Source: Patescibacteria group bacterium (GTDB lineage: Bacteria; Patescibacteriota; Minisyncoccia; Minisyncoccales; Staskawiczbacteraceae). Taken from it: a stretch of DNA of 55,646 bases. Of this stretch, positions 1-55,646 are shown in pieces (positions within the stretch are counted from its first letter, which is position 1; every line of letters begins with the position of its first letter). The stretch covers positions 1-55,646 of the forward strand of contig JBBTVX010000002.1 in assembly GCA_038063015.1 (NCBI GenBank), given 5' to 3'. The position numbers were made by a program, and so were the translations under genes. Under the pieces are notes generated by a model. The model was given only the letters and a program-made list of their open reading frames with translations. It was not told the origin of the DNA and searched no databases.

Positions 1-312
1 GAACAGCAAAACCAAATAAGGTTTCAATTAGCCGGGTCTCTTTTAGGAATTATTTCCCAAAGATTAATACCAAGAATTCGCGGAGGATTTATTCCGGTCT
101 GCGAAGTAATGATTTGCAATCAGGCAGTAGCCACTTTAATTAGAGAAAACAAAGTGCATGAAATCCCAGCGGTAATAGAAACCTCGTCTAGAGAGGGAAT
201 GATTTCTTTAAATAGGTCTTTGGTTGATTTAATAAGAAATAAAGAGATTTCTTTAAATGACGCTGTAAATTCTTCTTTTAATCCTTCAGAGTTAAAAAGC
301 TTATTAAGATGA
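1..312 (+). CDS. pilT: Type IV pilus retraction ATPase PilT/PilU, C-terminal part (truncated by window start)
   Basis: Frame is open from base 1: ...QIRFQLAGSLLGIISQRLIPR...EVMICNQAVATLIRENKVHEI...GMISLN, which matches the PilT C-terminus (AIRNLIRE-like motif). Lies directly upstream of pilC. Confidence 0.9.
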   Translation, partial: EQQNQIRFQLAGSLLGIISQRLIPRIRGGFIPVCEVMICNQAVATLIRENKVHEIPAVIETSSREGMISLNRSLVDLIRNKEISLNDAVNSSFNPSELKSLLR

Positions 313-1511
313 AGTATAATTATCAAGCCAGAACCAAAGAGGGGAAGATTGAAACAGGAACCGTTGAAGCTTCTTCAAGAGATGCCGCCGGCGCCCTTTT
401 GCAAAAATACAATATTTATGTCACTTTTCTAAAGGAAATAAAGTCGCCGTTTTCAATTAAAATAAAACTTTTTGAGAAAGCGTCAAAAAAGGATTTAGCT
501 ATATTCTCAAGACAGATGGCAGTAATGCTTGATTCAAGAGTTCCAGTAGTGCAGAGTTTAACCTCTTTGGCTGTTCAAATTCGCAAAGAATCCTTTAGAG
601 AAAAAATACTAAAAATTTCTCAGATGGTGGAAGAAGGAAGTCCCTTGTCTGAAGCTTTTGGCGTTTATTCTGATACTTTTAGTATTTTTTATGTTAATTT
701 AGTAAAATCTGGCGAGGCCTCTGGGAAAATTTCTGAAGCCCTTTATTATTTGTCAGACCATTTAGAAAGAGAGTCCGATATAGAATCTCAGTTAAAAGGC
801 GCGATGATTTATCCGATTTTCGTTTTATGCGTTCTTTTCGTGGTATTTTTAATAATAATGCTCGGCGTTATGCCAAAACTTGTTGAGCTTTTGAAAGACA
901 CCACATCAAAACCGCCCTTTTTTACCACGCTGATGATTAATTTTTATGATTTTGCAATGGGTTATGGCTGGATTATATTAGTCGCCTTTTTTCTATTAAT
1001 CGGATTTTTAGTTTATTATTTTAGAACCAAAGAAGGCAAAAAAAAGTTTGACAAAATATCTTTAAAAATACCCTTTTTTGGATCTATACTTCAAAAGGTT
1101 TTTCTTGTCCGCTTTTCTGAAAGCGTTTCTACGCTTGTTTCAGCCGGCCTTTCAATTAATAAGGCATTGCAAATTACAAGAGACACAGTGACCAATCATG
1201 TTTATAAGAATATTATTATTGAAGTGGAAAAAAATGTTTCCGAAGGAGAAAAAATTAGTTCTGTTTTGATAAAATACCCGGAACATGTGCCGATATTTGT
1301 TGTGCAAATGATTAAAGTCGGGGAGGAAACCGGCAAGTTAGGCAAAACCCTAATGGAGATAGTGAATTTTTACCAAAAAGAGGTAAAAATGGCGGTAGAA
1401 ACTTTTGCGACTCTTTTAGAGCCGATTTTAATAGTATTTTTAGGAATTACGGTGGCATTATTAGCAGTTTCTGTTTTGTCCCCGCTTTACGGGGCATTAG
1501 GAACTATTTAA
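309..1511 (+). CDS. pilC: Type IV pilus/T2SS inner-membrane platform protein PilC/GspF
   Basis: 400 aa with two T2SSF-type repeats (FSRQMAVML..GEASG; RFSESVSTLV..GEETG, LLEP) and TM segments. Confidence 0.95.
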   Translation: MKYNYQARTKEGKIETGTVEASSRDAAGALLQKYNIYVTFLKEIKSPFSIKIKLFEKASKKDLAIFSRQMAVMLDSRVPVVQSLTSLAVQIRKESFREKILKISQMVEEGSPLSEAFGVYSDTFSIFYVNLVKSGEASGKISEALYYLSDHLERESDIESQLKGAMIYPIFVLCVLFVVFLIIMLGVMPKLVELLKDTTSKPPFFTTLMINFYDFAMGYGWIILVAFFLLIGFLVYYFRTKEGKKKFDKISLKIPFFGSILQKVFLVRFSESVSTLVSAGLSINKALQITRDTVTNHVYKNIIIEVEKNVSEGEKISSVLIKYPEHVPIFVVQMIKVGEETGKLGKTLMEIVNFYQKEVKMAVETFATLLEPILIVFLGITVALLAVSVLSPLYGALGTI

Positions 1512-1514
1512 TTT

Positions 1515-1970
1515 ATGGAAAAAATAAAAGGTTTTACATTAATAGAAATGCTGGTAGCAATAGCTATTATTGTTATATTGGCCTCTGTCGCCTTGTATAG
1601 CGTTACAAAATACATAGACAAGGGGAGAGACGCAACCATAAAAGGGAGATTAGTTACTTTGGTTACAGCTGGAGAATTATGGTATGATAGAAACAATAGT
1701 AGTTATGCTAGTTTTTGCGACCCCAATCTTTCTATCGCTGTTAAAATTGTCTGGGATGAAATACCATCGGCAACCGCTGACAAACATTGCAATATAAAAA
1801 TTACTAACAATGTTGGCGTTGCCTGGGCCGCCTGCGCAAGATTTTTTGTATATCCAGACAAGGCCTTTTGCGTTGACAATAAGGGAAATCAAAAAGAGAT
1901 AAATAATTCCGATTGCACGGTTGCCACCACTAATTGTTGTTTTGCCGGCGTTGCCAATTGCATTCCTTAA
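1515..1970 (+). CDS. Type IV pilin (prepilin N-methylation motif)
   Basis: KGFTLIEMLVAIAII class III signal peptide; Cys-rich C-terminus with FCVD. Confidence 0.9.
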   Translation: MEKIKGFTLIEMLVAIAIIVILASVALYSVTKYIDKGRDATIKGRLVTLVTAGELWYDRNNSSYASFCDPNLSIAVKIVWDEIPSATADKHCNIKITNNVGVAWAACARFFVYPDKAFCVDNKGNQKEINNSDCTVATTNCCFAGVANCIP

Positions 1971-2005
1971 TTTTTAATAATTTTGAGTTATTCACACCCC
2001 TATTA

Positions 2006-2034
2006 TTGTTTGTATTTTTGGAATAAGGTAAAAT
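2006..2034 (+). promoter_or_regulatory. Putative sigma70 promoter of the first major pilin, preceded by a DnaA-box-like TTATTCACA (1988-1996)
   Basis: TTGTTT-17 nt-TAAAAT; the same module recurs at 2615-2643. Confidence 0.55.
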
Positions 2035-2103
2035 AAATAAAAGAAGCCATAATATCAAAGGTCGAGAAATATTCTGAATATTAAATGTTAGAAAAAAATA
2101 AAA

Positions 2104-2517
2104 ATGAAAAAACAAAAAGGTTTTACATTAATTGAGTTATTAGTTGTTATTGCCATTATCGGCATTTTGGCCGCTGTTTTAATGGTGAACTTGTCTAGCA
2201 CAAGAAATAAAGCCAAAGACGCGGCGATAAAATTAGAAATGGGTCAAATCAGAACAGCTATGGAAGCTTTTGCCGGTGGTAATACTTATCAGGGAGGTCT
2301 GGCTAGTGCAGATGTTGTTAATCTAAAGGCCGCTATTGTAGTTAATGGTGGCGGAACGCTTGTGGAATCTGAGCCAACCACTGCTACTCCATCCCCTAAT
2401 GCGTGGTGCGTGCAATACGCCCTAAACCCTACTGGCGGTTCATGGTGCGTGGATTCCACCGGTTATGCCGGAACAACTGCAAATTGTGATACAGCAAATA
2501 GAAATTGTGCCCCGTAA
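2104..2517 (+). CDS. Type IV pilin, probable major pilin
   Basis: KGFTLIELLVVIAIIGILAA; C-terminal WCVDSTG; has its own promoter and terminator. Confidence 0.92.
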   Translation: MKKQKGFTLIELLVVIAIIGILAAVLMVNLSSTRNKAKDAAIKLEMGQIRTAMEAFAGGNTYQGGLASADVVNLKAAIVVNGGGTLVESEPTTATPSPNAWCVQYALNPTGGSWCVDSTGYAGTTANCDTANRNCAP

Positions 2518-2543
2518 AGACAAAGATAAAACAATTATGTTTT

Positions 2544-2573
2544 ATTGGCCCCAATTCGGGGTCAATTTTTTTT
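2544..2573 (+). terminator. Rho-independent terminator after pilin
   Basis: ATTGGCCCC-AATTC-GGGGTCAAT hairpin followed by a T-run. Confidence 0.7.
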
Positions 2574-2614
2574 ATGTTTTTCTTTTTAAATTAAAAGATA
2601 TCCACATCCTTCTA

Positions 2615-2643
2615 TTGCTTGTATTTTTGCGATAAAGTAAAAT
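2615..2643 (+). promoter_or_regulatory. Putative sigma70 promoter of the second major pilin, preceded by a DnaA-box-like ATATCCACA (2598-2606)
   Basis: TTGCTT-17 nt-TAAAAT; paralogous to 2006-2034. Confidence 0.55.
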
Positions 2644-2713
2644 AGAGAAAAAGACATATAAAAATGTTAAATATTAAAAGTCGAAGAATATTCTAAAATA
2701 TTATAAATAAACA

Positions 2714-3142
2714 ATGAACAAAAATAAGTTTCAAAAAGGTTTTACCTTAATTGAGTTATTAGTTGTTATTGCCATTATCGGCATTTTGGCGTCTATGTTA
2801 ATGGTGAACTTGTCCAGCACAAGGGACAAAGCCAAGGATTCATCAATAAAATTAGAGATGGGTCAAATCAGAACAGCGATGGAGAGCGCGGCTGACAGCG
2901 GTTCTTATGATGGTTTACTTGACGCCACAAGCGGCGAGATTTTTGATTTAAGAGCGGCAATAGAAACGAATGGAGCTACGCTTATACTTGATGGAGCAAA
3001 TGATATCCCCGCAGGTTTTTGTATAGCATATGCTCTGAATACCAGCGGTAGTAATTGGTGTGTGGATTCTACTGGTTATGCTGGACCAATTGCAACTTGC
3101 GATGCTGTTGATGGTCATTTTGATTGCGATGCCACAGATTAA
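2714..3142 (+). CDS. Type IV pilin, paralog of 2104-2517
   Basis: KGFTLIELLVVIAIIGILAS; near-identical 5' ~150 nt to the upstream pilin; WCVDSTG. Confidence 0.92.
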   Translation: MNKNKFQKGFTLIELLVVIAIIGILASMLMVNLSSTRDKAKDSSIKLEMGQIRTAMESAADSGSYDGLLDATSGEIFDLRAAIETNGATLILDGANDIPAGFCIAYALNTSGSNWCVDSTGYAGPIATCDAVDGHFDCDATD

Positions 3143-3163
3143 TGATTATTTAGTAAGATTTTT

Positions 3164-3197
3164 AAATAGTCCCGCCATGGCGGGACTATTTTTTTTT
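3164..3197 (+). terminator. Rho-independent terminator
   Basis: Palindrome AAATAGTCCCGCCATGGCGGGACTATTT followed by a T-run. Confidence 0.8.
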
Positions 3198-3220
3198 ATA
3201 AAAAATGGTAAAATTAAATA

Positions 3221-4036
3221 ATGATTTATTATTTTATTTTTATTTTTTTACTCGGACTTTGTATCGGCAGTTTTTTAAATTGCGTTGTTTATAGAATGGA
3301 ATTGCAGGAAGATATGCCCAAGAGCAGTTCCCGCAGAAAAACTGTAAGTTTTATGCGGGGTAAATCTTTTTGCCCTCATTGCAAGCACGACTTGGGCTGG
3401 CAGGATTTAATTCCTGTTTTTAGTTTTTTATTTTTAAAAGGAAAGTGCAGATACTGCAAGAAAAACATATCTATTCAATATCCGTTGGTTGAGTTGTTGA
3501 CGGGCTTGCTTTTTTTGCTAATTTTTTTCGCCATAGGCGGACCAATTTCGGGCTGGAATTTTTTAATCTATTTTTTATTTTTATTGATTATTTTCTCTTT
3601 TTTAATTATTATTTTTATTTATGACCTTAAACATTATATTATTCCGGACAAAGTTTTATTTCCGGCCATTGGGATTGTTTTTTTAGAGCAGTTAATTTTT
3701 AATTTTAGATTTTTGAATTTTAACCCTTTATGGGCCGGGTTTGGGGCTTGCGCTTTTTTCTTATTTATCTTTCTTATTTCTGGCGGCCGCTGGATGGGAT
3801 TCGGAGATGTAAAATTAGCGTTTTTTATGGGTTTGTTTTTAAGTTATCCCAATATTTTAGCCGCCCTATTTTTAGCTTTCTTTTTAGGTGCTATAATAGG
3901 GGTGGGATTGATTGTTTTTGGAAGCAAGAATTTAAAGAGCGAAATACCATTTGGCCCATTTTTGATTATAGGAACATTTATCGCTCTTTTTTATGGGCAG
4001 GAAATAATACAATGGTATATGCATCTAATAATTTAA
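3221..4036 (+). CDS. pilD: Prepilin peptidase PilD (A24 family)
   Basis: GSFLNCVVYR, SFCPHC...GKCRYC zinc site, YDLKHYIIP and GFGDVKL catalytic aspartates, IPFGPF. Confidence 0.95.
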   Translation: MIYYFIFIFLLGLCIGSFLNCVVYRMELQEDMPKSSSRRKTVSFMRGKSFCPHCKHDLGWQDLIPVFSFLFLKGKCRYCKKNISIQYPLVELLTGLLFLLIFFAIGGPISGWNFLIYFLFLLIIFSFLIIIFIYDLKHYIIPDKVLFPAIGIVFLEQLIFNFRFLNFNPLWAGFGACAFFLFIFLISGGRWMGFGDVKLAFFMGLFLSYPNILAALFLAFFLGAIIGVGLIVFGSKNLKSEIPFGPFLIIGTFIALFYGQEIIQWYMHLII

Positions 4037-4650
4037 AACGCACATCTTCATCAAGAGGCATCACTCTAATTGAAATTTTAGTAGTTGTTTTTATTATCGC
4101 TCTTTTTTCAAGTATTTTGGTGACTGATTTTCCAAAAATAAAACGCCAGTTCGCGCTGACCAGAGCTGTTTATAAAATGAGCCAAGATTTAAGAAGAACT
4201 CAGGATATGGGATTTTCAGGACAGCAGATAGAAGGGTTAGACGTAAAAGGATATGGAGTTTATATAAATCTTGATGATGCCAATTTGCGCAACAAAAAAT
4301 ATATAATATATGCCGATAGGGGCAATACTCCTGACCAAAAATATAGCGAGGAGTCCTTTGTGGATTGCAGGCAACAAACGAATCCTCAAGCAGATTGCGT
4401 TATAGAAGAAATAGATTTAAGTCAAACCGAACCAGAAGTGATTATAAATACAATTGAGAATACTGCAGACGGCCGATGGGTAGATATTAATTTTGCGCCT
4501 CCAAACCCCGCCACAACGATAACAGAGTTAGCCGAGGATTCATCGGGGACAAAGTTTAATCGGGCGATGATTATTTTTGCCATAGAATCCGAGCCATTAA
4601 AAGAAAGAATGGTTTCAGTAAATACTTCGGGTTTAATAGAAATAAAATAA
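4012..4650 (+). CDS. Minor pilin (FimT/GspH-like)
   Basis: RGITLIEILVVVFII. The start is probably ATG 4012 rather than 3730, which overlaps pilD. Confidence 0.8.
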   Translation: MVYASNNLKRTSSSRGITLIEILVVVFIIALFSSILVTDFPKIKRQFALTRAVYKMSQDLRRTQDMGFSGQQIEGLDVKGYGVYINLDDANLRNKKYIIYADRGNTPDQKYSEESFVDCRQQTNPQADCVIEEIDLSQTEPEVIINTIENTADGRWVDINFAPPNPATTITELAEDSSGTKFNRAMIIFAIESEPLKERMVSVNTSGLIEIK

Positions 4651-5213
4651 TGCTACATAATATAAAAAATAAAGGGTTTACATTAATTGAACTGATAATC
4701 GCTATTCTTATTTTAGCCGTTGCTACTATCGGCGTTTATAATTCTTTTTCAACAGTTGTTATTTTTACTGATGGCGTTTCTTCGCGCCTTACAGCGGCCT
4801 ATCTTGCTCAAGAAGGTATAGAAATAGTAAGAAATATGAGAGATAATAATTGGTTGGACGTTTATCAAGGTTGGAAAAAAGGACTTTCAGATACAAACAC
4901 AGATTGTTCAAATGGATGCGAGGCGGATTATAGAACCGGCACATTAATCGACGCAAGGGGCGGATTGACAAGTTTTGGCAGTAGCGGAAATTATTTAAAT
5001 ATAAACAACAATAAAGGTTTTTATAGTTACGACGAAGTGGGTGATTTCACAAAAACAAAATTTAAAAGAAAAATTACAATTACGCCAGACCCCGATTCTC
5101 TTAGGCCGGTTTTAAAAGTTTCTGTTTTGGTGACTTGGAAAGAAAAAGAAGAATATGGTTGCGATTATGGTTATTGCATTGAGGCAGAGGAGTATTTATA
5201 TAATTGGTATTAA
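4650..5213 (+). CDS. Minor pilin (PilV-like)
   Basis: KGFTLIELIIAI...AAYLAQEGIEIVRN. Confidence 0.85.
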   Translation: MLHNIKNKGFTLIELIIAILILAVATIGVYNSFSTVVIFTDGVSSRLTAAYLAQEGIEIVRNMRDNNWLDVYQGWKKGLSDTNTDCSNGCEADYRTGTLIDARGGLTSFGSSGNYLNINNNKGFYSYDEVGDFTKTKFKRKITITPDPDSLRPVLKVSVLVTWKEKEEYGCDYGYCIEAEEYLYNWY

Positions 5214-5228
5214 ATTATTAAATTATTT

Positions 5229-5856
5229 ATGAAGAATGCCTCTAAAGGGTTTACACTGATAGAATTAATTGTGGTTACAGCCGTATTTTTGTTTGTTGTG
5301 GGCGCCGCGGTTGGTATCTTTATTTCTATTGTGCAACACCAAAGAATAATTTTAGTTAAACAAGAGCTTTCAAACCAAGTGAGTTATGCTTTAGAGCATA
5401 TGTCAAAAGCTTTAAGGATGGCGGGAAAAGATACGGATGGCAGGTGCCTGGGAACAGAGTTTGCGAGATATAATTATTTGCTAACTATCAAAGATATTTC
5501 TAACGGCGTTTATACGGGTATAAAATTTATAAACCAATCGGATATAAACGAAACTACCGGACAGCCGGTTTGTCAGGAATTTTATTTAGACGACGATTAC
5601 CCGGAAAACCCGGTTTTAAAAGAAAAAAAAGACGGAATTCCTTCAGCCGGAATCGCTCTTATTTCTGATAAATTTATGATAAATTCTATTAGATTTGGCA
5701 TAAATGGCGAGGATGGTTTATTGGGTGGGCTTGAAGGCGCGGACGGGGATAATTATATTCAGCCGAGAGTAACTATTTATTTAGATGTTCAAGTTAAAGG
5801 AGACGACAAGCAGCCAGCAGAAAAAATTCAAACAACTATTTCACAAAGAGACCTAA

Positions 5857-5867
<11 letters not shown>
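5229..5867 (+). CDS. Minor pilin (PilW-like)
   Basis: KGFTLIELIVVTAVF...ALEHMSKALR...QTTIS. Confidence 0.85.
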
Positions 5868-8416
<2,549 letters not shown>

Positions 8417-8418
8417 AA

Positions 8419-9507
8419 ATGACATTTTTTTCTCATTTTAAAAAATTAGATTGGTGGTTGATAATTTCAGCGGTTTTAATTGCCGGTTTTGGGTTGGCAT
8501 CAATCTATAGCTCTTCTTTGCCCAAAGATGATTTTTTAAATTTTGAAAAACAAGTTGTTTTTTTTGTAGTTGGCTTCGCCTTGATGCTTTTTATTAGTTT
8601 TTTTGACTATAGGGTTTTACGAAATAATTCTTACTTAATTTTAGCGCTCTATTTTGTATGCCTCCTTTTATTGTTGGGCTTGTTCTTTTTTGCTCCAGAA
8701 ATAAGGGGAACTAAGGGGTGGTATAAAATAGGTCTTTTTTCTTTTGACCCGATTGAGCCGACCAAATTGGTTTTAATAATTTTATTAGCCAAATATTTTT
8801 CAATGAGGCATGTTGAAATGTATAAGTTCAGGCACATTATTTTTTCCGGTGTTTATGTTTTCTTGCCCAGTTTTTTGATTTTTTTAAAGCCGGATTTGGG
8901 CGGAACTATGATATTGCTCGCAATGTGGCTCGGCGTCTTGCTTATCTCTGGAATTAAAATTAAACACTTTTTAATTTTATCTTTATGTTTTTTAATAGTA
9001 GTCGGTTTCGCTTGGAATTTTCTATTAAAAGATTATCAAAAAGACCGGGTTTTATCTTTTGTATTTCTTTATGATCCCCTGGGGGGATCTTGGAGTCAGA
9101 CACAATCTAAAATCGCCATAGGGTCTGGAATGTTCTTGGGTCAAGGAGTTGGCAAAGGGTCCCAAGTGCAATATGGATTTCTGCCGGAGCCGCACACCGA
9201 CTTTGTTTTTTCTGTTATAGCGGAGGAGTGGGGTTTTTTGGGGATATCTGTCCTTTTTTTACTGTATATAAATTTAATTTGGCGGATACTAAAAATTGCA
9301 ATAGATTCTCAAACTAATTTTCCCCGGCTTTTTGCTTCTGGCTTTGCTATTGTTTTGATAGCCCAGTTTGTTATTAATATAGGAATGAATCTTTCAATGC
9401 TCCCGGTTGTTGGCATTTATCTTCCCTTGGTGAGCTACGGGGGCTCGGGATTAATTGGCACATTTGTTGGCCTTGGCATACTGCAATCAATAAAAGCGAA
9501 AGGATAA
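8419..9507 (+). CDS. rodA: SEDS family peptidoglycan polymerase RodA/FtsW
   Basis: KPDLG, QSKIAIGSG, LPEPHTDFVFSVIAEEWG, SYGGS. Confidence 0.9.
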   Translation: MTFFSHFKKLDWWLIISAVLIAGFGLASIYSSSLPKDDFLNFEKQVVFFVVGFALMLFISFFDYRVLRNNSYLILALYFVCLLLLLGLFFFAPEIRGTKGWYKIGLFSFDPIEPTKLVLIILLAKYFSMRHVEMYKFRHIIFSGVYVFLPSFLIFLKPDLGGTMILLAMWLGVLLISGIKIKHFLILSLCFLIVVGFAWNFLLKDYQKDRVLSFVFLYDPLGGSWSQTQSKIAIGSGMFLGQGVGKGSQVQYGFLPEPHTDFVFSVIAEEWGFLGISVLFLLYINLIWRILKIAIDSQTNFPRLFASGFAIVLIAQFVINIGMNLSMLPVVGIYLPLVSYGGSGLIGTFVGLGILQSIKAKG

Positions 9508-9585
9508 TCCTTAAAAGATTGCGCAAGCTCGGCGTTGCATTTTTGTTTAAAAAATAGTAGAATAAAATAATTAACCAACAAAACT

Positions 9586-9849
9586 ATGGCAGTAATAAAA
9601 AAGAAAATATGGCAGGAGTATTTTGAGCTTGTGTCTTCCGGAAAAAAGAAGTTTGAATTAAGGCTTGCGGATTTTGATATTGCGGAAGGAGATATGCTTT
9701 TGTTGGAAGAGTGGGATTCTAAAACAAAGGAATATACCGGCAGAACCATTGAGAAAAAAGTCAGCTTCCTCTTAAAATTCAAACTTGATGACTTCGGCCA
9801 GGAGCAGGAAATCAAAGAAAAAGGATTTTTAGTTATTCAATTAAATTAA
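9586..9849 (+). CDS. ASCH/PUA-like domain protein (DUF3850-like)
   Basis: KIWQEYFELVSSGKKKFELR...GDMLLLEEW...YTGR. Confidence 0.8.
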   Translation: MAVIKKKIWQEYFELVSSGKKKFELRLADFDIAEGDMLLLEEWDSKTKEYTGRTIEKKVSFLLKFKLDDFGQEQEIKEKGFLVIQLN

Positions 9850-9851
9850 AC

Positions 9852-12017
9852 ATGGAAAAAGAGCCATCTGAAAAAAAGGACGAGGAAATGACTTTGCCAA
9901 TCCAGGAAGAAATGGTAGCGAACGAGAAAGAAAGCGAGGTCAACTTCACGCCCGAACAATTGACAGAGATTGAAAATAAAAGACAAATTTTGTCATCGCT
10001 TGCATATTTTATTGGCAAGGATTTTAACATACCTGTCGAGTTAAACCAACCAGGCGCAGGATGGCACTGGGATTTTAAGGAAAACAAAATAAGAGTAGAT
10101 CCTAAGGATTTATTGGAAAAACCAATGGATTATTTGCGTTTTGTGATATCTCATGAGGCGGGGCACAGAAGAATTTCAAGGGCGGATTTTATTCCTCAAG
10201 AAGAATGGGCGCAGCCCGGTTTTTCTTTTATGATGAATGTTGTTGAGGCTTCTCGAGACAATAATTTTGTGGCCGAAAGTTACCACAAATTTAAAGAGCA
10301 GATGGAGTTGGCTTACGAACAACAATTAGATTTTGAGGCCAAGACAGAGGATGCGGCGAGCAAGAAATTAGGGGAAATGCCGCGCTTTGTACAGGCCGGA
10401 TTTGAACTTATAAAACAATGGCACAAAGAATCGCAGGGCCAGCCATTTGATATTTCAACTGACTTGCCCGAAGATGTTAGAAATGTAGTTGAAAAAACGT
10501 TAAAATCTGCGCAGGATTCATGGTGGAGATATCCGTCCAGAGAAGAGGCAGATGACGCTAAAAAAGGCGAGAAGAATATAATTGCTTACGCAAAACTTTC
10601 TTACGAAATAAATAGAGATGAAATATGGCCTGAATTTAAAAAATTAGTTGATGAAGATATGAAAGACCAAGAAACGCAGGAATCTATGAAAGAAATGCAA
10701 AGGGAAAAACAAGCGGGCGGTCAAATTCCTCAGGATTTACAGGATAAACTTACCCCAGAAGAGCAGAAAGAATTAGATAAAGCGCTTAGCGATGCCATAA
10801 AAGAAGCGTTAAAAGAATCTGAAGAACAAGCCGAACAAGGACAGCCTCAACAAGACCAGGAGTCACAAGATTCAGAACAGCAAAAGCCGGGTCAAAAGCC
10901 AATTGACATTTCCAAATTGTCAGAGGGTCTTAAACAAAAAATTAGTGAATATGTTGATTCTTTGCCAGAAGAGGAGCGGGAGGATTTAGAGGAGAAAGCC
11001 AAAGCCGCGCTGAAAGAATTTGAAAAATCAGTAAATGAAGACTTGCAGGGTAAGTTATGCAAAAACCCAGAGGAAGAAACGGGCAAGTCAGAAGAACTAA
11101 CAGAATCAAAAACAGAAGCGTCTAAAGACGAAGAAAGCTGGAGTAAATCAGAAAAGGCCAGCAAGAGAGAGATAGAACAGCTCCGTAGAAAAATAGAATC
11201 AGTGTTTGAGGCTGGAGAGAAAAGCCCCTACCAAGAGGCATTAATTGAAACTTCTGAACTAATAGATGCTTTAACTGCGGACCTGCGAGATGTTTTTGCA
11301 AAAAGAAAAATTGAAAAATATGAGACTGGATATCGTTCAGGCCGACGCTGGAATATCCGCCAAAGAATTAGAGAAAAAGTCGCCGGAATACCTCTTTTTA
11401 AAACTGAGGCGAGAGAACAGAAAACAAGCGAAAGCGAAGAGATGGATTATGCCATTACTCTTTTGGTTGATTTGTCCGGCTCTATGGGGGATAACAATAA
11501 AATTCAGGAAACGTTTAGGTCAACAGTTGTTTTGGCTGAAACTTTAAATAATCTTGGAATTAATTTTGAGATTGTAGGTTTTCAGGATGTTTTGTTGGAA
11601 TTTAAATCGTTTCAAGAGCGTCTTGATGAGCCGATGCAAAATAAGTTGAACGGAATGATATTGGAAGTTTATGGATCAAACCCAGACGGCCATAACAATC
11701 CGAGAGATAACGATGATGGAGTTGCCTTGCTTGAAGCATCGAAGCTTTTGGCGGAGCAGACTGCAAAAAATAAATTTCTTGTAGTTCTTTCCGACGGCTT
11801 GCCCGAGACAAATTATAAGAGTTCTGCTCAGCTTAGCCGCGAGCTTAAGGAAGCAGTTACAGAGGTGACGGGGAACACAAATCAAAAGCTTATTGGCATA
11901 GGATTAATGTCAAATGCGGTAAAAAAATATTATGAGAATAATATTGCTGGCGTTTCAACTAAAGAGATGGCGGAAACTTTTGGCGGGCTTTTGAGAGAAA
12001 TCATTGAAAAATATTGA
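9852..12017 (+). CDS. VWA-domain protein with N-terminal HExxH (CobT-like partner of a MoxR-type ATPase)
   Basis: SHEAGH near the N-terminus, acidic/Gln-rich linker, C-terminal VWA MIDAS (LLVDLSGSM...VLSDG). Confidence 0.85.
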   Translation: MEKEPSEKKDEEMTLPIQEEMVANEKESEVNFTPEQLTEIENKRQILSSLAYFIGKDFNIPVELNQPGAGWHWDFKENKIRVDPKDLLEKPMDYLRFVISHEAGHRRISRADFIPQEEWAQPGFSFMMNVVEASRDNNFVAESYHKFKEQMELAYEQQLDFEAKTEDAASKKLGEMPRFVQAGFELIKQWHKESQGQPFDISTDLPEDVRNVVEKTLKSAQDSWWRYPSREEADDAKKGEKNIIAYAKLSYEINRDEIWPEFKKLVDEDMKDQETQESMKEMQREKQAGGQIPQDLQDKLTPEEQKELDKALSDAIKEALKESEEQAEQGQPQQDQESQDSEQQKPGQKPIDISKLSEGLKQKISEYVDSLPEEEREDLEEKAKAALKEFEKSVNEDLQGKLCKNPEEETGKSEELTESKTEASKDEESWSKSEKASKREIEQLRRKIESVFEAGEKSPYQEALIETSELIDALTADLRDVFAKRKIEKYETGYRSGRRWNIRQRIREKVAGIPLFKTEAREQKTSESEEMDYAITLLVDLSGSMGDNNKIQETFRSTVVLAETLNNLGINFEIVGFQDVLLEFKSFQERLDEPMQNKLNGMILEVYGSNPDGHNNPRDNDDGVALLEASKLLAEQTAKNKFLVVLSDGLPETNYKSSAQLSRELKEAVTEVTGNTNQKLIGIGLMSNAVKKYYENNIAGVSTKEMAETFGGLLREIIEKY

Positions 12018-12047
12018 GATTTAATTTAGAATAAATTAATTACTTCT

Positions 12048-12479
12048 ATGCAAACAGCAATTAAAGAGAGGACTGACAAATTAGCCAATCTATCTAACGT
12101 CTTTTTAAAGGTTGGACTTTTAGTTGCAGAGGGAAAAACAGATCCAAAAGTAAGGATTACTAAAGCTAAAAAAACCTTAGTGAATTCGGGCTATAAAGAG
12201 TGCACTGATTACATCCAAGTTATGGATGCATTATCGTCTGGCAAAGATAAAATTTTTTACATAGAAAAAAATAAAAAATTGGATGGGTTGGTTTTGGAAA
12301 TTATTGCCGAATTTGACGCCGGAATTGTCAGCTTGGCGGACAGAAAAAATAACACAGGATTGAAGACGGCAAATTGGGACCCATCTAAAACTTCTTTTGT
12401 TGTAATTATGACTCGAAAACAGATAGAGCAAAGCTACCCGCGTCTTTTTGAATACATAAATATTATTCAATCTCTATAA
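12048..12479 (+). CDS. Hypothetical protein in the VWA-AAA operon
   Basis: 143-aa ORF tightly packed between the VWA and AAA genes. Confidence 0.7.
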   Translation: MQTAIKERTDKLANLSNVFLKVGLLVAEGKTDPKVRITKAKKTLVNSGYKECTDYIQVMDALSSGKDKIFYIEKNKKLDGLVLEIIAEFDAGIVSLADRKNNTGLKTANWDPSKTSFVVIMTRKQIEQSYPRLFEYINIIQSL

Positions 12480-12483
12480 AATA

Positions 12484-19440: not shown

Positions 19441-22400
19441 ATGACAGGGACTATTCATAAAGTAAAAAACTTTTCAAAATCCAAACTCTCTTTTTCTATG
19501 CCTCATCTCTTAACGATGCAAAGGGAAACATGGGAGGATTTTTGGAAGGTAAGAGTCAAAGAACTTCTTTCTGAAATTTCTCCGATTATTGATTACACGG
19601 AAAAAGAATTTGAACTTTGGTTTTTGGATTATAAATTAGGCAGGCCAAACTATAAAAATGGTTTGGAGGCGAAAAAAAACAATGATAGCCTGGAAGCCGC
19701 TTTAAGAGTTAAGGTTAGGTTAGTCAATCGTAGAACTAAAGAAGTAAAAGAGCAGGAAGTTTTTATTGCCGATTTTCCCCTAATGACAGAAAGAGGAACT
19801 TTTGTTGTAAACGGAGTAGAAAGAGTTGTTGTTTCGCAGCTTATTCGTTCCCCCGGTGCATTTTTTACAGCAAGGTCGTTTCGCGGAAAAAATTATTTTG
19901 GGGCAAAAATTATTCCAAACAGAGGAGCCTGGTTAGAATTTGAAACCGAAGAGTCTGGTTTTATTGGAGTTAAAATAAATCGCAAGAGAAAGGTGCCCGC
20001 AACCACCCTACTTTTAGCTTTAGGTCTAGATACTATAGAAAAAGTTGAAAAAGAATTTAAAGATTTAGATAAAGGAGAAATACAATATATTAAGGAAACC
20101 CTAAAAAGAGACACCTGCAAAGACCAAAAAGAAGCCTTAGTGGAAATTTATAGACGTCTAAGGCCAGGAGATTTGGTTACTCCCGATACTGCCCAGGATT
20201 TAATTTTTAATATGTTTTTTAATTTTGACAGGTATGACTTGTCAAAAGTTGGCAGATGGAAAACGTGGCAACGGCTTCCAAATTTGGCTCCAGTCAAGAA
20301 AGACAAAGATGTCTCAAAAGACGATCGGATTTTAAAATTATCCGACATTATTGAGGTTGTAAAAGAAGTAATTCGTTTGAACAACAATCCCGACGCTAAA
20401 CCCGATCAGGTTGATCATTTAGGAAACAGAAGGGTGAGAACATTATCTGAACTTTTGCAAAACCGGCTAAGAGTGGGAATGATGAGAATGGAAAGAATAA
20501 TTAAAGACAAAATGTCTACATTAGACCCGCTTACTATAACCCCAATTCAGCTTATAAACCCAAGACCGTTAATGGCAGTAATCAAAGAATTTTATACTTC
20601 TTCTCAATTTTCCCAGTTTATGGATAATGAAAACCCTTTGGCAGAATTAGAGCACAAAAGGCGACTGACCACCACGGGACCAGGCGGATTGACAAGAGAG
20701 AGGGCTGGTTTTGAAGTAAGGGATGTGCAACCATCTCATTATGGGAGAATTTGTCCTATTGAAACGCCAGAAGGACCCAATGTTGGGTTAGTGGGCCATT
20801 TGGCTTCTTTTGCCAGAGTAAATCCGTATGGATTCATTGAAACACCATATTTTAAAGTAAAAAATGGAAAAATAACAGACGAAGTTCATTACCTTTCAGC
20901 GCAGGAAGAAGAAAGGTTTGTTATTATTACTGCTTCAGTTCCATTAGATGAAAATGGAAAGATACTTCCTGAAGTCCCGCCAGACAAAGTTGAGGCGAGG
21001 GTAAAAGGAGAGCCGGCCGAAACCGAAATTTCTAAAGTGGACTACGCTGATGTTTCTTCAAAGCAGTTTCTTTCTGTCGCGGCTTCTTTGATTCCATTCT
21101 TGCAAAATGACGACGCCTCAAGAGCCCTTATGGGGTCTAACATGCAACGTCAGTCGGTTCCGTTATTAAAACCGCAAGCTCCCTTAGTCGGCACTGGCGT
21201 TGAGAGAAATGTTGCTCATGATTCTGGCCAAGTAATATTGGCAAAATATCCGGGCGTAGTTAAAGAAGTGGATTCTCAACATATTAAGGCGTTGTATGAC
21301 CAGGGGTCTAAAAAAGTTGAGGAAAACTATGAACTTCAAACATTTATAAGAACTAACCAATATTCTTGTTTTCATCAAAGACCAATAGTTCAAAAAGGAG
21401 AGGAATTTAAAAAAGGAGATGTTTTAGCCGACGGCGCCGCTATCTCTGAAGGCAGACTGGCTTTAGGCAGAAATATTTTAGTTTGTTTTCTGCCATTAAG
21501 AGGCGGAGGGTTTGAGGATTCTATCACTATTTCAGAAAAATTAGTGAAAGAAGACGAGTTTACATCAATTCATATTGAAGATTTCACTTGCGATGTCAGA
21601 GAAACAAAATTGGGACCGGAAGTTACAACTTCTGATATTTCCAATGTTGGCGAGGAAAAGCTAAAGGATTTAGATGAAGAGGGAATAGTAAGAGTGGGGG
21701 CTGAAGTAGGTCCAAACGATATTTTAGTTGGAAAAATTTCTCCAAAAGGCGAGGCAGAGTTAACTCCAGAAGAAAGATTATTAAGGGCAATTTTTGGAGA
21801 AAAAGTAAAAGATGTTAAAGACAGCTCTTTAAGAATGGAGCATGGCAAGAGAGGAAAAGTAGTTAATGTAAAAATATTTTCACGCGACCTCGGGCACAAA
21901 TTAGAGCCCGGAGTTATAAAAAAAATTCAAGTTGAGATTGCCGAAACAAGAAAAGTAAAAGTTGGAGACAAATTAGTGGGAAGACACGGAAACAAAGGCG
22001 TTGTTTCCAAGATATTAGCAGAAGAAGAAATGCCATATTTAGCCGACGGCACTCCAATTGATTTAGTCTTGTCTCCTTTGTCTGTGCCGTCAAGAATGAA
22101 TATCGGCCAGATTTTAGAAACTCATCTCGGCTGGGCAGCTCATAAATTAAATTATATAGCGATATCACCATCGTTATTAGGAGCCAATAAAGAAGATATT
22201 AAAAAAGAATTGAAAGAAGCCGGACTTCCCGAATCGGGTCAGGTAACCTTATACGACGGCAAGACAGGCCTTCCTTTTCCAAGAAAAATTACCGTTGGTT
22301 ATATGTATATAATGAAGCTTATTCATATGGTTGATGATAAAGTTCACGCCAGATCAATTGGACCATACTCTTTAATTACTCAACAGCCGCTTGGCGGAAA

Positions 22401-22671
22401 AGCCCAGTTTGGAGGCCAGAGGTTTGGAGAAATGGAGGTTTGGGCATTGGAAGGATATGGCGTAGCTCATACTTTGCAGGAAATGTTGACCATTAAGTCC
22501 GACGACGTTATGGGCAGAGCCGCAACTTACGAAGCCATATTAAAAGGAGAGCCGATAAGAAATCCAAACATTCCTGCTTCGTTTAATCTTTTGGTTGCCG
22601 AATTAAAATCGCTTGGCTTGGCAGTTGAAGTTAAAGAAAAATTACGCCAGGAAAGAGACGAAAAAAAATAA
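19441..22671 (+). CDS. rpoB: RNA polymerase beta subunit
   Basis: GTFVVNGVERVVVSQL, GRICPIETPEGPN, GDKLVGRHGNKG, GGQRFGEME. Confidence 0.99.
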   Translation: MTGTIHKVKNFSKSKLSFSMPHLLTMQRETWEDFWKVRVKELLSEISPIIDYTEKEFELWFLDYKLGRPNYKNGLEAKKNNDSLEAALRVKVRLVNRRTKEVKEQEVFIADFPLMTERGTFVVNGVERVVVSQLIRSPGAFFTARSFRGKNYFGAKIIPNRGAWLEFETEESGFIGVKINRKRKVPATTLLLALGLDTIEKVEKEFKDLDKGEIQYIKETLKRDTCKDQKEALVEIYRRLRPGDLVTPDTAQDLIFNMFFNFDRYDLSKVGRWKTWQRLPNLAPVKKDKDVSKDDRILKLSDIIEVVKEVIRLNNNPDAKPDQVDHLGNRRVRTLSELLQNRLRVGMMRMERIIKDKMSTLDPLTITPIQLINPRPLMAVIKEFYTSSQFSQFMDNENPLAELEHKRRLTTTGPGGLTRERAGFEVRDVQPSHYGRICPIETPEGPNVGLVGHLASFARVNPYGFIETPYFKVKNGKITDEVHYLSAQEEERFVIITASVPLDENGKILPEVPPDKVEARVKGEPAETEISKVDYADVSSKQFLSVAASLIPFLQNDDASRALMGSNMQRQSVPLLKPQAPLVGTGVERNVAHDSGQVILAKYPGVVKEVDSQHIKALYDQGSKKVEENYELQTFIRTNQYSCFHQRPIVQKGEEFKKGDVLADGAAISEGRLALGRNILVCFLPLRGGGFEDSITISEKLVKEDEFTSIHIEDFTCDVRETKLGPEVTTSDISNVGEEKLKDLDEEGIVRVGAEVGPNDILVGKISPKGEAELTPEERLLRAIFGEKVKDVKDSSLRMEHGKRGKVVNVKIFSRDLGHKLEPGVIKKIQVEIAETRKVKVGDKLVGRHGNKGVVSKILAEEEMPYLADGTPIDLVLSPLSVPSRMNIGQILETHLGWAAHKLNYIAISPSLLGANKEDIKKELKEAGLPESGQVTLYDGKTGLPFPRKITVGYMYIMKLIHMVDDKVHARSIGPYSLITQQPLGGKAQFGGQRFGEMEVWALEGYGVAHTLQEMLTIKSDDVMGRAATYEAILKGEPIRNPNIPASFNLLVAELKSLGLAVEVKEKLRQERDEKK

Positions 22672-22690
22672 TTTTAAACTTTTTAAACCT

Positions 22691-25600
22691 ATGCGTGTAG
22701 TAGATCTAGAATCAATAAGAGTAAAATTGGCCTCGCCCGAGGAAGTTTTGTCGTGGTCTCATGGCGAGATAATAAAGCCGGAAACAATAAATTACAGAAC
22801 CCAAAAGTCGGAAAAGGACGGTCTTTTTGACGAAAGAATTTTTGGACCTGAAAAAGATTACGAGTGCGCTTGCGGGAAATATAAAAGAATAAGATACAAG
22901 GGTGTAGTTTGCGACAGGTGCGGAGTAGAGGTTACTAAATCTTCTGTAAGGAGAGAAAGAATGGGCCATATTAAACTAGCGGCCCCTGTTTCCCATATTT
23001 GGTTTTTAAGAGGGGTACCGTCAAGAATGGGCCTGGTTTTAGATAGGTCATCACAGCAATTGGAAAAAGTTATTTATTTTTCTTCGTATATTATTACTAA
23101 AGTTGATGATGAGGCGAGAAATAGAGTTTTAGACGCTATTGAACAGGAATATAAAACAAAAGTTAAAAAAGAAAAAACAGAGGCTGCCAAACAAGAATTA
23201 AAACAAGCCAGAGAGAAAGCCAAAGAAGAAGTTTTGGATATTAAAATACTTCAAATTTTATCTGAAGTTGTTTATCATAATTTATCTTTAAAATACGGAG
23301 AAATGTTTGAAGCGGGAACCGGAGCCGAAGCGGTTAAAAATCTTTTTTGTCAAGTTGATTTGAAAAAGACAATCAGCGAATTAATAAAAGAGAGCGAAGA
23401 AACTCCTCCAGCCCTGAAAAAGAAAGTTTTAAGAAGATTAAAAGTTTTCCAGGGAATGTTAAAAGCCAACGTCAGACCCGAGTGGATGTTTATGGATGTA
23501 TTGCCCGTATTGCCGCCAGATTTAAGGCCAATGGTTCAATTAGACGGCGGAAGATATGCTTCCTCTGATTTAAACGACCTTTATAGAAGAGTTATAAACA
23601 GAAATAATAGATTAAAATATCTTTTAGAAATTTCAGCGCCGTCAGTCATTGTCAGAAACGAAAAAAGAATGTTGCAGGAAGCGGTTGATGCTTTGATTGA
23701 TAATGAAATGAGAAAAGGGGTAACAACTACCGCTACAACCGGAGGAAAACGACTATTAAAATCTTTAGCCGCGATATTGGCGGGAAAGCAGGGAAGATTT
23801 AGACAAAATCTTTTAGGCAAGCGAGTCGATTATTCTGGCAGATCGGTTATTGCAGTGGGTCCTGAGCTTCATTTTGCTCAGTGCGGTTTGCCAAAAATGC
23901 TGGCTTTGGAAATTTTTAAACCATTTGTTATTAAGAAAATCTTAGACAAAGAATTAGCCTATAATATTAGGGGAGCGGCTAGACTGATTGAAGAAAAAAT
24001 TCCTGAAGTTTGGGCCATATTAGAGGAAATAGTAAAAAGCAAATTAGTTTTATTAAACAGGGCGCCGACTTTGCACAGACTTGGCATTCAGGCGTTTCAG
24101 CCGGTTTTGACCGAAGGAGAGACAATAAAACTTCATCCATTTGCTTGCGAGGCGTTTAACGCGGATTTTGACGGCGACCAAATGGCAGTTTATTTGCCTC
24201 TTTCAGACGAGGCGCAAAAAGAAGCCAGAGAAATTATGCTTTCTTCTTTAAATCTTTTAAGGCCGGCTACAGGATTGCCGGTAATCGGGCCATTTAGGGA
24301 CATTGCTTTGGGATGTTATTTTTTAACAAAAATAAAAGAACCGAAAGAGCCAGTAGACATCAAAACCTTAAAAGTATATTCCAGCGATTCAGAAGCTATT
24401 ACAGCTTATGAATATAAATTTTTAGAATTAAACGAAAAAATCAGAGTGCCGAATCCGCGTCTACCTGACGGGCGGGCAAAATCAGGTAAAATAGAATTAA
24501 TAGAAACAAGCGTTGGCAGGATTATTTTAAACGCCTGTTTGCCGAAGAATCATTCATATGTAAATAAATTAATAGACAACAAGGCGTTGAAAGGGCTTGT
24601 TAGAGAAATTGTTGAAAAATATTCAAACGAAGAGGCCGTAGCGTTTTTGGATAGAATTAAGGTATTGGGCTTTGAACATTGTACTCTGTCTGGGGTAAGC
24701 TGGGGCATGGATGATTTGATTGTGCCAAAAGAAAAAAAGCAATTAATATTTGACGCAGAAAGGGAAGTAGAAGAGATTGACAATCATTTTAAAAAAGGAT
24801 TGCTTTCGCACGAAGAAAAAACTTCGCAGAAGATTTTAATTTGGCAGTCAGTTAAAACAAAACTTGAAAGTTTGTTAAAAACCACCTTGCCAGAAGATGG
24901 ACCAGTGTTATCTATTATTAACGCTGGAGCCAGGGGAACTTGGGCGCAACCAGTGCAGATGGCCGGAATGAAAGGTTTGGTTAATAATCCTGCCGGTGAT
25001 ATCATTGAACTGCCAATCAAGTCTTCTTTTGCAGAGGGATTTAATGTTTTAGAGTATTTCATTTCTACCCATGGGGCTAGAAAAGGTACCGCTGATACTG
25101 CTTTAAGAACTTCTTCGGCTGGATATTTAACAAGGCGTCTTATAGACGTAAGCCATGATGTAATAGTAAATGAAGATGATTGTGGAGACAAAACAGGAAT
25201 TACTGTTTGGAGAAAAGACGCTGAAATAATAGAACAGGATTTTGTTTTTAAAATAGTTGGAAGATATTGTTTAGAGGACGTGGTAAAAGACCAAAAGATT
25301 TTTGTTAAAAAAGGAGAATATATTGATTGGAAAACGGCAGATGAAATTAGTAAAGCCGAAATTGAAAGAGTTGTTGTACGTTCTCCTTTAAGCTGTAAAA
25401 ACAAATCAGGAATTTGCCAGAGTTGTTATGGTTGGGATCTGGGCAGAAACAGCTTAGTAAAATTAGGAGAGGCGGTCGGAGTCGTTGCCGCACAAGCAAT
25501 TGGAGAACCAGGCACACAGTTAACACTGAGAACACATCATTTAGGAGGAGTAGTCGGCACCGGTGATATTACACAGGGTTTGCCAAGAATTGAAGAAATT

Positions 25601-26278
25601 TTTGAATCAAGGGCTCCAAAAGGGGAGGCAGTAATGACGTTAGCCGAAGGCAAGGTTATAAAAGTTGACGAGGGAAATAGAATTGTAAAGATTGAACCCG
25701 TCTCCAAATCTGCTAAAAAAATGCCGGCGATTGAGTACAAAATTCCTAACAGGATTGCTATTTTAGTCAAAGAGGGAGACGAGGTTAAAGAAAATCAGGC
25801 TCTTTGCGGGGGAAATTTAGATTTGAAAAAAATGTATAAATCAGCAGGGTTGGAAGCAACTCAAAAATATATTCTGAAAGAAGTTCAGAAAATTTATTCT
25901 TCGCAAGGCGTTGATATACACGACAAACATATTGAAGTTATTATCCAGAAGATGTTTTCCAGAATGAAAATAAGAGAAGAAGGAGATAGTTTATGGGTGA
26001 CAGGAGAGGTTATTGAGGGAGGGGTATTTCAAGAAGAGGTTGACAGACTAAAAAAAGCAAAGAAAAACCCTCCAATTGGAGCGCAAATATTATTGGGAAT
26101 TTCTGAGGTTGCTTTAGCGTCAGAAAGCTTCTTGTCAGCGGCCTCATTTCAGCAAACATCCAGAGTTTTAATTAAAGCGGCGCTTGAGGGCAAGGAAGAC
26201 AAACTGCGCGGTCTCAAAGAAAATGTGATTATCGGAAAACTCATTCCGGTAGGCACTGGATTTATTAAAAAGAAATAA
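22691..26278 (+). CDS. rpoC: RNA polymerase beta' subunit
   Basis: FNADFDGDQMAV catalytic motif, zinc fingers, GLKENVIIG; likely start ATG 22691. Confidence 0.99.
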   Translation: MRVVDLESIRVKLASPEEVLSWSHGEIIKPETINYRTQKSEKDGLFDERIFGPEKDYECACGKYKRIRYKGVVCDRCGVEVTKSSVRRERMGHIKLAAPVSHIWFLRGVPSRMGLVLDRSSQQLEKVIYFSSYIITKVDDEARNRVLDAIEQEYKTKVKKEKTEAAKQELKQAREKAKEEVLDIKILQILSEVVYHNLSLKYGEMFEAGTGAEAVKNLFCQVDLKKTISELIKESEETPPALKKKVLRRLKVFQGMLKANVRPEWMFMDVLPVLPPDLRPMVQLDGGRYASSDLNDLYRRVINRNNRLKYLLEISAPSVIVRNEKRMLQEAVDALIDNEMRKGVTTTATTGGKRLLKSLAAILAGKQGRFRQNLLGKRVDYSGRSVIAVGPELHFAQCGLPKMLALEIFKPFVIKKILDKELAYNIRGAARLIEEKIPEVWAILEEIVKSKLVLLNRAPTLHRLGIQAFQPVLTEGETIKLHPFACEAFNADFDGDQMAVYLPLSDEAQKEAREIMLSSLNLLRPATGLPVIGPFRDIALGCYFLTKIKEPKEPVDIKTLKVYSSDSEAITAYEYKFLELNEKIRVPNPRLPDGRAKSGKIELIETSVGRIILNACLPKNHSYVNKLIDNKALKGLVREIVEKYSNEEAVAFLDRIKVLGFEHCTLSGVSWGMDDLIVPKEKKQLIFDAEREVEEIDNHFKKGLLSHEEKTSQKILIWQSVKTKLESLLKTTLPEDGPVLSIINAGARGTWAQPVQMAGMKGLVNNPAGDIIELPIKSSFAEGFNVLEYFISTHGARKGTADTALRTSSAGYLTRRLIDVSHDVIVNEDDCGDKTGITVWRKDAEIIEQDFVFKIVGRYCLEDVVKDQKIFVKKGEYIDWKTADEISKAEIERVVVRSPLSCKNKSGICQSCYGWDLGRNSLVKLGEAVGVVAAQAIGEPGTQLTLRTHHLGGVVGTGDITQGLPRIEEIFESRAPKGEAVMTLAEGKVIKVDEGNRIVKIEPVSKSAKKMPAIEYKIPNRIAILVKEGDEVKENQALCGGNLDLKKMYKSAGLEATQKYILKEVQKIYSSQGVDIHDKHIEVIIQKMFSRMKIREEGDSLWVTGEVIEGGVFQEEVDRLKKAKKNPPIGAQILLGISEVALASESFLSAASFQQTSRVLIKAALEGKEDKLRGLKENVIIGKLIPVGTGFIKKK

Positions 26279-26279
26279 T

Positions 26280-26309
26280 AAAACGCCCTCGTTCAGCGGG
26301 GGCGTTTTT
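26280..26309 (+). terminator. rpoBC terminator
   Basis: AAAACGCCCTCG-TTCAG-CGGGGGCGTTTTT. Confidence 0.75.
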
Positions 26310-26350
26310 GTTTACTTGAATAAATAAAAAGAAGCGTTATAATAATATAA

Positions 26351-26512
26351 TAAACTTGTTATTCAATAACAAATCTGCTGCAAATTAAGCGCTTGGTCTG
26401 CAAAATCATAAAATTTCGTCGGCTTATACAGAGTATAAACCTCCTCAATTTTCTGATTTTTCGCCCGCAAACGCTCAATTTCCGCGACGAAAATTATTAA
26501 ACAACAAGTTTA
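26351..26512. mobile_element. MITE-like long hairpin element (~160 bp, TA ends)
   Basis: Terminal inverted repeats AAACTTGTTATTCAATAA / TTATTAAACAACAAGTTT (16/18), nested internal stems, central ATACAGAGTAT. Confidence 0.65.
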
Positions 26513-26526
26513 ATACAGATTCAAAA

Positions 26527-28746
26527 ATGGCCAAAAATAACAATTTAAAAAAAGAGAATAATACTAAAATAAAAGCAAAGAATAGCAATCCTGTTTTGGC
26601 TCAATGGACCAAAAGATGGATTAAGGCGATTTTGATGTTTTTAGTCGCGCTTGTTATTGGTCTTTCGTTTTGGAATAAAGCCGGCGCAGCCGGCAGGATT
26701 TTTATAAATATCTCAAAATTTTTAATAGGGCAAGCTACTTTTACACTTCCTTTGTTTTTCTTTTTAGGCGGAATAATATTTTTGAAATCAAGAAAAAAAG
26801 GAAAAACATTAGCCATGTTTTTGGCTATTATTGTCACCATTATTGGAATTTCGGGTATTTTAGCCAGCCAAGATTTAATCAAATTACAGGGAGGATGGAC
26901 GGGGTTTTTATTAGCAAAATTGCTTATCGGAGGATTCGGTCTTTTAGTGGCTAATATCGTATTTGGAGCTGTTGTTTTAATAGGTATTTTTATATTTTTA
27001 CAATTTATTAGAAATGAGGTGCCTAAGGAAAAATTAGACGAGGAAAAACGGCCGTCTTTTATATCGCAAATAATGAAAAAAAGCGGAGACGCTTCTTTTA
27101 AAATAAAAGGAACAGAAGATGAAAAATCCGAATCATCTGTTTCCGTATCTCCGAGAATATCTTTATTTAAAAAAGAATCCTCCTCCGCTAAAGCTTCTGA
27201 GGAAGAAGAAACTAGAAGAAAAAAAACAGTGGGAACAAAGGGAGATTTCGTTTTGCCTCCATTAGATTTGCTTTCAAAAAATGAATTAGCGCCAACTTCG
27301 GGCAACATAAAGGAGAACTCAATACTTATTAAAAAAACGTTGGAAAATTTTGGAATACCCGTTGAAATGGCGGAAGTAAATGTAGGACCTACTGTTACTC
27401 AATATGCCTTTAAACCAGCCGAAGGCGTAAAATTATCAAAGATTACAACATTATCTAATAATTTAGCATTAGCCTTAGCCGCTCACCCGATTAGAATTGA
27501 AGCCCCTATACCCGGCAAATCTTTAGTGGGCATTGAAGTGCCAAATAAAGTAAGGTCAACGGTCGCTTTAAGAAATTTGATTGCCCATCAAAACTATCAA
27601 AATGCATTAACTCCTTTGCTTGTTGCTTTGGGCAGAAATGTTTCTGGTTCTCCGGTTTATGCCGATTTAACAGAAATGCCACATATGTTAATTGCCGGCG
27701 CTACTGGAACAGGCAAAACGATATTTTTAAACAGTTTGATTTTGAGCCTTTTATATAAGTCAACCCCTGATAGTTTAAGAATAATTATGGTTGATCCAAA
27801 GAGAGTGGAATTTCAAAATTATAATGATATGCCCCATCTATTGTGTCCGGTAATTTACGACGCCACAAAAACGATGAGCGCTTTGCAGTGGTTGATAAAA
27901 GAAATGGAAAGGAGATTTGAAGTATTTTCTGAAATTCCTGCCAGGAACATTACTACTTATAACCAAAATAAATCTGTTATTGCATCTGAACTGCAGCTTC
28001 CCTATATTGTTTTGATTATTGATGAATTAGCAGATTTAATGGCGGCTAAAGGAAGGGAGCTAGAAGCGGGAATTGTAAGATTAGCTCAGATGGCAAGGGC
28101 AACTGGCATACATTTAGTATTAGCCACCCAGAGGCCGTCCGTAGAAGTTATTACAGGGTTAATTAAGGCCAATATTACTTCAAGGGTTACTTTTCAGGTT
28201 GCTTCACAGGTTGATTCAAGAACAGTTTTAGACACAGCCGGCGCTGAAAAATTATTGGGCGCCGGGGATATGTTGTTTATGTCGGCTAAATCTTCTAAAA
28301 TTACAAGAATTCAGGGTCCATATGTTTCAGAAAAGGAGGTTAAAAAAGTAGCTGATTTTGTTTCAGAACAAGGTAAAAAAGCAGAAGAGCCACAATCTGT
28401 TCTTAGTCAAAGTTTGAAAGAAACCCTAGAACAAAGAGAGTCAAAAGAAGGAGAAGTATTTTTTGGCGGAGACGACGATCCGTTATTTGAAGATGTGAAG
28501 CGCATCGTTTTGGAAACTAAAAAAGCATCAGCTTCATTTTTACAAAGACGTTTAAGAATCGGCTATTCAAGAGCGGCTCGGCTTATTGATATGTTAGAAG
28601 AAAAAGGGCTTGTAGGCCCTGCTGACGGAGCCAAACCCAGAGATGTTTTTGCAAGCAAAGCGGATATCCAATTCGGTCCGGGAAAAGAGCCAAGCGGATT
28701 TGATGAATCAGAAGAACTAAAGAATAGCGAATGGCAAAAAGTGTAA
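26527..28746 (+). CDS. ftsK: DNA translocase FtsK/SpoIIIE
   Basis: N-terminal TMs, PHMLIAGATGTGKT, IDELADLM, ATQRPS, gamma domain LQRRLRIGYSRAARLID. Confidence 0.98.
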   Translation: MAKNNNLKKENNTKIKAKNSNPVLAQWTKRWIKAILMFLVALVIGLSFWNKAGAAGRIFINISKFLIGQATFTLPLFFFLGGIIFLKSRKKGKTLAMFLAIIVTIIGISGILASQDLIKLQGGWTGFLLAKLLIGGFGLLVANIVFGAVVLIGIFIFLQFIRNEVPKEKLDEEKRPSFISQIMKKSGDASFKIKGTEDEKSESSVSVSPRISLFKKESSSAKASEEEETRRKKTVGTKGDFVLPPLDLLSKNELAPTSGNIKENSILIKKTLENFGIPVEMAEVNVGPTVTQYAFKPAEGVKLSKITTLSNNLALALAAHPIRIEAPIPGKSLVGIEVPNKVRSTVALRNLIAHQNYQNALTPLLVALGRNVSGSPVYADLTEMPHMLIAGATGTGKTIFLNSLILSLLYKSTPDSLRIIMVDPKRVEFQNYNDMPHLLCPVIYDATKTMSALQWLIKEMERRFEVFSEIPARNITTYNQNKSVIASELQLPYIVLIIDELADLMAAKGRELEAGIVRLAQMARATGIHLVLATQRPSVEVITGLIKANITSRVTFQVASQVDSRTVLDTAGAEKLLGAGDMLFMSAKSSKITRIQGPYVSEKEVKKVADFVSEQGKKAEEPQSVLSQSLKETLEQRESKEGEVFFGGDDDPLFEDVKRIVLETKKASASFLQRRLRIGYSRAARLIDMLEEKGLVGPADGAKPRDVFASKADIQFGPGKEPSGFDESEELKNSEWQKV

Positions 28747-28797
28747 AATTTGAAATCACAAATTGTTATATCAAGATTAAATTTTAAAATAAACAAA

Positions 28798-29805
28798 ATG
28801 ACAAAAACAAAAAAGGAGGAGGGCGAAAAAGAAAAACAAACTAAAGCCATAGAAAATGTAGTTAATGAAATAAAAGAACGTTTTGGAGAGGGAGCTATTA
28901 TGAACCTTAGAGATATTTCAGCCGTTGATGTTGATGTTATTCCGACAGGTTCCATTGCTATGGATTTAGCTTTGGGGGTCAAAGGAATGCCCAGGGGCAG
29001 GATAATAGAGATATATGGAACAGAATCTTCTGGTAAAACCACATTGTCTCTGCATATTTTAGCTGAAGCTCAAAAAAAAGGAGGCGTTGGCGCTTTTATT
29101 GACGCAGAGCATGCTATGGACCCGGATTATGCAAGAAGAATTGGAGTTAATATTGATAATCTTTTAATATCTCAGCCCGATTCTGGAGAGCAAGCGCTGC
29201 AAATTGTTGAAACATTAGTGAAGTCAGAAAAAGTTGATGTAATAGTTATTGACTCTGTGGCAGCTCTAACTCCAAGAGTTGAAATAGAGGGGGAAATAGG
29301 AGACCAGCACATGGGGCTTCAAGCCAGAATGATGTCGCAAGCTTGCAGAAAGCTTTCTGGCATAGTGTCTAAAACAAATACAATGGTTATATTTTTAAAC
29401 CAAACCAGAATGAAAATTGGTATGGTTTTTGGCAATCCGGAAACAACGCCCGGAGGATTGGCCTTAAAATTTTATGCTTCCGTTAGAATTAATTTAGTCA
29501 GAACGGCTCAGATAAAATCAGGCGATGAGATTATCGGAAACAGAGTAAAAGCTAAAGTGGTCAAAAATAAAGTGGCCGCTCCCTTCCGCACAGCTGAATT
29601 TGATATTTATTATAACGAGGGAATTTCTAAAACAGGAGACATTTTTAGAGCCGGATTGCAATGCGGCGCAATAAAGCAATCAGGCAGTTTCTTCAGTTTT
29701 GAAGGCCAAAAAATGGGTCAGGGGAACGAAGCCGTAAAAGTTTTTTTGAAAGAAAATCCAGAGGTGGCAAAACAAATAAAAAAGTTGGCAATGGAGCAAA
29801 AATAA
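28798..29805 (+). CDS. recA: Recombinase A
   Basis: [33 protein letters not shown]; likely start ATG 28798. Confidence 0.99.
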
Positions 29806-29812
29806 AAGGATA

Positions 29813-29860
29813 TAAAACAACACCGGGTATTGCATTAATGCAATACCCGGTGTTGTTTTA
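29813..29860. terminator. Bidirectional terminator (48-bp perfect palindrome) between convergent recA and rpsR
   Basis: TAAAACAACACCGGGTATTGCATT-AATGCAATACCCGGTGTTGTTTTA. Confidence 0.75.
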
Positions 29861-29865
29861 ATTAG

Positions 29866-30063
29866 TTATTTCGGAGTATAGGGCAATATTCCTATTTGTC
29901 TGGCGCGCTTGATTGCAGTGGCAATCTTTTTTTGGTGATGCATACAAAGGCCGGTTTTTTTTCTCGGTTTTATTTTATAAAAACCAGATATAAAACTCGA
30001 CAGCAATTCTGTATTTTTATAATCTACTTCATCAATATTTTTTTGGCAAAAATAACAAAACAT
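29866..30063 (-). CDS. rpsR: 30S ribosomal protein S18
   Basis: CYFC...DYKN...KIKPRKKTGLC.HHQ...AIKRAR; zinc-binding type. Confidence 0.95.
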   Translation of the reverse strand: MFCYFCQKNIDEVDYKNTELLSSFISGFYKIKPRKKTGLCMHHQKKIATAIKRARQIGILPYTPK

Positions 30064-30111
30064 AGAATTATTTTTCCTAAAATATTCTTATTTTTATATT
30101 CTAAATTAGAA

Positions 30112-30645
30112 TTAGAATGGAATATCGCGGACATCAATTTCTTCGGCGGAGTCTCCTTGAAAAGGAATGGTTTTTGGCTCTTCGGCGTCATCTTGAGGGA
30201 GAATATAGTTTTCTTCAATTATTGGTATATCTCCGCCAGTTGGCGGATTGTTTTGCATTTCCGGCGCTGGGTTGGAAAACATCTTTTTTGCAGAATTATC
30301 CGCTACTGCTCCCCCCATTGATCTTGGGGCTAATTGTAAACCTTCGGCTATTATTTCTGTTCTGTATTGCTTCACTCCTGAGGAATTTTGCCATGACCCG
30401 GTTTTTATTCTGCCTTCAATTAAAACCAACGAACCCTTGTTTAAATATCTTGAGCTAATATCAGCTAATTTCCCAAAACAAACAATATTATGAAATTCTG
30501 CCTCCTGTTTTTTTTGACCAGTGTTATCAGTGTAGAATCTGTTTGTGGCTATACCGAAGTTAGTTACAGATTGTCCAGAAGGCAATGCGCGCACCTCAGG
30601 ATCACGAGTAACGTTTCCTAAAATAAAAGCTTTATTTAAATTCAT
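30112..30645 (-). CDS. ssb: Single-stranded DNA-binding protein
   Basis: MNLNKAFILGN..RDPE; acidic tail DIPF. Confidence 0.97.
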   Translation of the reverse strand: MNLNKAFILGNVTRDPEVRALPSGQSVTNFGIATNRFYTDNTGQKKQEAEFHNIVCFGKLADISSRYLNKGSLVLIEGRIKTGSWQNSSGVKQYRTEIIAEGLQLAPRSMGGAVADNSAKKMFSNPAPEMQNNPPTGGDIPIIEENYILPQDDAEEPKTIPFQGDSAEEIDVRDIPF

Positions 30646-30647
30646 TT

Positions 30648-31097
30648 TTACTCGCTTAAAATTTCGTCTAATTTTTTCTCAATTTCCTTTAATTCGACCT
30701 TTTTATTTATTTGTCTGTCTGGCAAATATGCTTTTTCTTCTTCTACGTCTCCAATAGACGCGGAGGATATTAATGGTTTCTTTTTTGTTCTTCTTTCTTT
30801 TTGTATTTTTGCTGGTTTTTTTATTATAAGAATATGGCGGATAATTTTGCCATCTTTTTGGATTTTTTCTTTTAATTCATCAAGATGTTCCGGCTCTAAT
30901 TGAAACTCTAAACCGCTAAAAAATCCAGAGCCCTGTTTCTTTATAGGATAAGCCAAAGTCCGAGGAGACGGCTTTTCAGATTTAAGAATTACTCCTTCTT
31001 TTTCTTGAATAAATGATTCAATATCTTTTGCTTTTGCCTCGGCTTCTTCGGCGGTTATTTCCGAAGAGATTATATACGTTAATTCGTACGGTTTCAT
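30648..31097 (-). CDS. rpsF: 30S ribosomal protein S6
   Basis: YELTYII...LAYPIKK...IIRH; rpsF-ssb-rpsR synteny. Confidence 0.95.
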   Translation of the reverse strand: MKPYELTYIISSEITAEEAEAKAKDIESFIQEKEGVILKSEKPSPRTLAYPIKKQGSGFFSGLEFQLEPEHLDELKEKIQKDGKIIRHILIIKKPAKIQKERRTKKKPLISSASIGDVEEEKAYLPDRQINKKVELKEIEKKLDEILSE

Positions 31098-31170
31098 ATA
31101 TCTTAAATTATGTTATAATACTATAATAATTTTAAATAAATTACAAGCCTCTAATAAGGCAAGAGCAATT

Positions 31171-32508
31171 ATGGTTAATCCAACAATTTTTAAATCTTAC
31201 GACATAAGGGGAGTTTATCCTAATGAATTGAATGAAGAAACCGCTCGCGCAATCGGCAGAGGTTTTGTCAAATATACGGGAGCTAAAAAAGTGGCGGTGG
31301 GACAAGATGCCCGTCTTTCATCACCAGCGCTATTCAAGAGCCTTGTGAAGGGCATTACAGAAGAGGGTGCCAATGTTTATAATTTGGGTCAAGTTCCCAC
31401 AGAATGTCTTTATTTCAGCGTGGGCGTTTATGCTTTTGACGCGGGAATTATGATTACAGCCAGCCATAATCCAAAAGAATACAACGGTTTTAAGATGATT
31501 AAGAAAAATGGTGATAATATTGACTGGATTAGAGGAGAAGATTTGCGAGCTATAGTAGAAGATGGAAATTTTAAGAATGATATTACTAAGGGCGCCATAG
31601 AGCGAAAGGACATATGGCCGGATTATGTAAAACACATTCTTTCTTTTGTTAATTTGGAAAAAATAAAAAATTTTAAGGTGGCTGTTGACGCTTCAAATGG
31701 CGTGGCCGGATTAGCTGTTTCAAAAATAGGAGACAAATTGCCGGCTAAAATATTTCTTTTAAATTATGAGCCAGACGGCGATTTTCCAAATCACAGTCCG
31801 AATCCTTTGCTGGCCGGGTCAACAGACCAAATTAAAAAAGAAATAGAAAAAGAAGGCGCGGACTTTGGTTTTATTTTTGACGGCGACGGAGATAGAATTT
31901 TTTTAGTGGATGAAAACGGATGGCTGGTTAGAGCCGATGTCGCTCTTTTGCTCTTAGCTAAATATTTTTTGCAAAAAAATCCAGGTTCGGCTATAGCCTA
32001 CAATGCAATTTGTTCAAAGGCCGCGCCAGAGCTTATTAAAAAATGGGGAGGCAAGCCAATTAGAACCAAAATTGGTTTTGTTAATGTGAGGGCCGGTTTA
32101 TTGGAAAATAACGGAATTATGGGAGGTGAGCCATCGGGGCATTATTGTTTCAGAGATAACTATTTTATGGATTCTGGAATGATTAGTTTTTTAATTTTGT
32201 TGCAAATAATTTCGGAGGAGCACAAAAAAGTTTCAGAAATAGCCCAGGAATTGTCTCCTTACGCCAAGTCTTCTGAAATTAATTTTGAGATTGCGAATAA
32301 AGAAGAAATACTCAATAAAATAAAAGAAAAATATGCTGACGGAAAGCAGGATTATTTAGATGGAATCACAGTGGAATATAACAACTGGTGGTTTAACGCA
32401 AGGGTTTCGCAAACAGAGCCCCTGTTAAGATTAACCATTGAAGCGGACACAAAAGATTTATTGGAAGAGAAGCAAAAAGAACTTAGGGCACTGATTACAG
32501 CCAAATAA
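31171..32508 (+). CDS. manB: Phosphomannomutase/phosphoglucomutase
   Basis: FKSYDIRG, ITASHNP, DGDGDR, GEPSGH. Confidence 0.93.
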   Translation: MVNPTIFKSYDIRGVYPNELNEETARAIGRGFVKYTGAKKVAVGQDARLSSPALFKSLVKGITEEGANVYNLGQVPTECLYFSVGVYAFDAGIMITASHNPKEYNGFKMIKKNGDNIDWIRGEDLRAIVEDGNFKNDITKGAIERKDIWPDYVKHILSFVNLEKIKNFKVAVDASNGVAGLAVSKIGDKLPAKIFLLNYEPDGDFPNHSPNPLLAGSTDQIKKEIEKEGADFGFIFDGDGDRIFLVDENGWLVRADVALLLLAKYFLQKNPGSAIAYNAICSKAAPELIKKWGGKPIRTKIGFVNVRAGLLENNGIMGGEPSGHYCFRDNYFMDSGMISFLILLQIISEEHKKVSEIAQELSPYAKSSEINFEIANKEEILNKIKEKYADGKQDYLDGITVEYNNWWFNARVSQTEPLLRLTIEADTKDLLEEKQKELRALITAK

Positions 32509-33060
32509 CTATTGAACTTTTACATAATAATTCATACCGTAGCTGGTATCGCAAGAAGCACAACAAGTACTTGTCCACAAGTCGCCTGTTCCACCGCCTT
32601 CTAATCTAGCATATATGTATGTTACTCTTTGACCTGATTCTGAACAAGTATATTTCATATAAAAATATAAACTCGGGGCTCTTATGCCACCGCTAGGGTC
32701 AATAATTTCTGTTGATAAAATTCCTGCGTTAATAAGGCATTGAGCCATTGAGATGGGAGCGCCAGAATAATCAAAATTAAACCAGCCATTGCCGCCCCCC
32801 CCACTTCCCGCATCGCATCTATCGTCAGTGTTAGTTTCAATCCAGCTATTATAAGCGGTATTGTACATAATTAACGCTAGTCTTATTTGGTTCAAGTCGG
32901 ATATTCTCCGGCTGTCTCTGGCTTTTGCCTTAAATCCTTGCACGCCCACAAAAACAATGCTGGATAAAAGAGAAATAATAGCAAGGACCACCAGCATTTC
33001 AACTAAGGTAAATCCGGTTAGAAGTTTGTTTTTTTTATTTTTGTATTTATTCTGTCCCAT
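32509..33060 (-). CDS. Orphan type IV pilin/GspG-like protein
   Basis: GFTLVEMLVVLAII...KARDSRRISDLNQI; likely start ATG 33060. Confidence 0.85.
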   Translation of the reverse strand: MGQNKYKNKKNKLLTGFTLVEMLVVLAIISLLSSIVFVGVQGFKAKARDSRRISDLNQIRLALIMYNTAYNSWIETNTDDRCDAGSGGGGNGWFNFDYSGAPISMAQCLINAGILSTEIIDPSGGIRAPSLYFYMKYTCSESGQRVTYIYARLEGGGTGDLWTSTCCASCDTSYGMNYYVKVQ

Positions 33061-33067
33061 ACAATTT

Positions 33068-33388
33068 TTAAGGAGTAATATCGGCTGGAGAACCGGCCTC
33101 CTCCCCAAAGTTTTCTATCGGCGCTTGATTTTTTATTTTTATGCCATTATTTCCTCCAAAAACCAAAAACAGCGAAATAATAATCGCTAGCCCAGCAAAT
33201 CCCAAAAGAATGTATTGCGCTTGAATCTCACTTTTTACCAGCCCGCCGGAACGTTTTATTACCCATTGAATCATTTTTGGAGTCCCGGGAGGGAAAGATT
33301 GGACAGGCAACTGGCCTTCGTCTTGAGATTTCACATTAGAATCTTTAAACGCGTTGCTTAAATCTATTTTATCGTTGTTGTTTATCAT
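33068..33388 (-). CDS. Hypothetical single-pass membrane protein
   Basis: 106 aa with one hydrophobic segment; PKMIQWVIKRSGGLVK. Confidence 0.65.
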   Translation of the reverse strand: MINNNDKIDLSNAFKDSNVKSQDEGQLPVQSFPPGTPKMIQWVIKRSGGLVKSEIQAQYILLGFAGLAIIISLFLVFGGNNGIKIKNQAPIENFGEEAGSPADITP

Positions 33389-33468
33389 AGATGTTTATTT
33401 TAATTTTGTAATTTTCTAAATATTCTTATTTCCGTATCTCATTTATATTATATCAAAAAATAAAAATT

Positions 33469-34446
33469 TTAAGTAAGTCCCATTTTTTCACGGGTTTCCT
33501 GAATTGTGGTTTGGGCAATAGTTAAAGCCCTTGCCTTGCCTTTGTTTAAAATTTCTTTGACGTAAACATCTCTTGATAAAAATTCTTTTTGTTTTCTTCG
33601 GAAAGGCTCTAAATAATCTATTATTATTTTAGCAGTCGCTTTTTTAAAATCTCCATAACCCTTTCCTTTAAATTTTTTTTCAATTTCTTTGATGGGCTGG
33701 TCGGCAAGCAAACTATAAATAGTTAAAAGATTAGAAATACCCGGCTTTTTTATTGGTTCATAAGTTATAGTTTTGCCGGAATCGGTTGTCGCCGATATTA
33801 TTTTTTTTTGGATGTCTTCTGGCGCGTCAAATAAAGAAATATAGCTTTTTGGGTCATCTGATTTTGACATCTTCTTTTTAGGGTCAACTAAACTCATTAT
33901 CTTGTCTCCCATTTTTGGGAGTATTGATTTCGGCTCCGGAAAAGTTTCGCCAAATTTTTGATTAAATTTTTTAGCAATTGTTCTGGCCAACTCTACATGC
34001 TGTTCTTGGTCTTTGCCGACCGGCACAGCTTGGGTATTGTATAAAAGAATATCAGCGGCCATTAAAACAGGATAATTAAATAAGCCGGCATTAATATATT
34101 TTGGGTGTTTTTTCGCTTTTTCTTTAAATTGAGTCATTCTCTGAAGATCTCCCATTGGCGTTATTGTATTTAAGAGCCAAGCCAATTCAGCATGCTCTTT
34201 AACCTGCGACTGCACAAAAATAATTGATTTTTCTGGATTCACGCCTGCGGCTAAATAAATAATAGCAGTCTCAAAAATATTTTTTTGCATCTCTTTTGGA
34301 TTATAAGGCGTGGTAATAGCGTGCAAGTCCACAATGCAAAAAACGCATTCATTTTTTTCTTGAAGGTTAATCCATTGCTTAATTGCTCCTAAATAATTTC
34401 CAATATGTATATCGCCTGTTGGCCTAATTCCGCTAAAAATTCTCAT
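33469..34446 (-). CDS. trpS: Tryptophan--tRNA ligase
   Basis: HIGN, YPVLMAADIL, VGKDQ, KMSKS. Confidence 0.98.
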   Translation of the reverse strand: MRIFSGIRPTGDIHIGNYLGAIKQWINLQEKNECVFCIVDLHAITTPYNPKEMQKNIFETAIIYLAAGVNPEKSIIFVQSQVKEHAELAWLLNTITPMGDLQRMTQFKEKAKKHPKYINAGLFNYPVLMAADILLYNTQAVPVGKDQEQHVELARTIAKKFNQKFGETFPEPKSILPKMGDKIMSLVDPKKKMSKSDDPKSYISLFDAPEDIQKKIISATTDSGKTITYEPIKKPGISNLLTIYSLLADQPIKEIEKKFKGKGYGDFKKATAKIIIDYLEPFRRKQKEFLSRDVYVKEILNKGKARALTIAQTTIQETREKMGLT

Positions 34447-34466
34447 AGTTTTAATTTTAATTATTT

Positions 34467-36179
34467 TTATACCTCTATTACCACGGGCAGTATTATTGGC
34501 CTTCTTTCTGTTTTAGTATGTAAAAAGTCGCCGATTTTATTCCTTAATTCGTCTTTTACATACAGCCAGTTAACCGCGCCCCCATGGCCGGCTGTTTTGT
34601 CTACGATTTCAATTACTTTTTTACGGGTTTGGGATAATAAATCTTTTGATTCTCTTAAATATACAAAGCCGCGGGAAATAATATCTGGGGAGCCCTTAAC
34701 TCTGCCCGTTTTTCTGTCTATGATGGCGATAATGACAAACATTCCGTCTTTTGCCAGCATTTGGCGGTCTCTTAAGACAATTTCTCCAACATCTCCAACT
34801 CCTAATCCGTCAACAAAAACATAATTTACTGGGACAGTTTCTTTTAATATTTCCGCGCTTGCTTGCCCTGAGCTTGCCGAATGGGTGAAGTTTATAACAG
34901 AGCCATTGTTGGGAACAAACACTTTATCTTTTAAGAAACCCATTTCATAAGCTATTTTTGCGCTTTCTTTCAACATATAGTGATTGCCATAAACAGGGAT
35001 AAAATAAGTTGGTCTTATTTCTCCAAGCATTTGTTTTATGCCGTTTATGTTGCCGTGGCCAGATATGTGCACATCAATAATATCTGAATGGTAAACATTA
35101 TCAGAAAGGCGGTAAAGATTGTCTTTTAGCCGTTGGACAGTCCTTTCGTTTCCAGGAATTACAGAAGACGAGAAAATGACAGTGTCTTCTTTTTTAATTT
35201 TTACATGCCTGTGGTTTCCAGCCACAATTCTTGACAGAGCCGCCATTTCTTCGCCCTGAGCGCCAGTGCAAATTATAATAACCTTGTTATCGGGATAATT
35301 ATGAGCTTTATCTGTTGTGATTATAACTCCTTTAGGAATTTTAATATAACCCAATTTTGTCGCCAGTTCTATATTTAACTTCATTGAAAATCCATCTAGA
35401 GCGACTTTTCTATTGGTTTGTGTGGCATATTCTAATATTTGTCTAATTCTTTCAATTTGGGATGAGAAAGTGGCAATAATAGTCCTGCCCGGAGCCTTTG
35501 TTATCAATTTATAAAGGTTATTTAACATTTCTTCTTCAGTGACGGGTTCTTTAGAATCTGTAGCCCCTAAAGATTCAAGCATTAAAACAGTTGGCCTTGG
35601 CAAGTTAGCTAAATGAGAATAAGTTATAACTTTTTTACCTTCAGAGCTTTTCCCAATTGTCCAATCTCCCGGGTGTATTACTGTTACGGCGGGGGTTTCT
35701 AAAATTATACCAACAGCGTCCATAACAGAGTGATCAACTGCGAAAAAACTTAAAGTAAAAGCTCCAAGACTAAATTTTTGCTGGAGGTCTTTTATATAAA
35801 TTGCTTTTAGTTTTTTTGAAGCTCCGTGATATAAGTCTTCAACTCTGTGCTTTACCATTTCAAGCGTAAGAGGCCTGCCGATGATTTGAGGATTGCCGAG
35901 TTTTTGCAACAATATTGGAGCGGCTCCGATATGGTCTAAGTGTCCATGAGAAAAGATAACCCCGCGAATATTTTTTTCTTTTTCTCTTAGATATTCAATA
36001 TTGGGAATTACGTAATCAATGCCAGGCATATCTTCTTCGGGAAATTGCAGCCCCATATCCAAAATTACAATATCTTGGCCATATTCAAAAATAGTCATAT
36101 TTCTTCCGACTTCTTCGCATCCTCCAAGGGGAATAATCCTTAAATTATTTTCAGTTTTATTTTTTTTATATTGTATCAT
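34467..36179 (-). CDS. rnj: Ribonuclease J
   Basis: PLGGCEEVGRNM, HGHLDHIG, TGAQGE, HISGH. Confidence 0.96.
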   Translation of the reverse strand: MIQYKKNKTENNLRIIPLGGCEEVGRNMTIFEYGQDIVILDMGLQFPEEDMPGIDYVIPNIEYLREKEKNIRGVIFSHGHLDHIGAAPILLQKLGNPQIIGRPLTLEMVKHRVEDLYHGASKKLKAIYIKDLQQKFSLGAFTLSFFAVDHSVMDAVGIILETPAVTVIHPGDWTIGKSSEGKKVITYSHLANLPRPTVLMLESLGATDSKEPVTEEEMLNNLYKLITKAPGRTIIATFSSQIERIRQILEYATQTNRKVALDGFSMKLNIELATKLGYIKIPKGVIITTDKAHNYPDNKVIIICTGAQGEEMAALSRIVAGNHRHVKIKKEDTVIFSSSVIPGNERTVQRLKDNLYRLSDNVYHSDIIDVHISGHGNINGIKQMLGEIRPTYFIPVYGNHYMLKESAKIAYEMGFLKDKVFVPNNGSVINFTHSASSGQASAEILKETVPVNYVFVDGLGVGDVGEIVLRDRQMLAKDGMFVIIAIIDRKTGRVKGSPDIISRGFVYLRESKDLLSQTRKKVIEIVDKTAGHGGAVNWLYVKDELRNKIGDFLHTKTERRPIILPVVIEV

Positions 36180-37186
36180 TTGATTAGATTTATTAATTTA
36201 TTTTTTGAGAACGAATTTATGTTTTCTATTGTTGTGTCTAAAATTCTTAACAGCGCTTCTTTGCTGTTGAAGGCATTGTGGGGAGTAATAATTACATTCG
36301 GCTGATTGATTAGAATATGATTTTGGAGAATTGTTTTTAAATCGCAGGTTTTTTTAAAATCAGGGTCTAAAAGCTCTCTTTCCTCTTTGATAAAATATTC
36401 TTCTTCCAAAACATCCAGCCCTAATCCGGCAAAAATTTTATTTTTTAATCCTTGCAACAGAGCAGTGGTGTCGCAGATTCCGCCCCTAGACGTGTTTATC
36501 AAATAACAATCTTTTTTAAACAATTTTAGAGATTCTTTATTTATTAAATGATGGGTTGATTTATTGTAGGGGAGATGAAGAGTGATAATGTCGGAGTTTT
36601 TGAATAAATAATCAAGGGACACATATTTAAAGTCCATTTTTTTAGCCAGTTTTTGGTCTTTTTTTATATCGTAAGCCAAAATTTTCATATTAAAACCATT
36701 GGCAATCCTTATTACATGGCGTCCGATATTGCCAGTTCCCACCACGCCCAAATTTTTTTCCTTTAAATCAAAACCCCTTAATCCCTCCAAGGAGAAATCG
36801 CCCTTTTTTGTTTTTTCCAAAGAAGGATAAATTTTTCTTGATAAATCCAGAATTAAAGCAAAAGTATGTTCAGCCACGGTATTTTCGCCGTAAGTCGGCA
36901 CATTGGAAACCAAGATTTTTTTATTGCGGCAGGCCTTTAAATTAATATGGTCAAAGCCGGTTGAACGGGTTGCTATATATTTTAAGGCTTTTAAAGAGCC
37001 GATAATTTTTTTATCAATAACAGAGTAAACAAAAGGAGACAAGACGCTAATATCGGATATTTTTTTTAAATTATTTGAATTTATTTTTTCTTCAAAAAAT
37101 ATTAAATCAAAATTCCTTAGCTGGGATTCTAAATAGTCTTTTTCCCATGGTTCTGTTTCAAAAAAAGCAATTTTTATTTTATTCAT
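36176..37186 (-). CDS. D-2-hydroxyacid dehydrogenase (D-lactate dehydrogenase-like)
   Basis: RSTGFDHI, VAEHTF, GVVGTGNIG, INTSRG, LDVLEEE, TPHNAF. Confidence 0.9.
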   Translation of the reverse strand: MNKIKIAFFETEPWEKDYLESQLRNFDLIFFEEKINSNNLKKISDISVLSPFVYSVIDKKIIGSLKALKYIATRSTGFDHINLKACRNKKILVSNVPTYGENTVAEHTFALILDLSRKIYPSLEKTKKGDFSLEGLRGFDLKEKNLGVVGTGNIGRHVIRIANGFNMKILAYDIKKDQKLAKKMDFKYVSLDYLFKNSDIITLHLPYNKSTHHLINKESLKLFKKDCYLINTSRGGICDTTALLQGLKNKIFAGLGLDVLEEEYFIKEERELLDPDFKKTCDLKTILQNHILINQPNVIITPHNAFNSKEALLRILDTTIENINSFSKNKLINLIK

Positions 37187-37199
37187 ATTATTTTATCTG

Positions 37200-37282
37200 T
37201 GCGGGCAGGAGGATTTGCACCTCCACAGGATTACTCCCACTGGCTCCTGAAGCCAGCGCGTCTGCTGTTCCGCCATGCCCGC
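37200..37282 (-). tRNA. tRNA-Leu(CAG)
   Basis: Reverse strand GCGGGCA...CTGGC-TT-CAG-GA-GCCAG, long variable arm, GGAGG-TGCAAAT-CCTCC, TGCCCGC-A. Confidence 0.92.
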
Positions 37283-37299
37283 TGGGTTCCCTTTCTATT

Positions 37300-37902
37300 C
37301 TATTTCAGAAAACTTAAATCTTCTGGCAGAGATTTTAGAGGTTCCTCAAACCGCAGTTCGGGAACTGATTTGTAGTTATTGTTTTTTGTCCAGCCGGTTT
37401 TTAAATAATAATAGCAAGCTCCCTGCATTTTTTCATATAAAGAATAATCGCTTTTGCATTGGGAAGAAATCCAATTTGCCATTTTTAATTCTTCTGTTTC
37501 GGAAGGATTGATAGTTACGTGACCGTAATAAGAAGGGATTATAATAATATCTCCTTTTCGCGCCTTTACGGCATAAACATCTAATATTATGCCTTTTTGT
37601 CCCGCGTAGCGGGACATTAAATATATGGCTTCGCCTTCTAAAACAATATAAATCTCCTGGTATGCTCCGATATGGCAATGGCCTTTGGTTTTTACAAACT
37701 CTAAACCCAGCATTGCGGGCGGAATAACGGTTATGTCATACCGGATTCCATTCTTTTCTTCTAAGCCCCTATACATATAATAAAGGTCAAAATCGGGGTA
37801 CTCCTTGGGCATGGTCTTAAGCCATTCTTGGTTATAGAGAACAATTTTTATGTCGTTTAATTTACGGATATCAGGAGTTAAGTTTTTTAAATCTATTTCC
37901 AT
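37300..37902 (-). CDS. Cupin-type (archaeal-like) glucose-6-phosphate isomerase family protein
   Basis: LYYMYR..RYDITVIPP...KTKGHCH...EIY...YGHVTIN; likely start ATG 37902. Confidence 0.85.
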   Translation of the reverse strand: MEIDLKNLTPDIRKLNDIKIVLYNQEWLKTMPKEYPDFDLYYMYRGLEEKNGIRYDITVIPPAMLGLEFVKTKGHCHIGAYQEIYIVLEGEAIYLMSRYAGQKGIILDVYAVKARKGDIIIIPSYYGHVTINPSETEELKMANWISSQCKSDYSLYEKMQGACYYYLKTGWTKNNNYKSVPELRFEEPLKSLPEDLSFLK

Positions 37903-39899
37903 ACTCTTTTGGTTTTGATAAACCAATTTTCAATATTAGAAAATCTTTTTGCAGGATCAACTATTTTCGTTGTTTCCAATCCCTTTATTTTTGCAGAAAC
38001 CCAATAAATATAATCGGGATTATATAAAAATAGGGCAGGAGCGTCTTCTAATATAATATTTTGCAGTTTTTCATATTTTTTTTGTTTTTCATTATTATCT
38101 AAAGTTTCTCTAGCGTCTTTTAATAAAGTATCAATGTCTTTATTTTCATATTCTGATAAATTAAGCCCCGGATCGTTTTTTTGAGAAGAGTGCCAAAAAG
38201 GGTAAAGATCTGGCTCGCTTCCCAAGGCTTCTCCGAATAGAAGAGCGTCGTAGTTTCTTTCTTTTATAATAGATTTAAGTTCGGAAACTTCCACAGCTTT
38301 TATATTAACCATAGCTCCAACCTTTTGCCAGTAATTTTTTAGAGAATTAGCCACCTGAATTAACTGTGGTTGGTTTATTGTAACTATGGTAAATTGCAAA
38401 AGTTGGGAGTTTTCTTGAGGCGTTGCGCAGAGTTTATTTAGTTTTATTCTTGTAGCTTTGCCAACCTCTCCCGTTGGTTTCTCTTCTGGCAGATATTTTT
38501 TTTGAAACTCAATTACGGCGTTTTCAGTTGCTTTTCCGTATGTTCCATTGGTTTCTCCTTGTAAAAAATCAGAAAAATTATCGTTTGGCAGTCGGGACAA
38601 GCATTTTTGTAGTTCTGTCACATCTTTCCCCTTAGACTTAACAGAAAGATAATTTTTAAATTGGAAAGCCGGTTTTTTATCTAATATCTTTTCTCTTTGG
38701 CCGGAACTAAGAGCTTTAAATCCTGTTTTATCTAAAAGGTTATTGGCTTTTTCAACGCTAAACTCGTAAGCTATTGCAGGTTCTTGATATCCAAAATATT
38801 GAGGCAATATTGGAGAATTAACAATGAAAGCCCTCTCTTTTGTAGAAATTCCTATTTCGTTAATAATTTCATTTTTATCTGTGGCATAATTTAAAGCTTT
38901 TCTTAAATTAATATCTGAAAACAGTTTTGTTTTTTGAGTATTAAAAAATACAGCAAAATATCTAGGCAGAGATAAATAATAAGCGGTAAATTTTTTATCT
39001 TTAGTCCAGCCTTGGCGGATTTCTTTTTCGGCTTGGGCTTCGTTGTTATCTAATTGGGCCAAAGAAAAACCATCTATTGTTTTTGCGTTAACAGTTTTAA
39101 TCAATTCTTCTTTTTTTTCAAAAAATTGAAAAGAAAGATTAGATATAAAAGGAATCCCATTATAATATTTACGATTGGCCGTTAGGTCGATATTTTTTAT
39201 AAAACCGCTTTCTATTTGTTTCAAGTTTTTAAAACTATAAGGGCCAGACCCAATCGGTTGCAAATTATACGAAGAAAGAGCGAAGCTTTCGGGCAGGATA
39301 TTTTCCCAAATATGTTTCGGAATTATTTTTATAGTATTATTTTCCAAGAAAGAATTATAGGGGATTTTTAACCTAAAAGTGAAAGATTTGTCTGATGTTT
39401 TTTCTATGTCAACGTCTATCCAGTTAGCCCTTAGCGGACTTTTATAATCTGAGTTCTGTATAGTTTTTATTGTGAAAATTATATCGTCTGCTGTGAGAGG
39501 TCTTCCATCTTGCCAAAAGAGATTATCTTTTAATATAAAGTCATAAGTTTTTCCGTCATTAGAAATTTTATAGCTATCTGCCAAATCATTTACAATTTTA
39601 CCATCTTTGTCGTAAGACATCAGGCCGGAAAAAATAAGGTCAATTAAAGCTCGGTCAATATCATTGGTTTCGCCATAAATAGGATTTATAAATCTTGGTT
39701 GTCCAATAATTCCCTCTGAATAAGCGCCGCCTATAGCCGGCGCAACCTTTGTGTTTTTAATGTAGAAATCAGTTGTAAGAAAAATTAACGAGCTAAAAGC
39801 CAAAACAAAAAAAATTGAAAGCGCTATTTTTTCATTTTTTTTGAGTACTTTAAATATCTGTTTCCATTGAGAAATTTTTGGCAATTTTAATTTACTCAT
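37893..39899 (-). CDS. ABC peptide transporter substrate-binding protein (family 5) with an inserted peptidoglycan-binding domain
   Basis: LIFSGL...DLA...WQDGRPLTADDIIFT, PIGSGPY, FWHSSQ; insert GKDVTELQKCL...YGKATENAVIEFQKKY...GEVGKATR. Confidence 0.88.
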   Translation of the reverse strand: MSKLKLPKISQWKQIFKVLKKNEKIALSIFFVLAFSSLIFLTTDFYIKNTKVAPAIGGAYSEGIIGQPRFINPIYGETNDIDRALIDLIFSGLMSYDKDGKIVNDLADSYKISNDGKTYDFILKDNLFWQDGRPLTADDIIFTIKTIQNSDYKSPLRANWIDVDIEKTSDKSFTFRLKIPYNSFLENNTIKIIPKHIWENILPESFALSSYNLQPIGSGPYSFKNLKQIESGFIKNIDLTANRKYYNGIPFISNLSFQFFEKKEELIKTVNAKTIDGFSLAQLDNNEAQAEKEIRQGWTKDKKFTAYYLSLPRYFAVFFNTQKTKLFSDINLRKALNYATDKNEIINEIGISTKERAFIVNSPILPQYFGYQEPAIAYEFSVEKANNLLDKTGFKALSSGQREKILDKKPAFQFKNYLSVKSKGKDVTELQKCLSRLPNDNFSDFLQGETNGTYGKATENAVIEFQKKYLPEEKPTGEVGKATRIKLNKLCATPQENSQLLQFTIVTINQPQLIQVANSLKNYWQKVGAMVNIKAVEVSELKSIIKERNYDALLFGEALGSEPDLYPFWHSSQKNDPGLNLSEYENKDIDTLLKDARETLDNNEKQKKYEKLQNIILEDAPALFLYNPDYIYWVSAKIKGLETTKIVDPAKRFSNIENWFIKTKRVWK

Positions 39900-39908
39900 T
39901 AAACTATT

Positions 39909-40073
39909 TACCTTGAATTACGAAATAACCTTCAACTCTTTATATTTTGGTTTTGGCTGCGACTTTGCAAAAATTTCTCGGCAGAATACTCTGTATATGC
40001 CTCAAAATTTTTGCTTCGTCTCGCCCGAAAACCAAAATAAAATAGTTCGGAAGGCATTTCGTAACTCAAGGTA
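39909..40073. mobile_element. MITE-like long hairpin element (~165 bp, TA ends), same family as 26351-26512
   Basis: TACCTTGAATTACGAAAT / ATTTCGTAACTCAAGGTA (17/18), nested stems, central ATACTCTGTAT (reverse complement of ATACAGAGTAT). Confidence 0.65.
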
Positions 40074-40284
40074 TGACGAGGTTTAAAATACCTAAAATAA
40101 TAAATAAACCAGCCGCAATTATTGTGGCGTAATAGAGTTTTTTTTGCAATCCGCGCCTTGAAGAGTAAAATTCTCCTCCTCCGCCAAAAGCAGACCCCAA
40201 AGCAGCTCCTCTTTGTTGAAAAGCTATAAAGATAATTAAAATTATAGAAACAGCTATTTGAGCATAAAATAAAACTTGATTCAT
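40066..40284 (-). CDS. secG: Preprotein translocase subunit SecG
   Basis: Two TMs around FQQRGAALGSAFGG...RRGLQK. Confidence 0.9.
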   Translation of the reverse strand: MNQVLFYAQIAVSIILIIFIAFQQRGAALGSAFGGGGEFYSSRRGLQKKLYYATIIAAGLFIILGILNLVIP

Positions 40285-40287
40285 GAA

Positions 40288-40680
40288 TTATTCTTCTTTA
40301 ATAGTAAATTTTGGAATAAGAATGCTTAAAAGCCAAACAATAATAGTTGTCCAGAAAAGAGGCCAAAGCCAGGGTATGGTTATTTCTTTAAACATAAAAT
40401 CTAAAATCCAGAGCATTGCCATATTTATTATTATACTGAAAAGTCCGAGAGTAATTATTCGCAGGGGCAGGGTAATGGTATTTATAATAGGTTTTACAAA
40501 AAAATTAAGCAAGCCCAGGGAAATTCCTAAAAGCAAAATTATTTGCCACTGTAAAGTTAAGGGAAGGCCAAAAAAGTTTGAATCAGAAAACAGGTTGATT
40601 TTAGTTCCCGGAACAAACAATACCGATAGCCAAATTCCCAAGACGGCGATTATAATCTGCAAGAGAGCTTTTTTCATCAA
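40288..40680 (-). CDS. Phage-holin-like 4TM membrane protein (YvlD/DUF360 family)
   Basis: LGLLNFFVKPI..ITLPLRIITLGLF..IIN. Confidence 0.85.
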   Translation of the reverse strand: MMKKALLQIIIAVLGIWLSVLFVPGTKINLFSDSNFFGLPLTLQWQIILLLGISLGLLNFFVKPIINTITLPLRIITLGLFSIIINMAMLWILDFMFKEITIPWLWPLFWTTIIVWLLSILIPKFTIKEE

Positions 40681-40718
40681 ATATATAATACCAAATTAAC
40701 AATTTATATTCAAGGCCA

Positions 40719-40747
40719 TTGACAAAAAAACCTAATTAGAATAGATT
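40719..40747 (+). promoter_or_regulatory. Putative groESL promoter
   Basis: TTGACA-17 nt-TAGATT. Confidence 0.55.
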
Positions 40748-40792
40748 ATATTATTAGTAAATTTTATTTGAATTATTAAGTAAATAAATAAT

Positions 40793-41083
40793 ATGAATAT
40801 AAAACCATTGTCAGACCATATTTTAATAGAGCCCATTAAGGGCGAAGAAAAAACGAGTGGAGGCATTTTTTTGCCCGAAACCGCTGAAAAAGAAAAATCG
40901 GAACAGGGAAAAGTTATTGCCATAGGAGATGGCAAAAAAACAGACGATGGAAAAATAATTCCTCTTTCGGTAAGGCCGGGGGACAGGGTTTTGTTTTCAA
41001 AATACGGACCAAGCGAAGTAAAAATTGATAATAAAGAATATTTAATCGCCACAGAAAGCGACATTTTGGCAATTATTGAGTAA
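40793..41083 (+). CDS. groES: Co-chaperonin GroES
   Basis: IKPLSDHILIE...TSGGIFLP...GDRVLFSKYG...DILA. Confidence 0.98.
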   Translation: MNIKPLSDHILIEPIKGEEKTSGGIFLPETAEKEKSEQGKVIAIGDGKKTDDGKIIPLSVRPGDRVLFSKYGPSEVKIDNKEYLIATESDILAIIE

Positions 41084-41188
41084 TTTCGCTCGGCAATCAA
41101 ATTCTTCTCGGCAAAGGGATTTTGCCCCGCTTTGGCGGGGCAAGCCTGCCCCTGCACTCGAAAAATTTATTGTCTCGCTTATTATTAA

Positions 41189-42823
<1,635 letters not shown>

Positions 42824-42836
42824 TAAATAAAAGATT

Positions 42837-42874
42837 AAAAAAATTACAGATCTCCGAGGTCTGTAATTTTTTTT
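42837..42874. terminator. groEL terminator (A-run/T-run flanked)
   Basis: AAAAAAATTACAGATCT-CCG-AGGTCTGTAATTTTTTTT. Confidence 0.75.
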
Positions 42875-42917
42875 GCGATATGAATTTACTTTATTTATAT
42901 TTTGCTGTTTTGCATTC

Positions 42918-42949
42918 ACTATTATTTTACACGATCGTACACATTAGTA
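42918..42949. repeat. Palindromic direct repeat B1 downstream of the second PaaX-like gene
   Basis: ACTATTATTTTACACGATCGTACACATTAGTA, 27/32 identical to 43551-43582; core ACGATCGT. Confidence 0.78.
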
Positions 42950-42964
42950 TAAATTAGAATTTAA

Positions 42965-43531
42965 TTAGAGCTCGAAAAGTTTCTTGATGTTTTTGTCGTC
43001 TTCAATTCTGTTTATTTCCAAAAATTTTATATCTCCGCCAAAATCCATTTTCCAGAGTTTCAACAAGATAAATAGCTCCTTTTTTATGTTAAGAGGGGTG
43101 ATCCAAATACTTTTTTGGAGCTCCTTAAAACCCATCCACTTAAGCTCTTTCCTTAAGAAATCCCTGCTTCTTCTGTTTATCTCCGGAATGTCAAAGATAA
43201 TTGCTCGCCATTTTTTGTCCCACTTTTCATCAGCAAATTTTTCTTTTATTATATTTTTTATAATTTTTATTCTACCTTTTTCAGTCAAATAAATTTTGCC
43301 GTTTTTTCGCTCAAAGGATGAAACTTTATCCAAATTATCGGACCATCTTGTGATTAAAGAGGTGATAAAAGGATATCTCACATAAAAGCCAGCGTTTTTT
43401 ATCATTTTGTCTGGATCTATTATTAAATCTATACCTCCCAAAATTAGGTTTTTGGAAGTTTCTTTTAAATAGTCCAAAATGATTTTTGTGGGGAAATTTA
43501 ATTTTTTTGATTTATTGTTTTTTTCTTTCAT
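42965..43531 (-). CDS. PaaX-like protein (Cas2-like central domain)
   Basis: YLTEKG...KWDKKWRAIIFDIPE..R..RDFLRKELKWMGFKELQKSIW. Confidence 0.82.
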   Translation of the reverse strand: MKEKNNKSKKLNFPTKIILDYLKETSKNLILGGIDLIIDPDKMIKNAGFYVRYPFITSLITRWSDNLDKVSSFERKNGKIYLTEKGRIKIIKNIIKEKFADEKWDKKWRAIIFDIPEINRRSRDFLRKELKWMGFKELQKSIWITPLNIKKELFILLKLWKMDFGGDIKFLEINRIEDDKNIKKLFEL

Positions 43532-43550
43532 ATTTTTCTTTTAGTCTATT

Positions 43551-43582
43551 ACTATTATATCACACGATCGTGCATATTGGTA
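43551..43582. repeat. Palindromic direct repeat B2 upstream of the second PaaX-like gene
   Basis: ACTATTATATCACACGATCGTGCATATTGGTA; core CACGATCGTG. Confidence 0.78.
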
Positions 43583-43719
43583 GATTAAATTTGTATTTTT
43601 TGGAAAGTCTTGTATTTATAACACAAGGCTTGCAGATTTTTTTATTGCATGGTAATCTTTGAATATTGCGGTATTCCACATTGTTTCTTTGACAATTTTT
43701 AAAGAAAGGGATGATTGCA

Positions 43720-43968
43720 ATGGCAAAAGAAATGGGAGATTTGTTGCAGCGCGCCTTAAGGCACCGATATCACGCCGATTATACAACCTTTGTCTTTGAG
43801 CCATCGTTTGTTCGATTTGGAAGAATGAGAATTAGAAGTGTCGAACAGGGCTTAAAAGAAATTTATGAAAGCCTTCTGCGAATAAGGAGGCTTGCCGAAG
43901 AAACAAATAACCAAGAGTTGCTTTCAATTTTAAACGAGCAAGAAGAAATACTTCTAGTACACGACTGA
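43720..43968 (+). CDS. Hypothetical protein
   Basis: Short ORF preceded by purine-rich AAAGGGA; no recognisable motif. Confidence 0.5.
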   Translation: MAKEMGDLLQRALRHRYHADYTTFVFEPSFVRFGRMRIRSVEQGLKEIYESLLRIRRLAEETNNQELLSILNEQEEILLVHD

Positions 43969-43982
43969 AAGGAGAACAATCG

Positions 43983-44390
43983 ATGACTACCCTCGAAGAA
44001 ATCAGAAAAGTTGCGCGGACAGTTTATCCGAGCTTCTTGCATAAAGGATGCTTCGACCTTACGCCGCCTGTAAGGCTTATTTCTGGCGATATAGTGGTTG
44101 GCTGCTATATGATAAACCCGATCGGACAAACAGTACGCGTTGTAGGAAAATCCGGATTCGGTTACTGGGTTGATCCAACACATTTTGAAATTTCTGATGA
44201 CCAAAAAAAATTGGCAGAGATTCCAGAGGAAACCTGGATTGAATTGGAAGAGCTTTTGAACCAGGTTGCCAACGAGCGCGAAGAGGATTCTGATGGTCCG
44301 GGTTCTATGCCAACTAACAATGCAAGAAAAGCCAGATTTATGTTGGACAAGCTTTGGATGGAGCGGCGCAAGCCAGGCAATATTCTTTAA
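43983..44390 (+). CDS. Hypothetical protein
   Basis: 135-aa ORF preceded by an AAGGAG Shine-Dalgarno-like sequence. Confidence 0.6.
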   Translation: MTTLEEIRKVARTVYPSFLHKGCFDLTPPVRLISGDIVVGCYMINPIGQTVRVVGKSGFGYWVDPTHFEISDDQKKLAEIPEETWIELEELLNQVANEREEDSDGPGSMPTNNARKARFMLDKLWMERRKPGNIL

Positions 44391-44521
44391 ACGTTTAACG
44401 TTGGAATTTAAAGCCCGTGATAACCTCGCGGGCATTTGTTTAGATTTTACGGAGCCAGCTTGCGTAAAAACAAACTTTTAGGTAAAATAAAAATGAAATA
44501 ATAAAATTAATTTTTAAGTTT

Positions 44522-45052
44522 ATGGATTGCCCAAATAATCACGGAAAATTAGAAAAGGTTTTATTCCACAATGTTGAAGTTGATTACTGCACCGAGTGCC
44601 TTGGTATTTGGTTTGATAATGATGAATTGCGCCTTGCAAAAGACGAAAAAGACAAGCAGTTAAACTGGATGGATGTTGATTTGTGGAGAGACAAGGCAAA
44701 GTTTAAAATTTCAGAGAGCTTTAGGCGATGTCCGAGTTGCAGGGTTGCTCTTTGCGAAGTTGGGTATGACGAAGCAAAAACAAAAATTGATTTTTGCAAA
44801 ATGTGCCAGGGAATTTGGCTGGACCGCGGAGAGTTTAAGCAGATAATCATTTACTTGAAAAGAAAGGCCGATTATGAAATTTTAAACCACTATACAAAAA
44901 ATATTAGCAAGGAGCTTTGGGAGGTTTTTTCAGGGCCGGAAAAATTTAGGGAAGAGCTTTCGGATTTTTTTATGCTTTTAAAGCTTTTTAATTATAAATT
45001 TGTTGTCCAGCATCCGTTTTTAACTTCTCTAATTGAGAATATGCAAAAATAA
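44522..45052 (+). CDS. zf-TFIIB-like double zinc-ribbon protein
   Basis: Two repeats of CP.....DYC..C.GIW.D..E. Confidence 0.85.
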   Translation: MDCPNNHGKLEKVLFHNVEVDYCTECLGIWFDNDELRLAKDEKDKQLNWMDVDLWRDKAKFKISESFRRCPSCRVALCEVGYDEAKTKIDFCKMCQGIWLDRGEFKQIIIYLKRKADYEILNHYTKNISKELWEVFSGPEKFREELSDFFMLLKLFNYKFVVQHPFLTSLIENMQK

Positions 45053-45130
45053 TTAAACCTACTAATCAATCGCGAATTAAATTCGCGAATATTCGCGAAT
45101 AAATTAGAGATTGATTGGAGAAAAAAAACA

Positions 45131-45685
45131 ATGGAAATATTAACAATTATTGTTTTAGCTGTTATAGCCGCGGTTGTTTTGTGGTTAATCGCAACCTATA
45201 ACAGTTTAGTTAAGTTTCGTCTTAGGACAAAAGAAGCCTGGGCGGACATTGATGTTCAATTAAAAAGAAGGTATGATTTAATTCCCAATTTAGTTGAAAC
45301 AGTTAAGGGGTACGCAACTCACGAAAGAGAATTATTTGAAAAAGTCACAAAGGCAAGGGCAAGCGCAATGTCAGCTCAAGGAATAAAAGAAAAAGCCGGA
45401 GCGGAAAATATGCTTTCAGACACTTTGAAAAGTTTGTTTGCCGTTGCGGAAAATTATCCGGATTTAAAAGCATCGGTAAATTTTTTAGAACTTCAAAGAG
45501 AGCTTTCCGATACCGAAAACAAAATTCAGGCGGCTCGCAGGTTTTATAATACCAATGTCAGAGACCTTAATATTAAAATTGAAAGTTTCCCGACAAATAC
45601 AATAGCTGGAATGTTCGGTTTTAAACAAATGGAAATGTTTGAGGCAGTAGGCGCCGAAAAAGAAGCGGTGTCCGTAAAGTTTTAA
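45131..45685 (+). CDS. lemA: LemA family protein
   Basis: N-terminal TM, AWADIDVQLKRRYDLIPNLVETVKGY, ENYPDLKA, ARRFYN. Confidence 0.96.
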   Translation: MEILTIIVLAVIAAVVLWLIATYNSLVKFRLRTKEAWADIDVQLKRRYDLIPNLVETVKGYATHERELFEKVTKARASAMSAQGIKEKAGAENMLSDTLKSLFAVAENYPDLKASVNFLELQRELSDTENKIQAARRFYNTNVRDLNIKIESFPTNTIAGMFGFKQMEMFEAVGAEKEAVSVKF

Positions 45686-45728
45686 ATTGGCCAGCCCGAA
45701 CAAAAAAATATTTCATTTTCGCCCAATT

Positions 45729-46634
45729 ATGGCATCAATTTATACTCACGCCGATTCAAATATGCGTAAGACATGGATTTTAATGTCCGGGTTTTTTGTG
45801 TTTATAATTTTAATCGGCTGGCTTTTCAGCTATATTTTGGAAGACCAGGTAATTTTGTTTATAGCCGCAATTTTCAGCATTTTAACGAGCTTTGGCAGTT
45901 ATTGGTATTCAGATAAAATTGTTTTGGCGATGACAAGAGCCGTTCCCTTAGAGCACAATAAAAATCCGGAAATTTATCATATAATAGAGAATTTGTGCAT
46001 TACAGCCGGTTTGCCTTTGCCCAAAATTTATATTATTCCGGAAAATCAGCCCAATGCTTTTGCAACCGGCCGCGACGCCAAACACGCGGTTGTTGCCATC
46101 ACCGAAGGGCTTGTAAAAAAATTGGATAAAACAGAATTGGAAGGAGTTATTGCCCACGAACTTTCGCACATAGGAAACAAAGATATGCTATTGGCAACAG
46201 TAGTTGCGATTTTAGCCGGAGTTATAGTAATTATTTCTGATATGTTTTTAAGAGTCAGCTTCTGGGGCGGAGGAAGGGGAAGAAGAGATTCAGACAACAA
46301 AGCAGGGGCATTATTAGCTATTTTGGGAATTGTTGCCGCAATTTTAGCTCCGATTGCCGCTACTTTAATTCAGTTGGCGATTTCCAGAAAAAGAGAATTT
46401 TTAGCTGATGCCGACGGCGCTCTTTTGACCAGGTATCCTGAAGGCCTGGCATCGGCTTTGGAAAAAATTTCAGCTGATTCAACGCCAATGAGAATAACAA
46501 ACAATGCTACAAGTTCTCTTTATATTACTTCGCCATTTAAAGGGAAACAAACAACGAATTGGTTTGTGAAATTATTTATGACGCATCCGCCGGTGGAAGA
46601 CCGAATCCGCGCCTTGCGCGGCATGGACGTTTAG
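45729..46634 (+). CDS. htpX: Zinc metalloprotease HtpX (M48)
   Basis: PNAFATG, AHELSH, SRKREFLAD, THPP; likely start ATG 45729. Confidence 0.96.
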   Translation: MASIYTHADSNMRKTWILMSGFFVFIILIGWLFSYILEDQVILFIAAIFSILTSFGSYWYSDKIVLAMTRAVPLEHNKNPEIYHIIENLCITAGLPLPKIYIIPENQPNAFATGRDAKHAVVAITEGLVKKLDKTELEGVIAHELSHIGNKDMLLATVVAILAGVIVIISDMFLRVSFWGGGRGRRDSDNKAGALLAILGIVAAILAPIAATLIQLAISRKREFLADADGALLTRYPEGLASALEKISADSTPMRITNNATSSLYITSPFKGKQTTNWFVKLFMTHPPVEDRIRALRGMDV

Positions 46635-46675
46635 TTTATATCTTGACACAAATTTATAGAGTGATAAGATTAAGC

Positions 46676-46695
46676 TGTAATACAATGTAATACAA
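46676..46695. promoter_or_regulatory. Putative antitoxin operator: tandem TGTAATACAA x2 downstream of TTGACA-16-TAAGAT
   Basis: Two adjacent near-palindromic copies immediately before the RHH gene start. Confidence 0.6.
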
Positions 46696-46699
46696 AAAT

Positions 46700-46918
46700 A
46701 TGAGAAAAGTTATAAATATATCATTATCTGAAAAATTGGCTGTTGAACTGGAGAAAACAGTTAAAAAGGGCAAGTATTCCAGCAAGAGCGAATTTTTGCG
46801 CGAGCTTATTCGCGAAAGACTTGAAGAGAGCGATTTGCTTTCACAAATTAAAAAAAGCGAAGCTGAATTTAGAGCGGGAAAAGGCAAGTTATTAAGGTCG
46901 CTCGCAGATTTGGATTAG
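46700..46918 (+). CDS. Ribbon-helix-helix antitoxin
   Basis: VINISLS...YSSKSEFLRELIR...SLADL; upstream of a RelE-like toxin. Confidence 0.85.
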   Translation: MRKVINISLSEKLAVELEKTVKKGKYSSKSEFLRELIRERLEESDLLSQIKKSEAEFRAGKGKLLRSLADLD

Positions 46919-46927
46919 ACTTTATTT

Positions 46928-47191
46928 ATGAAAATTTTTTATTCTTCTGAGTTTTCCCGCAGATACAAACGGCTCCCGGAAAGGATTAAAGATTTGGCGA
47001 AGGAGAAGGAGAAAATTTTTCGCGAAGACCCTTTTGACCAGAGGTTGAAAACTTATAAATTAAAAGGAAGATACAGTAATTTTTGGGCGTTTTCCGTTGA
47101 TTTTGGATATAGGATAATTTTTAAGTTTCATGGCGACAATGCAGTTAGATTTTATGCGGTTGGCGACCATTCAATTTACAAAAATTTTTAA
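46928..47191 (+). CDS. RelE/YafQ-family mRNA interferase toxin
   Basis: YSSEFSRRYKRL...DPF..LKTYKLKG...YRIIF...VGDH. Confidence 0.88.
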   Translation: MKIFYSSEFSRRYKRLPERIKDLAKEKEKIFREDPFDQRLKTYKLKGRYSNFWAFSVDFGYRIIFKFHGDNAVRFYAVGDHSIYKNF

Positions 47192-47207
47192 AAATTATTG
47201 AATCAAA

Positions 47208-47552
47208 ATGAAAATTATTAAGGATAAAATTGAAATTGCAGAGTTAAAAGAAATGGCAAAAAGAATGTATGAGAACTTAGTCAAAGCGGTTGTAGATACA
47301 GAAAAAGAAATTTTGGCAGTTGATGCGGAATTTCATGTGGATTTAGAGCAGCTTTTAATTGAAAAAGAAAATTGTGAACCGAAAAACCTTTGGGGAATAA
47401 ATATATGGCCGGAGAAATTAGGGGATAATTTTGTTGAATTCGATTCTATGATAAATTTAAAGCCGGGATTAGGCAATAGAAGCAGGGGGGTTGAAAGGGA
47501 AGAAATAAGAAATAAAATAATTGCGGTTGTAAATAAATTCGTAAAAAAATGA
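47208..47552 (+). CDS. Conserved hypothetical protein (DUF5674-like)
   Basis: VKAVVD...HVDLE..L...NLWGINI...EFDSMINLKP..NRSR. Confidence 0.7.
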   Translation: MKIIKDKIEIAELKEMAKRMYENLVKAVVDTEKEILAVDAEFHVDLEQLLIEKENCEPKNLWGINIWPEKLGDNFVEFDSMINLKPGLGNRSRGVEREEIRNKIIAVVNKFVKK

Positions 47553-47872
47553 TTTTAACTGAACAATTTAAAGAAAGGTGGCTTAAATTTTCGCTTGTCG
47601 AGCAAATGGCAAACATTGGCGCCGAAATTGGCAGGGCCATAAATTGGCGCGAAAAAGAGGAAAAGGAAAGCGGTGTATTTTTTGAAAGGGGTCTTGAGTT
47701 GCTTGACTTAACAATTGATGACCCTAAAAATAAAAAACGATTAAAGGAACTTTTAAGGCTGCGAGAAATGTTGGTTGATTATTTCTGTTTTGACAATATC
47801 TACAGTTCGTCAGACGAAAAATGGAATAATTATTTTTATGCATTTAACTACGCCGCCAGATTAGGAAAATGA
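47549..47872 (+). CDS. Conserved hypothetical protein coupled to the upstream gene
   Basis: ATGA overlap; helical motif EQMANIGAEIGRA...ERGLELLDLT...ELLRLRE. Confidence 0.7.
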   Translation: MILTEQFKERWLKFSLVEQMANIGAEIGRAINWREKEEKESGVFFERGLELLDLTIDDPKNKKRLKELLRLREMLVDYFCFDNIYSSSDEKWNNYFYAFNYAARLGK

Positions 47873-47877
47873 AATTT

Positions 47878-47961
47878 GGAGGAGTCGCATAGCGGCCATT
47901 GCAACGGCTTGGAAAGCCGTGACCCGCAAGGGTCTCGTGGGTTCGAGTCCCACCTCCTCCG
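47878..47961 (+). tRNA. tRNA-Ser(GGA)
   Basis: GGAGGAG/CTCCTCC acceptor stem, ACGGC-TT-GGA-AA-GCCGT, long variable arm, GTTCGAGTCC. Confidence 0.95.
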
Positions 47962-48036
47962 CAGACATATTTTCTATCGAGGGAGCGACTCAGCTGAGGG
48001 GGCTGAGCGACCGAGTCAGCGACCGATTAACCTAAA

Positions 48037-48510
48037 ATGAAATATAAATTTCCATATCAAGAACAGTATAATCGTATATCTCGATTAAGGGACGAATTAA
48101 ATCTTTATACTGTTGCTACAGATAAAAATTTTGAAATTGCGTTAGACAAATTTACATCTTTTTTTATTCAGTGTTATCATTTACGAGATTGGATTATTAA
48201 CAGCGGATATCTTAAGTCTAAAGTTGATAAATTTGTTAGATCAAACACTTATTTATCTCTCTGCAGAGATTTAGCAAATAACCAAAAACACCAAAAAATA
48301 ACAAAGTATGTTCCAGCAAATTTTGTAGATTTTGGAATAGGTATTTCGACTCCGATAAGCAGATATTATGATTATATAAAAAAACAAGCGAGATTTGGTA
48401 TTGATGTGTGGGAATTCAAAGCACCCGTAGATGTTATAGAGGTTGCCGACAGGTGCCTTAAAAGCTGGCAAGATTTTTTATTGAGTTTACAGTTGAACGC
48501 GCCGAATTAA
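48037..48510 (+). CDS. Hypothetical protein (possible HEPN-like fold)
   Basis: FFIQCYHLRDW...CRDLANNQKH; low-GC ORF directly after tRNA-Ser. Confidence 0.6.
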   Translation: MKYKFPYQEQYNRISRLRDELNLYTVATDKNFEIALDKFTSFFIQCYHLRDWIINSGYLKSKVDKFVRSNTYLSLCRDLANNQKHQKITKYVPANFVDFGIGISTPISRYYDYIKKQARFGIDVWEFKAPVDVIEVADRCLKSWQDFLLSLQLNAPN

Positions 48511-48594
48511 GCCAAGCAAAATGGCTTTTATTGTTTATTATGATAAAATTAAGAGCGGGTTAGTCATTGACGCGAGCGAATTATTAAAATAAAT

Positions 48595-49530
48595 ATGGCC
48601 ACAAAACATAAAATTATTATTGGAGATTCGAGAAATATGGCCGAACTCGAAAATGAGTCAGTCCATATTGTAGTTACCTCACCACCTTATTGGCAAATAA
48701 AGGATTATGGAGATAAAAAACAAATTGGCTTTAACGATAGTTATGAAGAATACATAAATAAATTAAATCAAGTTTGGGCAGAATCTTATAGGGTATTAGA
48801 TTCAGGGTGTAGGCTTTGTGTTAACATAGGAGACCAATTCGCTAGGGCCATTACGTATGGCCGATATAAAATTATTCCCATAAGAACTGAAATAATAAAA
48901 TTTTGCGAATCAATTGGTTTTGATTATATGGGCGCTGTTATATGGCAGAAGATGACTACTATGAATACGAGCGGAGGCGCTTCCGTTATGGGCTCATATC
49001 CTTATCCCCGTAATGGGCACATCGCAATCGATTATGAATTTATTCTTTTATTCAAGAAATTAGGACAATCTAAAAATGATATTCCAAAAATAATCAAAGA
49101 AAAATCAAAATTATCCAATGAGGAATGGAGAAAGTATTTTACAGGACATTGGAATTTCGCTGGCGAAAAACAAAATGGCGGACATATCGCAATGTTTCCC
49201 GAAGAATTACCAAAGCGTCTGATAAAAATGTTTAGTTTTGTTGGAGAAAACGTACTTGATCCATTTTTAGGAAGCGGCACAACCTCGAAAGTAGCTCGAG
49301 AATTGGGTAGAAATTCAGTTGGATATGAAATAAATAAAAATTTTCTTTCTATAATAGAAAATAAAATAGGAATAAGAACTGCTAATGATGATTTTTTTGA
49401 AGTTATTTATCAGAATGGTAAAGACAAGGTTTTAAAGGCGCAGAATACAAATAAAAAAAATAGCGCAGTATTAAATAACAGAATCAATGATCCCGATTAC
49501 TGGAAGCAGTTAAAAAATGCTAACGCCTGA
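48595..49530 (+). CDS. DNA amino-methyltransferase, beta class (N4-C/N6-A)
   Basis: Motif IV VTSPPY precedes motif I DPFLGSGTT; HIAMFP. Confidence 0.92.
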   Translation: MATKHKIIIGDSRNMAELENESVHIVVTSPPYWQIKDYGDKKQIGFNDSYEEYINKLNQVWAESYRVLDSGCRLCVNIGDQFARAITYGRYKIIPIRTEIIKFCESIGFDYMGAVIWQKMTTMNTSGGASVMGSYPYPRNGHIAIDYEFILLFKKLGQSKNDIPKIIKEKSKLSNEEWRKYFTGHWNFAGEKQNGGHIAMFPEELPKRLIKMFSFVGENVLDPFLGSGTTSKVARELGRNSVGYEINKNFLSIIENKIGIRTANDDFFEVIYQNGKDKVLKAQNTNKKNSAVLNNRINDPDYWKQLKNANA

Positions 49531-49710
49531 TTTTTTTCATCAGACCGAGATGCTTATTTTTAGAAATCGTTGAATCTTTTGATTTTGTTCTTAAATTTTT
49601 AGTTATAGTCCTATTAAATTACGCCAGTCAGCTCTGGCATTTTAATTAAATCTGATATATAAATATAATCAGTGTATTGCTGAATAATAATTAATTTAAA
49701 AAATAATTTT

Positions 49711-50193
49711 ATGCCTGACCATTGTCATCATCACAATTGCATAGAAGAATTAAAATCAGACCACCAAAATATTTTGGCGCATCTTGATGATTTGGAGACA
49801 ACAATCAATCAGCCGACAATTAGCCACGCAAAAGTGGAAGAATTTTTACACTTTACGGAAGTATTTGCCGAGCCGCACCACCAAAAAGAAGAGCAGGTTT
49901 TATTTCCGGCGTTAGAAAAAAAGGGCATACCAAACGAAGGAGGACCAATCGGCATGATGCTGTTGGAACACGCCGCCAAAAGAGAATATCTTGTCAAAAT
50001 GAGAGAGGCTTTACGGGAAAACAATGAAACCAAGCTCAAAGAAAATACTCAATCTATGATTTCTCTTTTAAGAGAGCATATCTATAAGGAAAATAATATT
50101 TTGTATCCTTGCGCAGAGGATGCGCTTACTCAAGAGGAACTAACCAGTCTTGCTTCTCAATGTGAAAAAATTAAAATTCACCCAGTCAAATAA
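49711..50193 (+). CDS. Hemerythrin/HHE cation-binding domain protein
   Basis: DH...HHQKEEQVLFP...EH...HIYKENNILYP. Confidence 0.9.
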   Translation: MPDHCHHHNCIEELKSDHQNILAHLDDLETTINQPTISHAKVEEFLHFTEVFAEPHHQKEEQVLFPALEKKGIPNEGGPIGMMLLEHAAKREYLVKMREALRENNETKLKENTQSMISLLREHIYKENNILYPCAEDALTQEELTSLASQCEKIKIHPVK

Positions 50194-50285
50194 TTTTGCA
50201 GAGTAAAATTAAATTCCAAAGGAATTTATTTGACCGGGTAAAAAATGAAAGGTCGTATAAATTATTAAAATTACATTAAAAAAAC

Positions 50286-51044
50286 ATGGAAGAAGAAACA
50301 AAAAAAATAGAGTTTTCAAATAGAGTTTTTGCTTTGGCGGCAGTTTTAATTATAGTAATAGCGATATCTTATCTGGGACAAACAATGTATCAATTTAGCA
50401 GTTTGCCTCAAAATTTTCCTCAGGAAATCACAATTACAGGCGAGGGTAAAGTATTTGTAAAGCCAGACATAGTTTTGGTAAATTTGGGAGTGCAAACCGA
50501 AGCTAAAAAAAGCGCAGACGCAGTTAACAAAAATAATGAAAAAATGAATGCAATTATAAAGGCGATAAAGGATTTAGGGGTTGATGAAAAAGACATTAAA
50601 ACATCTACATACAATCTATATCCAATTTATGATTATCCAGAATCGGGCAGAATTTTTGTAGGTTATTCTTTGGACCAGCAAATAAGTGTCAAAATCAGAG
50701 ATTTTGATAAAATTAGCGATATTTTGGATAAGGCGACAGCAGAAGGAACAAATACGATTAGCGATTTACAATTTACTATTGACGATTTAGAGAAAATAAA
50801 GGCAGATGCCAGAGAAAAGGCGATTGAACAGGCAAAAGCAAAGGCTCTTGTTTTAGTCAATCAGGCAGGTTTAAAACTTGTAAAATTAATTAATATTTCC
50901 GAAGGATATGCGTCTTCGCCCGAACCTATGTACGGGAGAGGCGGAGGCATGGATACTTTTGAAAAAGCAACCGTTGCTCCAAATATCCAGCCAGGTCAAT
51001 CAGAAATAAACACAACGGTTTACTTAACTTATCGCGTTCGTTAA
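50286..51044 (+). CDS. SIMPL (DUF541/YggE) domain protein
   Basis: ITITGEGKVFVKPD...DIKTSTYNLYP...AIEQAKAKA...IQPGQ. Confidence 0.9.
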   Translation: MEEETKKIEFSNRVFALAAVLIIVIAISYLGQTMYQFSSLPQNFPQEITITGEGKVFVKPDIVLVNLGVQTEAKKSADAVNKNNEKMNAIIKAIKDLGVDEKDIKTSTYNLYPIYDYPESGRIFVGYSLDQQISVKIRDFDKISDILDKATAEGTNTISDLQFTIDDLEKIKADAREKAIEQAKAKALVLVNQAGLKLVKLINISEGYASSPEPMYGRGGGMDTFEKATVAPNIQPGQSEINTTVYLTYRVR

Positions 51045-51047
51045 TTT

Positions 51048-55646: not shown

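Follow-up and report, generated by a model that had tools for sequence, protein, structure and literature searches.

Organization of the locus

Three ORFs on the + strand, here called genes A, B and C, form a compact trio in the DNA stretch of 55,646 nucleotides that was analyzed as a whole (the window; contig JBBTVX010000002.1 of a Patescibacteria group bacterium whose genome is 87.5% complete). Gene A (9852..12017) encodes a protein of 721 aa with a zincin-like domain, a linker and a vWA domain, gene B (12048..12479) a small conserved orphan protein of 143 aa, and gene C (12484..14790) a protein of 768 aa consisting of an AAA_5 ATPase, a linker and a C-terminal FGE/CLec-like domain that carries a variable region (VR). 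The intergenic gaps measure 30 nt between A and B and 4 nt between B and C, and the arrangement agrees with an earlier note on this DNA, which had described a co-oriented, tightly spaced trio of an HEAGH-plus-VWA protein, a 143-aa protein and an AAA ATPase. The same note had placed the trio in the cytoplasm, and this is borne out by hydropathy, which stays below the level of transmembrane helices or signal peptides throughout: the maximum Kyte-Doolittle mean over 19 residues is 1.13 for A, 1.47 for B and 0.89 for C, and no sufficiently hydrophobic stretch for a transmembrane helix or a signal peptide was found in any of the three proteins by this measure. Judged from their sequences, the trio proteins look cytoplasmic.

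Upstream of the trio, an ASCH/DUF3850 gene (9586-9849) ends 2 nt before gene A. Downstream follow, all on the + strand, an ORF with a GIY-YIG nuclease domain (14760..15068; Pfam GIY-YIG 1.2e-14), which lies between the VR gene and the template repeat (TR), a DUF6922 + AbiEii toxin-antitoxin-type pair (15170..16059; Pfam and PADLOC), the body of a truncated second target, orf455 (16143..17113), and the TR itself (17114..17222). A remnant of avd (17234..17545) lies on the - strand. The outer flanks of this cassette are the housekeeping genes ligA, ftsW and rpoB/rpoC, and the GC content is slightly raised at the cassette (0.40 vs ~0.35-0.39). A promoter/terminator scan gave a null result, with counts of 26 vs 22.0 ± 4.6 and 13 vs 8.6 ± 2.9 in shuffled controls.

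Variable region, template repeat and second target

The VR (14673..14781, + strand) contains the changed codons for aa 733-759 of C, and all changes fall on codon positions 1 or 2. Over the 109 nt compared, 10 of the 27 TR adenines are changed vs 1 of the 82 other bases (Fisher p = 1.8e-6), and the sole non-adenine difference is found at position 14725, where C has A and the TR copy has G. In two diverged zones upstream of the VR, adenines are not preferentially changed (p = 0.67 and 1.0). The differences are therefore located almost only at template adenines, as is diagnostic for a DGR, which confirms the DGR-type variable region that the earlier note had assigned to C. Also, the 3' flank of the TR is homologous to the flank after the TR in genome G153 and not to the flank after the VR.

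The TR is fused in frame to orf455. This gene is paralogous to the domain at the C-terminus of C, and its body shares with C a repeat of 908 nt with 91% identity, which in the assembly includes an apparently perfect match over 472 nt. The open frame of orf455 extends from 16143 to 17510 (455 aa), and the family to which it belongs consists of stand-alone proteins of ~440-460 aa. A simple partial duplication of C as origin of orf455 was rejected, since at its N-terminus orf455 can be aligned with P0056, P0053 and P0059, which are stand-alone proteins, and not with C.

Since the frame of orf455 is open over 455 aa, parts of it are identical to C, and stand-alone homologues of 437-460 aa were found elsewhere, orf455 might be a functional second variable protein and not a TR-fused remnant. 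We consider this unlikely because the last ~95 residues of orf455 are an antisense reading of avd, a stop codon is missing where the homologues end, all variable codons carry the template adenines, the 3' flank is that of a TR, and the N-terminus is ~50-110 residues shorter than those of the homologues.

Decay of the retroelement

The avd remnant is an ORF of 103 aa in which ~36 N-terminal residues are missing. It matches the NCBIfam family DivGenRetAVD (8.2e-12; 45.4 bits, below the cut-off of 80 bits) and the PHROG family 'Avd protein of DGR' (1.9e-10), and in a tblastn search with the G153 Avd it aligns to residues 37-144 of that protein only. Nucleotide homology to the TR-avd block of G153 ends at position 17524. 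At related loci, the RT follows directly after avd; here, no RVT family was found among the window ORFs, and a DGR-type RT next to the TR is absent. Genome-wide, RT-like sequence is present only on contig C1, where it contains in-frame stops, and on contig C6, where ~73 N-terminal residues are missing. The Avd proteins of the two other DGR-type loci of the genome are distant from the window Avd (5e-12, vs 4e-47 for G153), and no further copy of the VR/TR sequence was found in the assembly. By computation, the local retroelement is decayed. With no RT in the window, a truncated avd, and the two other RTs of the genome broken or truncated, the claim of the earlier note that the recognition surface is mutagenised is not upheld, as far as present mutagenesis from this locus is concerned.

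The decay comprises four changes: the RT has disappeared, avd is truncated at its 5' end, the second target has lost its 5' end and is fused to the TR with its 3' end, most simply via VR2 x TR recombination deleting the spacer, and the GIY-YIG gene and the AbiE-type pair have been inserted. The lectin-like tip of C therefore bears the marks of earlier mutagenesis and has, most likely, become frozen.

An RT provided in trans, by another locus or by unassembled DNA, might nevertheless keep the DGR active on C, with the fused target-2::TR transcript serving as template. Neither the TR nor its 3' flank is damaged, and both are similar to the TR flank of G153; C is an intact ORF, the genome has two more DGR-type loci, and, because it is just 87.5% complete, the part missing from the assembly might harbor an intact RT. 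We regard continued activity as improbable in view of the in-frame stops and the N-terminal loss in the RTs on C1 and C6, the distance between the Avd proteins of the other loci and that of the window, the residues missing from the window avd, and the single VR/TR pair in the assembly. A frozen tip remains the preferred reading.

Gene C: ATPase and lectin-like tail

The conserved N-terminal module of C (~aa 1-430) holds the AAA_5 core (12751..13137, + strand, aa 90-218), which was assigned by Pfam AAA_5 with 5.2e-9 and 36.7 bits (cut-off 22). Walker A is GGTGVYNKTT (aa 93-102) and Walker B is FLDEYN (aa 163-168), and in an alignment of 21 sequences G93, G94, T95, K100, T101, D165, E166 and N214 are invariant. 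Walker A has the form GxxGxxNKT instead of the usual GxxxxGKT, a variant that is kept in the close clade. Because N replaces G before K in this deviating motif, the putative ATPase activity of C is not assured.

Comparison of C with PDB profiles yielded midasin (8.5e-70), NorQ (1.9e-14), CobS (2.4e-14) and CbbQ (2.9e-13) as relatives, and phage families of PHROGs annotated as CobS/'porphyrin biosynthesis' match C with 4.2e-19. MoxR proper is much more distant: the AAA_3 match (0.0063) reaches 16.8 bits vs the cut-off of 27 bits, and the MoxR structure 2r44 was found with 0.0026 only, against 1.9e-14 for NorQ. The designation of C as a MoxR-type ATPase in the earlier note is thus correct in the broad sense and does not apply in the narrow one, since C is far nearer to NorQ, CobS, CbbQ and midasin.

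For the tail of C (14050..14787, + strand, aa ~523-768), an FGE-sulfatase/C-type-lectin-like fold is predicted. The model has a pLDDT of 94.9, and the best VIA-align matches are an FGE paralogue (Z 6.8), EgtB (6.6), TvpA (6.1) and Mtd (5.8), which cover model residues ~64-309 with 137-153 residues aligned; all Z-scores for the models of C and A are below 8, a level at which, according to the warning of the tool, a match may reflect a common arrangement. Among the 50 VIA rows listed for the tail, nearly all are FGE/CLec-type folds or C-type lectins, the few exceptions being adhesin, fimbrial or peptidase structures (PorK, an IgA peptidase and a fimbrial protein). A Foldseek search of the tail model against the PDB gave no row with E <= 0.001, the best value being 0.066, and no Pfam match to FGE-sulfatase or DUF1566 was found in C. 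In the model, the changed VR residues are located on strands 274-281 and 286-292 and in the following loop.

Known variable proteins of DGRs have a fold similar to the last ~245 residues of C, namely Mtd (1yu0), TvpA (2y3c) and TaqVP (5vf4; Z 4.6, like the others below 8), with 137-150 residues aligned at a sequence identity of 7-16%, and in all of them the VR is at the extreme C-terminus. They differ in their setting, as Mtd is the tip of a phage tail fibre and TvpA is a lipoprotein, whereas C looks cytoplasmic and is fused to a motor. A lectin-like domain at the C-terminus of C, as proposed earlier, is therefore in line with the predicted model and its neighbors. Support for a CLec fold with the VR at the C-terminus is moderate and not strong because Z is below 8.

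Gene A: zincin-like domain and MIDAS-type vWA domain

Protein A consists of a zincin-like domain (~aa 30-270), recognized by its predicted structure and its motif conservation, an acidic/charged linker (~aa 270-470) and a C-terminal vWA domain of the CobT/NorD/midasin type with a complete MIDAS motif, all encoded on the + strand. The vWA domain was identified by Pfam CobT_C (4.1e-16, above the cut-off), while the match to VWA itself (3.9e-4) is below the cut-off. In PDB sequence profile searches, A matches CobT (4.6e-20), the midasin MIDAS domain (5.4e-10) and NorD (7.2e-5), and phage CobT-like PHROG families match it with 2.4e-17. The MIDAS residues (11469..11798, + strand) comprise DLSGSM (aa 540-545) and LSDG (aa 646-649); among 38 A sequences D540, S544, S647 and D648 are invariant and S542 is nearly so. 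These conserved motifs characterize the domain as MIDAS-type in the sense of CobT, NorD and midasin.

In the zincin-like domain, the HEAGH zinc-binding motif (10152..10166, + strand) is formed by aa 101-105, and E132 (nt 10245-10247, + strand) is the candidate third zinc ligand. H101, E102, H105 and E132 are invariant in all 32 aligned sequences; in a separate alignment of 38 A sequences, the HEAGH/HExxH motif is missing from one (locus L059). The model of the N-terminal domain has a pLDDT of 87.3; in it, helix 92-108 bears HExxH, and E132 is part of helix 124-143. Its structural neighbors are almost all zincins, which span Z 5.2-7.6 and are thereby subject to the same warning as the matches of the C tail. 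The top neighbors are minigluzincins and M48-type zincins (selecase, jannalysin, abylysin, HtpX, BepA and Ste24), with HtpX at Z 7.6, jannalysin at 7.4, selecase at 6.8 and BepA at 6.5, and Wss1 is also among the neighbors.

Foldseek returned no row with E <= 0.001 for the model against the PDB; the best value was 0.1, which was obtained for selecase with a probability of ~1. At the sequence level, no family match was found for the zincin domain with Pfam, NCBIfam or PDB profiles. As in the minigluzincins and M48 proteins, the predicted structure shows HExxH on an active-site helix, Glu on the next helix and a preceding three-stranded sheet; HExxH with a downstream Glu ligand on a zincin fold, the hallmark of gluzincin-type metallopeptidases, is predicted for A. 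In contrast to these families, to which it is related only by structure (Z 6.5-7.6), the domain belongs to a soluble protein that also contains a vWA domain, and its function as a peptidase is putative. On the basis of the model, A is a putative zinc peptidase joined to a vWA domain. Homologues of the zincin domain were found in 478 representative clusters (E <= 1e-3), and among the best 150 of these 478, 96 cover the entire zincin + vWA profile.

Gene B

No recognized family was found for B in Pfam, NCBIfam, PADLOC, PHROGs or the Atlas. When the B family was compared with Pfam, every family was matched by at most 1 of 34 members, and a sequence profile search of B against the PDB gave chance rows only (E ~0.8-1). 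The ESM Atlas provided no usable feature match, and the own model of B is poor (pLDDT 0.40). The position of the gene is constant: the B family HMM matches the ORF immediately 5' of C in 53 of 54 loci.

Conservation across related loci

Among 54 related loci, genes A and B immediately precede C in 53, while the 54th begins inside C, and the order A-B-C is kept in all 53 informative loci from other genomes. The co-conservation of the VWA and AAA genes, on which the earlier note had made its proposal depend, was thereby found. In the conserved cassette, the TR, avd in antisense orientation and the RT usually follow A-B-C, and in some cases a second CLec target lies between C and the TR. Just upstream of avd, 26 of the 54 loci have a TR in which adenines account for at least 90% of the mismatches; a 27th locus with a TR (L015) has 15 of 19 mismatches at adenines. 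Of the 37 loci with at least 3 kb downstream of C, 29 have an RT match, which is short or fragmented in 8, and no RT was found in the other 8; L017 and L023 are examples of relatives with an RT. A-B-C is a DGR target module that is widespread in Patescibacteria. Its distribution is patchy: a search with the whole of P0003 (E <= 1e-10) against 400 other genomes of the same class gave matches in 6, which cover the C-terminal part only; the lack of hits to the ATPase part in this search does not mean absence, since weak matches are easily overlooked with a query of such length.

The genes next to the trio are not conserved with it. ASCH was found in none of the 54 related loci, GIY-YIG in 1, and DUF6922/AbiEii in 2-3, with AbiEii at varying positions; the GIY-YIG ORF is not part of the conserved cassette. 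We consider it very probable that these three genes make up the target module of a locally decayed DGR cassette.

Comparison with known systems

According to the part of PMC10907252 that was consulted, which cites Paul et al. 2017, the AAA-CLec fusion is the commonest DGR target in CPR. Like these targets, as they are described there, C has an N-terminal AAA ATPase and a CLec-fold VR at the C-terminus, is encoded in a Patescibacteria-type genome, has neither a transmembrane helix nor a signal peptide and is accompanied by an adenine-specific TR/VR pair; unlike the CPR AAA-CLec DGRs in that account, the DGR of the window has lost its RT. CPR clade-2 targets are typically without a recognizable conserved domain, as stated in the consulted part of Roux et al. 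2021 (PMC8144416). No description of a zincin-vWA protein and a small protein as partners was found in the parts of the literature searched; Paul et al. 2017 itself lay outside this search and may contain them.

Another related group are the VMAP-type MoxR-vWA systems. In the consulted parts of Kaur et al. 2020 (PMC7159879), they share with the trio an AAA+ protein of the broad MoxR clade, a vWA protein, a third protein and a peptidase, and following those of Dore et al. 2024 (PMC10907252) both have a DGR-diversified CLec/FGS sensor and both are predicted to be cytoplasmic. The domains are distributed differently as far as these sources describe them: in the VMAP systems, CLec is fused to the vWA protein and VMAP contributes the peptidase, whereas in the trio the ATPase carries CLec and the putative peptidase is part of the vWA protein. 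Also, B has no match to VMAP or any other consistent Pfam match and does not represent the VMAP component, and no other conserved third gene was found at the related loci. The WxhapG and PsWRxa motifs given for VMAP MoxR in the accessible text are absent from C because there is no tryptophan in residues 1-90. The VMAP systems are described there for multicellular actinobacteria, cyanobacteria and others, and CPR were left out of the statistics of the paper (PMC7159879, PMC10907252).

CobS-CobT, NorQ-NorD, CbbQ-CbbO and midasin have an ATPase core and a vWA/MIDAS domain homologous to those of the trio, with the genes side by side. In contrast to the trio, they serve fixed clients (cobalt insertion, NOR, Rubisco and pre-60S, respectively), and these AAA_5/MIDAS-vWA pairs lack a DGR, their ATPases are without a CLec tail and their vWA proteins without a zincin. 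This kinship could mean that the trio has a housekeeping function, as a metallochaperone or an assembly factor like CobST, NorQD and CbbQO, in which the CLec tail picks a cellular client and no conflict is involved. All nearest relatives with solved structures (CobT, CobS, NorQ, NorD, CbbQ and midasin) point in this direction, as do the housekeeping flanks of this locus and the persistence of the trio in the loci with no RT (8/37) or with a short or fragmented RT match (8/37). We nevertheless hold it to be improbable, since a fixed client would not need a tip varied by a DGR, yet a clean TR-VR pair accompanies C and is seen in 26 of 54 loci, the invariant zincin domain of A has no counterpart in the chaperone pairs, and the distribution in the class is patchy.

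The match of the phage PHROG families to A and C, together with the mobile genes present (GIY-YIG and the toxin-antitoxin pair), raises the question whether a phage or another mobile element carries the cassette as cargo, which would serve host takeover and not the cell. Among the window ORFs of at least 100 aa, no phage structural, integrase or terminase family was found, the cassette lies between core genes, and its GC content is raised only slightly, which makes this explanation about as improbable as the housekeeping one. PADLOC-DB 2.0 (E <= 0.01) gave no match for A, B, C or ASCH, its matches being limited to AbiEii and Cas2-like neighbors. The ASCH gene and the AbiEii pair are present as the earlier note had described, but the pair interrupts the decayed DGR cassette instead of flanking it. 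A defence island of which the trio is a component, working with ASCH 2 nt from A and with the AbiEii-type pair and GIY-YIG gene within 1.3 kb downstream, is hence very improbable, and the defence-island setting suggested earlier is not retained, as these genes are rare at the related loci (ASCH 0/54, AbiEii at most 3/54), the trio has no PADLOC match and the outer neighbors are ligA, ftsW and rpoB/rpoC.

Proposed mechanism and implications

The explanation that we prefer overall, a DGR target module with a decayed retroelement that belongs to a ligand-directed machine, is probable with clear reservation. For the mechanism itself we can offer only a tentative proposal, by analogy with NorQ-NorD, CobS-CobT, CbbQ-CbbO and midasin, of a ligand-directed AAA+/peptidase pair, which we rate as possible and somewhat short of an even chance. 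C would assemble into a cytoplasmic hexameric ring showing six CLec tips, and A would dock via its MIDAS site on the C ring or on the captured ligand. ATP hydrolysis might then either hand the ligand over to the zincin domain in A or switch this domain on, and the specificity of the machine would be reprogrammable by the DGR. The role could be anti-phage, another form of conflict or host interaction; an adaptive machine for conflict or host interaction is plausible.

The strongest form of this idea, a self-contained reprogrammable intracellular targeting machine in which the DGR rewrites the tip and the AAA+ ring feeds or activates a zincin tethered by a MIDAS-vWA domain, is rather doubtful. 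If it were true, the trio would be a prokaryotic adaptive degradation or sensing system, and its frequent survival after RT loss would indicate that, time and again, lineages have fixed a specificity of use to them and thereafter dispensed with the mutator. The copy in the window is a clear example of cassette decay, with deletion of RT and avd, fusion of the TR to a target and invasion by a toxin-antitoxin pair and a GIY-YIG gene, while the trio has stayed intact. DGR targets are abundant in CPR. A constant partnership with a zincin-vWA protein and a small protein would make the purpose of these DGRs biochemically testable. The MoxR-vWA logic of sensor, transducer and effector has so far been described for multicellular bacteria; given such a constant partnership of the variable ATPase, this logic would extend, in rewired form, to ultra-small episymbionts.

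Organization and conservation of the three-gene cassette

The trio described in the earlier note was correctly delineated and consists of three co-oriented ORFs on the plus strand: gene A (9852-12017, 721 aa), which carries HEAGH and VWA motifs, the small gene B (12048-12479, 143 aa) and gene C (12484-14790, 768 aa), which encodes an AAA ATPase. The intergenic gaps are 30 nt (A-B) and 4 nt (B-C), and each gene is single-copy in the source genome. In a hydrophobicity scan, A, B and C showed no segment of sufficient hydrophobicity for a membrane helix or a signal peptide, in agreement with the cytoplasmic character assumed before.

A search with C gave 57 proteins, mostly "MoxR family ATPases" of ~690 aa from Patescibacteria. 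The first ~430 residues are common to these homologues; their C-terminal modules differ, each ending in a tail resembling the variable region (VR) of a diversity-generating retroelement (DGR). For the locus scan, one genome per species was used, resulting in 54 loci. A homologue of A is located directly upstream of C on the same strand in 53 of them, the 54th (L040) starting within C, and in the same 53 loci the ORF immediately upstream of C matches the B-family HMM. Thus, the VWA and AAA genes are co-conserved, together with B. One A-B-C cassette (L026) is found on a contig labelled Micrarchaeota archaeon.

Domains of the encoded proteins

In A, the HEAGH motif comprises aa 101-105 and the MIDAS motif DLSGSM aa 540-545. 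Pfam reported CobT_C (4.1e-16) and a weak VWA match, and in a profile search the solved structures nearest to the vWA domain were CobT (4.6e-20), the midasin MIDAS domain (5.4e-10) and NorD (7.2e-5). The structure of the first 280 residues was predicted with a pLDDT of 87.3. Foldseek gave no significant row for this model; its best, non-significant rows were the minigluzincins selecase, abylysin and jannalysin, and also LTA4 hydrolase. The top rows of VIA-align were almost all zincins, namely an HtpX domain (Z 7.6, 74 residues aligned, rmsd 2.4), jannalysin (7.4), selecase (6.8) and BepA (6.5), with Ste24, Wss1 and ECE-1 as further zincin rows. In the model, helix 92-108 carries HExxH and the long helix that follows carries E132, a predicted placement that is the gluzincin arrangement. 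The HExxH residues and E132 are invariant in 32/32 sequences, and the motif is lost in one (L059) of the 38 sequences of a larger alignment. With the N-domain profile, 478 representative clusters out of 1.84 billion reached E <= 1e-3; in the best 150 of these 478, a length of at least 600 aa is found in 104 and coverage of the whole zincin + vWA profile in 96, so that the zincin-like domain lives almost only in this architecture.

For gene B, no family was detected in Pfam, NCBIfam, PADLOC, PHROGs, a PDB sequence profile search or the ESM Atlas.

In C, Pfam detected AAA_5 (5.2e-9, aa 90-218), while AAA_3 reached just 0.0063, which is under the cut-off. Among solved structures, the ATPase part matched midasin modules (8.5e-70, four stretches), NorQ (1.9e-14), CobS (2.4e-14) and CbbQ (2.9e-13), and a MoxR structure just with 0.0026 in the same profile search. 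The alignment shows no variation at the Walker A Lys and Thr, the Walker B DE or the sensor Asn. The Walker A motif (window 12760-12789, aa 93-102) reads GGTGVYNKTT (GxxGxxNKT), with Asn replacing the usual Gly before Lys. This form is common to C and its close clade; the canonical GGTSLGKT is found in a more distant clade, whose tail is either the same or a different one.

Residues 460-768 of C were predicted with a pLDDT of 94.9. Foldseek results for this tail model were weak, and the VIA-align list was dominated by the FGE/C-type-lectin fold: an FGE paralogue (Z 6.8, 146 residues aligned), EgtB (6.6), CarF (6.4), the DGR proteins TvpA (6.1, 150 aligned), Mtd (5.8, 137 aligned) and TaqVP (4.6), the Lcl C-terminal domain (5.4) and dozens of classical C-type lectins (3.4-4.4). 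Since all Z scores are below 8, the predicted model gives consistent, not strong, support for an FGE/C-type-lectin-like fold, as had been suggested for about residues 470-768.

Variable region and template repeat

A direct repeat of 908 nt links C (13883-14781) with orf455 (16315-17222), a 455-aa ORF downstream of C, at 91% identity, and the orf455 repeat is the sole second copy in the 594-kb assembly. Two zones of the repeat show ordinary, mostly third-position divergence without adenine bias (Fisher p = 0.67 and 1.0), and a 472-nt tract shows no differences. Over the last 109 nt, C differs from the orf455 copy at 10 of the 27 adenines of the latter vs 1 of its 82 other bases (Fisher p = 1.8e-6), all changes affecting codon positions 1 or 2; the single difference away from a template adenine is at 14725. 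This adenine-specific pattern is the signature of a DGR, with the C copy as VR and the orf455 copy as template repeat (TR), which supports the variable domain assigned to the ATPase in the earlier note. The changed residues (aa 733-759) are located in the last two long strands of the C model and the loop after them.

The identical tract corresponds to window positions 14087-14558 and 16528-16999. In sequencing run X1, contigs with a depth of ~48 covered 14087-14297 and 14411-14558 (shared flanks), and two alternative contigs, ~27 deep each and 13 substitutions plus 3 one-base gaps apart, were obtained over 16709-16881. Judged by these depths, the perfect identity may partly be an assembly collapse, and one of the two window copies may be wrong over ~110 nt.

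Just upstream of an antisense avd (the DGR accessory gene), a TR with >=90% of its mismatches at adenines was found in 26 of the 54 loci, and a 27th locus (L015) has 15/19 mismatches at adenines. C runs off the contig in seven loci, and in the remaining ones the fetched stretch contained either no second copy or just copies with mixed mismatches. A second target, i.e. a further VR-like copy between C and TR, is present in at least nine loci. One locus (L035) has two tandem C-type ATPase genes (5380-7434 and 7947-10133), both VRs of which match one TR, with 13/14 and 15/15 mismatches at adenines.

Decay of the retroelement

An Avd-like ORF (17234-17545, minus strand) follows directly after the TR (NCBIfam DivGenRetAVD 8.2e-12, below the cut-off; PHROG "Avd protein of DGR" 1.9e-10). 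Its closest relative (4e-47) is in genome G153, where the target is followed by a spacer, the TR, avd (minus strand) and the reverse transcriptase (RT), in this order. The window is collinear with this TR-avd block (17127-17524) and homology is lost beyond; since collinearity ends at 17524, the first ~36 Avd residues and the whole RT are missing. No RT match was obtained among the window ORFs. A PaaX_M/Cas2-like ORF (17474-18196, plus strand, 9.7e-19) begins where the avd/RT homology ends; another is at 42965-43531 (minus strand, 7.9e-20), and neither a CRISPR array nor a further cas gene was noticed in the window.

A family of stand-alone target proteins of 437-460 aa (P0056, P0053, P0059), and not C, aligns with the N-terminus of orf455. 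The stop codon of these homologues is missing from orf455, whose frame continues across avd in antisense, and the flank after the window TR resembles the after-TR flank of G153, not its after-VR flank. The simplest reading of these sequence comparisons is that orf455 represents a second target gene without its original 5′ end, the VR of which would have recombined with the TR, deleting a spacer of ~330 nt.

Elsewhere in the genome, RT-like sequence occurs only on contigs C1 and C6. The C6 locus (L001, 46980-50582) has a 263-aa RT without the first ~73 residues; next to it are a short divergent Avd-like ORF and, upstream, a 250-aa ORF with a VR-like C-terminus. In the C1 locus (L002, 117413-120736), the RT is split by in-frame stops and lies beside a 134-aa divergent Avd. 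Given the damage at all three sites, all three DGRs of this small genome look inactive. Among the 37 related loci having >=3 kb downstream of C, an RT match was found in 29, in 21 of these as one ORF of at least 300 aa, and none in eight, indicating that loss of the RT with the trio retained is common. Overall, we are highly confident in the identity of the cassette and in its decay in the window.

Neighbouring genes

The ASCH and AbiEii genes reported beside the trio are indeed present, but they do not travel with the cassette: homologues of the window neighbours were found in 0/54 (ASCH), 1/54 (GIY-YIG), 2/54 (DUF6922) and 3/54 (AbiEii) related loci, at varying positions. The ASCH/DUF3850 ORF (9586-9849) ends 2 nt before gene A, a tight spacing which is local and not a cassette feature, as none of the 54 loci has a homologue. 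The GIY-YIG ORF and the DUF6922/AbiEii pair (15170-16059) sit between C and the orf455 remnant. This pair recurs in or beside the same cassette elsewhere, between A and B in L064 (6625-7523) and downstream of the RT in L063 (12915-13795), and looks like a mobile TA module repeatedly landing in DGR cassettes. A strong sigma-70-like promoter match (11/12) lies just upstream at 15136-15164, and in runs of other studies the contig depth of the first gene of the pair was far above that of the flanks.

A type IV pilus/T2SS-like cluster (T2SSF, prepilin peptidase A24) occupies 1-5867 and 32509-33108 and includes six or more ORFs that carry N-terminal methylation motifs and share a repeat family (D3, D4) at their 5′ ends.

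Relation to known systems and proposed mechanism

PADLOC gave no match for the trio proteins. The trio would follow the logic of the DGR-linked MoxR-vWA "ternary" conflict systems (PMC7159879, PMC10907252), with differently distributed parts. It differs from VMAP systems in that B gave no VMAP-type match, C lacks the N-terminal aromatic motifs, and the CLec domain is not on the vWA protein. CPR clade-2 targets typically have no recognisable conserved domain, according to Roux et al. 2021 (PMC8144416). Gene C is, by PMC10907252 (citing Paul et al. 2017), a member of an already published class, the AAA-CLec fusions in CPR, reported as the commonest DGR target there. The conserved partners of C, the zincin-vWA gene and the small gene, were nowhere described in the full texts searched, which did not include Paul et al. 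2017.

For the trio as a whole we propose, by analogy and only tentatively, a machine in which a C ring with CLec tips, docking of A and delivery to or switching of the zincin would be combined. NorQ-NorD, CobS-CobT, CbbQ-CbbO and midasin are the established pairs from which this was derived. C would form a hexameric ring, its six CLec tips would choose the ligand, and the vWA/MIDAS domain of A would dock on the ring or on the captured ligand. ATP hydrolysis might then either activate the zincin of A or hand the ligand over to it.
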